41,955 bases of DNA from a virus (lineage: Duplodnaviria; Caudoviricetes): positions 1-41,955 of IMG/VR virus record IMGVR_UViG_3300043220_000019; one strand, 5' to 3'. Position 1 is the first letter of the stretch. Every line of letters begins with the position of its first letter. Of this stretch, positions 1 through 41,955 are shown piece after piece. The position numbers and the translations under genes are program-made. Under the pieces are notes generated by a model. It was not told the DNA's origin. It saw only the letters and a program-made list of their open reading frames with translations, and did not search any database.

Positions 1-9
1 CTCCTCATT
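1..9. repeat. Terminal direct repeat CTCCTCATT (second copy 41947-41955), indicating a circular assembly
   Basis: Identical 9-mers at both ends, with the reading frame conserved across the join. Confidence 0.8.
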
Positions 10-1725
10 GTGTTCCGCTAGCGTTGGCAGGCCCAGCGCCATCGCAGCCGCGCCTTTTTCTATGGCATCCTTCTCTAGGCCCAGGAGAGTGAGTTCCCGC
101 TCTATGGCTGGGATAAGATCGTTCTTTAGCTGCGCCGCCCGGCTCCCCTCTGCGTCAGCCGCCCCCTCTGACGCGGCTTCTAATTGTCCTAGTTCGAGTC
201 TGTAGTCGGCCAGCACCGCCGCAGCCTCGGCCTCTTCCTGTGTAGGCTCGCGGAACATCGAAGTAAGAGCGCTGCGGGTATCGCTCGCAGCCTCCCGAAT
301 ATCGTCCAGCGCAAAGACGGTGCGAGGAGCAACCTCGTTCGCCATTACCTCCGCCAACTCCTCAGCTTTCTCAATCATGCGGCGCGTCTCATCCCTGAGA
401 GATTCCATCTTGACAGCGTGTTCAGGGAAGCCAGTAAACGTATTATCGAACGCTTCGGCCATGAATCCCACAGCCGATGTCATTTTGTCCCAATCGTCCT
501 TGTTGCCCGCAAGCATTTGCAGGTCGCCAATCACAGGGATTCCCTTGAGCGCCGCCCTTTCAAGGTCACTCAGCGCAGTCTCTGTATTGCCGAGGGAGAA
601 GGCTAGAACGTCAAAGCCCTTTGCTGCTCCCTCGGCTGCACTAGCAACTAGGGGAAGGGCAATCGTTCCCATGTCCATCAGCGCAATGTTCAGCTCGGCC
701 ATCGCAACCTTCACCTTTTGCTGCGTCGTGGCAGAGACGATTCCGAAGCCCTCTTCCAGGTTGCCGGTAGCGTTCTCTGTAGCCGCTAGGATGTTGGTAT
801 AGTCCTCAAGCTGGACGCCCGCCGTGCCCAGGACAGAAGTGAGGGCGCGGATATTCGGGAACAGCTTTGATAGCGCCTCCTCATTCCCACCCGTCGCCAT
901 CATCATCGAATCAAGGGCAGATAGGAGGCCCTTCTCCTTGATCTGCTTCCGTAGGCCTTCAACGCTTAGGCCAAGTTCGCCCATCGTCTCACGGGTCTGG
1001 TCAGTGGGGTTGATGAGCGCGTTCATCACGGCCCGGAGGCCGGTCGCGGCCTCTTCCGCTGAGACACCCAACCGGGTAAAGGTTGCTAGGTTCGCCGAGA
1101 CCTCCTCAAACGAGATGCCCATCTGCGAGGCCAGCGGCACGACCCGACCTAGGACGCCAGCGAAGGCAGATGCTTCAGCCTTACCTTGCTTGACTGCCTC
1201 AATCATCACATCGGTAACGTGCCCGGCGTTTGACGCTTCCATGCCGTAGGCGTTGAGGACAGTCGTTAGGGCGTCGGCAACCCTCTCTGTCTCACCCAAC
1301 CCAATGGTGGACGCCTTCGCTGCGACTTCGAGAACTTCGGCGGCCTCCGCCGCGTCCTCAATACCCGACGACAGGATGAAGTAGGCGCCAGCGCCAAGCT
1401 CCGCCGGGGACTTGCCGATCTCTTTGGACAAATCCTTAATGGCTCCGGAGAGGAAGTCGGTATCCTTCTTCGTGGCACCAGTCAAGGCTCTGATCTGAGC
1501 AAGCTGGGCCTCGAACTTTATCGCCGCGCCGATAGTGGAGGTGAACAGCTTAGAGACACCCGCGATGGACGCCTGGGCCGCGATGAAGCCCGCCCCGACA
1601 CCCAGAACCGTCTTGCCAAGACTGGCCATGCCGCCCTGTAGGTTCTTCGCCGAACGTTGGGCCTTCTGAGCCTTCGGGCTGAACTGGTCCTTACCCGTGA
1701 TTAGGATTTCGAGCGCATTAGCCAT
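1..1725 (-). CDS. Tail tape measure protein, N-terminal part (continues across the circular junction into 41617-41955)
   Basis: Not in the ORF track because it has no stop inside the window edge. Hand translation from ATG 1725 gives MANALEILITGKDQFSPKAQ...IKFEAQLAQIRALTGAT...LGAGAYFILSSG...GVSAEEAATGLRAVMNALINPT, a TP901-type tape measure core, open to position 1. It follows the tail chaperone genes. Confidence 0.93.
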   Translation of the reverse strand, partial: MANALEILITGKDQFSPKAQKAQRSAKNLQGGMASLGKTVLGVGAGFIAAQASIAGVSKLFTSTIGAAIKFEAQLAQIRALTGATKKDTDFLSGAIKDLSKEIGKSPAELGAGAYFILSSGIEDAAEAAEVLEVAAKASTIGLGETERVADALTTVLNAYGMEASNAGHVTDVMIEAVKQGKAEASAFAGVLGRVVPLASQMGISFEEVSANLATFTRLGVSAEEAATGLRAVMNALINPTDQTRETMGELGLSVEGLRKQIKEKGLLSALDSMMMATGGNEEALSKLFPNIRALTSVLGTAGVQLEDYTNILAATENATGNLEEGFGIVSATTQQKVKVAMAELNIALMDMGTIALPLVASAAEGAAKGFDVLAFSLGNTETALSDLERAALKGIPVIGDLQMLAGNKDDWDKMTSAVGFMAEAFDNTFTGFPEHAVKMESLRDETRRMIEKAEELAEVMANEVAPRTVFALDDIREAASDTRSALTSMFREPTQEEAEAAAVLADYRLELGQLEAASEGAADAEGSRAAQLKNDLIPAIERELTLLGLEKDAIEKGAAAMALGLPTLAEHNEE

Positions 1726-1957
1726 CCCGTGCCAACTCCGCTATCTCTTCCTGCACGTCCAACTCTTCCGCCTTCGCTACGATCTCGTCTATTGGCAGGT
1801 CGTCTAATTCCACGGGGAGGCACCGCTTCCACTCCGCGACTCTGCGGATGCAGTGGATTTCGTAGACTCCTGGCTGTGTGAAGTCCGGCTCATCTTCCGA
1901 TAGCCCTAGCCCTTTTCCTCTTCGCTGGGCGGCTCCGATGATTCGGTTTCTAAAGGG
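1718..1957 (-). CDS. -1 frameshift extension of tail assembly chaperone (gpGT-like)
   Basis: Slippery C CCT TTA at 1957-1951. The -1 frame stays open (RNRIIGAAQ...RRVAEWKRCLPVELDDLPIDEIV...ARDG) to TAA at 1720-1718, overlapping the tape measure start. Confidence 0.8.
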   Translation of the reverse strand, partial: PFRNRIIGAAQRRGKGLGLSEDEPDFTQPGVYEIHCIRRVAEWKRCLPVELDDLPIDEIVAKAEELDVQEEIAELARDG

Positions 1958-2268
1958 CCGGGCATCGCCCCGTTTTGCAGCGCCTCCGCCCGCCGCTTCA
2001 TCATGGCGGCACCTAGTTCGCTAGGGATCATGTCGGTGCCCTTCGCCGTGTGGGGGATAGCCTTGCCGTCGAAGTCCACGAAGTCCCAGGACGGAAACAG
2101 CTTGAGGAGCAGATCATTCGCCTCCTCCACGTCCGCTTCGGCGTTGAGCGCAGAGTATCGCCGGATATAGGCGATGGGGGTGTTTATCCACGTCTCACAA
2201 TGGAAGTCGGGATACCCGTCGTCGATAAAGTTCAGCGTGGCCGTTCTCACCGGCATCTTGCGCTTCAT
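1906..2268 (-). CDS. Tail assembly chaperone (lambda gpG-like)
   Basis: 120 aa between tail tube-like genes and tape measure. Has a SWDFVDFDGKAIP motif and a slippery heptamer near the 3' end. Confidence 0.8.
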   Translation of the reverse strand: MKRKMPVRTATLNFIDDGYPDFHCETWINTPIAYIRRYSALNAEADVEEANDLLLKLFPSWDFVDFDGKAIPHTAKGTDMIPSELGAAMMKRRAEALQNGAMPGPLETESSEPPSEEEKG

Positions 2269-2313
2269 GGTTGACTCCTGTGATAAACTGGGAAATCCGA
2301 AAGGGGTTGAGTC

Positions 2314-2634
2314 GTGCGATACATAATTTTGCTACTGCCGCTGATCTTGGCCGCATGTTCCACGGCGGCGAGCCCCAGCCCCACAACTGAGCCAGCAGAG
2401 ACACCAACCCCAGACGTGAGGCAATCCTATTACGAGCACGTTCTGGATATAGCCCGTGACCAACTCTCTGAAACAGACCCCGACATCTATTGCCGCCCTG
2501 ATTATTGGGAATTGTTGACGACGGATGATGTGGAGCCCGATCGCACCATCATTCAGCTTGCGCTGTCCGATAGCTGCAAAGAGGCTGGTCATCTCAGTTC
2601 CGCCGCAGAGTTCTCTGCCTATTACCCCGACTAG
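2314..2634 (+). CDS. Predicted lipoprotein (possible superinfection exclusion or moron gene)
   Basis: MRYIILLLPLILAA-C lipobox signal, Pro/Thr linker and acidic domain. It is the only convincing plus-strand gene and fills the gap between tail genes exactly. Confidence 0.75.
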   Translation: MRYIILLLPLILAACSTAASPSPTTEPAETPTPDVRQSYYEHVLDIARDQLSETDPDIYCRPDYWELLTTDDVEPDRTIIQLALSDSCKEAGHLSSAAEFSAYYPD

Positions 2635-3038
2635 CTCCATGCCGGCAGCGTCCCGTTCTCCAGCAGCGCCGGCGCCGCCCACACCATCGAGCCGTCCGTA
2701 GCGCGCACGACATCGTAGGCGCTGAACAGCACCTCATTGTTGAGGTCCTGGTCGCTGATGGTAAGCGCGACGGTTCTGCCCACTGAGGTAGTACCCACGT
2801 TCTTGAACACGTCATGGCTCTCGTCGTCGGCGGGGTTCCAGATGCCATTGAGCGTCAGGCTAAAGTCTCCCAAAAGTAGCTGGCGCTCTATCGCTGACTT
2901 GTCCAGCCCCGTCATATCCTGCACGCCGTTCGACATAGATAGGTCTAGGTTGGTGACGTCGTTCTTGATAGCCCGCCCGGAGCCGCCGTCGTCATCGACG
3001 GTGCAGGTCGTCCAGGCCATCCCTGTTTGCTTAGCCAT
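2631..3038 (-). CDS. Tail tube-like protein, paralog 3
   Basis: 135 aa with NDVTNLDLSM...QDMTGLDKSAIERQLLLGDFSLTLNG. Beta-rich and upstream of the chaperone. Confidence 0.75.
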   Translation of the reverse strand: MAKQTGMAWTTCTVDDDGGSGRAIKNDVTNLDLSMSNGVQDMTGLDKSAIERQLLLGDFSLTLNGIWNPADDESHDVFKNVGTTSVGRTVALTISDQDLNNEVLFSAYDVVRATDGSMVWAAPALLENGTLPAWS

Positions 3039-3041
3039 CGC

Positions 3042-3455
3042 TTAACTCCACGCCGGGATAGCGCCGCCCCCGAGCTGGCCGTTGGCGGTGACGATGAACG
3101 ATCCGTCAGCCGCACGCGCTCTGGAGACAGTCGGGAACACACACTCGTTGTTAAGGTTCTGGCTGCTGATCGTGAGCGCCGTTGAGCGGGTTGCGGTTGC
3201 AGCTACGTTGGTATTCTTGAACACGCTGAACTCTGAGTTGGCAGCCGCGTCGTTGAAGACCAGGGTGAGGTCGAGACTGTAGTCCGCCAGGAGTAGCAGC
3301 CTCTCCATCGCCACCTTGTCTATACCCGTTATGTCCTGAGCACCGTTCGTCATGGACAGGTCGAGGTTGGTGACGTCGTTGATGAGCGTTTGCAGCGCGT
3401 CACCTGAACTGTCGATTGAGCAGGTGGTCCAAGCCGTTCCGCTTTCCTTAGCCAT
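3042..3455 (-). CDS. Tail tube-like protein, paralog 2
   Basis: 137 aa, aligns end to end with both neighbours. Confidence 0.75.
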   Translation of the reverse strand: MAKESGTAWTTCSIDSSGDALQTLINDVTNLDLSMTNGAQDITGIDKVAMERLLLLADYSLDLTLVFNDAAANSEFSVFKNTNVAATATRSTALTISSQNLNNECVFPTVSRARAADGSFIVTANGQLGGGAIPAWS

Positions 3456-3872
3456 CTACGTAGTCCACGCTGGGAGTGTGCCGCTTGAAAGCTGACCGTT
3501 GGCGGAAGTGATGAACGAACCGTCAGCCGCCCTAGCCCTAGAGACGGTCGGGAACACGATAATGGCGTTCATCTTCTGGGCGCTGATCGTTAACTCTGAT
3601 TCACGCGCCGCCGTTGCCGCAACGTTGGTGTTCTTGAATACGGAGAACTCCGAATCGGTGCCTGCGTCGTTGAACACACACGTAAGGTCAAGGCTGTAAT
3701 CGGCCAGCAAAAGCAGCCGCTCAATAGCTACCTTGTCTATGCCGGTCACGTCCTGCACCCCGTTGCTCATCGACAGGTCCAGGTTGGTTACATCATTCAT
3801 TAGGTCCATGAGCGCCCCGGCGGAGTTGTCCACCTTGCAGAGCGTCCAGCCTACTCCACTTTCCTTTGCCAT
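3456..3872 (-). CDS. Tail tube-like protein, paralog 1
   Basis: 138 aa with RBS GAGGAG. About 74% identical to 3042-3455 by manual count. Confidence 0.75.
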   Translation of the reverse strand: MAKESGVGWTLCKVDNSAGALMDLMNDVTNLDLSMSNGVQDVTGIDKVAIERLLLLADYSLDLTCVFNDAGTDSEFSVFKNTNVAATAARESELTISAQKMNAIIVFPTVSRARAADGSFITSANGQLSSGTLPAWTT

Positions 3873-3880
3873 ATCTCCTC

Positions 3881-4378
3881 CTACCGCCTAGCGCGGTTCA
3901 CTTGATAGAGCCGTTCGTTACAGTCCTCCAGCCAGTCCTCTGGACGTTCATGCGTCCGCGTGATGTTGCCATGACGCCCGCCCACCACATCGGCCCGGTG
4001 CCCCGCACCGCCCACGGTGAATAGCTCCGGCTTGTCGAGGGGGCGCTTGTGGTCGTGCCGTGCCGAAGGTATCCGCGCTTCGTGTGCCCGCGGATCGTTG
4101 AAGCAGCGCTGCCCGGGCGCGAAATGAAACGCCGTCAAGCCGTCTTCCCTCTTCTCCTCCTTGAACTGCCGGCCACTCTCGGACCGGATATAGTCGGCCT
4201 GCGGGCCCACGGAGGGGACGATCGTCGTCCAGCCCTTCAGGTAATGCGGGCAGTTCGTCTCCTTGCACGTCGCAGCCCGGAAGTGTGTTGCTAGGGGCCG
4301 AGTGACCACGAAATGCTGCTGGTCAGCAAGCCCTGGCCGCATGACTGGCGTGACGTTGTGACGATATGGAGTTCTCAC
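3881..4378 (-). CDS. Hypothetical tail-region protein (Cys/His motifs)
   Basis: 165 aa with HFRAATCKETNCPHYLKGW and FAPGQRCF. Coupled to the upstream gene by a GTGA overlap. Confidence 0.7.
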   Translation of the reverse strand: MRTPYRHNVTPVMRPGLADQQHFVVTRPLATHFRAATCKETNCPHYLKGWTTIVPSVGPQADYIRSESGRQFKEEKREDGLTAFHFAPGQRCFNDPRAHEARIPSARHDHKRPLDKPELFTVGGAGHRADVVGGRHGNITRTHERPEDWLEDCNERLYQVNRARR

Positions 4379-5133
4379 GACAGGTCCTTATCGTCCTGTG
4401 CCGTACCCCGCCGGAAGCTCATGGCGAAGGCAGCGTTGGTGAAGGTCCCGTTGGTTGATGCCCGGACGTACTTCTCTACCGTCCCCGTCACCTCCACCCG
4501 CTCAGCGATCTCGTCGTAGGGGGTGGCGACGTTGGAGAAGGCCAGCAAGTTAGCCCAGGCACCGTCAATCCCGTTGGTGGAGTCGGAGCTGTCCTCAATG
4601 TCATACTCGACGGTTCCTGAATCCGCGGTGAAATGCTGCAGGAAGCCTACGCCGCCCTTCGTCGTCTGTGCGCCGCCGGTCAAGATGTGGCCCGTCTCGT
4701 CCGTCGCGCTGCCGTGAGTGACCTTCGCCGTCAACAGATAACCCCACTCCACGGGTACGCCCTGGCCTAGCGCCTGAACACTGCCGATCAGCGACCCGTC
4801 CGCAGGCCGGCTCCAGTTGAAGTTGATCTGCTTGGCCGTTAGGCAGGCCACCGGATCGCCGCGGGTCGTGCCCGTGAGGTACATGAGCAGCACATCCGCC
4901 GAGGGCAGCCCCTTCAAGGCGTCATGCTCCTGGCCGGTGGCCTTGTTGAACAGCACGTTGAAGCTGATCTCACCGTCCGAGAGGCCGTTGATCCGCTCGT
5001 GGGCGCTCTTGTTCAAGCCAGTAACATCCAGCGCGGGGCGGGCAGGGCCGCATTTGGTGATGCTGTTGGTATCGCCGGACAGGTCGAAACCACCATAGTA
5101 GTAGTCCTGCGCCAGGCCGCTTCCCTTGGCCAT
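4375..5133 (-). CDS. Tail tube-like protein with extra C-terminal beta domain
   Basis: The N-terminal half echoes the three paralogs (MAKGSG, DVTGLNKSAHERI, RPADGSL), followed by a roughly 120 aa appended domain. Confidence 0.7.
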   Translation of the reverse strand: MAKGSGLAQDYYYGGFDLSGDTNSITKCGPARPALDVTGLNKSAHERINGLSDGEISFNVLFNKATGQEHDALKGLPSADVLLMYLTGTTRGDPVACLTAKQINFNWSRPADGSLIGSVQALGQGVPVEWGYLLTAKVTHGSATDETGHILTGGAQTTKGGVGFLQHFTADSGTVEYDIEDSSDSTNGIDGAWANLLAFSNVATPYDEIAERVEVTGTVEKYVRASTNGTFTNAAFAMSFRRGTAQDDKDLS

Positions 5134-5366
5134 CAGCTACCTCCGTCCTGCCCTACTGCCACGGGCACTATCTTCTCGATGGGGTTCAGATTGAAGCGCC
5201 GAAATACCGCGTCCAGTCCGTCTTTGCTCTCTACAACCTGCCGGACAGTGAGGGTAGCCTGTCCGTTTGAACGAAAGCGCAGATTCAAGGCCGTGATTTT
5301 ATTGGCATCGAGCCCTGCTGCTTCGCAGATCGCTACACCGAGAGCGTAGGTAGAACTCGCCATCAC
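5133..5366 (-). CDS. Hypothetical protein
   Basis: 77 aa, translationally coupled on both sides. Confidence 0.6.
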   Translation of the reverse strand: MMASSTYALGVAICEAAGLDANKITALNLRFRSNGQATLTVRQVVESKDGLDAVFRRFNLNPIEKIVPVAVGQDGGS

Positions 5367-5569
5367 TTACCCCTTTTCGGCTTAATGATGCCGCGCTCCA
5401 GTAGGCTCTCGGCATAGACACCGGTATAGATGTCACCCGTGAACCAGCGGCCAGTCTCCTTGCCGCCTACTACATCCCTGACGTAATCCTTACCTTTGGG
5501 CCTGCCTCGCGGGTTGATAACCACGAACGGGCCTGTCAGTTTCTTAGCTGGCATCATTACCTCCGTCAT
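5363..5569 (-). CDS. Hypothetical small virion-associated protein
   Basis: ATGA overlap start at 5569. C-terminal ESLLERGIIKP resembles small phage morphogenesis proteins. Confidence 0.55.
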   Translation of the reverse strand: MTEVMMPAKKLTGPFVVINPRGRPKGKDYVRDVVGGKETGRWFTGDIYTGVYAESLLERGIIKPKRGK

Positions 5570-6003
5570 GCTGCCCATGTTCCGATGTCGTTGACTAGAA
5601 CGTGTACTGATAAATCGACCAAGCGATACACCGTCTCCCGCCCTATTGTTTGGAAGCCCGCCCTAGCGTTCAGCGCCAGAGGGACGACGTTGCGAACCGA
5701 GCTGTCGCCGAGCGTGTACTTGCCCGAGATGTCGCTTATCAACTGAAGGCATGCCGTTGCTATATCCTTCTCCGTACCCTCTAACGGCTCCTCAAAATGC
5801 TTGTAGTAGAGCCGGATGATGAACCTGATGTTGCCGCTGCCCCCTTGTAGCGTCACTTCCGTTATCTCTACCCCGTCGAAGATCACGGCTCCCAGTCTTT
5901 CGGCCGGCGGCGACATCGGCTCCGCAATCTGCCCTGTCTGCCAACCGGACGCGGACAACTGTGTCGCCAGTTCGTCCATGATGGGGCCGGGGTCAAAGGC
6001 CAT
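5566..6003 (-). CDS. Putative tail terminator/completion protein
   Basis: 145 aa. Size and position between the gp10-like gene and tail tube genes fit. Confidence 0.6.
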   Translation of the reverse strand: MAFDPGPIMDELATQLSASGWQTGQIAEPMSPPAERLGAVIFDGVEITEVTLQGGSGNIRFIIRLYYKHFEEPLEGTEKDIATACLQLISDISGKYTLGDSSVRNVVPLALNARAGFQTIGRETVYRLVDLSVHVLVNDIGTWAA

Positions 6004-6389
6004 CAGCGCAACCTCGCCAGCGCCTTGCTCACGCGGTTCTGAAGCACCCCGGTCGCTATTCGGCCCAGTTGCTGGCGGGCGTTCCTGAACATCGCGTACC
6101 CCTTGAAACGGGTAGTTTGGTTGCGACTAGCGACACCCTCCAACCAAGAGCCATAGATGACGTTCGAGTCATGAATGCGACCATGCAGCGAGGACATCTC
6201 GCCGTGGATGCTCCGCCGGTAATGGCCGGTGATGAGGCCGTGACCGGGGTAGAGTTGCAATTTCACCTTGCTCTCGCCCTCAACCACCAAGTCCCCGACG
6301 GCTGCGTTCAGGGCGCCAACAATGACAGGGGGGATGTTCGTGCTGAAGAACGGGCCCCGCAGCCTCACCACAACCGAGGGTGTTGCCAT
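6003..6389 (-). CDS. HK97 gp10-like neck/tail completion protein
   Basis: TGHYRRSI, YGSWLEG and FKGYAMFRNA motifs; basic; expected position. Confidence 0.7.
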   Translation of the reverse strand: MATPSVVVRLRGPFFSTNIPPVIVGALNAAVGDLVVEGESKVKLQLYPGHGLITGHYRRSIHGEMSSLHGRIHDSNVIYGSWLEGVASRNQTTRFKGYAMFRNARQQLGRIATGVLQNRVSKALARLR

Positions 6390-7438
6390 TACACGGCCCC
6401 AATCACGAAACGCCTATATTGGCGCTGCACCCGATCCCGCAGCTTGTTCAGCCCGGACTGGCTTACCCGTACTGTCCCCTCGCCGGACCCAACGCTGCCA
6501 GTCCAGCCGCCCTTCTCCGCTTCGTAGTTGCCGATAGCCAGCGCCTTACAGAGCGCCACGATGTCCGCTGGCGGGACGTACTTCACGATGGGGTCGGCGT
6601 TGTCATGCGTGGCGGCTGTGGTGCCGTTCTCGCCCCTAGTTACGGTCAGGGTGCGGTAGGTGTAGACATCCTTCGCGGTGTCGTGCGCGGCCAATGTGGA
6701 GCCGTCGTAGGCGCGGATGACCGTCAGGTCGTTGCTGGAGATAGACTCAACGAACATCCTCTCAGCCTCAACCAGAATGACCTCGCCAGCCTTGACCTTC
6801 GTTCCATCCCCCACCGGCACCGTCGTCCCGGCCTTGTTCTTCGCTAAGGCCCCGTTGGTGTTGGTGGCGGTGTCAAGAACGGCACGCTCGCTAACGAACA
6901 TCTGCTCAGAGCCGATGAGGATGGTATCGCCAACATCGACAAGAGAGGCGTCAGTGACCTCCAGCTCCGTCTCAGAGCCATCATCAGCCTCGGCCAGCGC
7001 TCCCGCCGCCTTTGTATCGTTCCCGTAGGCCCAGGAACCGGTGACGCGAATCTGGCGCTGGTGGGTGTCCTTAGAGGAGAAAAACGAGGTAGAGGACAGG
7101 TCAATCTCGATGCGGTGATATGGCGGGCCCAAACCCTGCGGCTCTAGGAAGAAGTCGGCTGTGGCGATGACCGTCACGTCATCGCCCTCTTTGGTCAACC
7201 CGTTGGTGTCAACGGAGAGCAGGTCCTCGTCTAGCGGTATCCACCACGTAGCGCGACCATCCTTCGTCGGCCAAGGGTAGTTCCGCGTCTCCGTCAGGGG
7301 GATGAAGTGTCGGTGGGTGAGGTTGTCTACTTCGCGGGAGGCCGCTTCGATGTGGGAGTCAATGACGCGGTTTCGGGCGCTGCCCTCAATGCCGAGAGCT
7401 AATTTGACAGCCTCACGGCCGATATACCAGTTCGCCAT
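6389..7438 (-). CDS. Head-tail adaptor (gp6/gp15-like) with inserted repeated beta domains
   Basis: N-terminal YIGREAVKLALG...IEAASREVDNLTHRHF and C-terminal PADIVALCKALA adaptor motifs, with a duplicated domain in between. Confidence 0.75.
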   Translation of the reverse strand: MANWYIGREAVKLALGIEGSARNRVIDSHIEAASREVDNLTHRHFIPLTETRNYPWPTKDGRATWWIPLDEDLLSVDTNGLTKEGDDVTVIATADFFLEPQGLGPPYHRIEIDLSSTSFFSSKDTHQRQIRVTGSWAYGNDTKAAGALAEADDGSETELEVTDASLVDVGDTILIGSEQMFVSERAVLDTATNTNGALAKNKAGTTVPVGDGTKVKAGEVILVEAERMFVESISSNDLTVIRAYDGSTLAAHDTAKDVYTYRTLTVTRGENGTTAATHDNADPIVKYVPPADIVALCKALAIGNYEAEKGGWTGSVGSGEGTVRVSQSGLNKLRDRVQRQYRRFVIGAV

Positions 7439-7465
7439 TGCTCCCTCCGTGCTTTCTAAAGGGTG

Positions 7466-7780
7466 CTATTCGTATGCTTTTACGGCGCCGGTCCTAACGC
7501 GCTCCTTCGCTGCCTTATAGAAGTCAGGCGGCTCTACGCCAGCCTTCTCCGCTTCGTGTAGTACCTGTCCATGCGCCTCTTGGAAGCGCGTCACGTTGAC
7601 TGGGGCCTCTCTGGTGGGCCTGTGGCAGTTGATGCCGTCTCCCATCACCTGAATACCTGGGTAGCACGACAGCCGCTGCGCCGGCTCCTTACAGATGGGG
7701 CAGTCGATCGACCCCACCCGCATGGGCCGCACGGCTTCCGTCGTGTGATCCCCGGCGCAGCGATAGTCGTAGCGAGGCAC
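7466..7780 (-). CDS. FmdB-like zinc-ribbon protein
   Basis: MPRYDYRC..H....CPIC...AQRL, the CxxC_CxxC_SSSS-type pattern. Confidence 0.7.
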   Translation of the reverse strand: MPRYDYRCAGDHTTEAVRPMRVGSIDCPICKEPAQRLSCYPGIQVMGDGINCHRPTREAPVNVTRFQEAHGQVLHEAEKAGVEPPDFYKAAKERVRTGAVKAYE

Positions 7781-8469
7781 TAGATCACCAGGTTCTTGTC
7801 GAACTGCGCGAATTGCAGGACGTAGTAGCCCGTCGTGTCGTTGGCCGATGCCGAACCGCAGTGGCCAATGAAGGATGATTCGTCAATCAGCACCACCGCC
7901 GGGCGCGTGGCGATGTCGTAGACCTTAGTCGCCCAGGTGCCGGGGTAGCCCAAGGAGTCGGCCAGGGCGTCCTCGATGTAGTCCTTGCGGGCCAATTCGA
8001 CGCTGTTCGGGATAGCAGACTTTGCCGCGAGTGTCACGTCCGGGCCAACGTAGAAGTTGCCGTTGGCGCTGTTGGGGTCATCGGTTCTAAGGTTGGCAGG
8101 GACAAAAGCGTTCCCTGTCGAGTCGTAGCGAATCTTGTCCTTGTCGATCTCTAACATCGCCGTAACGATGGTCGCCGCCGCGAGGACTCCGATATTGACC
8201 TCGTACAGAAGCGGGATCATGGCATTGCCCGCGCTGTTGTCGGCCAGCATGGTGCATAGCTGGTCATCGATGGCAACCGTGGCGGCGATACCCGCGTCCT
8301 CAGTTCCGCCCTGCATGTGGTAGGCGTAGCCTGAGAGAATCATCTGGGTGAGGAGGTCGGTGACGATCTGAGCGCCCATCCGGTTGAGAATGCCGCGCTC
8401 TTGGTTGGATTCCCCGACTGCGGGGATGCTGCTTGCCCGTACCAGGAAGATGTCGTCTCTGCTGCTCAT
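7780..8469 (-). CDS. Putative structural protein, paralog B of pair 1
   Basis: 229 aa, colinear with 8469-9167 (AGNAMIPLLYE, VPANLRTDDPNSANG, PNSVELARKD). Confidence 0.75.
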   Translation of the reverse strand: MSSRDDIFLVRASSIPAVGESNQERGILNRMGAQIVTDLLTQMILSGYAYHMQGGTEDAGIAATVAIDDQLCTMLADNSAGNAMIPLLYEVNIGVLAAATIVTAMLEIDKDKIRYDSTGNAFVPANLRTDDPNSANGNFYVGPDVTLAAKSAIPNSVELARKDYIEDALADSLGYPGTWATKVYDIATRPAVVLIDESSFIGHCGSASANDTTGYYVLQFAQFDKNLVI

Positions 8470-9167
8470 TACACTACCAACGTCTTGCTGAACTGGGCGA
8501 ACTGAAAGGCGTAGTAGCCGGTCAGCAGGGCCGTTGCGGACCCGAAGTGGAGGAGGCAGGAGGAAGCGTCAATCAGGACACAGGGCGGGCGGTTGCGGAT
8601 CGTGTAGATCACTGTGTCCCAGGCACCGGGGTAGCCGATGGTGTTCGCCAGGGCATCCTCTAGGAAGTCCTTACGGGCCAACTCGACCGAGTTTGGAACA
8701 GCCGATTTCGCGGTTGCTACAACCCCGGCGCCCTCCATAATGATGAAGTCACCGTTAGCACTATTGGGATCGTCGGTGCGGAGGTTGGCGGGGACGTAGA
8801 CCGTGCCGCTCGCGTCATCTGCGTATCGCGCCTTGTCCTTATCCACTTCCAACATCGCCATCGCCAGAACTGCGGTGGCCGCAACGACGCCTGGGGTGGC
8901 CTCGTACAGAAGCGGGATCATGGCGTTGCCGGCGGTGTTGTCGGCGATGCCCGCGACCAGGATGTCGTCAATGACGTTGGTCATCCCGTCTCCTGCGTTC
9001 TCGGTGCCTGCCTGCATATGATAGGCAAACCCGCTCAGCGTAAGCTGGGTGAAGAAGTCCGTCACGATCTGCGAACCCATCCGGTTCAGGATCGCCTCTG
9101 TGGACGTTGACTCCGCTACGGCCGGGATGGAGTTGTGCCGTACCCTAAATACATCGTCTCTCGCCAT
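8469..9167 (-). CDS. Putative structural protein, paralog A of pair 1
   Basis: 232 aa with RBS AAAGGA. Lies between capsid and adaptor genes. Confidence 0.75.
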   Translation of the reverse strand: MARDDVFRVRHNSIPAVAESTSTEAILNRMGSQIVTDFFTQLTLSGFAYHMQAGTENAGDGMTNVIDDILVAGIADNTAGNAMIPLLYEATPGVVAATAVLAMAMLEVDKDKARYADDASGTVYVPANLRTDDPNSANGDFIIMEGAGVVATAKSAVPNSVELARKDFLEDALANTIGYPGAWDTVIYTIRNRPPCVLIDASSCLLHFGSATALLTGYYAFQFAQFSKTLVV

Positions 9168-9233
9168 CGTCTTTCCTTTCTCTAGCCGTTCCGCATCCCG
9201 CTGGTTAGGGCCGTCCTTTCGGCCCAGAACGGT

Positions 9234-9509
9234 CTACTTCCGTTTTCTCCCACCCCTGGCCCTTCGGTCAGGGGTCACTAGCCCTGTCGCTGTCTCGGTG
9301 CTCATGGCCGTGATGTCCGCCGATATATCCGGTAGGTCAGATGCCTGTTTCGTCGGCTTGTCCGGCGCCGGGATCTTGAATGAATCGGGTGAGCGATGGA
9401 GTAGGTGCTGGGCCACTTCGTCCGTCACGTTGACATCCTGGCCGGGCTCGAAGTCGTACAGTACGCCCTCAGCCTCGCCCCTGAACCGTGAGATGCACTT
9501 CAGTTTCAT
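9234..9509 (-). CDS. Small capsid-adjacent hypothetical protein
   Basis: Probable start MKLKCISRF. Contains FEPGQDVNVTDEVAQHLL and a basic tail, typical of small genes after major capsid genes. Confidence 0.65.
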   Translation of the reverse strand: MKLKCISRFRGEAEGVLYDFEPGQDVNVTDEVAQHLLHRSPDSFKIPAPDKPTKQASDLPDISADITAMSTETATGLVTPDRRARGGRKRK

Positions 9510-9511
9510 GG

Positions 9512-9898
9512 CTATACCGTGCTCAATCCGCCGTTGCTGAAGTCGTCTACCAGCACCCGCCACTCCCAGCCATCCGTGGCGTTCCAGAAACCAACCATGC
9601 GGATGTGGTCACCGATGTCTTGGAAGGTGATCGTGTTATTTCCCGTCTGGTTGACCGGCGATGCGGTCGTGACCACGATGTCGCCCTGGTCCTTGAATTG
9701 CGTCAGGTCGATCTCCTGGCCCTTGAACGATGGGTCGCCAAGCGTCCGCGTCTCCGCAGCGAGCGAAGACAACTCACAGAAGCCAGGGTGCGACACGTCA
9801 ATAGCGCCACCGTCGCCGGGGTCGGGGAGTTGGCGCAGCTTGACGCCACGGGTAAGAATCTCCTCAACCGGTGGTGTCCCGCCTGTGGCTGGAATCAC
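9512..9898 (-). CDS. Putative capsid decoration protein, paralog B of pair 2
   Basis: 128 aa sharing PDPGDG, PGFCEL, ETRT..DPSF.GQ.ID and NATDGWEWRV with 9895-10263. Confidence 0.7.
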   Translation of the reverse strand: MIPATGGTPPVEEILTRGVKLRQLPDPGDGGAIDVSHPGFCELSSLAAETRTLGDPSFKGQEIDLTQFKDQGDIVVTTASPVNQTGNNTITFQDIGDHIRMVGFWNATDGWEWRVLVDDFSNGGLSTV

Positions 9899-10263
9899 GA
9901 CAATACCACTCCATCGTTAGCGATGACGCGCCATTCCCAGCCATCGGTGGCATTGAAGAAGCCGATGAGCCGGATATGCTCGCCGATGTCACTGAACGTC
10001 ATGATGGTGTCGGCGTTCTGGTTGATGGGTGACGCGGCCGTAATCACGCAATTGCCGCCGTCCGAGATGAACGTGTAGTCGATGATCTGGCCCCTGAACG
10101 AAGGGTCGGCCATCGTGCGTGTCTCAGCGCCGCCGGTCGTCAGTTCACAGAAGCCAGGCTGGTTTACCTGGATAGCGAGGCCATCACCCGGATCGGGTAT
10201 CAGGTACGGCTCGATGCCGCGGCTCAGTATGTCCTCTACCTGTGGCTTTCCACCTATCGGCAT
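9895..10263 (-). CDS. Putative capsid decoration protein, paralog A of pair 2
   Basis: Start reassigned to ATG 10263 (RBS AAGGAGG). 122 aa directly after the major capsid gene. Confidence 0.7.
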   Translation of the reverse strand: MPIGGKPQVEDILSRGIEPYLIPDPGDGLAIQVNQPGFCELTTGGAETRTMADPSFRGQIIDYTFISDGGNCVITAASPINQNADTIMTFSDIGEHIRLIGFFNATDGWEWRVIANDGVVLS

Positions 10264-10273
10264 CTCAACCTCC

Positions 10274-11824
10274 TTACAAAGTGATGTTGTAAATGCCAGC
10301 CGCCACGTTCTCACCAAACTTGGTGAAGGCGCGGCGGGTGTAGAGCTCGAACAGGAACTGGTCGGTGCGCTGGATGCGGTCAAAGAACAGTTGCGTGTCC
10401 CGGCGCACTCCGCCCAGCCAGCCTTGCGGGTTGAACAGGGTGATCTGGCCTTTCGTGTTCGAGGATTCAGTGTCGCTCTGCTTGCCGTCCGCCTCCGTCT
10501 TGACCGCGTAGGACGGAGCGATAATGGGGATGCCCCAGATGCGTCCTAGCTCGCCGGTGACGATGGTGGCGGCGGGGCCGTACTTGTCTATAGTCACAAC
10601 CTTGTCGGCGTCCAGCAGCGCCATGTAGGTATCCCAGTCACAGACCAAGCGAAGGTCAGCGGCCCGGCTACCCCAGTTGATGTTGCCCACGGCGGTGTCT
10701 ATGTCATCGTCGGTGCCGTTGAGCTTGCCCCTAGCGACGTTGATCTCCTTCAAGTCAAGGGCCGCGGCCATGTTCTTGCCCTGCGCCGCTGTGGTGGTGA
10801 TCCAGTAGAAGCGAATGCCGTTCCAGGCCAAGTAGTGCTTGGTGTCTGCGGGGTTGGCATCGTCCAGGTTGATGTTTCCTGTGCCGGCGTTGGTCGTGTC
10901 GCCATTGAGGTAAGACGAACCCAGGTGCAGCGCCGCGCTCATGTTCAGCCTCTCCCGTAGAAACGGGGTAAAGGCGATGATGCTGTCCTCTTCCAGTTCA
11001 CCGGACCAAATCTGCTGAATGGTGAACTTCTTAGCCGTGAGGGTGGCCCGGTTGGAGGCCGTCTTGCTGGTGCCGTAAGCGGATGCTGCGTTCGACGTGG
11101 ACTCACCCACGAACAGCATCTCCGGCAGCGCGCCGTCAATCGGCACCTGGACGGTCGGGTCCGTCATAGGGATGTCTCTAATGCTCGCAACAATCGAGTC
11201 ATCATTGCGAGCCGCTTCCCATAGGTCTCGGACAAACTGAGTGCCTATAAGCTGCAGGCCGAAGCCGGTCTCTGCTGTGTCCATAGCTCGCATCGGCTTG
11301 CCGTCCGCATCAGCGATCCAAGCCTGTGGTCGGGCCTCGTCCTCAGTGACGTTGGCGTGGTAGGCCTGCATGAATGTCTCAGACGGCTCGATGGGTGATA
11401 GCCCAAGCCTTGGCCCAACACCACCCATGACCAGCCGCGCCATCTCGAAATCGGCCCGGGAATAGCCGCGCTGGTCGAATTCATCGCGCCAGGCGCCGCC
11501 CAGAGCTTCCTTGTTGACTACCGTCTTATCGGTTGACGGCTCGCCACCCTTCAGCTTCTCCAGCGCGTCGTCAATGCGCTTCTGGGAAGCTACGTCCCGC
11601 GCCTCTTCCCGTTTGGCCTGCTCCTCGAAGATCGTGATTAGGCGGGCCAGAGGATCGGGAGGGTCAGCGGGTGGATCGGCAGGTGGGTCGCCAGGCGGCG
11701 GGTCTGCGACAGCCGCGGCGCCCTCGTTGCGGATGCGGGCGAACAGCCCGTCGATAGGTTCGTAGTGATCGAACGCGCTGTCGGCTTGCGCCATCCTCAG
11801 CGTATTCAGGGAGTCTTCTGCCAT
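10274..11824 (-). CDS. Major capsid protein (HK97 fold) with N-terminal scaffold-like region
   Basis: VGES...TLTAKKF...SGELEEDSII, YLNGD and ELGRIWGIPII motifs. Pro/Asp linker and coiled-coil N-terminus. Follows the protease. Confidence 0.92.
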   Translation of the reverse strand: MAEDSLNTLRMAQADSAFDHYEPIDGLFARIRNEGAAAVADPPPGDPPADPPADPPDPLARLITIFEEQAKREEARDVASQKRIDDALEKLKGGEPSTDKTVVNKEALGGAWRDEFDQRGYSRADFEMARLVMGGVGPRLGLSPIEPSETFMQAYHANVTEDEARPQAWIADADGKPMRAMDTAETGFGLQLIGTQFVRDLWEAARNDDSIVASIRDIPMTDPTVQVPIDGALPEMLFVGESTSNAASAYGTSKTASNRATLTAKKFTIQQIWSGELEEDSIIAFTPFLRERLNMSAALHLGSSYLNGDTTNAGTGNINLDDANPADTKHYLAWNGIRFYWITTTAAQGKNMAAALDLKEINVARGKLNGTDDDIDTAVGNINWGSRAADLRLVCDWDTYMALLDADKVVTIDKYGPAATIVTGELGRIWGIPIIAPSYAVKTEADGKQSDTESSNTKGQITLFNPQGWLGGVRRDTQLFFDRIQRTDQFLFELYTRRAFTKFGENVAAGIYNITL

Positions 11825-11834
11825 TACCGTCCTC

Positions 11835-12584
11835 CTACTTCGCTATTTCCTGGCGGATTCTCTCTGGGCTCTTGCCGGTTATCTTCGATAGGGAGCTGAC
11901 TAGCATCTCTTCCGCGTCCGGGCGCTCGCTGCGCCGCTCGAAGTGACGCACCAGCAGCTTCTCCAATGCTTTGATGTCAGCCGCCGGCTTGTGGCCGTTG
12001 GGGGGCTTATACAGGCGCTCGGCCTGCTCCTGGAAGTCCGCTGGCGACAGGTTGCCGAGCCAGGCCATGTTCAGGTCGATGGTGGGCTCACGGTAGTCTG
12101 CCGCAGAGAACGGCGCACCGTCAGCGCGGACAATCATCGCGCTCGGGTCGGCCGGGATCGTGACGAATGACCACTCCAAGAGTTCCTGCTCGAGGAACAC
12201 GAGGATGTCACGTTTGTCGTCCCCCTCGCCCTCGGTGCGGACCTCCGTCTTCTTGGGAAGCCAGCGGACAGACGTGGAGTTGACGAAGCCGTTGCTGATC
12301 TTGCGGAACGCGATAGCGCCCAGCGGGTCCTCCATGTCGAACTCCGCCCGGGCGACGAGTTCCTTCGCGGTGGCCATGAGATCCACCGTCTTGGCGAAGG
12401 GCATCACATCGTCGTCGTGCATCCACAGCACGACGGGGTTGCGGTTGTAGTTATCGAAATCCCAGCCGGCGGGCTCAATGATCGCGCCATCGCGGCCAAT
12501 GTCGCCGGTGGAGATCACCGCCGTAACGCGGTGGGCCTCAGTATCTACTTCTCTCAGGAGGCCGAAGGACTCTAGGCGGTCCAA
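11835..12584 (-). CDS. HK97-family prohead protease
   Basis: RDGAII...GWDFDNYNRNPVVLWMHD, STSVRW and ELLEWSFVTIPADPSA motifs. Confidence 0.92.
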   Translation of the reverse strand: MDRLESFGLLREVDTEAHRVTAVISTGDIGRDGAIIEPAGWDFDNYNRNPVVLWMHDDDVMPFAKTVDLMATAKELVARAEFDMEDPLGAIAFRKISNGFVNSTSVRWLPKKTEVRTEGEGDDKRDILVFLEQELLEWSFVTIPADPSAMIVRADGAPFSAADYREPTIDLNMAWLGNLSPADFQEQAERLYKPPNGHKPAADIKALEKLLVRHFERRSERPDAEEMLVSSLSKITGKSPERIRQEIAK

Positions 12585-12633
12585 ATAAAAAGACCCTCTG
12601 CGCCTATTGCCCTAAATCTGGCGCGAGGGGCTT
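12585..12633 (-). terminator. Terminator-like hairpin that also covers the protease RBS
   Basis: Stem CCCTC-GCGCC / GGCGC-A-GAGGG followed by TCTTTTTAT, then the TTG start. Confidence 0.7.
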
Positions 12634-12673
12634 AATGACGGCTCTTTGCCGAGCCCTTTATTCGGTTAGCCTG

Positions 12674-12702
12674 ATTATCCGCCTATGCGGTTAAGTTGTC
12701 AA
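12674..12702 (-). promoter_or_regulatory. Sigma70-type promoter for the protease/capsid block
   Basis: TTGACA-N17-GATAAT. The spacer contains the inverted repeat CCGC-N4-GCGG. Confidence 0.75.
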
Positions 12703-12773
12703 GGGCGAGTGCCTTTGGAGCAACTACACCAATGGCCGCCCTTCACGTAGCTACAGTGACACCAGTGCATCAT
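12699..12773 (-). CDS. 24-aa Cys/His-rich micropeptide
   Basis: RBS AAGGAGG, then MMHWCHCSYVKGGHWCSCSKGTRP. Too short for the ORF track. Confidence 0.45.
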   Translation of the reverse strand: MMHWCHCSYVKGGHWCSCSKGTRP

Positions 12774-12785
12774 ATCCTCCTTCTA

Positions 12786-12947
12786 CTACGCCGAGCTCGG
12801 CTTCGCACGCTCGCGTTCCTGACGCTTCGCCTTTGACCTGACCTCTATCTCCCAGCCGCAGTTGGGGCACACCGTAAGGCCGTACTCCGACACCTTGGCG
12901 AGCCAGCGGTTACAGGCCGGGCAGCGGATGTCTACGGAGTCAGTCAT
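12786..12947 (-). CDS. Com-like zinc-finger protein (53 aa)
   Basis: MTDSVDIRCPACNRWLAKVSEYGLTVCPNCGWEIEV... matches the IRCxxCNxxLxK...CPxC pattern of Mu Com. ATGA overlap with the upstream gene. Confidence 0.7.
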   Translation of the reverse strand: MTDSVDIRCPACNRWLAKVSEYGLTVCPNCGWEIEVRSKAKRQERERAKPSSA

Positions 12948-14926
12948 AGCTCTAACAACACCCCTTCCTCAGCCTCCCGTTCACGATCCAGCGCTTCCTC
13001 GATCTCACGCTGCAGGCGCGGGACAGACCACTCGACGACCCCAGAGCCCCGCAGGGCGGCAACCGCCACGGCGCGTCGCGCATCCTGATCGAGTCTCATC
13101 GATAACTCGGCGCGAACCCAGGCTCGCCCGGCGAGTTCGCCCTCTACGGCCAGGACCCAATCGATGGTGACGATGGACCAGAACGTGGCAACGGCAGCGA
13201 CCGCAACAGGTTCTAGGGTGCGAGCCGGGGGTAGGTCGGGGAGCCGTACTCCAACCTTGACCGAGATGCCGCCGCCCTTCTGCGGAATCGTGACCCCTGG
13301 CCCGGCTGTGAAGACGTAGGTTAGCGTCCCCGTTGCGGAGGGTTGGTCACCGGAGAGCGCCCGGACGGCCTTCTCGGTACGCGTAAGAGTACCCGTCGCC
13401 GCAGGCTGGCTTCCCGTGAGAGCACGCAGCGCCTGCTCAACGCGGCTCAGGATACCGGTAGCCGCCGGTTGATCGCCCGTCAGAGCACGGAGTGCCTGCT
13501 CTACGCGGGTAAGCGCGCCGATAGCATTAGGTTGATCGCCCGCGAGCGCCCGGACGGCCTTCTCAATACGTGTCAAGACGCCTGTGGCCGCAGGCTGATC
13601 GCCAGCGACGGGGCGCGTGCGGCTCTGTACCGTCGTAAGCGTCCCGCTGGCCGCAGGCTGATCGCCAGCTAGAGCACGAAGGGCCTGCTCTATTCTGGTT
13701 AGCGTACCCGTGGCGGCGGGCTGGTCGCCCGCTAAGGCCCGTAACGCCTGCTCTATCCGAGTGAGTACACCCGTAGCCGCTGGTTGTGAACCTGCTAGGG
13801 ACCTGGTCTCACCGCCCGCCGCTGTGTAGGTACAGTAGATGGAGTATTTATTGTTGAGGTGGGAGAGGGATGGGTCTGTTGGGCTGGCATAGCTGTTTGA
13901 GCCGTCGAAGTGTCCCTGGTCGGTGTCGCCGGAATCGTAGTACACTCTCCAACTGGCGTCGAACACGAATAGCAACACATAAGCCGTGCTACCCGACAGT
14001 GTAGGGTCGGTTCCGAACGTGCTTGTGTTCCAGTCCTTGCTCGCGCTTATGGCCACCGCATCTCCGACCCCGTTGGTCAAAATCGTTGAATCGCCGTGCG
14101 CAACGATGACACCTTTGCCGTTGGCGGATACACCAGTGTCGGCTGAAAATGTTAGGCTGTTACCTGTAGCAGCGTCTCCAGGCGAGGTGAACAGTGCCCC
14201 AATCATCCAGTTGACACCCTGTGCGGTCGTACTCGACCCTGCCGTCTCGTATCCGAAGTTGGGGTCGATGACCACAGGGTAGACAGCGGCGTCCAGCCAC
14301 CGCTGGTCTATGGTGATGGTCAGCATCCCCCCAGCGATATTGAGGTCGGCCCATACCTGCGCCCCCAGAGCGTCTGTCACCCGTGGCCGGTAGATATGGA
14401 ACGCCTTGCCCGCTTTGTACTTGTCAGCCTCGGCCTTGCTGGGGTGTGCGTTCTCCTTCGTGGCGTGGTAGACGGCATAAGAACCCACTACGCTCTCAGG
14501 CCGTGAGTGACCGGAGGCAATCTCCTCTGCGGTCAGCGGGGACTGGTGGTAGAACTTGAGTAGCTTACTCTGGATGGAGAAGGTGATGACGTTGCTGGTC
14601 GGCTTGGCGAGGAGGATAACCTCTAGCTCGAACGCGCCGTTGTCCATACCGAAGCCCTGCGCGTAGAAGCGGGCCTCGCGATCACCCTTGGCCCAGACGA
14701 CCTTCTCTTTGTCTACGGTTACGCTGGCCGGACCCGGAGCCGTGTCCAGCAACCGGATGGAGAAGTTGGCCTCGTTGCCCCAGCGTTTGATTTTGACTTG
14801 GGGCTGGAAGTCGGCCTGCTTGATGTCGCCGACCTCCACCTCCGGCTCCTTGTCCTTCGAGATGAAGGTGTTGGCCGAGAAGTCGTAATCGGCCTGTATC
14901 TCAGGCGACAGAACTATCTTAGGCAA
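12944..14926 (-). CDS. Large fibre-like structural protein with 21-aa repeats
   Basis: 660 aa: globular N-terminal domain, Ser/Thr/Gly-rich beta domain, then about 8 repeats of LAGDQPAATGxLTRIEQALRA. Confidence 0.7.
   Translation of the reverse strand: MPKIVLSPEIQADYDFSANTFISKDKEPEVEVGDIKQADFQPQVKIKRWGNEANFSIRLLDTAPGPASVTVDKEKVVWAKGDREARFYAQGFGMDNGAFELEVILLAKPTSNVITFSIQSKLLKFYHQSPLTAEEIASGHSRPESVVGSYAVYHATKENAHPSKAEADKYKAGKAFHIYRPRVTDALGAQVWADLNIAGGMLTITIDQRWLDAAVYPVVIDPNFGYETAGSSTTAQGVNWMIGALFTSPGDAATGNSLTFSADTGVSANGKGVIVAHGDSTILTNGVGDAVAISASKDWNTSTFGTDPTLSGSTAYVLLFVFDASWRVYYDSGDTDQGHFDGSNSYASPTDPSLSHLNNKYSIYCTYTAAGGETRSLAGSQPAATGVLTRIEQALRALAGDQPAATGTLTRIEQALRALAGDQPAASGTLTTVQSRTRPVAGDQPAATGVLTRIEKAVRALAGDQPNAIGALTRVEQALRALTGDQPAATGILSRVEQALRALTGSQPAATGTLTRTEKAVRALSGDQPSATGTLTYVFTAGPGVTIPQKGGGISVKVGVRLPDLPPARTLEPVAVAAVATFWSIVTIDWVLAVEGELAGRAWVRAELSMRLDQDARRAVAVAALRGSGVVEWSVPRLQREIEEALDREREAEEGVLLEL
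13319..13798 (-). repeat. Tandem 63-bp (21-aa) coding repeats, about 7.6 copies
   Basis: Visible in translation as GxQPAATG every 21 residues, with synonymous divergence between copies. Confidence 0.9.
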
Positions 14927-14972
14927 TCAACACCGCCTTGACCTTAGCGCGGGCCTCGGCTGCCGGATTCAT

Positions 14973-15680
14973 CTACGCCTCAGCGTTGATCGTTATCTGG
15001 TAGGTGAACTCTACCGTGTCGAGGTTGACCACAGAAACGGTAGGGCTGATGAGAGAGCGGTCCATAAGCGAGCCCCCACCGGCACCGGTTTGGCTGGCGA
15101 TGGAGTGCTCCTGCCAAGTCTCCGTCGCGTCAGCAGTCACGGTAGCGACGCTCTTGTAAATGTCGGCTGTCGCTCCCTCCACCTGCGTCCCCGTCGCCTC
15201 CAGTCCAGCGTCCGTTATCAAGCCGGTGTCCGCGTTAGACTCAGCCTGGGCGTTAGTGCCGGGCCGGTGGAACTTGAAGTCGCCCCACTCGGACGTCTCA
15301 GCCTGTAGCTGGTCCACTTGGAAGTCGCGGAACTCCACCGTGACCTTGCCGCGTGAGACTAACCCAACGTTTTCCATCCAGCCCATCTCGCCTGTGAACG
15401 GGTCGCGTTCTGTAGCATGGAAGTGCCGGATGTAGAGCTCGGCATAGGTACTGAGATGGAGGTCATGCCCCAACACCAGCCGGTAGTAAGCCCGGGGGAT
15501 ACCCTTCCAGATGTGATCGCGAAGGAATGCTAGCAGTCGGTGTCGCCAGGTGCTACGGGTCTGACGTTTCAGGAGGTATTGCCCCCGTGCTGGGTAGTAA
15601 TGGCCGTCCTCGTCATCCCTGATTAGCCCGAGGCGACGATAGGGCTTGACCCTGCTTAGCTCAGAAAAGATTACGCTCAT
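14973..15680 (-). CDS. Putative fibre-associated structural protein
   Basis: Start reassigned to ATG 15680 (ATGA overlap). Beta-rich C-terminal domain (GTNAQAESNADTGL...VVNLDTVEFTYQITI) resembling fibre-anchor domains. Confidence 0.6.
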   Translation of the reverse strand: MSVIFSELSRVKPYRRLGLIRDDEDGHYYPARGQYLLKRQTRSTWRHRLLAFLRDHIWKGIPRAYYRLVLGHDLHLSTYAELYIRHFHATERDPFTGEMGWMENVGLVSRGKVTVEFRDFQVDQLQAETSEWGDFKFHRPGTNAQAESNADTGLITDAGLEATGTQVEGATADIYKSVATVTADATETWQEHSIASQTGAGGGSLMDRSLISPTVSVVNLDTVEFTYQITINAEA

Positions 15681-15940
15681 TCTGCACCTCCTGGCTTGCA
15701 CTGCGGACAGGGCGCGAAACCCTGCTCGATAGCGACCTCATAGCTGTCAAGATAGCTGGCGTTATCGTTGAGCAGTTGCTCGCATGACCCCTTGTTATCG
15801 TGTATCAGGAACGGGCCGTGTCGGTGCGATACCCAGAAGCTGGCGTGCTTCCTGTTGTCGTGCCCGGCACCAGCACCAGCCCCCAAACCGCCCTTTGCCG
15901 CTGCCTGTTTGCCCGAAAGTCCACGCTTTGGATGCGCCAT
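15677..15940 (-). CDS. Small protein with Ada-like metal-binding motif
   Basis: H...C...SYEVAIEQGFAPCPQCKP resembles the Ada zinc-binding domain C-terminal motif. RBS AGGAGG. Confidence 0.6.
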   Translation of the reverse strand: MAHPKRGLSGKQAAAKGGLGAGAGAGHDNRKHASFWVSHRHGPFLIHDNKGSCEQLLNDNASYLDSYEVAIEQGFAPCPQCKPGGAE

Positions 15941-15951
15941 AGGTGTCCTCC

Positions 15952-16302
15952 TTAATCCAGCCCTGCTATTACCTTGCCTGCCCGCAACACCAGTTCGTCA
16001 CCACGTAAGGGCTCCCCCTGCTTGCCGTCCTCGCGTTCGGCGAGCTCGCCCGAAGCCAGCTCCCGCCCAGCGCCATCGAACACGACCCAGCCCGTCACCG
16101 TTGATACCGATTCCCGCCAGGGTCCGAACCGAGCATCTGCAACACTGGCTACGGTAGCTTCAGTCGCAGACTCGAACCGGATCCGCTGCCGAGCATAGCC
16201 ACCATCCTCTATCTCCGCCCCGCTACGTGTTAGGCCAATCATGAGATCGCCGTCGAAGATGATCCTCAGTGCGCGTGTCCTGGCGAAAGCGCTAAGCCCC
16301 AT
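15952..16302 (-). CDS. Small fibre-associated structural protein
   Basis: EIEDGGYARQRIRF...TVTGWVVFD motif of a common phage fibre-anchor family. Confidence 0.6.
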   Translation of the reverse strand: MGLSAFARTRALRIIFDGDLMIGLTRSGAEIEDGGYARQRIRFESATEATVASVADARFGPWRESVSTVTGWVVFDGAGRELASGELAEREDGKQGEPLRGDELVLRAGKVIAGLD

Positions 16303-18475
16303 CGGTCTCCTCCTCGATTACGGCGACTATACGCCCCGCCTCATCCCGCTCTACAGTCTTGCGGACCACAGTCTTGCGGACCACCTTCTTCTGGGCAGCC
16401 CGCGGCAACCGCCTAACCGGGAGAATCGTACAGCGACATCTAGGATGCGCCGCCGGCCCCATGAAGCCGTTGTTGAACGGGCTCCCCACGGCTATCGGCC
16501 CCTGGCCCTCGGCGTCGATGCATGGCCCGGAAGGGTCACCTCCGTCCACGCGCTCGTCCCCGGCCGTCAGCCACTCCTTACCCTCCGTGCCCTGAGACTG
16601 GTAGCTCTTGATGGAGCCGTCTGTCTGCGCATTCGCCGTCTCGGTCCGTGCGATCATCTCCGCCCTAGACTTGCTGAACCCGAAGCCCGACCGCAGGTTC
16701 TTTGTAAGCGCCTGTAGGCTCTCGCCCTGCTCTATCGTCTGCGCCACCAGGCTGTTCACCCATCGCTTCGTGAACTCCACGACGTTGAGCCGCCCGCTCA
16801 GTTGTAGTAATTCAGATCCCCGGCGCCGGGCGAAGCTGGCCGCTAAGTCCGTCGCACCCAGCAGGGGACTCTCCACGAACCCAGCGTCTGCCAGCACGCC
16901 GCCGTAGAGCGTCTCGAACTCGCGTATCACCTCGTCGCCGTACTTCTGCCACCAATCCCAGTCATAGGAGTCCACGTCGCCGGGCTCCAAGGCATGAGCG
17001 TGTCGGGAAATACCAGCTACGGCAAGGCGAGCTTCTGCGACCGCGAAGTGCGTCGCCAGCGCCTCGGCCTCCTTGTTTAGCCTCTGCCGCCAGCCCCGCT
17101 CTATCGCCCCTTCCGATGAATCGACAGACCGCGACCTCGGCTCCTCTATGTATACCCTCTTGCCATTGACCGTTAACGAGGCAGTTAGCGGCTCCTCTCC
17201 CGCGCCTACCGCTTCCTGCAACTGCTGTGGCGTCGTCACGGTCGGTATCGTCCCTAGGGGCACCGTACCTAGCGGCATGAGGGGCACGTCGCCCCATTCC
17301 ACCGGCTCCATACCGTCCCTCTCACGTATTTCGTTGACGAAGGTAACCGCGCCCTTCAGCCGTATCTCGTCCACCTCCGCCCCCTGCTTTCTGTCCCTTT
17401 GTAGAGATTCTATCTCGTCGTACCGCGCTATGAACCGCAACTCTTCGCCGAAATCCGGCCACAGATAGAACTCATTGAACTCGGCCAACGTGTCGTCTAC
17501 TTGGTCAACGATCATCGTCCAGAAGTCCCGATTAGCCTCTGGTGCGTTCTCGTATGTCCGGTTGCCCAACCCTAGAAGCTCAGGCGCGAACTCGAAGACG
17601 CGGGCCACCTCCTCCACGCCCCACTGCTGCTGCACGACGAACTCCATGTCCTTGTGGGGTGGTTTCGTCTCCAACGCCTTCAATCCGCCGCCCAGCACCT
17701 GTGCCCTCGCCACCCGATCCGTCCCCTTGAACTTTCGCTCCAGTTCCTGTTCTATGCGCTCAACCTCCCCTGGCCCGGCATCCTCTGCCGAGAACAGTCG
17801 CCCGATCATTAGGGCGTTGTCAAAGTATTTCAGGTTGAACCGCTGCGCCTCGATGCCGGTGTCGATCTCCGACCGTACAGCGCCGATGGGAGACAGGCCG
17901 TTCAGGGGGTTGCCCGGGTCAACCATGTGGCGGAACCACACGATGTCCTCACGCGCCACCCGCTCCACCTTGCCGATAGATAACCTTCGCTCAAAGAACG
18001 CTGGCACCCACGGCTTGTCCGGGTCGGGGATCGGCCTCACTTGGTCCGGTGGCCATATCTCGAACTCTACCGGCGTCCCCAAGCCGTCCCGCCGTTTCAC
18101 CCAGTAGGCTTTGCCATGTGTCAGCTTGTGCTGCTCGATTAGCCCGAAGCCCTGCCGTTGGGTCAGTGACTCGTTGACTCTCTTGAGAGCGTCTAAGGCG
18201 GGGTGCTCGTCAACCTCTACCTCTTCGCCGCCCTGATCCCTAACCAGCACGATACGCGGCTTCGCTACCGCCCGGGCCCGGCGCCGGATGGCGGCGAACA
18301 CCGCCCCGTAGATCGCCACGATGTCGCTGTTGCTGCGGAACAGCCGCCGCGCCTCCGGTGTCGATAGCGTCTCTGATAGCAGGTCGTTGCGCTCGCCGCC
18401 GTAGTAGTCGATGGAACGCTGCCGACGGAAGGGGTTGATGCGCTGCCAGAAGGTGGGTTTAGTCTCGGTGGTCAT
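16292..18475 (-). CDS. Portal protein fused to MuF-like minor head protein
   Basis: HK97 portal motifs (HGKAYW, GLSPI, NEIRERDGMEPVEWGD) plus C-terminal RAEMIARTET...KEWLTAGDERV...PAAHPRCRC. Confidence 0.92.
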   Translation of the reverse strand: MTTETKPTFWQRINPFRRQRSIDYYGGERNDLLSETLSTPEARRLFRSNSDIVAIYGAVFAAIRRRARAVAKPRIVLVRDQGGEEVEVDEHPALDALKRVNESLTQRQGFGLIEQHKLTHGKAYWVKRRDGLGTPVEFEIWPPDQVRPIPDPDKPWVPAFFERRLSIGKVERVAREDIVWFRHMVDPGNPLNGLSPIGAVRSEIDTGIEAQRFNLKYFDNALMIGRLFSAEDAGPGEVERIEQELERKFKGTDRVARAQVLGGGLKALETKPPHKDMEFVVQQQWGVEEVARVFEFAPELLGLGNRTYENAPEANRDFWTMIVDQVDDTLAEFNEFYLWPDFGEELRFIARYDEIESLQRDRKQGAEVDEIRLKGAVTFVNEIRERDGMEPVEWGDVPLMPLGTVPLGTIPTVTTPQQLQEAVGAGEEPLTASLTVNGKRVYIEEPRSRSVDSSEGAIERGWRQRLNKEAEALATHFAVAEARLAVAGISRHAHALEPGDVDSYDWDWWQKYGDEVIREFETLYGGVLADAGFVESPLLGATDLAASFARRRGSELLQLSGRLNVVEFTKRWVNSLVAQTIEQGESLQALTKNLRSGFGFSKSRAEMIARTETANAQTDGSIKSYQSQGTEGKEWLTAGDERVDGGDPSGPCIDAEGQGPIAVGSPFNNGFMGPAAHPRCRCTILPVRRLPRAAQKKVVRKTVVRKTVERDEAGRIVAVIEEETDGA

Positions 18476-18720
18476 CGCACTCCTGGGTCCTTTGACGCAG
18501 GCGAATCACCACGATAGCGACGCGCCCCCTCAACATTCCGGGCGTGGAGATCCGGTGCAGTCGGGGTAGGATGCAACGGCGTAGGATTGTGACCCCACTT
18601 CCGCCGATGAAACCAGCGGTCCACGAAGCCAGGAGTGAACGGCTCCCAACACTCGGTGCACGTCTCAGCCCCCATGTAATCAGGTGGGCCATAGGGTATC
18701 TCGGGCATAGGCTCAGTCAT
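18472..18720 (-). CDS. Hypothetical protein (CxxC...H...H)
   Basis: RBS GGAGG, then MTEPMPEIP. Coupled to the portal gene. Confidence 0.5.
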   Translation of the reverse strand: MTEPMPEIPYGPPDYMGAETCTECWEPFTPGFVDRWFHRRKWGHNPTPLHPTPTAPDLHARNVEGARRYRGDSPASKDPGVR

Positions 18721-20302
18721 CGCTACCTCCTGTGATCCCCAGCGCACGACGCAGCCGCCACATCAGATACCGCAGCGAGTCGCAGCCGTGGCTAAAGGCG
18801 TGGTTCGCAGGGTCGGGGTCCGGCCTCGGGTCGAACGAGCCATCCGACAACTCCCGCGCCCTGTAGTTGCTCAGGCTTCGTATCGTCTCCTTGCACCTGG
18901 GATTGACGTAGTACCGCCGCAGATCGCTACCGGACAGGATCGCGGCCCGTAGTACGTCCTGGCCCTCTTCAACGTTGTGCTTGACATTCTTAGGTGGCGC
19001 CGCCCCTATGCCGTGCTCCTTTAGTTCAGAGCGCATCTGGACAGCCGAGGGGTCACCGACTGCCGCCGGCCACACCTCCGGCCAGGGCTTCGGCCACGGC
19101 TCCCTGCCATCCCAGATGGCCTCCCACTCCTCTAGGATTGGACCTTCGTAGCCTTTGAGGGCCACCACCATTCGTATGATGTCCCTGACCCACTCTCGCT
19201 CAGACCGGTTATGTCCCACCAGCTCGTTGAACTGATAGAAGGCTCCGTCTCGCTGCTGGACGAAAGCAATATGCGTTGGATCGGTAAACCCCCAATCATA
19301 AGCCAACCAGAGAGGGCCAGCACCTGCAACATAATCTACCTCCTTGATATTCTCCCGTGAGAACGGCGCGTAGATCAGCGCCTTGGCGTCCGGCTTCAGG
19401 CAAAGGTGCTGGGCTTCCCAGGTGTCGATGCCAACCCTGCGGTACATCCCGATAATCTCGTCGCGGGACCGCCAACCGTCAGCCTCCACCGCCCGGCCCT
19501 CGCACCACTGCCACAGCGGACACTCCTCACCGTTACATTCCGGCCGGTCCCCTTGCCCGTCGCAGGGCTCCATCGTCTCGAACACGCACCACTGATAGAC
19601 CCGGGTGCCGGTCTCCTCAGCCTCATCCAGCGCCCTCTGCATCAACCCCAGCGATGTCTGCCGCGTAGAGGTCGCCAGGAACTGCCCCCGCTCCCTAGTG
19701 CCGTTGTAGCGCCTCTCTACAGGCATGGACTTGGCGTTCTCGTAGGGTTGGCGCTTGCCCTGCTCTAGCTCATCGTAGGTCGCTAGGTGGGGATGGCCAC
19801 CCTGAGTCTGCGCCTCCGTGCCGGGCAGGATCTCGATCTTAGAGCCGTTCAGCCACACCGTCTCGCGGATATGCGGGTCCGGCGCCTTCGCCTGCAGCTT
19901 CCGCACGCCCTTATCGTCCTTGTGCCTCAGCCCGTCGCCGTAGTAGGTGTAGCAGCGTTTGGCCTGCGTCTCGATCGCCCCGATATGCGACACCTCGAAC
20001 CCCGGCTTGTGGTGGTTGTTCGCCAAGTGTAGAGCGGCCACATCGAACGTCTTGCCGCCGGCGCGGTTCGCCAGGGCTAGCCCCTCTGATACCTCGTTGA
20101 AGAAGAATTCCGACACCAGATCGAGCGGCGCGTCGTGGCCAGGGCAGACCTCTTTGGCCGGGATGTGATGCCCCGTGGCGGCCTTGATCCAAGCGTTCAG
20201 CGCGTCGCCGTCCTTGGGGTAGACGTCGAACGGGTCGGCGTGGCGCGTCTTTATGCGGAGCGCCGCTCGCTGGGCCATCGTGGTTTCAGGCGCTAGGGTC
20301 AC
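18713..20302 (-). CDS. Terminase large subunit
   Basis: Walker A ANRAGGKT, Walker B ATYDE, nuclease motifs YDWGFTDP, VGDPSA and HGCDSLRY. Confidence 0.93.
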   Translation of the reverse strand: MTLAPETTMAQRAALRIKTRHADPFDVYPKDGDALNAWIKAATGHHIPAKEVCPGHDAPLDLVSEFFFNEVSEGLALANRAGGKTFDVAALHLANNHHKPGFEVSHIGAIETQAKRCYTYYGDGLRHKDDKGVRKLQAKAPDPHIRETVWLNGSKIEILPGTEAQTQGGHPHLATYDELEQGKRQPYENAKSMPVERRYNGTRERGQFLATSTRQTSLGLMQRALDEAEETGTRVYQWCVFETMEPCDGQGDRPECNGEECPLWQWCEGRAVEADGWRSRDEIIGMYRRVGIDTWEAQHLCLKPDAKALIYAPFSRENIKEVDYVAGAGPLWLAYDWGFTDPTHIAFVQQRDGAFYQFNELVGHNRSEREWVRDIIRMVVALKGYEGPILEEWEAIWDGREPWPKPWPEVWPAAVGDPSAVQMRSELKEHGIGAAPPKNVKHNVEEGQDVLRAAILSGSDLRRYYVNPRCKETIRSLSNYRARELSDGSFDPRPDPDPANHAFSHGCDSLRYLMWRLRRALGITGGSDD

Positions 20303-20411
20303 TTGGCAGCCCACTTGTCGTATTCGGCATCAATCCATCTACGGAAGCGGCGGTGGCGCCGACAATGCAGCCGATGAAACCAGCTCCACCGATACCACTT
20401 CGCCAAGCCCA

Positions 20412-20846
20412 TCACGCGACCCCCTTCGCTATACGCTCAGCCTCCGCCACGACCTCCTCCACGGGTAGGTCGTTCTCCTTCGCTATGCGCTCAGCCTCGG
20501 ACCGCAGCGCCGAGTAGTTGATCTTGACCTCGTAGCGATCGCGGTACACCTCTGGCCGGTGCGCCTTTAGGAGGAATATCAGCAGTGTGTCCGATATGCT
20601 CATGGCCCGTTGCCGTGCCGCCGCCTCCAGCACTTCGATCCCGTCCTCGATCGCGTCGGCCCACTGCTTGCGGAACGCCTTGTCCTTGTCGCGGTAGTCG
20701 TAGGCCGCCTGCCTGCTGATGCCCGCTGCCTGGCAGGAGGCCCGGACGTTACAGGTATCCCGTAGCACCGACAGGAACGCCGGCGCCCACTCGTAGTCGG
20801 GTCTGTCCTTTTTACGTGTCAAGTTGCGCCTCCAACGGTTTTCCAC
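20412..20846 (-). CDS. Terminase small subunit-like HTH protein
   Basis: FLSVLRDTCNVRASCQAAGISRQAAY...SDTLLIFLLKAHRPEVYR, just upstream of the large subunit. Confidence 0.8.
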   Translation of the reverse strand: MENRWRRNLTRKKDRPDYEWAPAFLSVLRDTCNVRASCQAAGISRQAAYDYRDKDKAFRKQWADAIEDGIEVLEAAARQRAMSISDTLLIFLLKAHRPEVYRDRYEVKINYSALRSEAERIAKENDLPVEEVVAEAERIAKGVA

Positions 20847-21322
20847 GTCCGACCAGCCAAAACGTGTTGCACGGCACCACGCGAGACGCCGATATCTCTA
20901 GCAATAATCCGTTGTGATCGTCCTTCCTGTGTCAACGCACGGATTAGGGCAACGCGCTCATTATTCAGCACCGCCCGAACATGAGCCTCCCCACGAGGCC
21001 TGCGCTCGGGATAGAGGCGCGAACCGTTGCGCTCCCCAAGCGCCGCTCGTCCTTTCGCATCACGATCCGCTATATTATCTGCGTTGGTGCCGATAAATAG
21101 ATGAACTGGATTCAAGCACGGCGGATTGTCGCAATGATGGCAGACAAGAAAGCCATCAGGAATCGGGCCGATTGCCTGCTCGTATGCCCAACGGTGCGCT
21201 CGTCTCATGCCGTCCGGCGTTCTCACGAGGCCGTAACCATCGGTATCACGAGCACCTTGCCATTCCATACAATCGCCAACCCTCAACACGTTGTCTTGTA
21301 GCTTAGCTGGTAGCATGTTCAA
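20819..21322 (-). CDS. HNH endonuclease with C-terminal HTH
   Basis: CMEWQG...GYG...RAHR...VCHHCDNPPCLNPVHLFIGTNADN. Confidence 0.9.
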   Translation of the reverse strand: MNMLPAKLQDNVLRVGDCMEWQGARDTDGYGLVRTPDGMRRAHRWAYEQAIGPIPDGFLVCHHCDNPPCLNPVHLFIGTNADNIADRDAKGRAALGERNGSRLYPERRPRGEAHVRAVLNNERVALIRALTQEGRSQRIIARDIGVSRGAVQHVLAGRTWKTVGGAT

Positions 21323-22529
21323 GCACTGCCTTCCGACCCGTAAACTCTTCCCATCGTCGAACTGCTACATCAACATAGCGGCCTTCGATTTCCATGCCGT
21401 AGCATCGGCGCCCTAGGCGCTCGGCGGCGATCATGGTGGTGCCGGAGCCAAGGAAGGGGTCGATCACGAGATCGTTCGTCTTGCTGCTGTTCGTAATCGC
21501 TCGTTCACAGAGCGCGACTGGTTTCATCGTTGGGTGATCATTCGAGGCCGCAGGCTTGTCAGCTTCCCAGATCGAGCTTTCGCTTCGCGAACCCGCCCAA
21601 CTCGTCGAGCCCTTCCAACCGTAGGCGATCGGCTCGTGCTGATAGTGGTAATGAGACCGACCAATACTGAAGTGGTGCTTGGCCCACACCAACCATTGCC
21701 GTGGAGGAATCCCTGCCGATTCCAGGGCTCCCAAGAGCCGAGCGCCCAACGGGCCGGGCGGCGCGAAGACGTAAGCATCTCCTTTAAGAGGCCAAGCAGT
21801 AAATGCGACCGTCCAGAAGGTGACCTGATCATCTCCGAGATCGTCGTTAGCGATCGGTATGTCGGGCCGATTCCTGTTGCCCCATTTAGGGTTGCCACCG
21901 CCAGCGCCCTCATACCCGACGCCATAGGGTGGGTCGGTCACCATCAGCCGCGCCTTCTCCCCCGCCATCAGCCGCGCCACGTCGCCTGCGTCCGTCGAGT
22001 CCCCGCACATCACCCGGTGATCGCCGCACATCCACACATCGCCCCTCTTCGACACCGCCTCCGCTTTCGGTACGGCATCGGGGTCGGTCAGCCCCTCCTG
22101 CGCACCGTTCAAGCCAGCACCTCGCGCTACGTCCTCCAGCAGCGCCGTCACCGCGTCGCTCCCAGGTTGCACGTCTGCTAGCAACGACTCCAGCGCGTCC
22201 TTCGCCGTCGCCGCCATGCCCGCCAAAGGGTCCAGCGTCGCCAGCACCAGCGCCTCCTCCTCCGGGGTGAGCTCGACATACTTGACCGGGATCTTCGGCT
22301 CCTGCCGGCTGATCGCCAGTGATACCCGCAGGTGCCCGTCAACGACGTGGCCGGTGATCTTGTTGACGATGACCTCCTGCACCCACCCCACCTCGTCTAA
22401 CACGCCGCTGAGCGCGTCTTGCTGCGCCTTTGGATGTATCCGCCAGTTCTTCGGGTTAGCTAGAAGCTGGTCCGGCGCCTCGTCCCCGTGGCCAACGATG
22501 CGGTTACGCCAAGCAGTTGCTGCCATCAT
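21303..22529 (-). CDS. ParB-like N-terminal domain fused to N6A/N4C DNA methyltransferase (beta class)
   Basis: NPKNWRIH...VVDGHLR (ParB-like), then TDPPY, HPTMKPV and DPFLGSGTT. Confidence 0.92.
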   Translation of the reverse strand: MMAATAWRNRIVGHGDEAPDQLLANPKNWRIHPKAQQDALSGVLDEVGWVQEVIVNKITGHVVDGHLRVSLAISRQEPKIPVKYVELTPEEEALVLATLDPLAGMAATAKDALESLLADVQPGSDAVTALLEDVARGAGLNGAQEGLTDPDAVPKAEAVSKRGDVWMCGDHRVMCGDSTDAGDVARLMAGEKARLMVTDPPYGVGYEGAGGGNPKWGNRNRPDIPIANDDLGDDQVTFWTVAFTAWPLKGDAYVFAPPGPLGARLLGALESAGIPPRQWLVWAKHHFSIGRSHYHYQHEPIAYGWKGSTSWAGSRSESSIWEADKPAASNDHPTMKPVALCERAITNSSKTNDLVIDPFLGSGTTMIAAERLGRRCYGMEIEGRYVDVAVRRWEEFTGRKAVLEHATS

Positions 22530-22623
22530 CGCCTCCGGTAGCGCCGCAACTGCGTCCAGTGGCGCAGCTTCCGCCGCAGCCGCTTACGCCGCTGGTGCCG
22601 GTGTGCTCCCACCACTCCGCAGC

Positions 22624-22890
22624 TCACTTGAATAACTCCGCAATAGAGTCACGGATACCCAGCACAAACAGCGGGGCCATGAACAGGAGAACCGTAGCGC
22701 CTCCCTTTATCATCAACCACGCCTTTTCCAGCGCTCCAATACGCTTCTCAACGACTGCATGGACGGAGTCGTTTGGCTCAACGTGAGCCCTGAACTCATC
22801 CTTTATCTCCCCAACGTCCTCCTGCATCGCAGCCGTTCGCTCCTCTAGCTTTCCCAGCACAGCAGCGATAGTCGAGAGCGGGTCATCCAT
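22624..22890 (-). CDS. Coiled-coil protein with C-terminal membrane anchor (lysis cassette)
   Basis: Heptad-like N-terminus and one hydrophobic helix, next to the holin-like gene. Confidence 0.6.
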   Translation of the reverse strand: MDDPLSTIAAVLGKLEERTAAMQEDVGEIKDEFRAHVEPNDSVHAVVEKRIGALEKAWLMIKGGATVLLFMAPLFVLGIRDSIAELFK

Positions 22891-23103
22891 TTACCGCCCC
22901 CTCAGGGCGTCGTACAGACCCCACGCAGCCACGGCGACGAACGTGATGGGGATGGTCAGGATCGCCAGCTCCTCGACTGTCAGCCACTCCCAGCGGACAA
23001 CCGAGAACGCCACGACCGCCTGCACCGCCGCGACCCAGCCTGCTCTCGTCAGGCCGTCAGTGACCGGGTTGCCCGTTACACCCGTGACCCTATCCATGCT
23101 CAT
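22891..23103 (-). CDS. Putative holin
   Basis: 70 aa with two hydrophobic helices, downstream of the endolysin. Confidence 0.65.
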   Translation of the reverse strand: MSMDRVTGVTGNPVTDGLTRAGWVAAVQAVVAFSVVRWEWLTVEELAILTIPITFVAVAAWGLYDALRGR

Positions 23104-23223
23104 CGTCGCCTCCGTTTCTTCTCCGGCTTCCAGTATGCCATCTTCGCTAAGAACGCCACTCCACCGAACGCTGCAACGCCCGCAAAGGCAAAGCCGATGA
23201 TGGTGACGATCTCGGTCTCCCCA

Positions 23224-23361
23224 TCACTTCAGCTCCACTGTGTCCCCAAACAACTCTTTCTTAACCTCAGCCCAAGGCCGGACGCGTCCCTCTTTAACGT
23301 CCTTCACTCCTTCACGTATGCCTCGCAGGAGCTCAGATAGGGATTTCAGTGCTCCCTCCAT
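23224..23361 (-). CDS. 45-aa antitoxin-like peptide
   Basis: TAATG coupling to the endolysin stop. MEGALKSLSELLRGIREGVKDVKEGRVRPWAEVKKELFGDTVELK. Confidence 0.5.
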   Translation of the reverse strand: MEGALKSLSELLRGIREGVKDVKEGRVRPWAEVKKELFGDTVELK

Positions 23362-24161
23362 TACAGCTTGTCCTTGACAGCCTTCACGGCCTGCTCATCG
23401 GTGTACTCTGAACCCCCGCCGTGGGGTGTGGCCTCGTGAGCGGTGACGGCGCGGTCGCTCGCCTGCTGTATAAGATTGAACTGGTGCTGGTTAAATCCAT
23501 CTTGGTTCTCGCGGTTGACCTTCACCGCGAATTCCGCCTCTTGCTTGGCTATCTTTCGTACCTCTGCTTCGTCCATCTCGTCCTCCATCTCCACTTTCAC
23601 GTCCGCGATGAATCGCGCTTCGTCAAATTGGTCGCCCGGGTCTGTCTTGCCCAGCTTGATTCCGTTCTCACAGCGGTCATGGCGCACGATGCCAGTAGGG
23701 ACAGCGCCCGTCTGACGGGAAATCGAGATCATCACCGGCGGGATGCCGTACCGCTTGCAGTCCACCGCGATCTCTTGCACCAGGCGATCATAGATCGCGT
23801 CGCTGAACGGCTCTTGGGCCGGTGACTGCGCCAACTCGTAGGAGATGGCGTACTCGTCTATCGCGTAGGTGGACCCGGCCCCGCCATAACCTGCTGAATA
23901 CGTCGGCATCTGGTTATCGTCCAGAACCGTGCCCAGCGAGCCGTCAGTGCCGATGACGTGAGAGAAGGACGATCCCCATGCGGGATTACCACTGGCATCC
24001 CTGCCCCCAACGTTGTTAGGCGACTGCACCCAGTTGAGCGCCGCCTGCATCTGCTTCGCCGGCGGCGTGTTGCCCCGGGTAGCGTGGATCTCGATCATCC
24101 GGATGGGCTTGCTGCGCGGCTGCCAGAGCCAGCGCTGCGGCGTTACACGTATATCGCTCAC
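23361..24161 (-). CDS. Endolysin, N-acetylmuramoyl-L-alanine amidase (Amidase_2 type)
   Basis: IEIHAT, SHVIG, ISYELAQ, RHD and KTDPG zinc-amidase motifs. Confidence 0.88.
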   Translation of the reverse strand: MSDIRVTPQRWLWQPRSKPIRMIEIHATRGNTPPAKQMQAALNWVQSPNNVGGRDASGNPAWGSSFSHVIGTDGSLGTVLDDNQMPTYSAGYGGAGSTYAIDEYAISYELAQSPAQEPFSDAIYDRLVQEIAVDCKRYGIPPVMISISRQTGAVPTGIVRHDRCENGIKLGKTDPGDQFDEARFIADVKVEMEDEMDEAEVRKIAKQEAEFAVKVNRENQDGFNQHQFNLIQQASDRAVTAHEATPHGGGSEYTDEQAVKAVKDKL

Positions 24162-24189
24162 GGCTCACCCCCAGGGGCGCAGAGGGGAG

Positions 24190-24360
24190 TCACCAGTTGT
24201 TCCATTTCCGCGCATGTTCGCGGAACAACGCCAACTGCTCCGGTGTTGGTCTCGACTCCCCATCGTGCCAGTTCATCACCTCGAACACCTTCGCCCCATT
24301 AGGGAAGCCACTAACTGTTGTGTGTGCCGTTTCCAAGCCCTGCGATCGCTTCTTGCTCAC
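24190..24360 (-). CDS. Hypothetical protein (56 aa)
   Basis: GTGA-coupled ORF MSKKRSQGLE...RKWNNW that fills the gap. Confidence 0.4.
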   Translation of the reverse strand: MSKKRSQGLETAHTTVSGFPNGAKVFEVMNWHDGESRPTPEQLALFREHARKWNNW

Positions 24361-24572
24361 CGCCTACTCCTCACTACCCGCTCAGCCTCAGCCACCAAGG
24401 GCTCAGCCTTGTAACACTCTGGGATGTCAGGGAGCGGCGCGTACCAGTCGTGGATGCCGGCGTCCGCCTGCCTGCCGGCGGGCAGGGTCGGTTTGCCCCG
24501 TGTCACATCGGACACTGACCCATCGACAGGGAACAGGAAGTCTATCCACATTTCCAGCCAGCATTTCATCAT
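24357..24572 (-). CDS. Hypothetical protein
   Basis: 71 aa ORF directly after the terminator. Confidence 0.4.
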   Translation of the reverse strand: MMKCWLEMWIDFLFPVDGSVSDVTRGKPTLPAGRQADAGIHDWYAPLPDIPECYKAEPLVAEAERVVRSRR

Positions 24573-24574
24573 GC

Positions 24575-24620
24575 AAAGAAAAAGACCCGACTCTCCTTTC
24601 GGGCCATTGGAGATCGGGCC
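24575..24620 (-). terminator. Intrinsic terminator between middle and late genes
   Basis: GGCCCGA-TCTCC...GGAGA-G-TCGGGTC stem followed by TTTTTCTTT. Confidence 0.75.
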
Positions 24621-24651
24621 GTTGGCGACGGGGCTAACCGCCGACTTTTAT

Positions 24652-24900
24652 TCAGCTCGGGATCGGATTACCTAGTCGCCCACTCTTCACCTCATCGGAT
24701 GCTTTATCTGCCGCCATCTTAGGCTCCACCACCTCAATTGTCAATGCGTGTTCACCGTCTCGCCTTACGCTGTAGAGACGGCGGCAGTTCGGGCACCGGA
24801 CTCGCTTGAACGGCACCGACAGCTCGCCGGGCAGTTGGTAGCCGTCGAAGTTGCACCACCAGCGGCGGGGCTCAGTCACTCGCTCTCCCACGACGTTCAC
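24652..24900 (-). CDS. Zinc-ribbon protein, Com-like
   Basis: WWCNFD...RVRCPNCRRLYSV. The stop codon overlaps the GAATAAA leader motif. Confidence 0.55.
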   Translation of the reverse strand: MNVVGERVTEPRRWWCNFDGYQLPGELSVPFKRVRCPNCRRLYSVRRDGEHALTIEVVEPKMAADKASDEVKSGRLGNPIPS

Positions 24901-25108
24901 GCATTAGCCCCTCAATGAAGCCGATGATGTCTCTCAAGCACCCGTTGTTCCACACAACACCAGACTGCGTTTCCATGACATACTGCCGCCACGGCCCGTA
25001 CCACTTGATGACGCCAAGTTGATCCCCGTGATTGCGCGAATCGACGCTGTAAACCTGCGTCTTGCCCGTGTCGCGGGTTAGCCGGAAATCCAGATACTTG
25101 CTAGCCAT
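24872..25108 (-). CDS. Conserved phage hypothetical protein
   Basis: GKTQVY...LGVIKWYGPWRQY...CLRDI pattern. Confidence 0.65.
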   Translation of the reverse strand: MASKYLDFRLTRDTGKTQVYSVDSRNHGDQLGVIKWYGPWRQYVMETQSGVVWNNGCLRDIIGFIEGLMRERRGRASD

Positions 25109-25128
25109 TCGCCGTCTCCTTTTCGCGC

Positions 25129-25347
25129 CTAGCGCTCACGTGATGGGCTCGCCCCAAACAGAGTGAGATCAGTTCGTGCCCTGTGCCACGGGCGCATCCT
25201 CGATAGGAGGGCCTCGGTGTGTTTGCAGCTACCATCCTTGCGGTAGTGGCGCTTCCGGCCAAAGCAGACAAGACTATGCCGCACGCGAGCGCCGCGACCA
25301 TCGGAGAACAAGACGATCATCTCTTTCCGGTCGCCGAGCAAAATCAC
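25129..25347 (-). CDS. Hypothetical protein
   Basis: 72 aa coupled ORF; an alternative frame (25101-25301) exists. Confidence 0.4.
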   Translation of the reverse strand: MILLGDRKEMIVLFSDGRGARVRHSLVCFGRKRHYRKDGSCKHTEALLSRMRPWHRARTDLTLFGASPSRER

Positions 25348-25661
25348 TCCGCCTCCCCTGGGGCTAAGGCAGCACGGGCCTTCTTCTTGGCTATCTCCTG
25401 TACTTCAGGGCCGTGACCGTCGCTAGTCTCAAAACACTCCGGCGTACAAGCATCAGGATGAGTGTAGTCGAACGCTTGCAGCATCAAATCCAGCGCCCGC
25501 ACCAGCACCGCTTTCTCCGCGTCGCAGGCCGGTGTGTCGGCTAGGAAGGCGCGTAATTCGTCATCAGCCAGCCGCTCTATCTCAGCAGGCAACGCCCCAT
25601 ACTCGTGAGCCTTATCACGGATTCTTGTTAGTGCCTCCAGCGCCTCCGTGCATTTCGTCAT
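25344..25661 (-). CDS. Hypothetical protein
   Basis: Probable start MTKCTEAL with ATGA overlap; helical. Confidence 0.55.
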   Translation of the reverse strand: MTKCTEALEALTRIRDKAHEYGALPAEIERLADDELRAFLADTPACDAEKAVLVRALDLMLQAFDYTHPDACTPECFETSDGHGPEVQEIAKKKARAALAPGEAE

Positions 25662-25816
25662 GGGCTGGCCTCCAAGCGAGCACAACGCGCACAGACCCCT
25701 TCCTGCCTGCGCTCAGATCGGATGAGGTAGACCTTCTTGCACCTGCGGCAGCGCGGGACAGTTTGATACCACGCGAGCATCCCCCTCGTGGTGCCCTCAG
25801 ACCTTACTCTACCCAC
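25658..25816 (-). CDS. Small zinc-finger protein
   Basis: CRRC...CARC; probable GTG start. Confidence 0.45.
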   Translation of the reverse strand: MGRVRSEGTTRGMLAWYQTVPRCRRCKKVYLIRSERRQEGVCARCARLEASP

Positions 25817-26519
25817 ATCTCTTCTCCTTCCCCCTGGCCTCGGGCGTGGCGTCGATGGCGGCCTCAATGTCGTCAGCCCAGCCCCTTAGCTCTCGCCGTA
25901 CCTCATCCGGGGGTTGCCCACCAAGAGTAGCGAGACTGGGGCCACGACGACCTTTTGCGGCATCATCCCCATCAAACCAATCCGCCAACAGTCGTAGCTT
26001 GTCAGGGTCGGGCAGCGCCTTCCCGCGCCGCTCTGCCAGCGCCTTGTAGCCGTCGCGCTCACGCTGGGCTTGGACTGCTAGGCGGGCCGCCACCTTGAGA
26101 TTTTCCCCAGCCTCCGTCAGCGCGGCCTGTAGGCGGGCGTACCCTTCTCGTAGTTCAGTTACATCGCAAGGCCACATCTCACCGCACCGACCGCAGGTAG
26201 AACCCACCTTAGCGTGCATGGGGCCGCTGAAGTCGCCCCGCTTAGCGTTGGGGTGGAGGTAGTGGATCGCGTTGCAGGCTGAACACGCCTGCGCCTCCTC
26301 CAGCGCCTCCAGGGCGGCGAGTAAATCGGAGCGGGCGTGAGCAAAGAACCAAGCATCCTCATAGCGAACATCCTTGGCCGCGATATAGCCGCGTCCGTCT
26401 TGCACGTTGTAGCGATTCTCGGTAAGGGCAGTGACTTGAAACTGCATCGGTGTCGCCGCCTCGCACCGCGCCCTGGCCGCTGCTGGGTTAAACATCACAG
26501 GCGCTTCATCTTTAGCCAT
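25809..26519 (-). CDS. Ead/Ea22-like mosaic accessory protein
   Basis: CEAATP...DAWFFAHARSDLLAALEALE motif, CGRCGEMWPC and coiled coil. RBS AGGAGG. Confidence 0.6.
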   Translation of the reverse strand: MAKDEAPVMFNPAAARARCEAATPMQFQVTALTENRYNVQDGRGYIAAKDVRYEDAWFFAHARSDLLAALEALEEAQACSACNAIHYLHPNAKRGDFSGPMHAKVGSTCGRCGEMWPCDVTELREGYARLQAALTEAGENLKVAARLAVQAQRERDGYKALAERRGKALPDPDKLRLLADWFDGDDAAKGRRGPSLATLGGQPPDEVRRELRGWADDIEAAIDATPEARGKEKRCG

Positions 26520-26616
26520 CGTCTCAGCTCCTCCTTCGTACGGATGCGAATAAGCGTCAAGCCGTACGGGCCCAACCGATACTGTAGCGCCATCACATAA
26601 GCGCTCGGGTTATCCA

Positions 26617-26943
26617 TCATTCGCCTCCATTTCGATATGGGCTCAGCTCCACGACTACCTTCTTCTCCCGCGCCAGCACCTGCTCGATCTGCGGCCAGCT
26701 CGCCGGGCGCCAGCAGAACACCTCCGCCTTCCCCGTGCCGGCCAGCACCCGAAGCCAGTCTCGTTGCTCGTAAGTCAGATCAGCGTTCACCTTCAACTCA
26801 GCCACCACCACGCGCTCACCACGCCCCATGAACAGATCGGGCCAGCCCTTCGGCGAATGCAAGCTATACTTCGTCCAGGCCACCTTCCAGCCGAGCATCT
26901 TCGCCAGGTCCACCACTTGCCGCTGAAAGTCGGATTCTCTCAA
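26617..26943 (-). CDS. VRR-NUC domain nuclease
   Basis: ESDFQRQV, GWPDL, AELKV, EQRDWL and WRP motifs. Confidence 0.88.
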   Translation of the reverse strand: MRESDFQRQVVDLAKMLGWKVAWTKYSLHSPKGWPDLFMGRGERVVVAELKVNADLTYEQRDWLRVLAGTGKAEVFCWRPASWPQIEQVLAREKKVVVELSPYRNGGE

Positions 26944-27149
26944 GTCACATACTCCCCGGCCTGGTGCACCGCCGCCATAAGCTGCTTCTGGAAATCAACG
27001 CTCTCAGCCTTGGACATCTTGCCGTACGGCCAGGGCTGAGCGTTCTTGAACTCCCGTTCCTCGCCACAGAGCTTGCAGCGACCCCACGATGTCGGGCCTT
27101 CCGGGGACTCGATCAGCCAGTGGTGAGCGCAGGTGGCTGCGACGGTCAT
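26940..27149 (-). CDS. Small Cys/His protein
   Basis: CAHHWLIE...GRCKLCGEEREF. Confidence 0.65.
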   Translation of the reverse strand: MTVAATCAHHWLIESPEGPTSWGRCKLCGEEREFKNAQPWPYGKMSKAESVDFQKQLMAAVHQAGEYVT

Positions 27150-27463
27150 GACTTGGCCAAGGAGGGCGATGCACCAAAGCCGCTTACTCCCACTTGTGCT
27201 GCTACCTCTCGGTGGTCATCCAGTGTGTGCGGGCCAGCCGGAGCCGCCCCTAGTTCAGGGGGCTGACACGTCTCGCAGATGAAATCGAGACAGCCAAAAC
27301 AGAAGGCCCCCAGCCCAGCGTCTTTCCCACACAGCGCGCAGGGCGTTGCGCCTACTAGGAGCTTCAGATGGTCGAGCCTCTTGGTGAGGTTCTCGACGGC
27401 GTCGATATGCTCCAGCGCCTCTTCGATCTGTTTGAACCGTTTGGTCGTTCTCTTTATGCTCAT
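27146..27463 (-). CDS. Cys-rich zinc-binding hypothetical protein
   Basis: CALC, CFGC, CETC. RBS GGAGAGG before MSIKR. Confidence 0.55.
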   Translation of the reverse strand: MSIKRTTKRFKQIEEALEHIDAVENLTKRLDHLKLLVGATPCALCGKDAGLGAFCFGCLDFICETCQPPELGAAPAGPHTLDDHREVAAQVGVSGFGASPSLAKS

Positions 27464-27474
27464 GTCCTCTCCCT

Positions 27475-28173
27475 TCACCAGCAACTCGGCCAGCCTGCCG
27501 CCGTCCCTGGGCTAATCATCGACGCCCACACAGCCACGTTGAATCCCTGATGGTAGGGGTTGTAAGGGTCGGTGAGGCCAGTGACCCCCGACACGATACC
27601 CCACGTCCCAGGGTCGAACTGAGCCAGCCCCAGATGGTAGCCGCCTGGGTCGATTCGCCACGTGGACTCGCACCGGATCATCGCGTCGATTCGCTCCTCC
27701 GGGTAGGCTCCACTGGCGGCACGGTAGCCCTGGAAGAAAACAGCGACGGTTCTAGTGAGCGATACCGTTTCAGCCGCTCCCGCCGTAGGCTCACCACCCA
27801 CTTCTCCGTCCACGGAGCCCGCATCGACAAGCTCTCCGGCAGCGGAAGTCGGTGTACGTCCTGGTGAGGGCAGAACAGGTGCAGGAAGCGGAATACTGTG
27901 TGCGCCCAGTGGCGTAAGGCGCGCATCTAGAGAGCCTTCCCGCACCACGAACAACTCGTAGTAGGTATCGGCTTCCGCCGTGGCGGCATTGGCCCGCGCA
28001 GAATAAACTTCACCGCCCCGTAGGTCGTCGTCTGAAACGCCGAATGTGTACACCTTGCCATCCGTCCCTCCAATCGCTACCAGCCCCAGAAGTAGGGCCA
28101 GGGCTAAGAATCTTACGTTATCCCCCGGCTTGTACCGAGGACTGTTTCCTCTCGCCCAATTCCAGCTCGGCAT
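27475..28173 (-). CDS. Exported protein with C-terminal Rpf/SLT-like lytic transglycosylase domain
   Basis: Hydrophobic signal RFLALALLLGLVAIGG, low-complexity linker, then IRCES...GLAQFDPGTW...GWPSC. Confidence 0.75.
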   Translation of the reverse strand: MPSWNWARGNSPRYKPGDNVRFLALALLLGLVAIGGTDGKVYTFGVSDDDLRGGEVYSARANAATAEADTYYELFVVREGSLDARLTPLGAHSIPLPAPVLPSPGRTPTSAAGELVDAGSVDGEVGGEPTAGAAETVSLTRTVAVFFQGYRAASGAYPEERIDAMIRCESTWRIDPGGYHLGLAQFDPGTWGIVSGVTGLTDPYNPYHQGFNVAVWASMISPGTAAGWPSCW

Positions 28174-28366
28174 ATTTCGAGACCTCGATGTCAGCACACA
28201 CCCAGGAGCAATACGTGTATTTCTTGCCGTACTCTCCCTGCCGAATCTCTATCAAACCCGCAGGTAATCCCGGATACGCGCCGCCGTCCGAAGACGCATA
28301 AGCCTCCGCTGGCGTTTCTGACGTACATAGTTCCCTGTCGCATCTATACAGGCTCTCGTAGCTCAC
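28118..28366 (-). CDS. Hypothetical protein (CDxxxC...CSWVC)
   Basis: Start reassigned to GTG 28366 after RBS GGAGG. Confidence 0.55.
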   Translation of the reverse strand: MSYESLYRCDRELCTSETPAEAYASSDGGAYPGLPAGLIEIRQGEYGKKYTYCSWVCADIEVSKYAELELGERKQSSVQAGG

Positions 28367-28554
28367 AGTTCGCCTCCCATCACGATATGCGTTGCGCCAA
28401 CTTTTTCGTGAGATCGAAAATCGAAACGAAAAATTGGCTATTAATGACTCTGCTACTAAGCAGGTCCCTATGTAATACAGCACGGCATAACGCTAACGGG
28501 GACGGGTACGGGTACGGGGCTAGGAGAATGTTGTAGCAAGCGTTTAGCATGGCG

Positions 28555-28908
28555 CTAACCACGTTGCTTGGCTTTCGCTAGCCCGCCGGCCTGCCCAGCA
28601 CGGCGGTTATTCTCCCGCCTCTCCTCCAGGGATTTCCGTGACGGGTTGTACTCCAGATAATCGTGGATGGCGTACCCTGTGCCGTTCCTCTCCCACAACC
28701 CCACCTCAACTAGCCGGTCGGCCAGCTTCCTGGCACGGGCACGGGTGTACTGGCCCAATCCAGCCAGTGACGCATCCGGTATCGCCCCGTCCGTCAAGTG
28801 CTGGGCCGCGTAACACAGCCCCGCTACGTGGAGCCACGCTGCTGCTTGCCCGGCGGCCTGTACCTTTGGATGAGTGGCAAACTCGTCACTAACCTTTACC
28901 CAGCTCAC
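28555..28908 (-). CDS. Phage replication initiator-like protein (N-terminal winged-helix only; possibly truncated)
   Basis: WVKVSDEFATHPKV...TDGAIP...LVEVGLW...IHDYLEYNPS...GQAGGLAKA. Confidence 0.7.
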   Translation of the reverse strand: MSWVKVSDEFATHPKVQAAGQAAAWLHVAGLCYAAQHLTDGAIPDASLAGLGQYTRARARKLADRLVEVGLWERNGTGYAIHDYLEYNPSRKSLEERRENNRRAGQAGGLAKAKQRG

Positions 28909-29741
28909 GCCGTTGCCCTCCGCACCGCCTGCGCGATCGCTCGCCCCATCGCCATCGGGACACCATTGCCGATGACCGACCGCTTGCCGTGCATGGTGAA
29001 GGGCATCTCCTTGGTGAAGTCGCGGGGCAGGCCCATCGCCTCACAGGCGTCCTCGATGGGGAGGACCGAACCCATGCCAGGGAGCGGCCCGCCGCCCTTC
29101 TCCTTGCTCCGCACCCGCGCACCACTGGACGCTACGCGGGCATCGGCGACGACGCTTCTGTGAACACGAGACCCGTGTGGTAGGACACCGCCCTTGCCGT
29201 GCGTGCGCTTGACTTTACCGCTTCCACCGACAGCAACCGGAACCTGCCTGCTATCGGCGACTATCGAACGCTCGGTGTCCAGCTCCATCAGCGCCACCCA
29301 CGGGATGTCCAGCGGCCTACCGTCGAGTGTGCCGAACGAGAACCGGCGTGGCCGCGGCTGCACACCCCCAACCCACTTGTCCCGCACCATCGCCGCCCAC
29401 GTCTCGAAACCTGCAACATGGGGTATCGGCGCATCCGGCACATTCTCCATGAGGAACCAGAAAGGGCCCGCCTCGGCCACGACCCGCTCGAACTCCGGTA
29501 TCAGGTTGCCGAAGCGCGGCTGGTGGCCGTTGTGCTTGATGAGGTGGCGGAGAGCTGAGAACGCCTGACACGGTGGTCCGCCTATCACGCCCTCGAACAC
29601 ACCCGTCGGCGGATGAAACGTGCGGATGTCGCCGCCCCACAACAGATCCGGCCCACGCACGACGCAGTAACCCTCCTCCTCGAAAGCGCGGCCCAAGAGG
29701 TCGATGCCGGGGAAGATGGAGAGAACTAAACCGGGCTGCAC
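28905..29741 (-). CDS. C5 cytosine DNA methyltransferase
   Basis: SIFPGI, GGPPCQAFS, MENV, QPRPR and IGNGVP motifs. Confidence 0.88.
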   Translation of the reverse strand: MQPGLVLSIFPGIDLLGRAFEEEGYCVVRGPDLLWGGDIRTFHPPTGVFEGVIGGPPCQAFSALRHLIKHNGHQPRFGNLIPEFERVVAEAGPFWFLMENVPDAPIPHVAGFETWAAMVRDKWVGGVQPRPRRFSFGTLDGRPLDIPWVALMELDTERSIVADSRQVPVAVGGSGKVKRTHGKGGVLPHGSRVHRSVVADARVASSGARVRSKEKGGGPLPGMGSVLPIEDACEAMGLPRDFTKEMPFTMHGKRSVIGNGVPMAMGRAIAQAVRRATA

Positions 29742-29747
29742 CGATGC

Positions 29748-30056
29748 TTACTCCAGTCCGCCAGCTTCACCAGCGCCTTGCAGCCGCCGCACAGGTGGGC
29801 GTAGCGACGCCGGCCCAGGATCTTCAGCCCCAGCCGCCACTTCGCGTACTTCACCAGCGGCGAGTTCGCCATCACGTCTCCCGTTCTTGCAGTTGCAGCA
29901 GTCCTTCAAGTGATAGCGCACCCCAGTCAGGCCCATCGATATCTTCTCCGCGATCTCCTTCTGGAGGAGTCCTGCCTGTCGTAGTTGTACGATCCGCTGG
30001 TGCAGACGTATCGTGTCAGCGTTGGGCTGGTAGAGGCCAAAGGCACGCCTTCTCAT
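29748..30056 (-). CDS. HTH DNA-binding protein
   Basis: IVQLRQAGLLQKEIAEKISMGLTGVRYHL. Confidence 0.65.
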   Translation of the reverse strand: MRRRAFGLYQPNADTIRLHQRIVQLRQAGLLQKEIAEKISMGLTGVRYHLKDCCNCKNGRRDGELAAGEVREVAAGAEDPGPASLRPPVRRLQGAGEAGGLE

Positions 30057-30093
30057 GGCTCCCCCTGCGGGGGCTTGCCCTGGGGAAGAGGGG

Positions 30094-30738
30094 TCATCGG
30101 AGAATCACCGCCATGAGTTGCCTCCCGATGTATTCCGTGTAGGCGGGCGGGATGGCCTGGCTCAAGTCATTGCCCGTCATCCAGTCGATGCCCATCGCCT
30201 CCGGCCCCACGTAGGAGCCGATGTCGCCCACGACCGTCACGAAGCCGCCAGCATCCCAGTGGCCGCGACGGTTCTTCTTCCGGCGGTTGACGCGGGTTAG
30301 ATGCCCCGGGTGGTCCTGCTTCCAAAGGAAGGCGTTGCTCTCGAAGATGCGGTGGCGGTAGCTCCGCAGGCCGAACGGCGCCGCGCACAAGACGAGATCA
30401 CGCCTGAGCGGCGCGCCGATGACATTCTCAATGACCCATAGAGCGCCCGAGGATTCCAGCCTCGCCCGGGTGGCTCCTACCAAGTCCTCATAGCCCGAAA
30501 CATCGACCACGCTCTTGAGCGCCGTGTAGCGTTGGCACGGCGGACTAGCATGGATCACGTCGAAGCCGTCGAGCGGGAACGTCATCGCGTCGGCCCGCAC
30601 GAACTCGAACGGGTAGCGCGGCTGCGGATCAATGTCCACGCCTACGACCCGGAAGCCTGCACGATGGTAGCCCATCGATGCACCGCCGGCCTTACAGAAC
30701 AAGTCGAGCAGGATCGGCGTCGCCTTTTGCCCGCTCAT
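30094..30738 (-). CDS. Second C5 cytosine DNA methyltransferase (short type)
   Basis: LLDLFCKAGG, HASPPCQ, IENV, RHRIFES and SQAIPPAYTEYIG. Start reassigned to ATG 30738. Confidence 0.88.
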   Translation of the reverse strand: MSGQKATPILLDLFCKAGGASMGYHRAGFRVVGVDIDPQPRYPFEFVRADAMTFPLDGFDVIHASPPCQRYTALKSVVDVSGYEDLVGATRARLESSGALWVIENVIGAPLRRDLVLCAAPFGLRSYRHRIFESNAFLWKQDHPGHLTRVNRRKKNRRGHWDAGGFVTVVGDIGSYVGPEAMGIDWMTGNDLSQAIPPAYTEYIGRQLMAVILR

Positions 30739-31838
30739 CGCCCCTCCATGAACACCAGTAGGTCGTTCGCGCAGCCGCACGGCCCGCAGTCCAAGCCGGT
30801 GTGCTCCTCCGGGTGTGCCCCATGCCATGCCAGGCGCTCCGCCGCGATCTCCGGCGCCGACCAGCGCTGCACCGACACCCGCTCGCCCGACTCCACCCCC
30901 AACCTCTGCGCCAGCGCCGCCACCGTGGGGGCCTCGCCGTAAACCCCGTAGTGCGCCACCGCCGCCTCCATCGCCACCTTGCCGTCATCTAGGGACCGCC
31001 TGCCGATCGACTGCATCAGGCTCTTGGAGTCCGTCAGCTTCCCGATCTGTTCGACGACGTGAGTGTCCGATGTGACACAGATGGCCCAGATGTTGGCGTA
31101 GGCGTACAGAGTCCGGCGTGACGCCCCGAACCGCTCGTAGGCAGACTCATTCCAGACTTCGTGTCGTTCCTTGAACGTCCACACCGCCTTGCACTTCACC
31201 AGGAAGGACAGCCCTTGCCGCTTCTCAGCCGACTCGTATAACACCTGGAGTTGGTCGTCGGACAGGTCGGCCCAGTCGTCGGAAAGGGGAGCTGGTGGAG
31301 CGGAGGGGAGTCGAACCCCTGTACCGCCGGTTCCCTTGCGGGTTTTTCCTTTGGTCGAACCTTCCCGCCCCTCGCGTTGGATAGCAAGGCGCTTAGCCTC
31401 AGACTTCGATATAGTTGGCAGACCAGACTCCCGCCCTACCTCCCGCTGGCCATGTACCTCGAGCACTCGGCGCATTGGCAACTCGTCGCGTGCGACATCG
31501 GGCATCACCTCCTTCTGATATCTCGGATGCTTGACTATCCGCGTCCCCTTCGGGTTCCGCACGATGTAGTAGCCGTCCGCGATTTCGTCTGTGTAGCCTT
31601 CAGTCGTGACGGCCTTATGGTGCGGCGGACATAAACACTGGATGTTGTCGGGGTCGTCTCGCCTCTCCGGTGAGCCGCCCATGCCGCGAGGGTCTACGTG
31701 GTGGTGCTCCACGTCCAAGCGGCCGCACCAGCACTCGTGAAACTCCGGCGACGACGGGAACGGGCACCACTCGATGCGGCACATCGGCTCGCGCTCTAGC
31801 CCCTCTGCGGGTGCGGGGTGCGTAGATGTGCCGGTCAC
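30735..31838 (-). CDS. Multi-domain protein: HNH-like N-terminus, linker, helical C-terminal domain
   Basis: HHHVDPRGMGGS...NIQCLCPPHH is HNH-like. The ORF is open across the embedded tmRNA-like element. Confidence 0.65.
   Translation of the reverse strand: MTGTSTHPAPAEGLEREPMCRIEWCPFPSSPEFHECWCGRLDVEHHHVDPRGMGGSPERRDDPDNIQCLCPPHHKAVTTEGYTDEIADGYYIVRNPKGTRIVKHPRYQKEVMPDVARDELPMRRVLEVHGQREVGRESGLPTISKSEAKRLAIQREGREGSTKGKTRKGTGGTGVRLPSAPPAPLSDDWADLSDDQLQVLYESAEKRQGLSFLVKCKAVWTFKERHEVWNESAYERFGASRRTLYAYANIWAICVTSDTHVVEQIGKLTDSKSLMQSIGRRSLDDGKVAMEAAVAHYGVYGEAPTVAALAQRLGVESGERVSVQRWSAPEIAAERLAWHGAHPEEHTGLDCGPCGCANDLLVFMEGR
31293..31371 (-). ncRNA. Minimal tmRNA-like RNA (tRNA-like domain only)
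   Basis: GGGGCGG GAAGGUUCGA CCAAAGGAAAAACCCGCAAGGGAACCGGCGG UAC AGGGG UUCGACU CCCCU CCGCUCC ACCA: 7-bp acceptor stem with G3-U, stemless D-loop, perfect T-arm and encoded CCA. Confidence 0.75.
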
Positions 31839-31996
31839 GCTCTACGCTTCCTTCCCGTGCGCTTGGTGATAGGGTATTTTACGAAGGGGTTTTCTCCCGG
31901 CTCACCAGGATCAACCATTATGCCCTCAGCGTTACGCATCAGCGTGGTTTGGCTAGGCTCAAAGAGCCGCCCCAGCCATCGTAGAAGCCGTCTCAT
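31835..31996 (-). CDS. Hypothetical protein (53 aa)
   Basis: MRRLLRWLGRLFEPS..., coupled by ATGA/GTGA overlaps on both sides. Confidence 0.45.
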   Translation of the reverse strand: MRRLLRWLGRLFEPSQTTLMRNAEGIMVDPGEPGENPFVKYPITKRTGRKRRA

Positions 31997-32352
31997 CGGG
32001 ATAGCCTACGCTTCCTCAGCCGCGGCCGGCCACGAGTGCGTCGCATGATGACGTTCACCGGCTGCACGTGGTCTGACCGCACCACGACGGCGACGTGGCG
32101 GGCCTGTCCTCTCGGCCCCACGACCGTTTGGTGCGCGTACTCCGGCGCGTGGCCCCGCTTGTAGCGCAGGACGAAATGCTTGTGGCCTTGATGCCGGGCG
32201 AGGACTACGCCGTAGACCCGCCGGACAACACCCCTGTAGCGCACGTGGGTCGGGTCAGAGGGGGTCGGCGGCACCACTGGGCGGAACGGGGGGCCGCTGC
32301 CGTTACCGGCTACCTGGGGGGCTGATTGTGCTTCCGTAGCGGGATAGCTCAC
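31993..32352 (-). CDS. Hypothetical basic protein
   Basis: 119 aa, coupled on both sides. Confidence 0.45.
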   Translation of the reverse strand: MSYPATEAQSAPQVAGNGSGPPFRPVVPPTPSDPTHVRYRGVVRRVYGVVLARHQGHKHFVLRYKRGHAPEYAHQTVVGPRGQARHVAVVVRSDHVQPVNVIMRRTRGRPRLRKRRLSR

Positions 32353-32756
32353 GTCGCCTCGCTCGGTGCTTCCAGCAGCCAGCCCCGGCGTTGAGCCTCC
32401 GGTATCTCCTCAAACACCGTGCGGCCCGAAGGCGTCAGCATGTAGGGCAGGAACTCTTGCTCCAAGTCCACCAGCCCGAACTGGATCGCCTCAACCTTCG
32501 CCTTCAGATACCAGTACAGAGCGCGTAGCTTCTGCTTGCGCTCGCGGTCGTCTTCGTATCTCACCACGAGCCGGAACGCCATCCGGCCACCGTCCCACTC
32601 CAGCCCTGCCTCCAATGTCTCCTGCCCCTGGAAGCTACTCCAGCGGAAGCCCACGGCCCCGACCCTTTGCAGCAGCTCCTCTACCTGTTCCTTCGAGCGA
32701 TGGGACGGTACGGCGGTGTTGGCGTAGGACTGGAGGGCGCTGCCGCGTCTAGCCAT
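32349..32756 (-). CDS. Conserved phage hypothetical protein
   Basis: YANTAVPSHRSKEQVEELL...RALYWYLKAKVEAI...EQEFLPYM..PSGRTV. Confidence 0.7.
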   Translation of the reverse strand: MARRGSALQSYANTAVPSHRSKEQVEELLQRVGAVGFRWSSFQGQETLEAGLEWDGGRMAFRLVVRYEDDRERKQKLRALYWYLKAKVEAIQFGLVDLEQEFLPYMLTPSGRTVFEEIPEAQRRGWLLEAPSEAT

Positions 32757-32973
32757 GCCCATTCCCCCCTATCGTCGTCAACGGCGCGTACTTCGCCGCC
32801 GCAACCACCACCGCTATGCTCTGGGCCTGCGCGAACATCCCCTGGAAGGCTCCCCAGACAGTCGGGGCCACAGAGATCAGCACTAACGGCCCCGGCGCCA
32901 GCCCTTCAAGGAAGCCGATGGCCACCACGTTGGTCCAGTCGGGGAAGAACACTAGGGTAGCGGTGATGGTCAC
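32749..32973 (-). CDS. Small membrane protein
   Basis: 74 aa, hydrophobic, coupled. Confidence 0.45.
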   Translation of the reverse strand: MTITATLVFFPDWTNVVAIGFLEGLAPGPLVLISVAPTVWGAFQGMFAQAQSIAVVVAAAKYAPLTTIGGNGHG

Positions 32974-33242
32974 GACGCCTTTCCTGTCATTGGCGACCGC
33001 CGCCTTACTCTGTCGTGGTCTTCGTGCGCCTCGGCATGACCAACGAAATCCTGAGAGTCACAGGCGGAGGGGTGGCTGTAGAGAAGTATTCGCTTGAGCA
33101 CGCAGTCGTGATAGTTCGCCAGCTCTCGCACCCAGACCGTCTCAGGGATAAGGGTTCCCTCTGGCATAGTCGTGGGGTCAAAGTGAAAGCGGTAGCCATC
33201 ATATCGAATCACTGGCCCAAAGCGCCGTTGCGGGGCTTTCAT
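32970..33242 (-). CDS. Hypothetical protein
   Basis: 90 aa, coupled on both sides. Confidence 0.5.
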   Translation of the reverse strand: MKAPQRRFGPVIRYDGYRFHFDPTTMPEGTLIPETVWVRELANYHDCVLKRILLYSHPSACDSQDFVGHAEAHEDHDRVRRRSPMTGKAS

Positions 33243-33928
33243 TCCCCTGTCGCCTTTCCCGTGTCCTCCGTCAACTGCGCGTAGGCGTTGACGATCCGGC
33301 AGGCGTCCTCGAACGACTTGCCGCCCACCTCATGCCGCCGCACCTCCGCCAAGTAGGGCTGCGCCTGCTTGTACGTCCCACCCTTGTCCAGCCAGTGTTC
33401 CCGTATCGCCCCCTCACCATCGCTGGGCAGGCTCAGGGCGGCGCAGATCGCGGCGTGTGCGTCCTTGTCCGGCCATGATGTCGTCGCCTGGCCGAAGAGA
33501 GCGGAGCGGCCTTCATCGTTTGTGGGCTGATCCGACTGCGGCTTTGGTGCCAACGCCGGCGGCTTTGGTGGGGCACGACGCGCTGGCGGCTTCGGCGCTG
33601 GACGCGTTGCCGCCTGCATTTCGTCAGCGCTGGCGATGCCCTCCGCAGACCCGAAGCCCGCAAAGCCCAACGCCCGGCCGACAGCCGATGTCTCCGCAAC
33701 CTCTAGCGGGGCTTGGCCCTCGACGCTCGTTGCCTTCTTCATGGAGTGGGCGTGGCCGGTGAACGTTCCCGCCGCACACCTTACCGTTGCCCTGACAACG
33801 ACTTGCTCCGCATTGTCCTCGGTGATGGCCGTGGTGATCTGAACCTCTTGGCCGTTACGGTCTTTGTGCAACAGGGCTACCCGCTCGGCCACGGTGACGT
33901 ACTGGTTGCCGTGTATCGTTACTGGCAT
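33239..33928 (-). CDS. ssDNA-annealing/recombination protein (Rad52/Erf-like)
   Basis: MPVTIHGNQYVTVAERV...TGHA...EVAETSAVGRALGFAGFG...IASADEM and a Pro-rich linker. RBS GGAGG. Confidence 0.75.
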   Translation of the reverse strand: MPVTIHGNQYVTVAERVALLHKDRNGQEVQITTAITEDNAEQVVVRATVRCAAGTFTGHAHSMKKATSVEGQAPLEVAETSAVGRALGFAGFGSAEGIASADEMQAATRPAPKPPARRAPPKPPALAPKPQSDQPTNDEGRSALFGQATTSWPDKDAHAAICAALSLPSDGEGAIREHWLDKGGTYKQAQPYLAEVRRHEVGGKSFEDACRIVNAYAQLTEDTGKATGE

Positions 33929-33929
33929 A

Positions 33930-34112
33930 TCAGCCTCCGAGCGCGGGCCGGAACGCCCCGCCCTGCGCCATAAAGAGCACGACGAAGAAGACGAACAGCG
34001 CCAGCACAATCAGGCCGATCGTCAGCCAGGGCCAAGTCCAGCCCATCTCCTTCGGCCACTCCCACTGTTCGGGGTAGCAGATCGTGCAGAGGGGATCGGT
34101 GCACTTTCTCAT
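33930..34112 (-). CDS. Small membrane protein
   Basis: MRKCTDPLCTIC followed by a transmembrane helix. Confidence 0.5.
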   Translation of the reverse strand: MRKCTDPLCTICYPEQWEWPKEMGWTWPWLTIGLIVLALFVFFVVLFMAQGGAFRPALGG

Positions 34113-34531
34113 GCCGCCACCTCGCAGTAGCATTCGCCCTCCGAGTGGCATCTTCCGCGACACATACAATGGCAGGTGATTTTCCCCTCTAGGCATCGGC
34201 GGGTGCATTTCTCGTGCGAGCCGGATTTCTCTATCGGGATGGTGGCGCTCCGCAGCGGACCGTCAACCTCGCAGACGGAGCACAGGGCCATCGCTGGACG
34301 CTTCTCCCACCGGTCAGGCGGCTGCGTCCTGGTTGCGATACGGGTTCCTGGAAAGTGTTCCGGGCCCTCTTTCAGCACTGGCGGCTGCGGGCCGTCGTTG
34401 GGGCATGACACCCAGAACGAACGCATCACCTTGCTCTGGCCATAATTCTGCACCGGCTGGATGACCAATCCGTTCTGACGGGAGACCGGGGCCTTGATGT
34501 AGTAGGTCCTGATGTCCGTCGGTGTAGTCAT
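34109..34531 (-). CDS. Cys-rich hypothetical protein
   Basis: C-terminal CTRRCLEGKITCHCMCRGRCH. Start MTTPTD with ATGA overlap. Confidence 0.55.
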   Translation of the reverse strand: MTTPTDIRTYYIKAPVSRQNGLVIQPVQNYGQSKVMRSFWVSCPNDGPQPPVLKEGPEHFPGTRIATRTQPPDRWEKRPAMALCSVCEVDGPLRSATIPIEKSGSHEKCTRRCLEGKITCHCMCRGRCHSEGECYCEVAA

Positions 34532-34893
34532 CGCGTCATCTCCGCCCGCATCTCCGCTGCCTGTTGGGGGCGTTTGTCCAGATCCCGCGCCTCCCACTCC
34601 ACTACATACTGAGTTGGCACGCGCCCTTCCTTGAGGGTTTGCAGCCATTCGATGCGCCGGTCCGAAATCGCCGCGTCAAACTCGCTGGCCAGCGCCTCTA
34701 CCCATTCGTCGGCGATGGGGCATTCGCAGGGGTTTCGCTGTGAACCGTCGAATACGCACGTCGAGCACCGACGCCTCTCCAGCAATGCCCTGAAACCGTC
34801 ATCGACTTCTGCCTGCTCCTCCAGCCACTCGACGGCCATCTTGACGAACTCAGGCGGTGCTGTATCCTTCGTGGGCGGCTTAGGCTGGGTCAT
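34528..34893 (-). CDS. Hypothetical protein
   Basis: 121 aa, CSTC...CEC, coupled. Confidence 0.55.
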   Translation of the reverse strand: MTQPKPPTKDTAPPEFVKMAVEWLEEQAEVDDGFRALLERRRCSTCVFDGSQRNPCECPIADEWVEALASEFDAAISDRRIEWLQTLKEGRVPTQYVVEWEARDLDKRPQQAAEMRAEMTR

Positions 34894-35228
34894 GACAGCG
34901 CCTCTTCGATGGCGGCACGGGCGTCGATGTCCCAGAGCTGCGGAGCTTCCAAATCGAAGTGCGTCGGCCGCTCATCCATGGCGATGCGGAGCCTAAGCAA
35001 CTTCAGTAGTTTGGGTGCAGCAACCATGAGATGAGCTAGCGCACGCGCCACTTCAGGGGAAATGCCAACGTTGCTGCCGTACACCTCAGCCACGCCGGCG
35101 CTGGCGTTCGGCCCGATGCGACACGCGATCTTGAAGTCGTGTTCGCCCGGGCGCTGCTCTCGGACGAACAGCTCCATTTCTGTGTAGGGCCGTGTGGTAT
35201 CCTTTTCTCGATTGGTTTCGGTGGTCAT
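34890..35228 (-). CDS. Phage hypothetical protein (AHLMVAAPKLL motif)
   Basis: Matches the common phage 'ARLIAAAPELL' family pattern. RBS AAAGGAG. Confidence 0.65.
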   Translation of the reverse strand: MTTETNREKDTTRPYTEMELFVREQRPGEHDFKIACRIGPNASAGVAEVYGSNVGISPEVARALAHLMVAAPKLLKLLRLRIAMDERPTHFDLEAPQLWDIDARAAIEEALS

Positions 35229-35277
35229 TCACCGGCTCCTTTCATGCGGTCTAGTTGCGGCTAGGCCGCTTTTGCTA

Positions 35278-35490
35278 CTAGCTTGCCCGGCCCGCCGCCG
35301 CCATCGCCTGTTTAGCCCTGTAGGTCGGGTGACCGACATGGAAATGTCGCCCGAATCGGCATTTATAGGCGTGAACCCTCTCGCCCTTGTGGCGGAGGAG
35401 GGAGCGCCGAGCCTGGTCCGCTAGGTCGGCGGTCTCATAGGGCTGCTTCTCCGTGCAACTGATCCGGCGGAGGTGGCGGAGACTACTCAT
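35278..35490 (-). CDS. Small phage zinc-binding protein
   Basis: CTEKQPYET...A...AYKCRFGRHFHVGH; start ATG 35490. Confidence 0.6.
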   Translation of the reverse strand: MSSLRHLRRISCTEKQPYETADLADQARRSLLRHKGERVHAYKCRFGRHFHVGHPTYRAKQAMAAAGRAS

Positions 35491-35496
35491 TTGTGC

Positions 35497-35631
35497 GGCG
35501 CAGGGAGATGGGGGAACCCGAACCCCCTGCGCCCCTCCTCTCTCTCCTTCGCCCCAGCACGACCCCCGACCGCAAGGGGGGCCAAAGGTCGGGGCCGTGC
35601 TCACTAGGAGTCGCCGTGCTGGGGGAAGGAG
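35497..35631 (-). ncRNA. Candidate structured intergenic RNA
   Basis: A roughly 19-bp outer stem, a nested 8-bp stem and a separate 9-11-bp hairpin, all visible as inverted repeats. Confidence 0.5.
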
Positions 35632-35844
35632 TCATGACTGCGCCTTTCCCGTGGAGAGCGAACGCCACGGGCTCGGCACGTAGCGAGGGCGGCGCCCGTA
35701 CTGTTCGATGAACTTCATGGTTGCCACGCGCAGCGTGCCCGTCGGAACCGCCTCGCCGCGAAGGTACTGCCTGAGCGCGGCTGTTGCGCCCGGCTTCCGT
35801 TGGTCGATTTTCTCTAGATACTGCCTAACGGTATACCAGCCCAT
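35632..35844 (-). CDS. Hypothetical protein
   Basis: MGWYTVRQYL..., TGATG coupling. Confidence 0.5.
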   Translation of the reverse strand: MGWYTVRQYLEKIDQRKPGATAALRQYLRGEAVPTGTLRVATMKFIEQYGRRPRYVPSPWRSLSTGKAQS

Positions 35845-36167
35845 CACGCCAGCCCCCAAATCTTGATTTCCCGGTAGTGCCCCTGCGGCCGCGTCGTCGG
35901 CACCGTCCGGCCCGTCGCCACAAATCGCTTCTGCTTGTCATGGAACAGCGCACCCCAGCAGTTCGGGTGCGGCGCCGGGTCATCGCGCATCCACTTCTGC
36001 ACATCGTCTGACGTCACCCAGCCCTGTAGCTCGCACAGCCGCACCGCCGCCAGCCGGGCCCGCTCTAGCCACGGGTGGCGCTCCAGGCTGGCGATCCCCG
36101 CGTCGCGCAACTCTTCGCCCGTGGGGGCCAGATCGTCCAGGGTGAGCTGGCGCTCGGCGACGATCAT
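35844..36167 (-). CDS. Phage hypothetical protein
   Basis: Start MIVAERQ (RBS AAGGAG). GEELRDAGI...TSDDV...HPNCWGALF family pattern. Confidence 0.65.
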   Translation of the reverse strand: MIVAERQLTLDDLAPTGEELRDAGIASLERHPWLERARLAAVRLCELQGWVTSDDVQKWMRDDPAPHPNCWGALFHDKQKRFVATGRTVPTTRPQGHYREIKIWGLA

Positions 36168-36258
36168 GCCGCTCCTTCGTCCGCCGTGACCCTGGACTGA
36201 GCCGCGTCCAGAATCCCGGGTGCCCAAAGGGAGTAGGTCACGGTGGGGGAAGGAACGC

Positions 36259-36477
36259 TCACGCCGTTGCCTCCTGGCCGTTGGGCAGGATGGTGGTGAG
36301 GGGGATTCCGGTGGCGAAGGAGAAGGCGCGGGCGTTACGCTCACTCCAAGGAGTCTCCCCGCTTAGAAGGCGGCTGACTGTGCTGGGATTAACGCCCATG
36401 CGGCGGGATGCGTCGCTCGCGGTCATTCCGCGCAGTGCAAGTGCGGCTCGCAGATCGCGTCGTCGCTTTGTAGCCAT
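36259..36477 (-). CDS. Cro/XRE-family HTH regulator
   Basis: LRAALALRGMTASDASRRMGVNPSTVSRLLSG. First gene after the early promoter. Confidence 0.85.
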   Translation of the reverse strand: MATKRRRDLRAALALRGMTASDASRRMGVNPSTVSRLLSGETPWSERNARAFSFATGIPLTTILPNGQEATA

Positions 36478-36484
36478 GCATCCT

Positions 36485-36512
36485 ATTATGCACAGCGCAA
36501 GGGCGTTGTCAA
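36485..36512 (-). promoter_or_regulatory. Sigma70-type early promoter, probably leaderless
   Basis: TTGACA-N16-CATAAT, then 7 nt to ATG. Imperfect palindrome ACAGCGC-N4-GCGTTGT across the spacer. Confidence 0.75.
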
Positions 36513-36560
36513 CCCCTAGCGCGTGAAGATTGCGCCGTTCGCCGGGCTAGTCCGCCGCCT

Positions 36561-38039
36561 CTAGAATAGCTCACCCCACGTAAGCGAGACGGTCACCTCT
36601 TGACTGCTGCCGCTGGTCGCTTCTGCCGTGATAACAAATACCTCTCCTGGCTCTATGGCCTTGTCCAGTTCATGGAAGTTGATTATCTCCGAATCCAACT
36701 TTCCTAGAACCGTCGTGAGTAATACCCTTCCCCCCGATACGCCACTGGCTGCGGTATCGGTTGCAACGACCGATGTAGCGGCATCTACGTCGGCAAACGC
36801 TGGAGTCCCTGTGAGTGTGGGGTTAAGCCTGATCCTGAAGATAACCGGCTTGCTTGACTCTGTAGCCAAGGAAACAAACTCTGACTTTACCGCTACTCGG
36901 TTCAGGGCGCTCTGATGCACAACCCTGTTCTTAACACTCAGGATGGGGAGTTCTGTGGCCGCCAGATTTGTGATGTTATTGCTCTTGGAGTTAAGCACCG
37001 ACAGCCCAACATTCTTGCCCTCCACGAAGCCAGCCATCGAAGACGTCTTGATGGTCAAATTAGAGGTGTTGCTCACATTCTTCGACATGATATGAAGGGG
37101 CAGAGTAGGGTTCTGTAGAGACGGTTCGATGTTCGCGTTGGCGTAGGCGATTCGGTGGACTACGTGATAGTCGCCATCGTCAGGGTCTTCGATTGAGAAG
37201 GTAATCAACCCAAACCCCAACCACTGGTACTTGATTTCGTAGACGTTGCCCTTGGTGGGGTCGAGAGTTACCCCAGACTCTCCCGTCCCATCGAACTTAT
37301 CGGCGTTCCAGCTTGACTGAGCAGTGAAGTTATTGGTCGTTGATACCCCTGCGACCGTTTCAGCGAACGTCCCTGCGGCTCCTGTGGAGTCAGCAGTGTC
37401 ATCTAGCGAGAAAGCCCCACCCTTGTTGCCGTCGCTCCACGCCTTGAAGATGATCGTGGCGTTGTTAACTGTCGCGCTCCAACCAAGCCCCGTGTCAGAG
37501 AAATCGGCGTCTGCTATCTTCACCGCAACCTCTCGGGCGGTGTCGTTCAGCACGACGGCGACCACCTTCGATACCCCGTCAAGGTTGATGGTGATGTTGC
37601 CAGAGGAACTACCCGCTCCCGCGCTGATGGTGAGGGTCTGAATCTCCGGCACGCCTTTCTCTCTTCTCAGGATTGAGAATGTTGTGCCGTTGTAACCGAA
37701 GAAGAGGCCGTCCCCTACTTCCCCAACACCCGCGACCTGAACAGAGTTAGCCACCCCAGTTGTGAAGAGGGCGGTGAACCTTATCAGTGCCCCCTGGCCG
37801 GGGTTGTACTTGACGGGTATTCTGGAGAGCATATGGGCCGCTGAGTTTGCCGAAGCCCCGCTCTGCATCACCGCCATCCCATCGGCCTGGGTGATTGACC
37901 CTAAGTTGTTCTCCCGCTTCTCTATAAGGTCGGTGTTGATGTTATAGGGAAACTGAAGCTGGACCACGGGTGTAGGCTCAGCAACAGAACCCTCTCCGAA
38001 GGCTGTCTTTGTAGGTATATCTACTGAGAAGTAACTCAT
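36561..38039 (-). CDS. Large beta-rich virion/receptor-binding protein
   Basis: Probable start MSYFSVDIP. Contains KTAFGE, YNPGQG, QSSWNADKFDGTGESG and YQWLGFG motifs. Last gene of the tail block. Confidence 0.7.
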   Translation of the reverse strand: MSYFSVDIPTKTAFGEGSVAEPTPVVQLQFPYNINTDLIEKRENNLGSITQADGMAVMQSGASANSAAHMLSRIPVKYNPGQGALIRFTALFTTGVANSVQVAGVGEVGDGLFFGYNGTTFSILRREKGVPEIQTLTISAGAGSSSGNITINLDGVSKVVAVVLNDTAREVAVKIADADFSDTGLGWSATVNNATIIFKAWSDGNKGGAFSLDDTADSTGAAGTFAETVAGVSTTNNFTAQSSWNADKFDGTGESGVTLDPTKGNVYEIKYQWLGFGLITFSIEDPDDGDYHVVHRIAYANANIEPSLQNPTLPLHIMSKNVSNTSNLTIKTSSMAGFVEGKNVGLSVLNSKSNNITNLAATELPILSVKNRVVHQSALNRVAVKSEFVSLATESSKPVIFRIRLNPTLTGTPAFADVDAATSVVATDTAASGVSGGRVLLTTVLGKLDSEIINFHELDKAIEPGEVFVITAEATSGSSQEVTVSLTWGELF

Positions 38040-39013
38040 TATGTTATATGCCAACTACTCCCATCACAAATTATCATCATGGAATCGTACTGAGTGGATA
38101 TTATACGTGTTGTCGCCCCGTCGATTGTCTCGCTGGCGTTCCCGTCCACTGTCACCGCGTTCCCTGACGAGTCAGTTTTTTTAATATGGTAGATAATTCC
38201 AGACACTCCACTTGCTGCGGGGAGGGTTATAGTGAACGAGCCTCCGCTAGCGTCACAGAGGATTACGTGGTCACTAGAGGTCGCTGTATATGCTCCTGTC
38301 TTGGCAACAGTAACCCTAGTCAAACCACCACCCAGTTTCAGGGTGCCCTTGCCCTCTACGGCGGCGATGGCCTCTGCATCGGTGTACTTGGCGTGGCCGC
38401 CCGCCGCGCTCCCGGCACCGTAGTTGATGTGCAGGCCCAAGATCCGCATGGTGTCGGTGTCGGACTGGAACCTGATCGCGATGACGTCATTGGGCTCGAT
38501 GCCCCCAAACAGCCCCGCCACGGCGACCAGGGGCCATTCCGTTATCGCATCGACATCGCCCGCGGCGATAGCTAGCGTCTCATCAAGCGCCTGCCGGGTG
38601 TCGGCGTTGTGCGCTTCCCCTGCTGTCGCAACCGAGACATCGATGTCCGCCTGTATCGTCTCTTCGGCGGCGGGGATCATCACAACGCTGATCGTGTTGA
38701 AGCCGGTCCACTCAGCGGGGACGTGCCAGAGGAACGCGACCTCGTTCGCCGCCCCTGCGGTATTGTGGGCCCAGTCGTCAAGGATGGCGTCGTGAGCGTC
38801 TTGCGTGGGAAGAATGAATACGTCTAGCGTTACCGCGTGGCCGTGGTCCGAAGTCGCGGCGCCGCCGGGGGTGATGTCCGACTCGTCATGGGTGTGATCT
38901 GCCGGCGTGATCGTCGCGCCCTCGACCAGTTCCTCGCTGCGGATGGTGCGCGAGACAAGCTCTCGCGGCGCCTCCGGGGGCTCCTTGAGGGCATCGTGCC
39001 GGGGTATCGCCAT
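38039..39013 (-). CDS. Tail fibre protein
   Basis: HTHDESDIT and GHAKYTDAEA shaft motifs. C-terminal KTGAYTATSSDHVILCDASGGSFTITLPAA...NASETIDG domain. Confidence 0.75.
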   Translation of the reverse strand: MAIPRHDALKEPPEAPRELVSRTIRSEELVEGATITPADHTHDESDITPGGAATSDHGHAVTLDVFILPTQDAHDAILDDWAHNTAGAANEVAFLWHVPAEWTGFNTISVVMIPAAEETIQADIDVSVATAGEAHNADTRQALDETLAIAAGDVDAITEWPLVAVAGLFGGIEPNDVIAIRFQSDTDTMRILGLHINYGAGSAAGGHAKYTDAEAIAAVEGKGTLKLGGGLTRVTVAKTGAYTATSSDHVILCDASGGSFTITLPAASGVSGIIYHIKKTDSSGNAVTVDGNASETIDGATTRIISTQYDSMMIICDGSSWHIT

Positions 39014-39729
39014 TACACCATCGAGTGAGCCTTTAGCCAAGAGTTCTCGAAGATGGTGGTATTGGTAGCGTGCGCTGAGTTCTGCGCGAACTGCAACTGG
39101 AGGTCGCCCGCGTTCCCCGCGTTCTCTACGGAACCCATGATGTGAATTATCCGGTCTACCCCCGTCTCGGTGTCATACGCCTGGGCCGTGCCGCTAACCT
39201 TTATCACCTTAAGCTCGGCGTGAGTACTACCTGCCGACAGTAGTGGGCCTATACCAGCCCAGACCAACGTCGCACCAGCAGGGACAGTGAAGGCTATCTT
39301 GATGTCACCACTCGTATGACCGACACAATCGATGAACGCCTCAAAGGCGTGGGACTCGTTTGCAACCATCGGTATCTTGAGGTCGTCATCGTCCTGTAGG
39401 GTCGTACCCGTATCACCACTGCTAACCGACTGGTCAGCGGACTTCCGCACAATGGTTACAGGCGTGTCCCAGGTCGTGCCGTTGTCAACGCTCAAGGTCT
39501 TGGTGTCGGTGGCGAAGTAGGTGCGCCCCGCTTCGCCCGCGGCTGGCCGGCTGCCCGCAACGCCCGAAAGATGCCGGTGCTTGATGGTGGTGCCACTGGT
39601 GTCGCCGTCTAGCGCAATCGACAGGACGTAAACGTTGTCCCGAACCTGCTGATTAAGCTTCGATGCCGCAACCGGCTTTTCGTTAGTCGCCCAGTCCGCG
39701 CCCGCCGTCCATGTATCAGCTACAGCCAT
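39013..39729 (-). CDS. Minor tail/fibre protein
   Basis: ASKLNQQVRDN, RPAAGEAGRTYFATDT and LQDDDDL...GDLQLQFAQN motifs. Confidence 0.75.
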   Translation of the reverse strand: MAVADTWTAGADWATNEKPVAASKLNQQVRDNVYVLSIALDGDTSGTTIKHRHLSGVAGSRPAAGEAGRTYFATDTKTLSVDNGTTWDTPVTIVRKSADQSVSSGDTGTTLQDDDDLKIPMVANESHAFEAFIDCVGHTSGDIKIAFTVPAGATLVWAGIGPLLSAGSTHAELKVIKVSGTAQAYDTETGVDRIIHIMGSVENAGNAGDLQLQFAQNSAHATNTTIFENSWLKAHSMV

Positions 39730-39739
39730 GATTCTCTCC

Positions 39740-41617
39740 TTACGGTCCTAGCGGGTAGTTGGAAGCATCGTCAAGCCCTATGTCCGCGTCATCGAGCCCG
39801 AACATTTCATCATCCACTGGCACCACGCCCCAGATCGTCTCCATCTTTGTCTTACCCTGAGATAGGCGGTGCTGCATGGAGTCGATGTGGTAGTCGCCAT
39901 TGACCTTCGATGAGTAGGCTGCGTTATCGTTGGTGATCGTTACTCTTTCGGAGATCACCCTGTCCGTCATCTCCGCCAGGATCGCTGCCGTCTTGTTCAG
40001 CAGTTTTACGGGTAGACGTTCCTTCTGGGTAACATAGCGGTCGCCGAAGTATTCCGCGATTGCCTGAACGTGGGCTCGGCTGGACTGCTGCCGATAGGCG
40101 AATTTCAGTTTGCTCGCGTAGTCCGGTGCGCCGCTCGGCGTGTAGGACACTTCCGGGGTGTCACTGGCACGACGAACCGGGGTGCCTCGCACCTTGAACG
40201 TCGTCAGCCACACCGTGCGCGCAACGCCGTTGGTTAACACGGCCTGTCCGCCGCCACCGAAGTCGTTATAATCGATGGTGACGTTGCCCGTCTCATCCAC
40301 CCCGCCGCCTTCCGGGTTGGCGTTGCACAGCCAGTCCGTTGTGGCCACAGGCACAATATGGTCACGCACCAGCGCGCCGTAATCGACAGGGATGGTGAGT
40401 GTTCCGCTAGGCGGGATCGCCCTCGGGACGGGGAATAGCTGAAAGACGGTTGACCCCGCTATCCCCTCTTCCCATACCGGGAAGCTGAGTTCCACCAGCC
40501 CAACAAGGTCATCGCCGTCCTCCTCATACGGGACATCCACCATGTCCTCGTCTATTGTGCCCTGCGATGTTATAGAGGCCGATTCTCTCATTCTGTGGTG
40601 CCGGTCCTCGAACACAAGCGTCCCAGAGCCGTTGACGTACACGAGACCGCCCAGTTCGTTGTTCGCCACCTCCTGTATCGCCCGGAGCGCGTTCACCCGC
40701 CTGGGCGCGATGTGGGAGAAGTGCGACTGGCCTGTGTCGAAGCTGCGCGGGATGGCGCTCTTGGTGAGCGTTACGTGCAGTGCGCCGGTGCGGAACGTGG
40801 TGATGGCTGCCGCCCCCGCCGTCACCTGGACATTAGCGCTAACTGAGCCTGCAATCCATGAGACCTCGACGGCTTCCCAGGTATCGGTCAACGTATGCAG
40901 TGTGCTATCGCTGCTGCCACTCCCCCCGCTGCTATTCCCTTTGAGCCTGACTGTCCGGCCAACATCGTCCGGCGTCCCCGCGATAACGTAGACGCGAACG
41001 GTGAGGACATCGCCATCGGACGTGACACTGAAAAGGTCGTACCCCCAGCCGGAGGCCGTGCTGGCGAGGGTGATGGTCTCCAGGCAGGCCGCGCCCTCGA
41101 GGATGTCGCCTGATGTTTTGCGCGTCAGAGTAGCTCCAACGTCGGCGCTGTAGCCCGTCAGGTCATCCTTGAACCGCGTGTTGGCGCAGAGCTCCCCGAT
41201 CTCCACCAGGTCTGCGATCCGAGCCGCCAGGATGTCGGAGCGGACGTTCAACATCATCGGCAGCGAGATGTCAGTGCGCGACAGTATCCAGAGCCAGTCG
41301 GCACAACTCACCACCATGTCCTGCTTGTTGCCCGAAGGGTGCAGGAATACGCGGGTAACGAAGCCAGTGAAGAGATCCTGCGAATCTGCGACCACCTGGA
41401 TGCCGTGCATTGGGCGGATGGCCGAGCCGCCGGCTTTGGGGGTGTACGTCCCCGCGCTGTTGTCCATCTTCAGCGTGCAAGTCCCCGGCCTCGGCTGTGA
41501 ACTTTCCCGCTGCCGGCCTCGGCGGATTAGGACATCAAGCGTCGGATTTGAGATGTCCACTTCATAGGTGAAGTCGGCGTTGAGATCGGCCTTGACTGTT
41601 GTGGTCGGCTCGGCCAT
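39740..41617 (-). CDS. Tail hub/baseplate protein with inserted carbohydrate-binding-like domain
   Basis: IRRGRQ...PGTCTLKMDNSAGTYTP, LFTGFV and GLVYVNGSGTLVFEDRHHR. Directly after the tape measure. Confidence 0.75.
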   Translation of the reverse strand: MAEPTTTVKADLNADFTYEVDISNPTLDVLIRRGRQRESSQPRPGTCTLKMDNSAGTYTPKAGGSAIRPMHGIQVVADSQDLFTGFVTRVFLHPSGNKQDMVVSCADWLWILSRTDISLPMMLNVRSDILAARIADLVEIGELCANTRFKDDLTGYSADVGATLTRKTSGDILEGAACLETITLASTASGWGYDLFSVTSDGDVLTVRVYVIAGTPDDVGRTVRLKGNSSGGSGSSDSTLHTLTDTWEAVEVSWIAGSVSANVQVTAGAAAITTFRTGALHVTLTKSAIPRSFDTGQSHFSHIAPRRVNALRAIQEVANNELGGLVYVNGSGTLVFEDRHHRMRESASITSQGTIDEDMVDVPYEEDGDDLVGLVELSFPVWEEGIAGSTVFQLFPVPRAIPPSGTLTIPVDYGALVRDHIVPVATTDWLCNANPEGGGVDETGNVTIDYNDFGGGGQAVLTNGVARTVWLTTFKVRGTPVRRASDTPEVSYTPSGAPDYASKLKFAYRQQSSRAHVQAIAEYFGDRYVTQKERLPVKLLNKTAAILAEMTDRVISERVTITNDNAAYSSKVNGDYHIDSMQHRLSQGKTKMETIWGVVPVDDEMFGLDDADIGLDDASNYPLGP

Positions 41618-41955
41618 CAGTTCATCATCCGTCTGATCTCAGGGGCGATGAGGTTGGCAAGCTCCATCGCTGTCCGTTCGTCGCCTGCGAAGACACCGTT
41701 GATATTGACTGTGAGGCCGCCCCCGCCCATCCGGGCGTCAGGGAGGATCGTCCCCGCCCGGTCCGGCACGAAGATCTCAGGCCGCTTCTCGCCGACCAAT
41801 ACCGCCTGGCCCGCTGAGACGGGTCCGCCGTGCAGGCGACCCTGGAAAAGTCCCGCCTGCTGAACGGTGATGTCAAAGCCCCGGAAGTTAGTCGTGACGC
41901 TCAGGGCTTGGTTTAGGCGCTCTAGGTTCTGGGCCCCTCTCAATATCTCCTCATT
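41617..41955 (-). CDS. Tail tape measure protein, C-terminal part
   Basis: In frame with 1-1725 through the 9-nt overlap (NEE-ILRGAQ...). Contains HGGPVSAGQAVLVGEKRPEIFVP, a typical tape measure C-terminal motif. Joined protein is about 684 aa. Confidence 0.9.
   Translation of the reverse strand, partial: NEEILRGAQNLERLNQALSVTTNFRGFDITVQQAGLFQGRLHGGPVSAGQAVLVGEKRPEIFVPDRAGTILPDARMGGGGLTVNINGVFAGDERTAMELANLIAPEIRRMMN

Follow-up and report, generated by a model that had tools for sequence, protein, structure and literature searches.

The locus considered here poses the question of what a sequence resembling the tRNA-like domain (TLD) of tmRNA is, and what it might do, inside an open reading frame of a phage. 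The window, meaning the whole stretch of DNA that was analyzed, is a virus record of 41,955 bases, which is rated 100% complete and contains terminase, portal, and capsid genes. An earlier note had drawn attention to a 79-nt element on the minus strand (31371–31293), proposing that it is a stand-alone tmRNA TLD hidden in a phage ORF and that it may represent an undescribed system. The element is a tag-less tmRNA tRNA-like domain and a real feature. It is a published kind of RNA, and what is unusual about it is its in-frame nested setting together with one defective helix.

The sequence and its coordinates are those given in the earlier note. The 7-bp acceptor stem is predicted to form between 31371–31365 (5′ strand), where G1 is 31371 and G3 belongs to the G·U wobble that serves as alanine determinant, and 31303–31297; the 3′ strand (31303–31293) continues through the discriminator A at 31296 to an encoded CCA. 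A stemless D-loop with the sequence GG-UUCGAC (31364–31355) retains the equivalents of U17 and G19 and lacks that of A15. Next lies the 5′ strand of helix P2a (31354–31348), in which three A residues in a row are mismatched with the 3′ strand (31330–31324); the 7 nt of the latter are identical to the corresponding strand in Mycobacterium phage DS6A, where the helix is intact. Between the two strands, an A-rich run precedes a 3-bp hairpin with a GCAA loop (31342–31333), which from the sequence and the family alignment appears to be a remnant of the mRNA-like domain region. A 3-nt UAC linker, with the equivalent of A334, and a 5-bp T-arm with a canonical T-loop occupy 31323–31304. When the element is aligned through its match to the Rfam tmRNA model (RF00023), counterparts of the SmpB contacts U17, G19, and A334 (PMC8363625) are all present. 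Predicted pairing probabilities are 0.93 for the acceptor stem and 0.82 for the T stem, and both stems occur in the MFE fold. The GCAA hairpin described in the earlier note is missing from the MFE structure. The folding energy of the 79-nt RNA is close to that of shuffled sequences (z −0.24), and energy alone gives no discrimination.

The identity of the element was examined with covariance models. RF00023 matched it from model position 1 to 374 with 322 positions replaced by 29 nt, so that both tmRNA ends are matched and the middle is deleted. The score (38.7 bits, E 3.6e-12) falls under the 47-bit cut-off, and this is the sole RF00023 match listed across the 42 kb. Ordinary 76-nt tRNAs of four control genomes score up to 45.3 bits with this model, so its score alone cannot tell a TLD from a tRNA. 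A family covariance model does separate them: built from 59 of 69 sequences, with the ten shortest or longest, this copy, and DS6A left out, it gave 59.9 bits (E 6e-14) for the 79-nt TLD and 59.2 for DS6A, against about 40 for tRNA-Ala controls, 30–41 for tmRNA 3′ ends, and 10.6 for the next match in the window. The tRNA model RF00005 gave 20.2 bits, below its cut-off of 29; ARAGORN reported no gene for the element, and the mt-tmRNA model RF02544 gave no match at E up to 10. In blastn searches of GenBank phages, coverage was at most 61%, the matches being confined to T-arm/acceptor parts of tRNAs, tmRNAs, and att sites; another member of the family gave no match.

Several classes could be set aside by their defining features. 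A tRNA-Ala would have a D stem and an anticodon stem-loop, which are lacking here, and RF00005 and ARAGORN were negative. A standard tmRNA shares both TLD ends with this RNA, but its mRNA-like domain, tag frame, and pseudoknots are absent. An mt-tmRNA is disfavored by the lack of a model match, a permuted two-piece tmRNA by the order of the halves (the 5′ half precedes the 3′ half, and the two pair), and an attachment-site remnant of ssrA or a tRNA by the presence of both ends and the absence of a PF00589 or PF00239 match. The features of the DS6A type were found: a G3·U70 acceptor, a discriminator A, a stemless D-loop ending in UCGAC, a short linker, one piece of about 65–90 nt with no tag frame, and a family-model score like that of DS6A and above that of tRNA-Ala. 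The model scores thus bore out the proposed identity as a stand-alone TLD, rather than a decayed tRNA-Ala or an att remnant.

The element belongs to a family of phage sequences. A strict pattern scan of IMG/VR returned 100 loci; 80 of 101 matches (these loci plus L101) passed a TLD-only filter, with lengths of 65–91 nt. G3 was present in 80/80, and this position was not fixed by the pattern, which did fix the U paired with it. A looser IMG/VR scan, with about 240 matching stretches estimated, listed 120 loci, of which 92 passed, 91 of them with G3. Together, the two scans yielded at least 125 distinct TLD-only relatives. The stem covariation that the earlier note had proposed to examine was found: in anchor-based counts over 69 sequences, the acceptor, T, and P2a stems each show all four types of pair, and in a model-fitted alignment of 90 matches 95% of cells are paired and both partners vary in 12 of the 17 pairs, a level reached by none of 500 shuffles; about 10 of these 90 matches are not family members, and the count is biased towards the model. 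Determinants for charging and for EF-Tu and SmpB binding are kept throughout the family. Of 69 members, 5 contain no stop triplet. Most members are intergenic, and six lie inside or beside phage tRNA arrays (L002, L012, L022, L050, L055, and L101). Patterns specific to the subfamily of the nested copy had no match in IMG/VR, and a single scan of JGI metagenomes returned one family member, unrelated and intergenic. A loose scan of genome contigs (an estimated 4400 stretches) recovered mostly other RNAs; 13 of the 120 loci listed passed the filter, and only about four of the listed loci look like clean TLD-only genes. TLD-only genes on bacterial MAG contigs were noted at L111:1496–1578, L143:1498–1583, L178, and L136:1498–1578, in Spirochaetaceae, Poribacteria (twice), and Actinomycetota. 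Eight ultra-short members of 65–67 nt (L010, L021, L030, L036, L048, L061, L088, and L099) have a small P2 hairpin only; their size matches that reported for plastid genes without a coding sequence (CDS).

The claim of an undescribed system fails: the TLD-only class has been published, and members of it are widespread in IMG/VR. The published case is a "TLD only" CDS-less tmRNA of phage DS6A (JN698994.1:28478–28560, tmID 11587; PMC4131195 and PMC11915505, citing Mao et al. 2009). According to PMC4131195, tmRNA is strongly inhibited by a molecule similar to it, whether or not that molecule can be charged, "perhaps by titrating SmpB"; in PMC11915505, inhibition of the endogenous tmRNA of E. coli is attributed to the DS6A form. 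The two texts disagree on whether the RNA tested was DS6A's own or "a similar molecule". The copy studied here resembles that of DS6A in being a one-piece TLD of about 80 nt with a G3·U acceptor, a stemless D-loop, and a T-arm, in having an A-run and a small hairpin in place of the mRNA domain, in the identity of the 3′ strand of P2a, in a nearly equal family-model score, and in being missed by ARAGORN. It differs in that the DS6A copy is intergenic (between gp33 and gp34), with P2a intact and no encoded CCA, whereas this one is nested in frame in a coding linker, with P2a broken and CCA encoded. With standard tmRNA (ssrA, RF00023) it shares both TLD halves, the alanine determinants, and the U17/G19/A334 equivalents (PMC8363625), but it has no pseudoknots, resume codon, or tag frame and scores below the gathering threshold. 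A TLD without a tag frame also characterizes the CDS-less organellar tmRNAs, namely the jakobid and oomycete mt-tmRNAs (RF02544) and the plastid genes of about 65 bp in Mallomonadaceae (PMC11915505); there, however, it is the organelle's only tmRNA, whereas a phage TLD would coexist with a full host tmRNA. The nesting has a counterpart in the tRNA-Sec gene within selB of Alphaproteobacteria (Mukai 2021, PMC8124441), a whole tRNA-type gene in frame in a protein ORF, whose processing is predicted to yield a nonstop mRNA and an either/or output. In selB the tRNA lies in a conserved C-terminal extension of its functional partner; here the passenger is optional and sits in a linker between domains, in a phage gene that has no known link to translation. 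Full and two-piece phage tmRNAs are a different form (PMC9004378). No published account of a widespread phage TLD-only family or of a nested copy was found in a search whose coverage mostly excludes subscription journals; the tmRNA database behind PMC11915505 may list more CDS-less phage entries.

In several respects this copy departs from its relatives. Its P2a, whose break the earlier note did not point out, has the pairing pattern 1100011, with three adjacent mismatches, and a duplex energy of −2.6 kcal/mol, compared with a family median of −6.9 and −12.2 for DS6A. Among the matches listed, a P2a as weak occurs in only 4 of 125 relatives, and at least four of the first five pairs form in 117/125, compared with two of five here; a continuous P2a is a typical family trait that lies outside the published TLD-only definition, and this copy lacks it. 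Its D-loop is the shortest in the family (equaled by 1 of the 125 listed), and the GUAC form of its linker is rare (4/125 listed). With 20–60 nt of flanking sequence, the predicted acceptor pairing drops to 0.0, and an alternative fold without the acceptor stem is 6–8 kcal/mol better in ViennaRNA, which models neither tertiary contacts nor proteins. The broken P2a, the short D-loop, and the predicted competing folds of the flanks count against activity of this copy.

The RNA lies, as had been stated, inside an ORF: a frame of 367 codons (31838–30735, minus strand; 349 codons from the ATG at 31784) that encodes an HNH-like domain, a variable linker, and a helical C-terminal domain. The TLD is on the same strand and in frame, covering the third base of codon 156 and codons 157–182, with 155 codons before it and 185 after. 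The HNH-like domain (residues about 37–92; 31730–31563) matches PHROG 144 (E 8e-7) and PHROG 740, and Pfam HNH_2 below its cut-off. The all-helical C-terminal domain (31289–30849) is conserved and has a weak, nonsignificant likeness to the ParB/Spo0J HTH; Foldseek gave no match for it at E 0.001 or better, and the Atlas rows lay below the bar for naming. In-frame nesting in an apparently translated linker is the less usual point of this copy: among 85 testable relatives listed, one has a same-sense frame that spans the RNA and extends 40 codons or more to both sides of it, a short, GC-rich frame.

Several observations bear on whether the linker is read. Fusions spanning it account for 9 of 10 C-terminal-domain homologues, which are long, and for 24 of 35 representatives in a wider set, in which the other 11 are short and start near the C-terminal domain. 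The distance between conserved residues across the linker varies from 86 to 161 aa in homologues, and at the DNA level two related loci (L351 and L352) have a single open frame across it. GC at third codon positions is 0.82 and 0.87 for the two domains of the host ORF and 0.52 over the RNA. Judged by the homologues, the linker appears to be translated; the 11 short representatives and the database gene call on this contig (P0001, 169 aa), which begins after the RNA, speak against this. Some features of the linker were noted separately. A possible nested micro-ORF of 20 aa in the +1 frame (31513–31436, ATG at 31498) follows a strong Shine-Dalgarno site; it contains Cys, and its start motif recurs at the starts of two further ORFs of the genome. 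An in-frame ATG at 31505 lies behind the same Shine-Dalgarno site, and a "KEESD" peptide in several relatives and in an allele from metagenome run X1 may be the same kind of hidden start. The peptide SKSEAKRL (31430–31390, minus strand) recurs in the distant homologues P0007–P0009, and the same region is predicted to pair with the 5′ end of the TLD.

Two of 57 database proteins, and no others, are compatible with the TLD pattern (shuffle mean 0.07): the peptide encoded by the RNA is found in P0003 and P0012 with 92% and 85% identity, respectively, both differ from the host ORF immediately upstream, and the C-terminal domain of P0012 is unrelated to that of the host ORF. Among contigs from metagenome run X2 (depth under 5), the alignment of contig 10 is confined to 31294–31371, where it has nine differences and beyond which its flanks are foreign; contig 9 parts from the window sequence immediately above 31371. 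Run X1 carries the label marine sediment metagenome; it contains 0.86 of the words of the window and may be its source, and none of the holders listed is an RNA data set. In X1, two contigs depart from the window at the border of the RNA, either just before it or just after it. Relatives without the RNA include L351, L352, sister alleles from the same run, and P0047, whose matched part is 90% identical to P0012. Judged by these alignments, the 79-nt TLD is a mobile passenger with exact ends, found in two foreign contigs and in three proteins. Protein scans of IMG/VR and of GTDB genomes yielded no close DNA relatives with their flanks; a wider alignment added two loci related to the host ORF, both without the RNA, and 401 genomes of one phylum contained only two weak matches to the N-terminal part of the protein.

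The substitutions among these copies gave an indication of constraint. All eight visible changes, four deduced from amino acids and four from contigs, are tolerated by the RNA model: the amino-acid changes map to the D-loop and to free positions of the T-loop, and the displayed base changes fall in loops or in a tolerated T-stem pair. The tolerated fraction expected is 38% of non-synonymous changes (rough p 0.02–0.06) and 62% in the displayed region (p 0.14), in a test with few changes, with rules for tolerated sites set in this analysis, and with five of the nine differences of X2 contig 10 falling outside it. The substitution pattern thus lends modest support to selection acting on the RNA. 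Over the P2 mismatch the peptide is shared by the three proteins, which means that they have two or more of the three A residues in common.

Other linkers of such HNH-fusion genes also suggest cargo. In P0018, a second HNH domain (HNH_3, PF13392) is inserted in the same linker at residues 198–241. The linker peptides of P0054 (about 115–150) and P0057 (about 105–132) fit a tRNA D-arm plus T-arm (2/57, shuffle mean 0.07), a pattern that was chosen after the peptides had been seen and that concerns the peptides alone; P0053 fits a T-arm only, at residues 1–20. A test of T-loop peptides alone across linker proteins was at chance (8 versus 6.2). These peptides suggest that tRNA-like cargo is held in other linkers of this gene type. 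P0053, P0054, and P0057 belong to a sister HNH-fusion family, and their tRNA-like peptides are often bracketed by a SAAAE…SAAAPS pair that may be an inverted repeat.

The function that we tentatively favor, as a possibility somewhat short of probable, is that of a tag-less mini-tmRNA of the DS6A type, excised from mRNA, alanylated, and serving as an SmpB decoy that dampens host trans-translation. No sigma-70 promoter-like site was found at 30500–33300, so the RNA would derive from the co-directional operon transcript. tmRNA precursors are matured by RNase P at the 5′ end and trimmed by exonucleases at the 3′ end (PMC3968760); RNase P cleavage and 3′ trimming would likewise release the 79-nt RNA at the expense of the mRNA. 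A given transcript would then be a source of the RNA or of the full-length protein but not of both, which is what Mukai proposed for tRNA-Sec nested in selB; the 5′ piece would remain as a nonstop mRNA for the HNH part. G3·U is read by AlaRS, and SmpB binds the D-loop/elbow (PMC3968760, PMC8363625); the released TLD would be charged with alanine through G3·U and would occupy SmpB. As there is no tag frame, the RNA could not mark proteins for degradation, and the likely net effect would be less tagging and decay of phage products. By analogy with the molecules of this type that the literature backs, an SmpB-decoy role for the 79-nt TLD is plausible.

Other readings were weighed against the SmpB decoy. 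The copy might be a decaying passenger, a once-active mini-tmRNA that recombined into a tolerant linker and now supplies mainly harmless spacer codons. Its broken P2a, shortest D-loop, variant linker, and flanks predicted to out-compete the acceptor stem would fit, as would the many relatives that lack the RNA, P0047, L351, L352, and the same-run alleles among them. Nevertheless, the acceptor stem, G3·U, T-arm, and CCA are all perfect, the peptide across the P2 mismatch is common to three proteins, 8/8 visible changes avoid constrained sites, and a copy with unrelated flanks keeps identical ends, so decay seems unlikely. An alanyl-TLD with SmpB and EF-Tu might instead enter stalled ribosomes, accept the peptide, and help to free the ribosome without marking phage proteins for degradation, a role that CDS-less organellar tmRNAs are supposed to have. 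Tag-free rescue of this kind is distinctly unlikely: there is no stop codon or template for finishing release, the sole experiment cited reports inhibition (PMC4131195, PMC11915505), and the mt-tmRNA model gives no match, even though the determinants for charging and for EF-Tu and SmpB are kept in the family and mitochondrial and some plastid tmRNAs are conserved without a tag frame (PMC11915505). A decayed tRNA-Ala, an attachment-site remnant, or a chance match would account for true tRNAs scoring as high on RF00023 and for the limited extent of the blastn matches; that account is extremely improbable given 20.2 bits on the tRNA model against 59.9 on the family model, the presence and complementarity of both tmRNA ends, the absence of tyrosine integrase and resolvase matches from a genome rated 100% complete, and the lack of a direct repeat flanking the TLD.

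Two further readings assign the RNA a role in regulation or in defense. The main role of the RNA could be that of an RNase P site within the mRNA, acting in cis as an either/or switch: cleavage would leave a nonstop mRNA for the HNH part, whose product would accumulate only when trans-translation is blocked, as with ArfA, and would uncouple the downstream methyltransferase genes. We regard this as improbable. The RNA sits just after the HNH-like domain, competing folds are predicted in the precursor, and two other linkers hold tRNA-like peptides; moreover, the same logic has been proposed for tRNA-Sec in selB (PMC8124441), and arfA is repressed via nonstop mRNA (PMC10107115). However, few members of the gene family carry the RNA, so coupling is not conserved; X2 contig 9 has changes in the alternative pairing with the 3′ flank; and most TLD-only relatives are intergenic. 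Alternatively, the RNA could be a decoy for defense systems that bind or cut tmRNA or tRNA, such as CoCoNuTs with SmpB-like domains. CoCoNuTs are predicted to bind tmRNA via SmpB-like OB folds (PMC11090510), and several family members lie in phage tRNA arrays; the targeting of tmRNA by CoCoNuTs is itself a prediction, and a defense decoy is, in our estimate, quite improbable. A broader scheme would join the SmpB decoy to the nonstop message: the linker would be a translated cargo bay for whole tRNA-type genes, holding the mini-tmRNA in three proteins and tRNA-like genes in at least two others, and excision by host RNase P would yield both, with the HNH protein accumulating once trans-translation is shut down. 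We give this scheme little chance; if true, it would make the locus a self-contained phage sensor and inhibitor of ribosome rescue.

As far as the literature search reaches, tag-less phage tmRNA in print is a single oddity, that of DS6A, compared with at least 125 distinct covarying sequences here. In the cases tested, TLD-only sequences fell below the Rfam cut-off or were missed by ARAGORN. The family suggests that an RNA directed at ribosome rescue is common among phages and goes unannotated. The copy studied here adds that RNA genes of this kind can lie concealed, in frame, in the linkers of proteins and can be transferred as modules with exact ends; annotation then misses either the RNA or the protein. 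The natural P2a defect offers a direct test of whether the helix is needed for SmpB binding and for inhibition.

The remaining observations concern the phage genome. It has no match to a tyrosine integrase (PF00589), a resolvase (PF00239), or smpB. A 9-nt terminal repeat occupies positions 1–9 and 41947–41955 of the window, and a long ORF (1725–1) continues in frame into 41943–41617; the latter indicates that the record, though classed as linear, is probably circularly permuted. The host ORF is immediately followed downstream by two C5 DNA methyltransferase-like genes (28905–30828, minus strand); an N6/N4 methyltransferase (21303–22529, minus strand) is found near the terminase genes. In the tail region (2631–3872, minus strand), three adjacent paralogous ORFs of 135–138 aa have near-identical N-termini.
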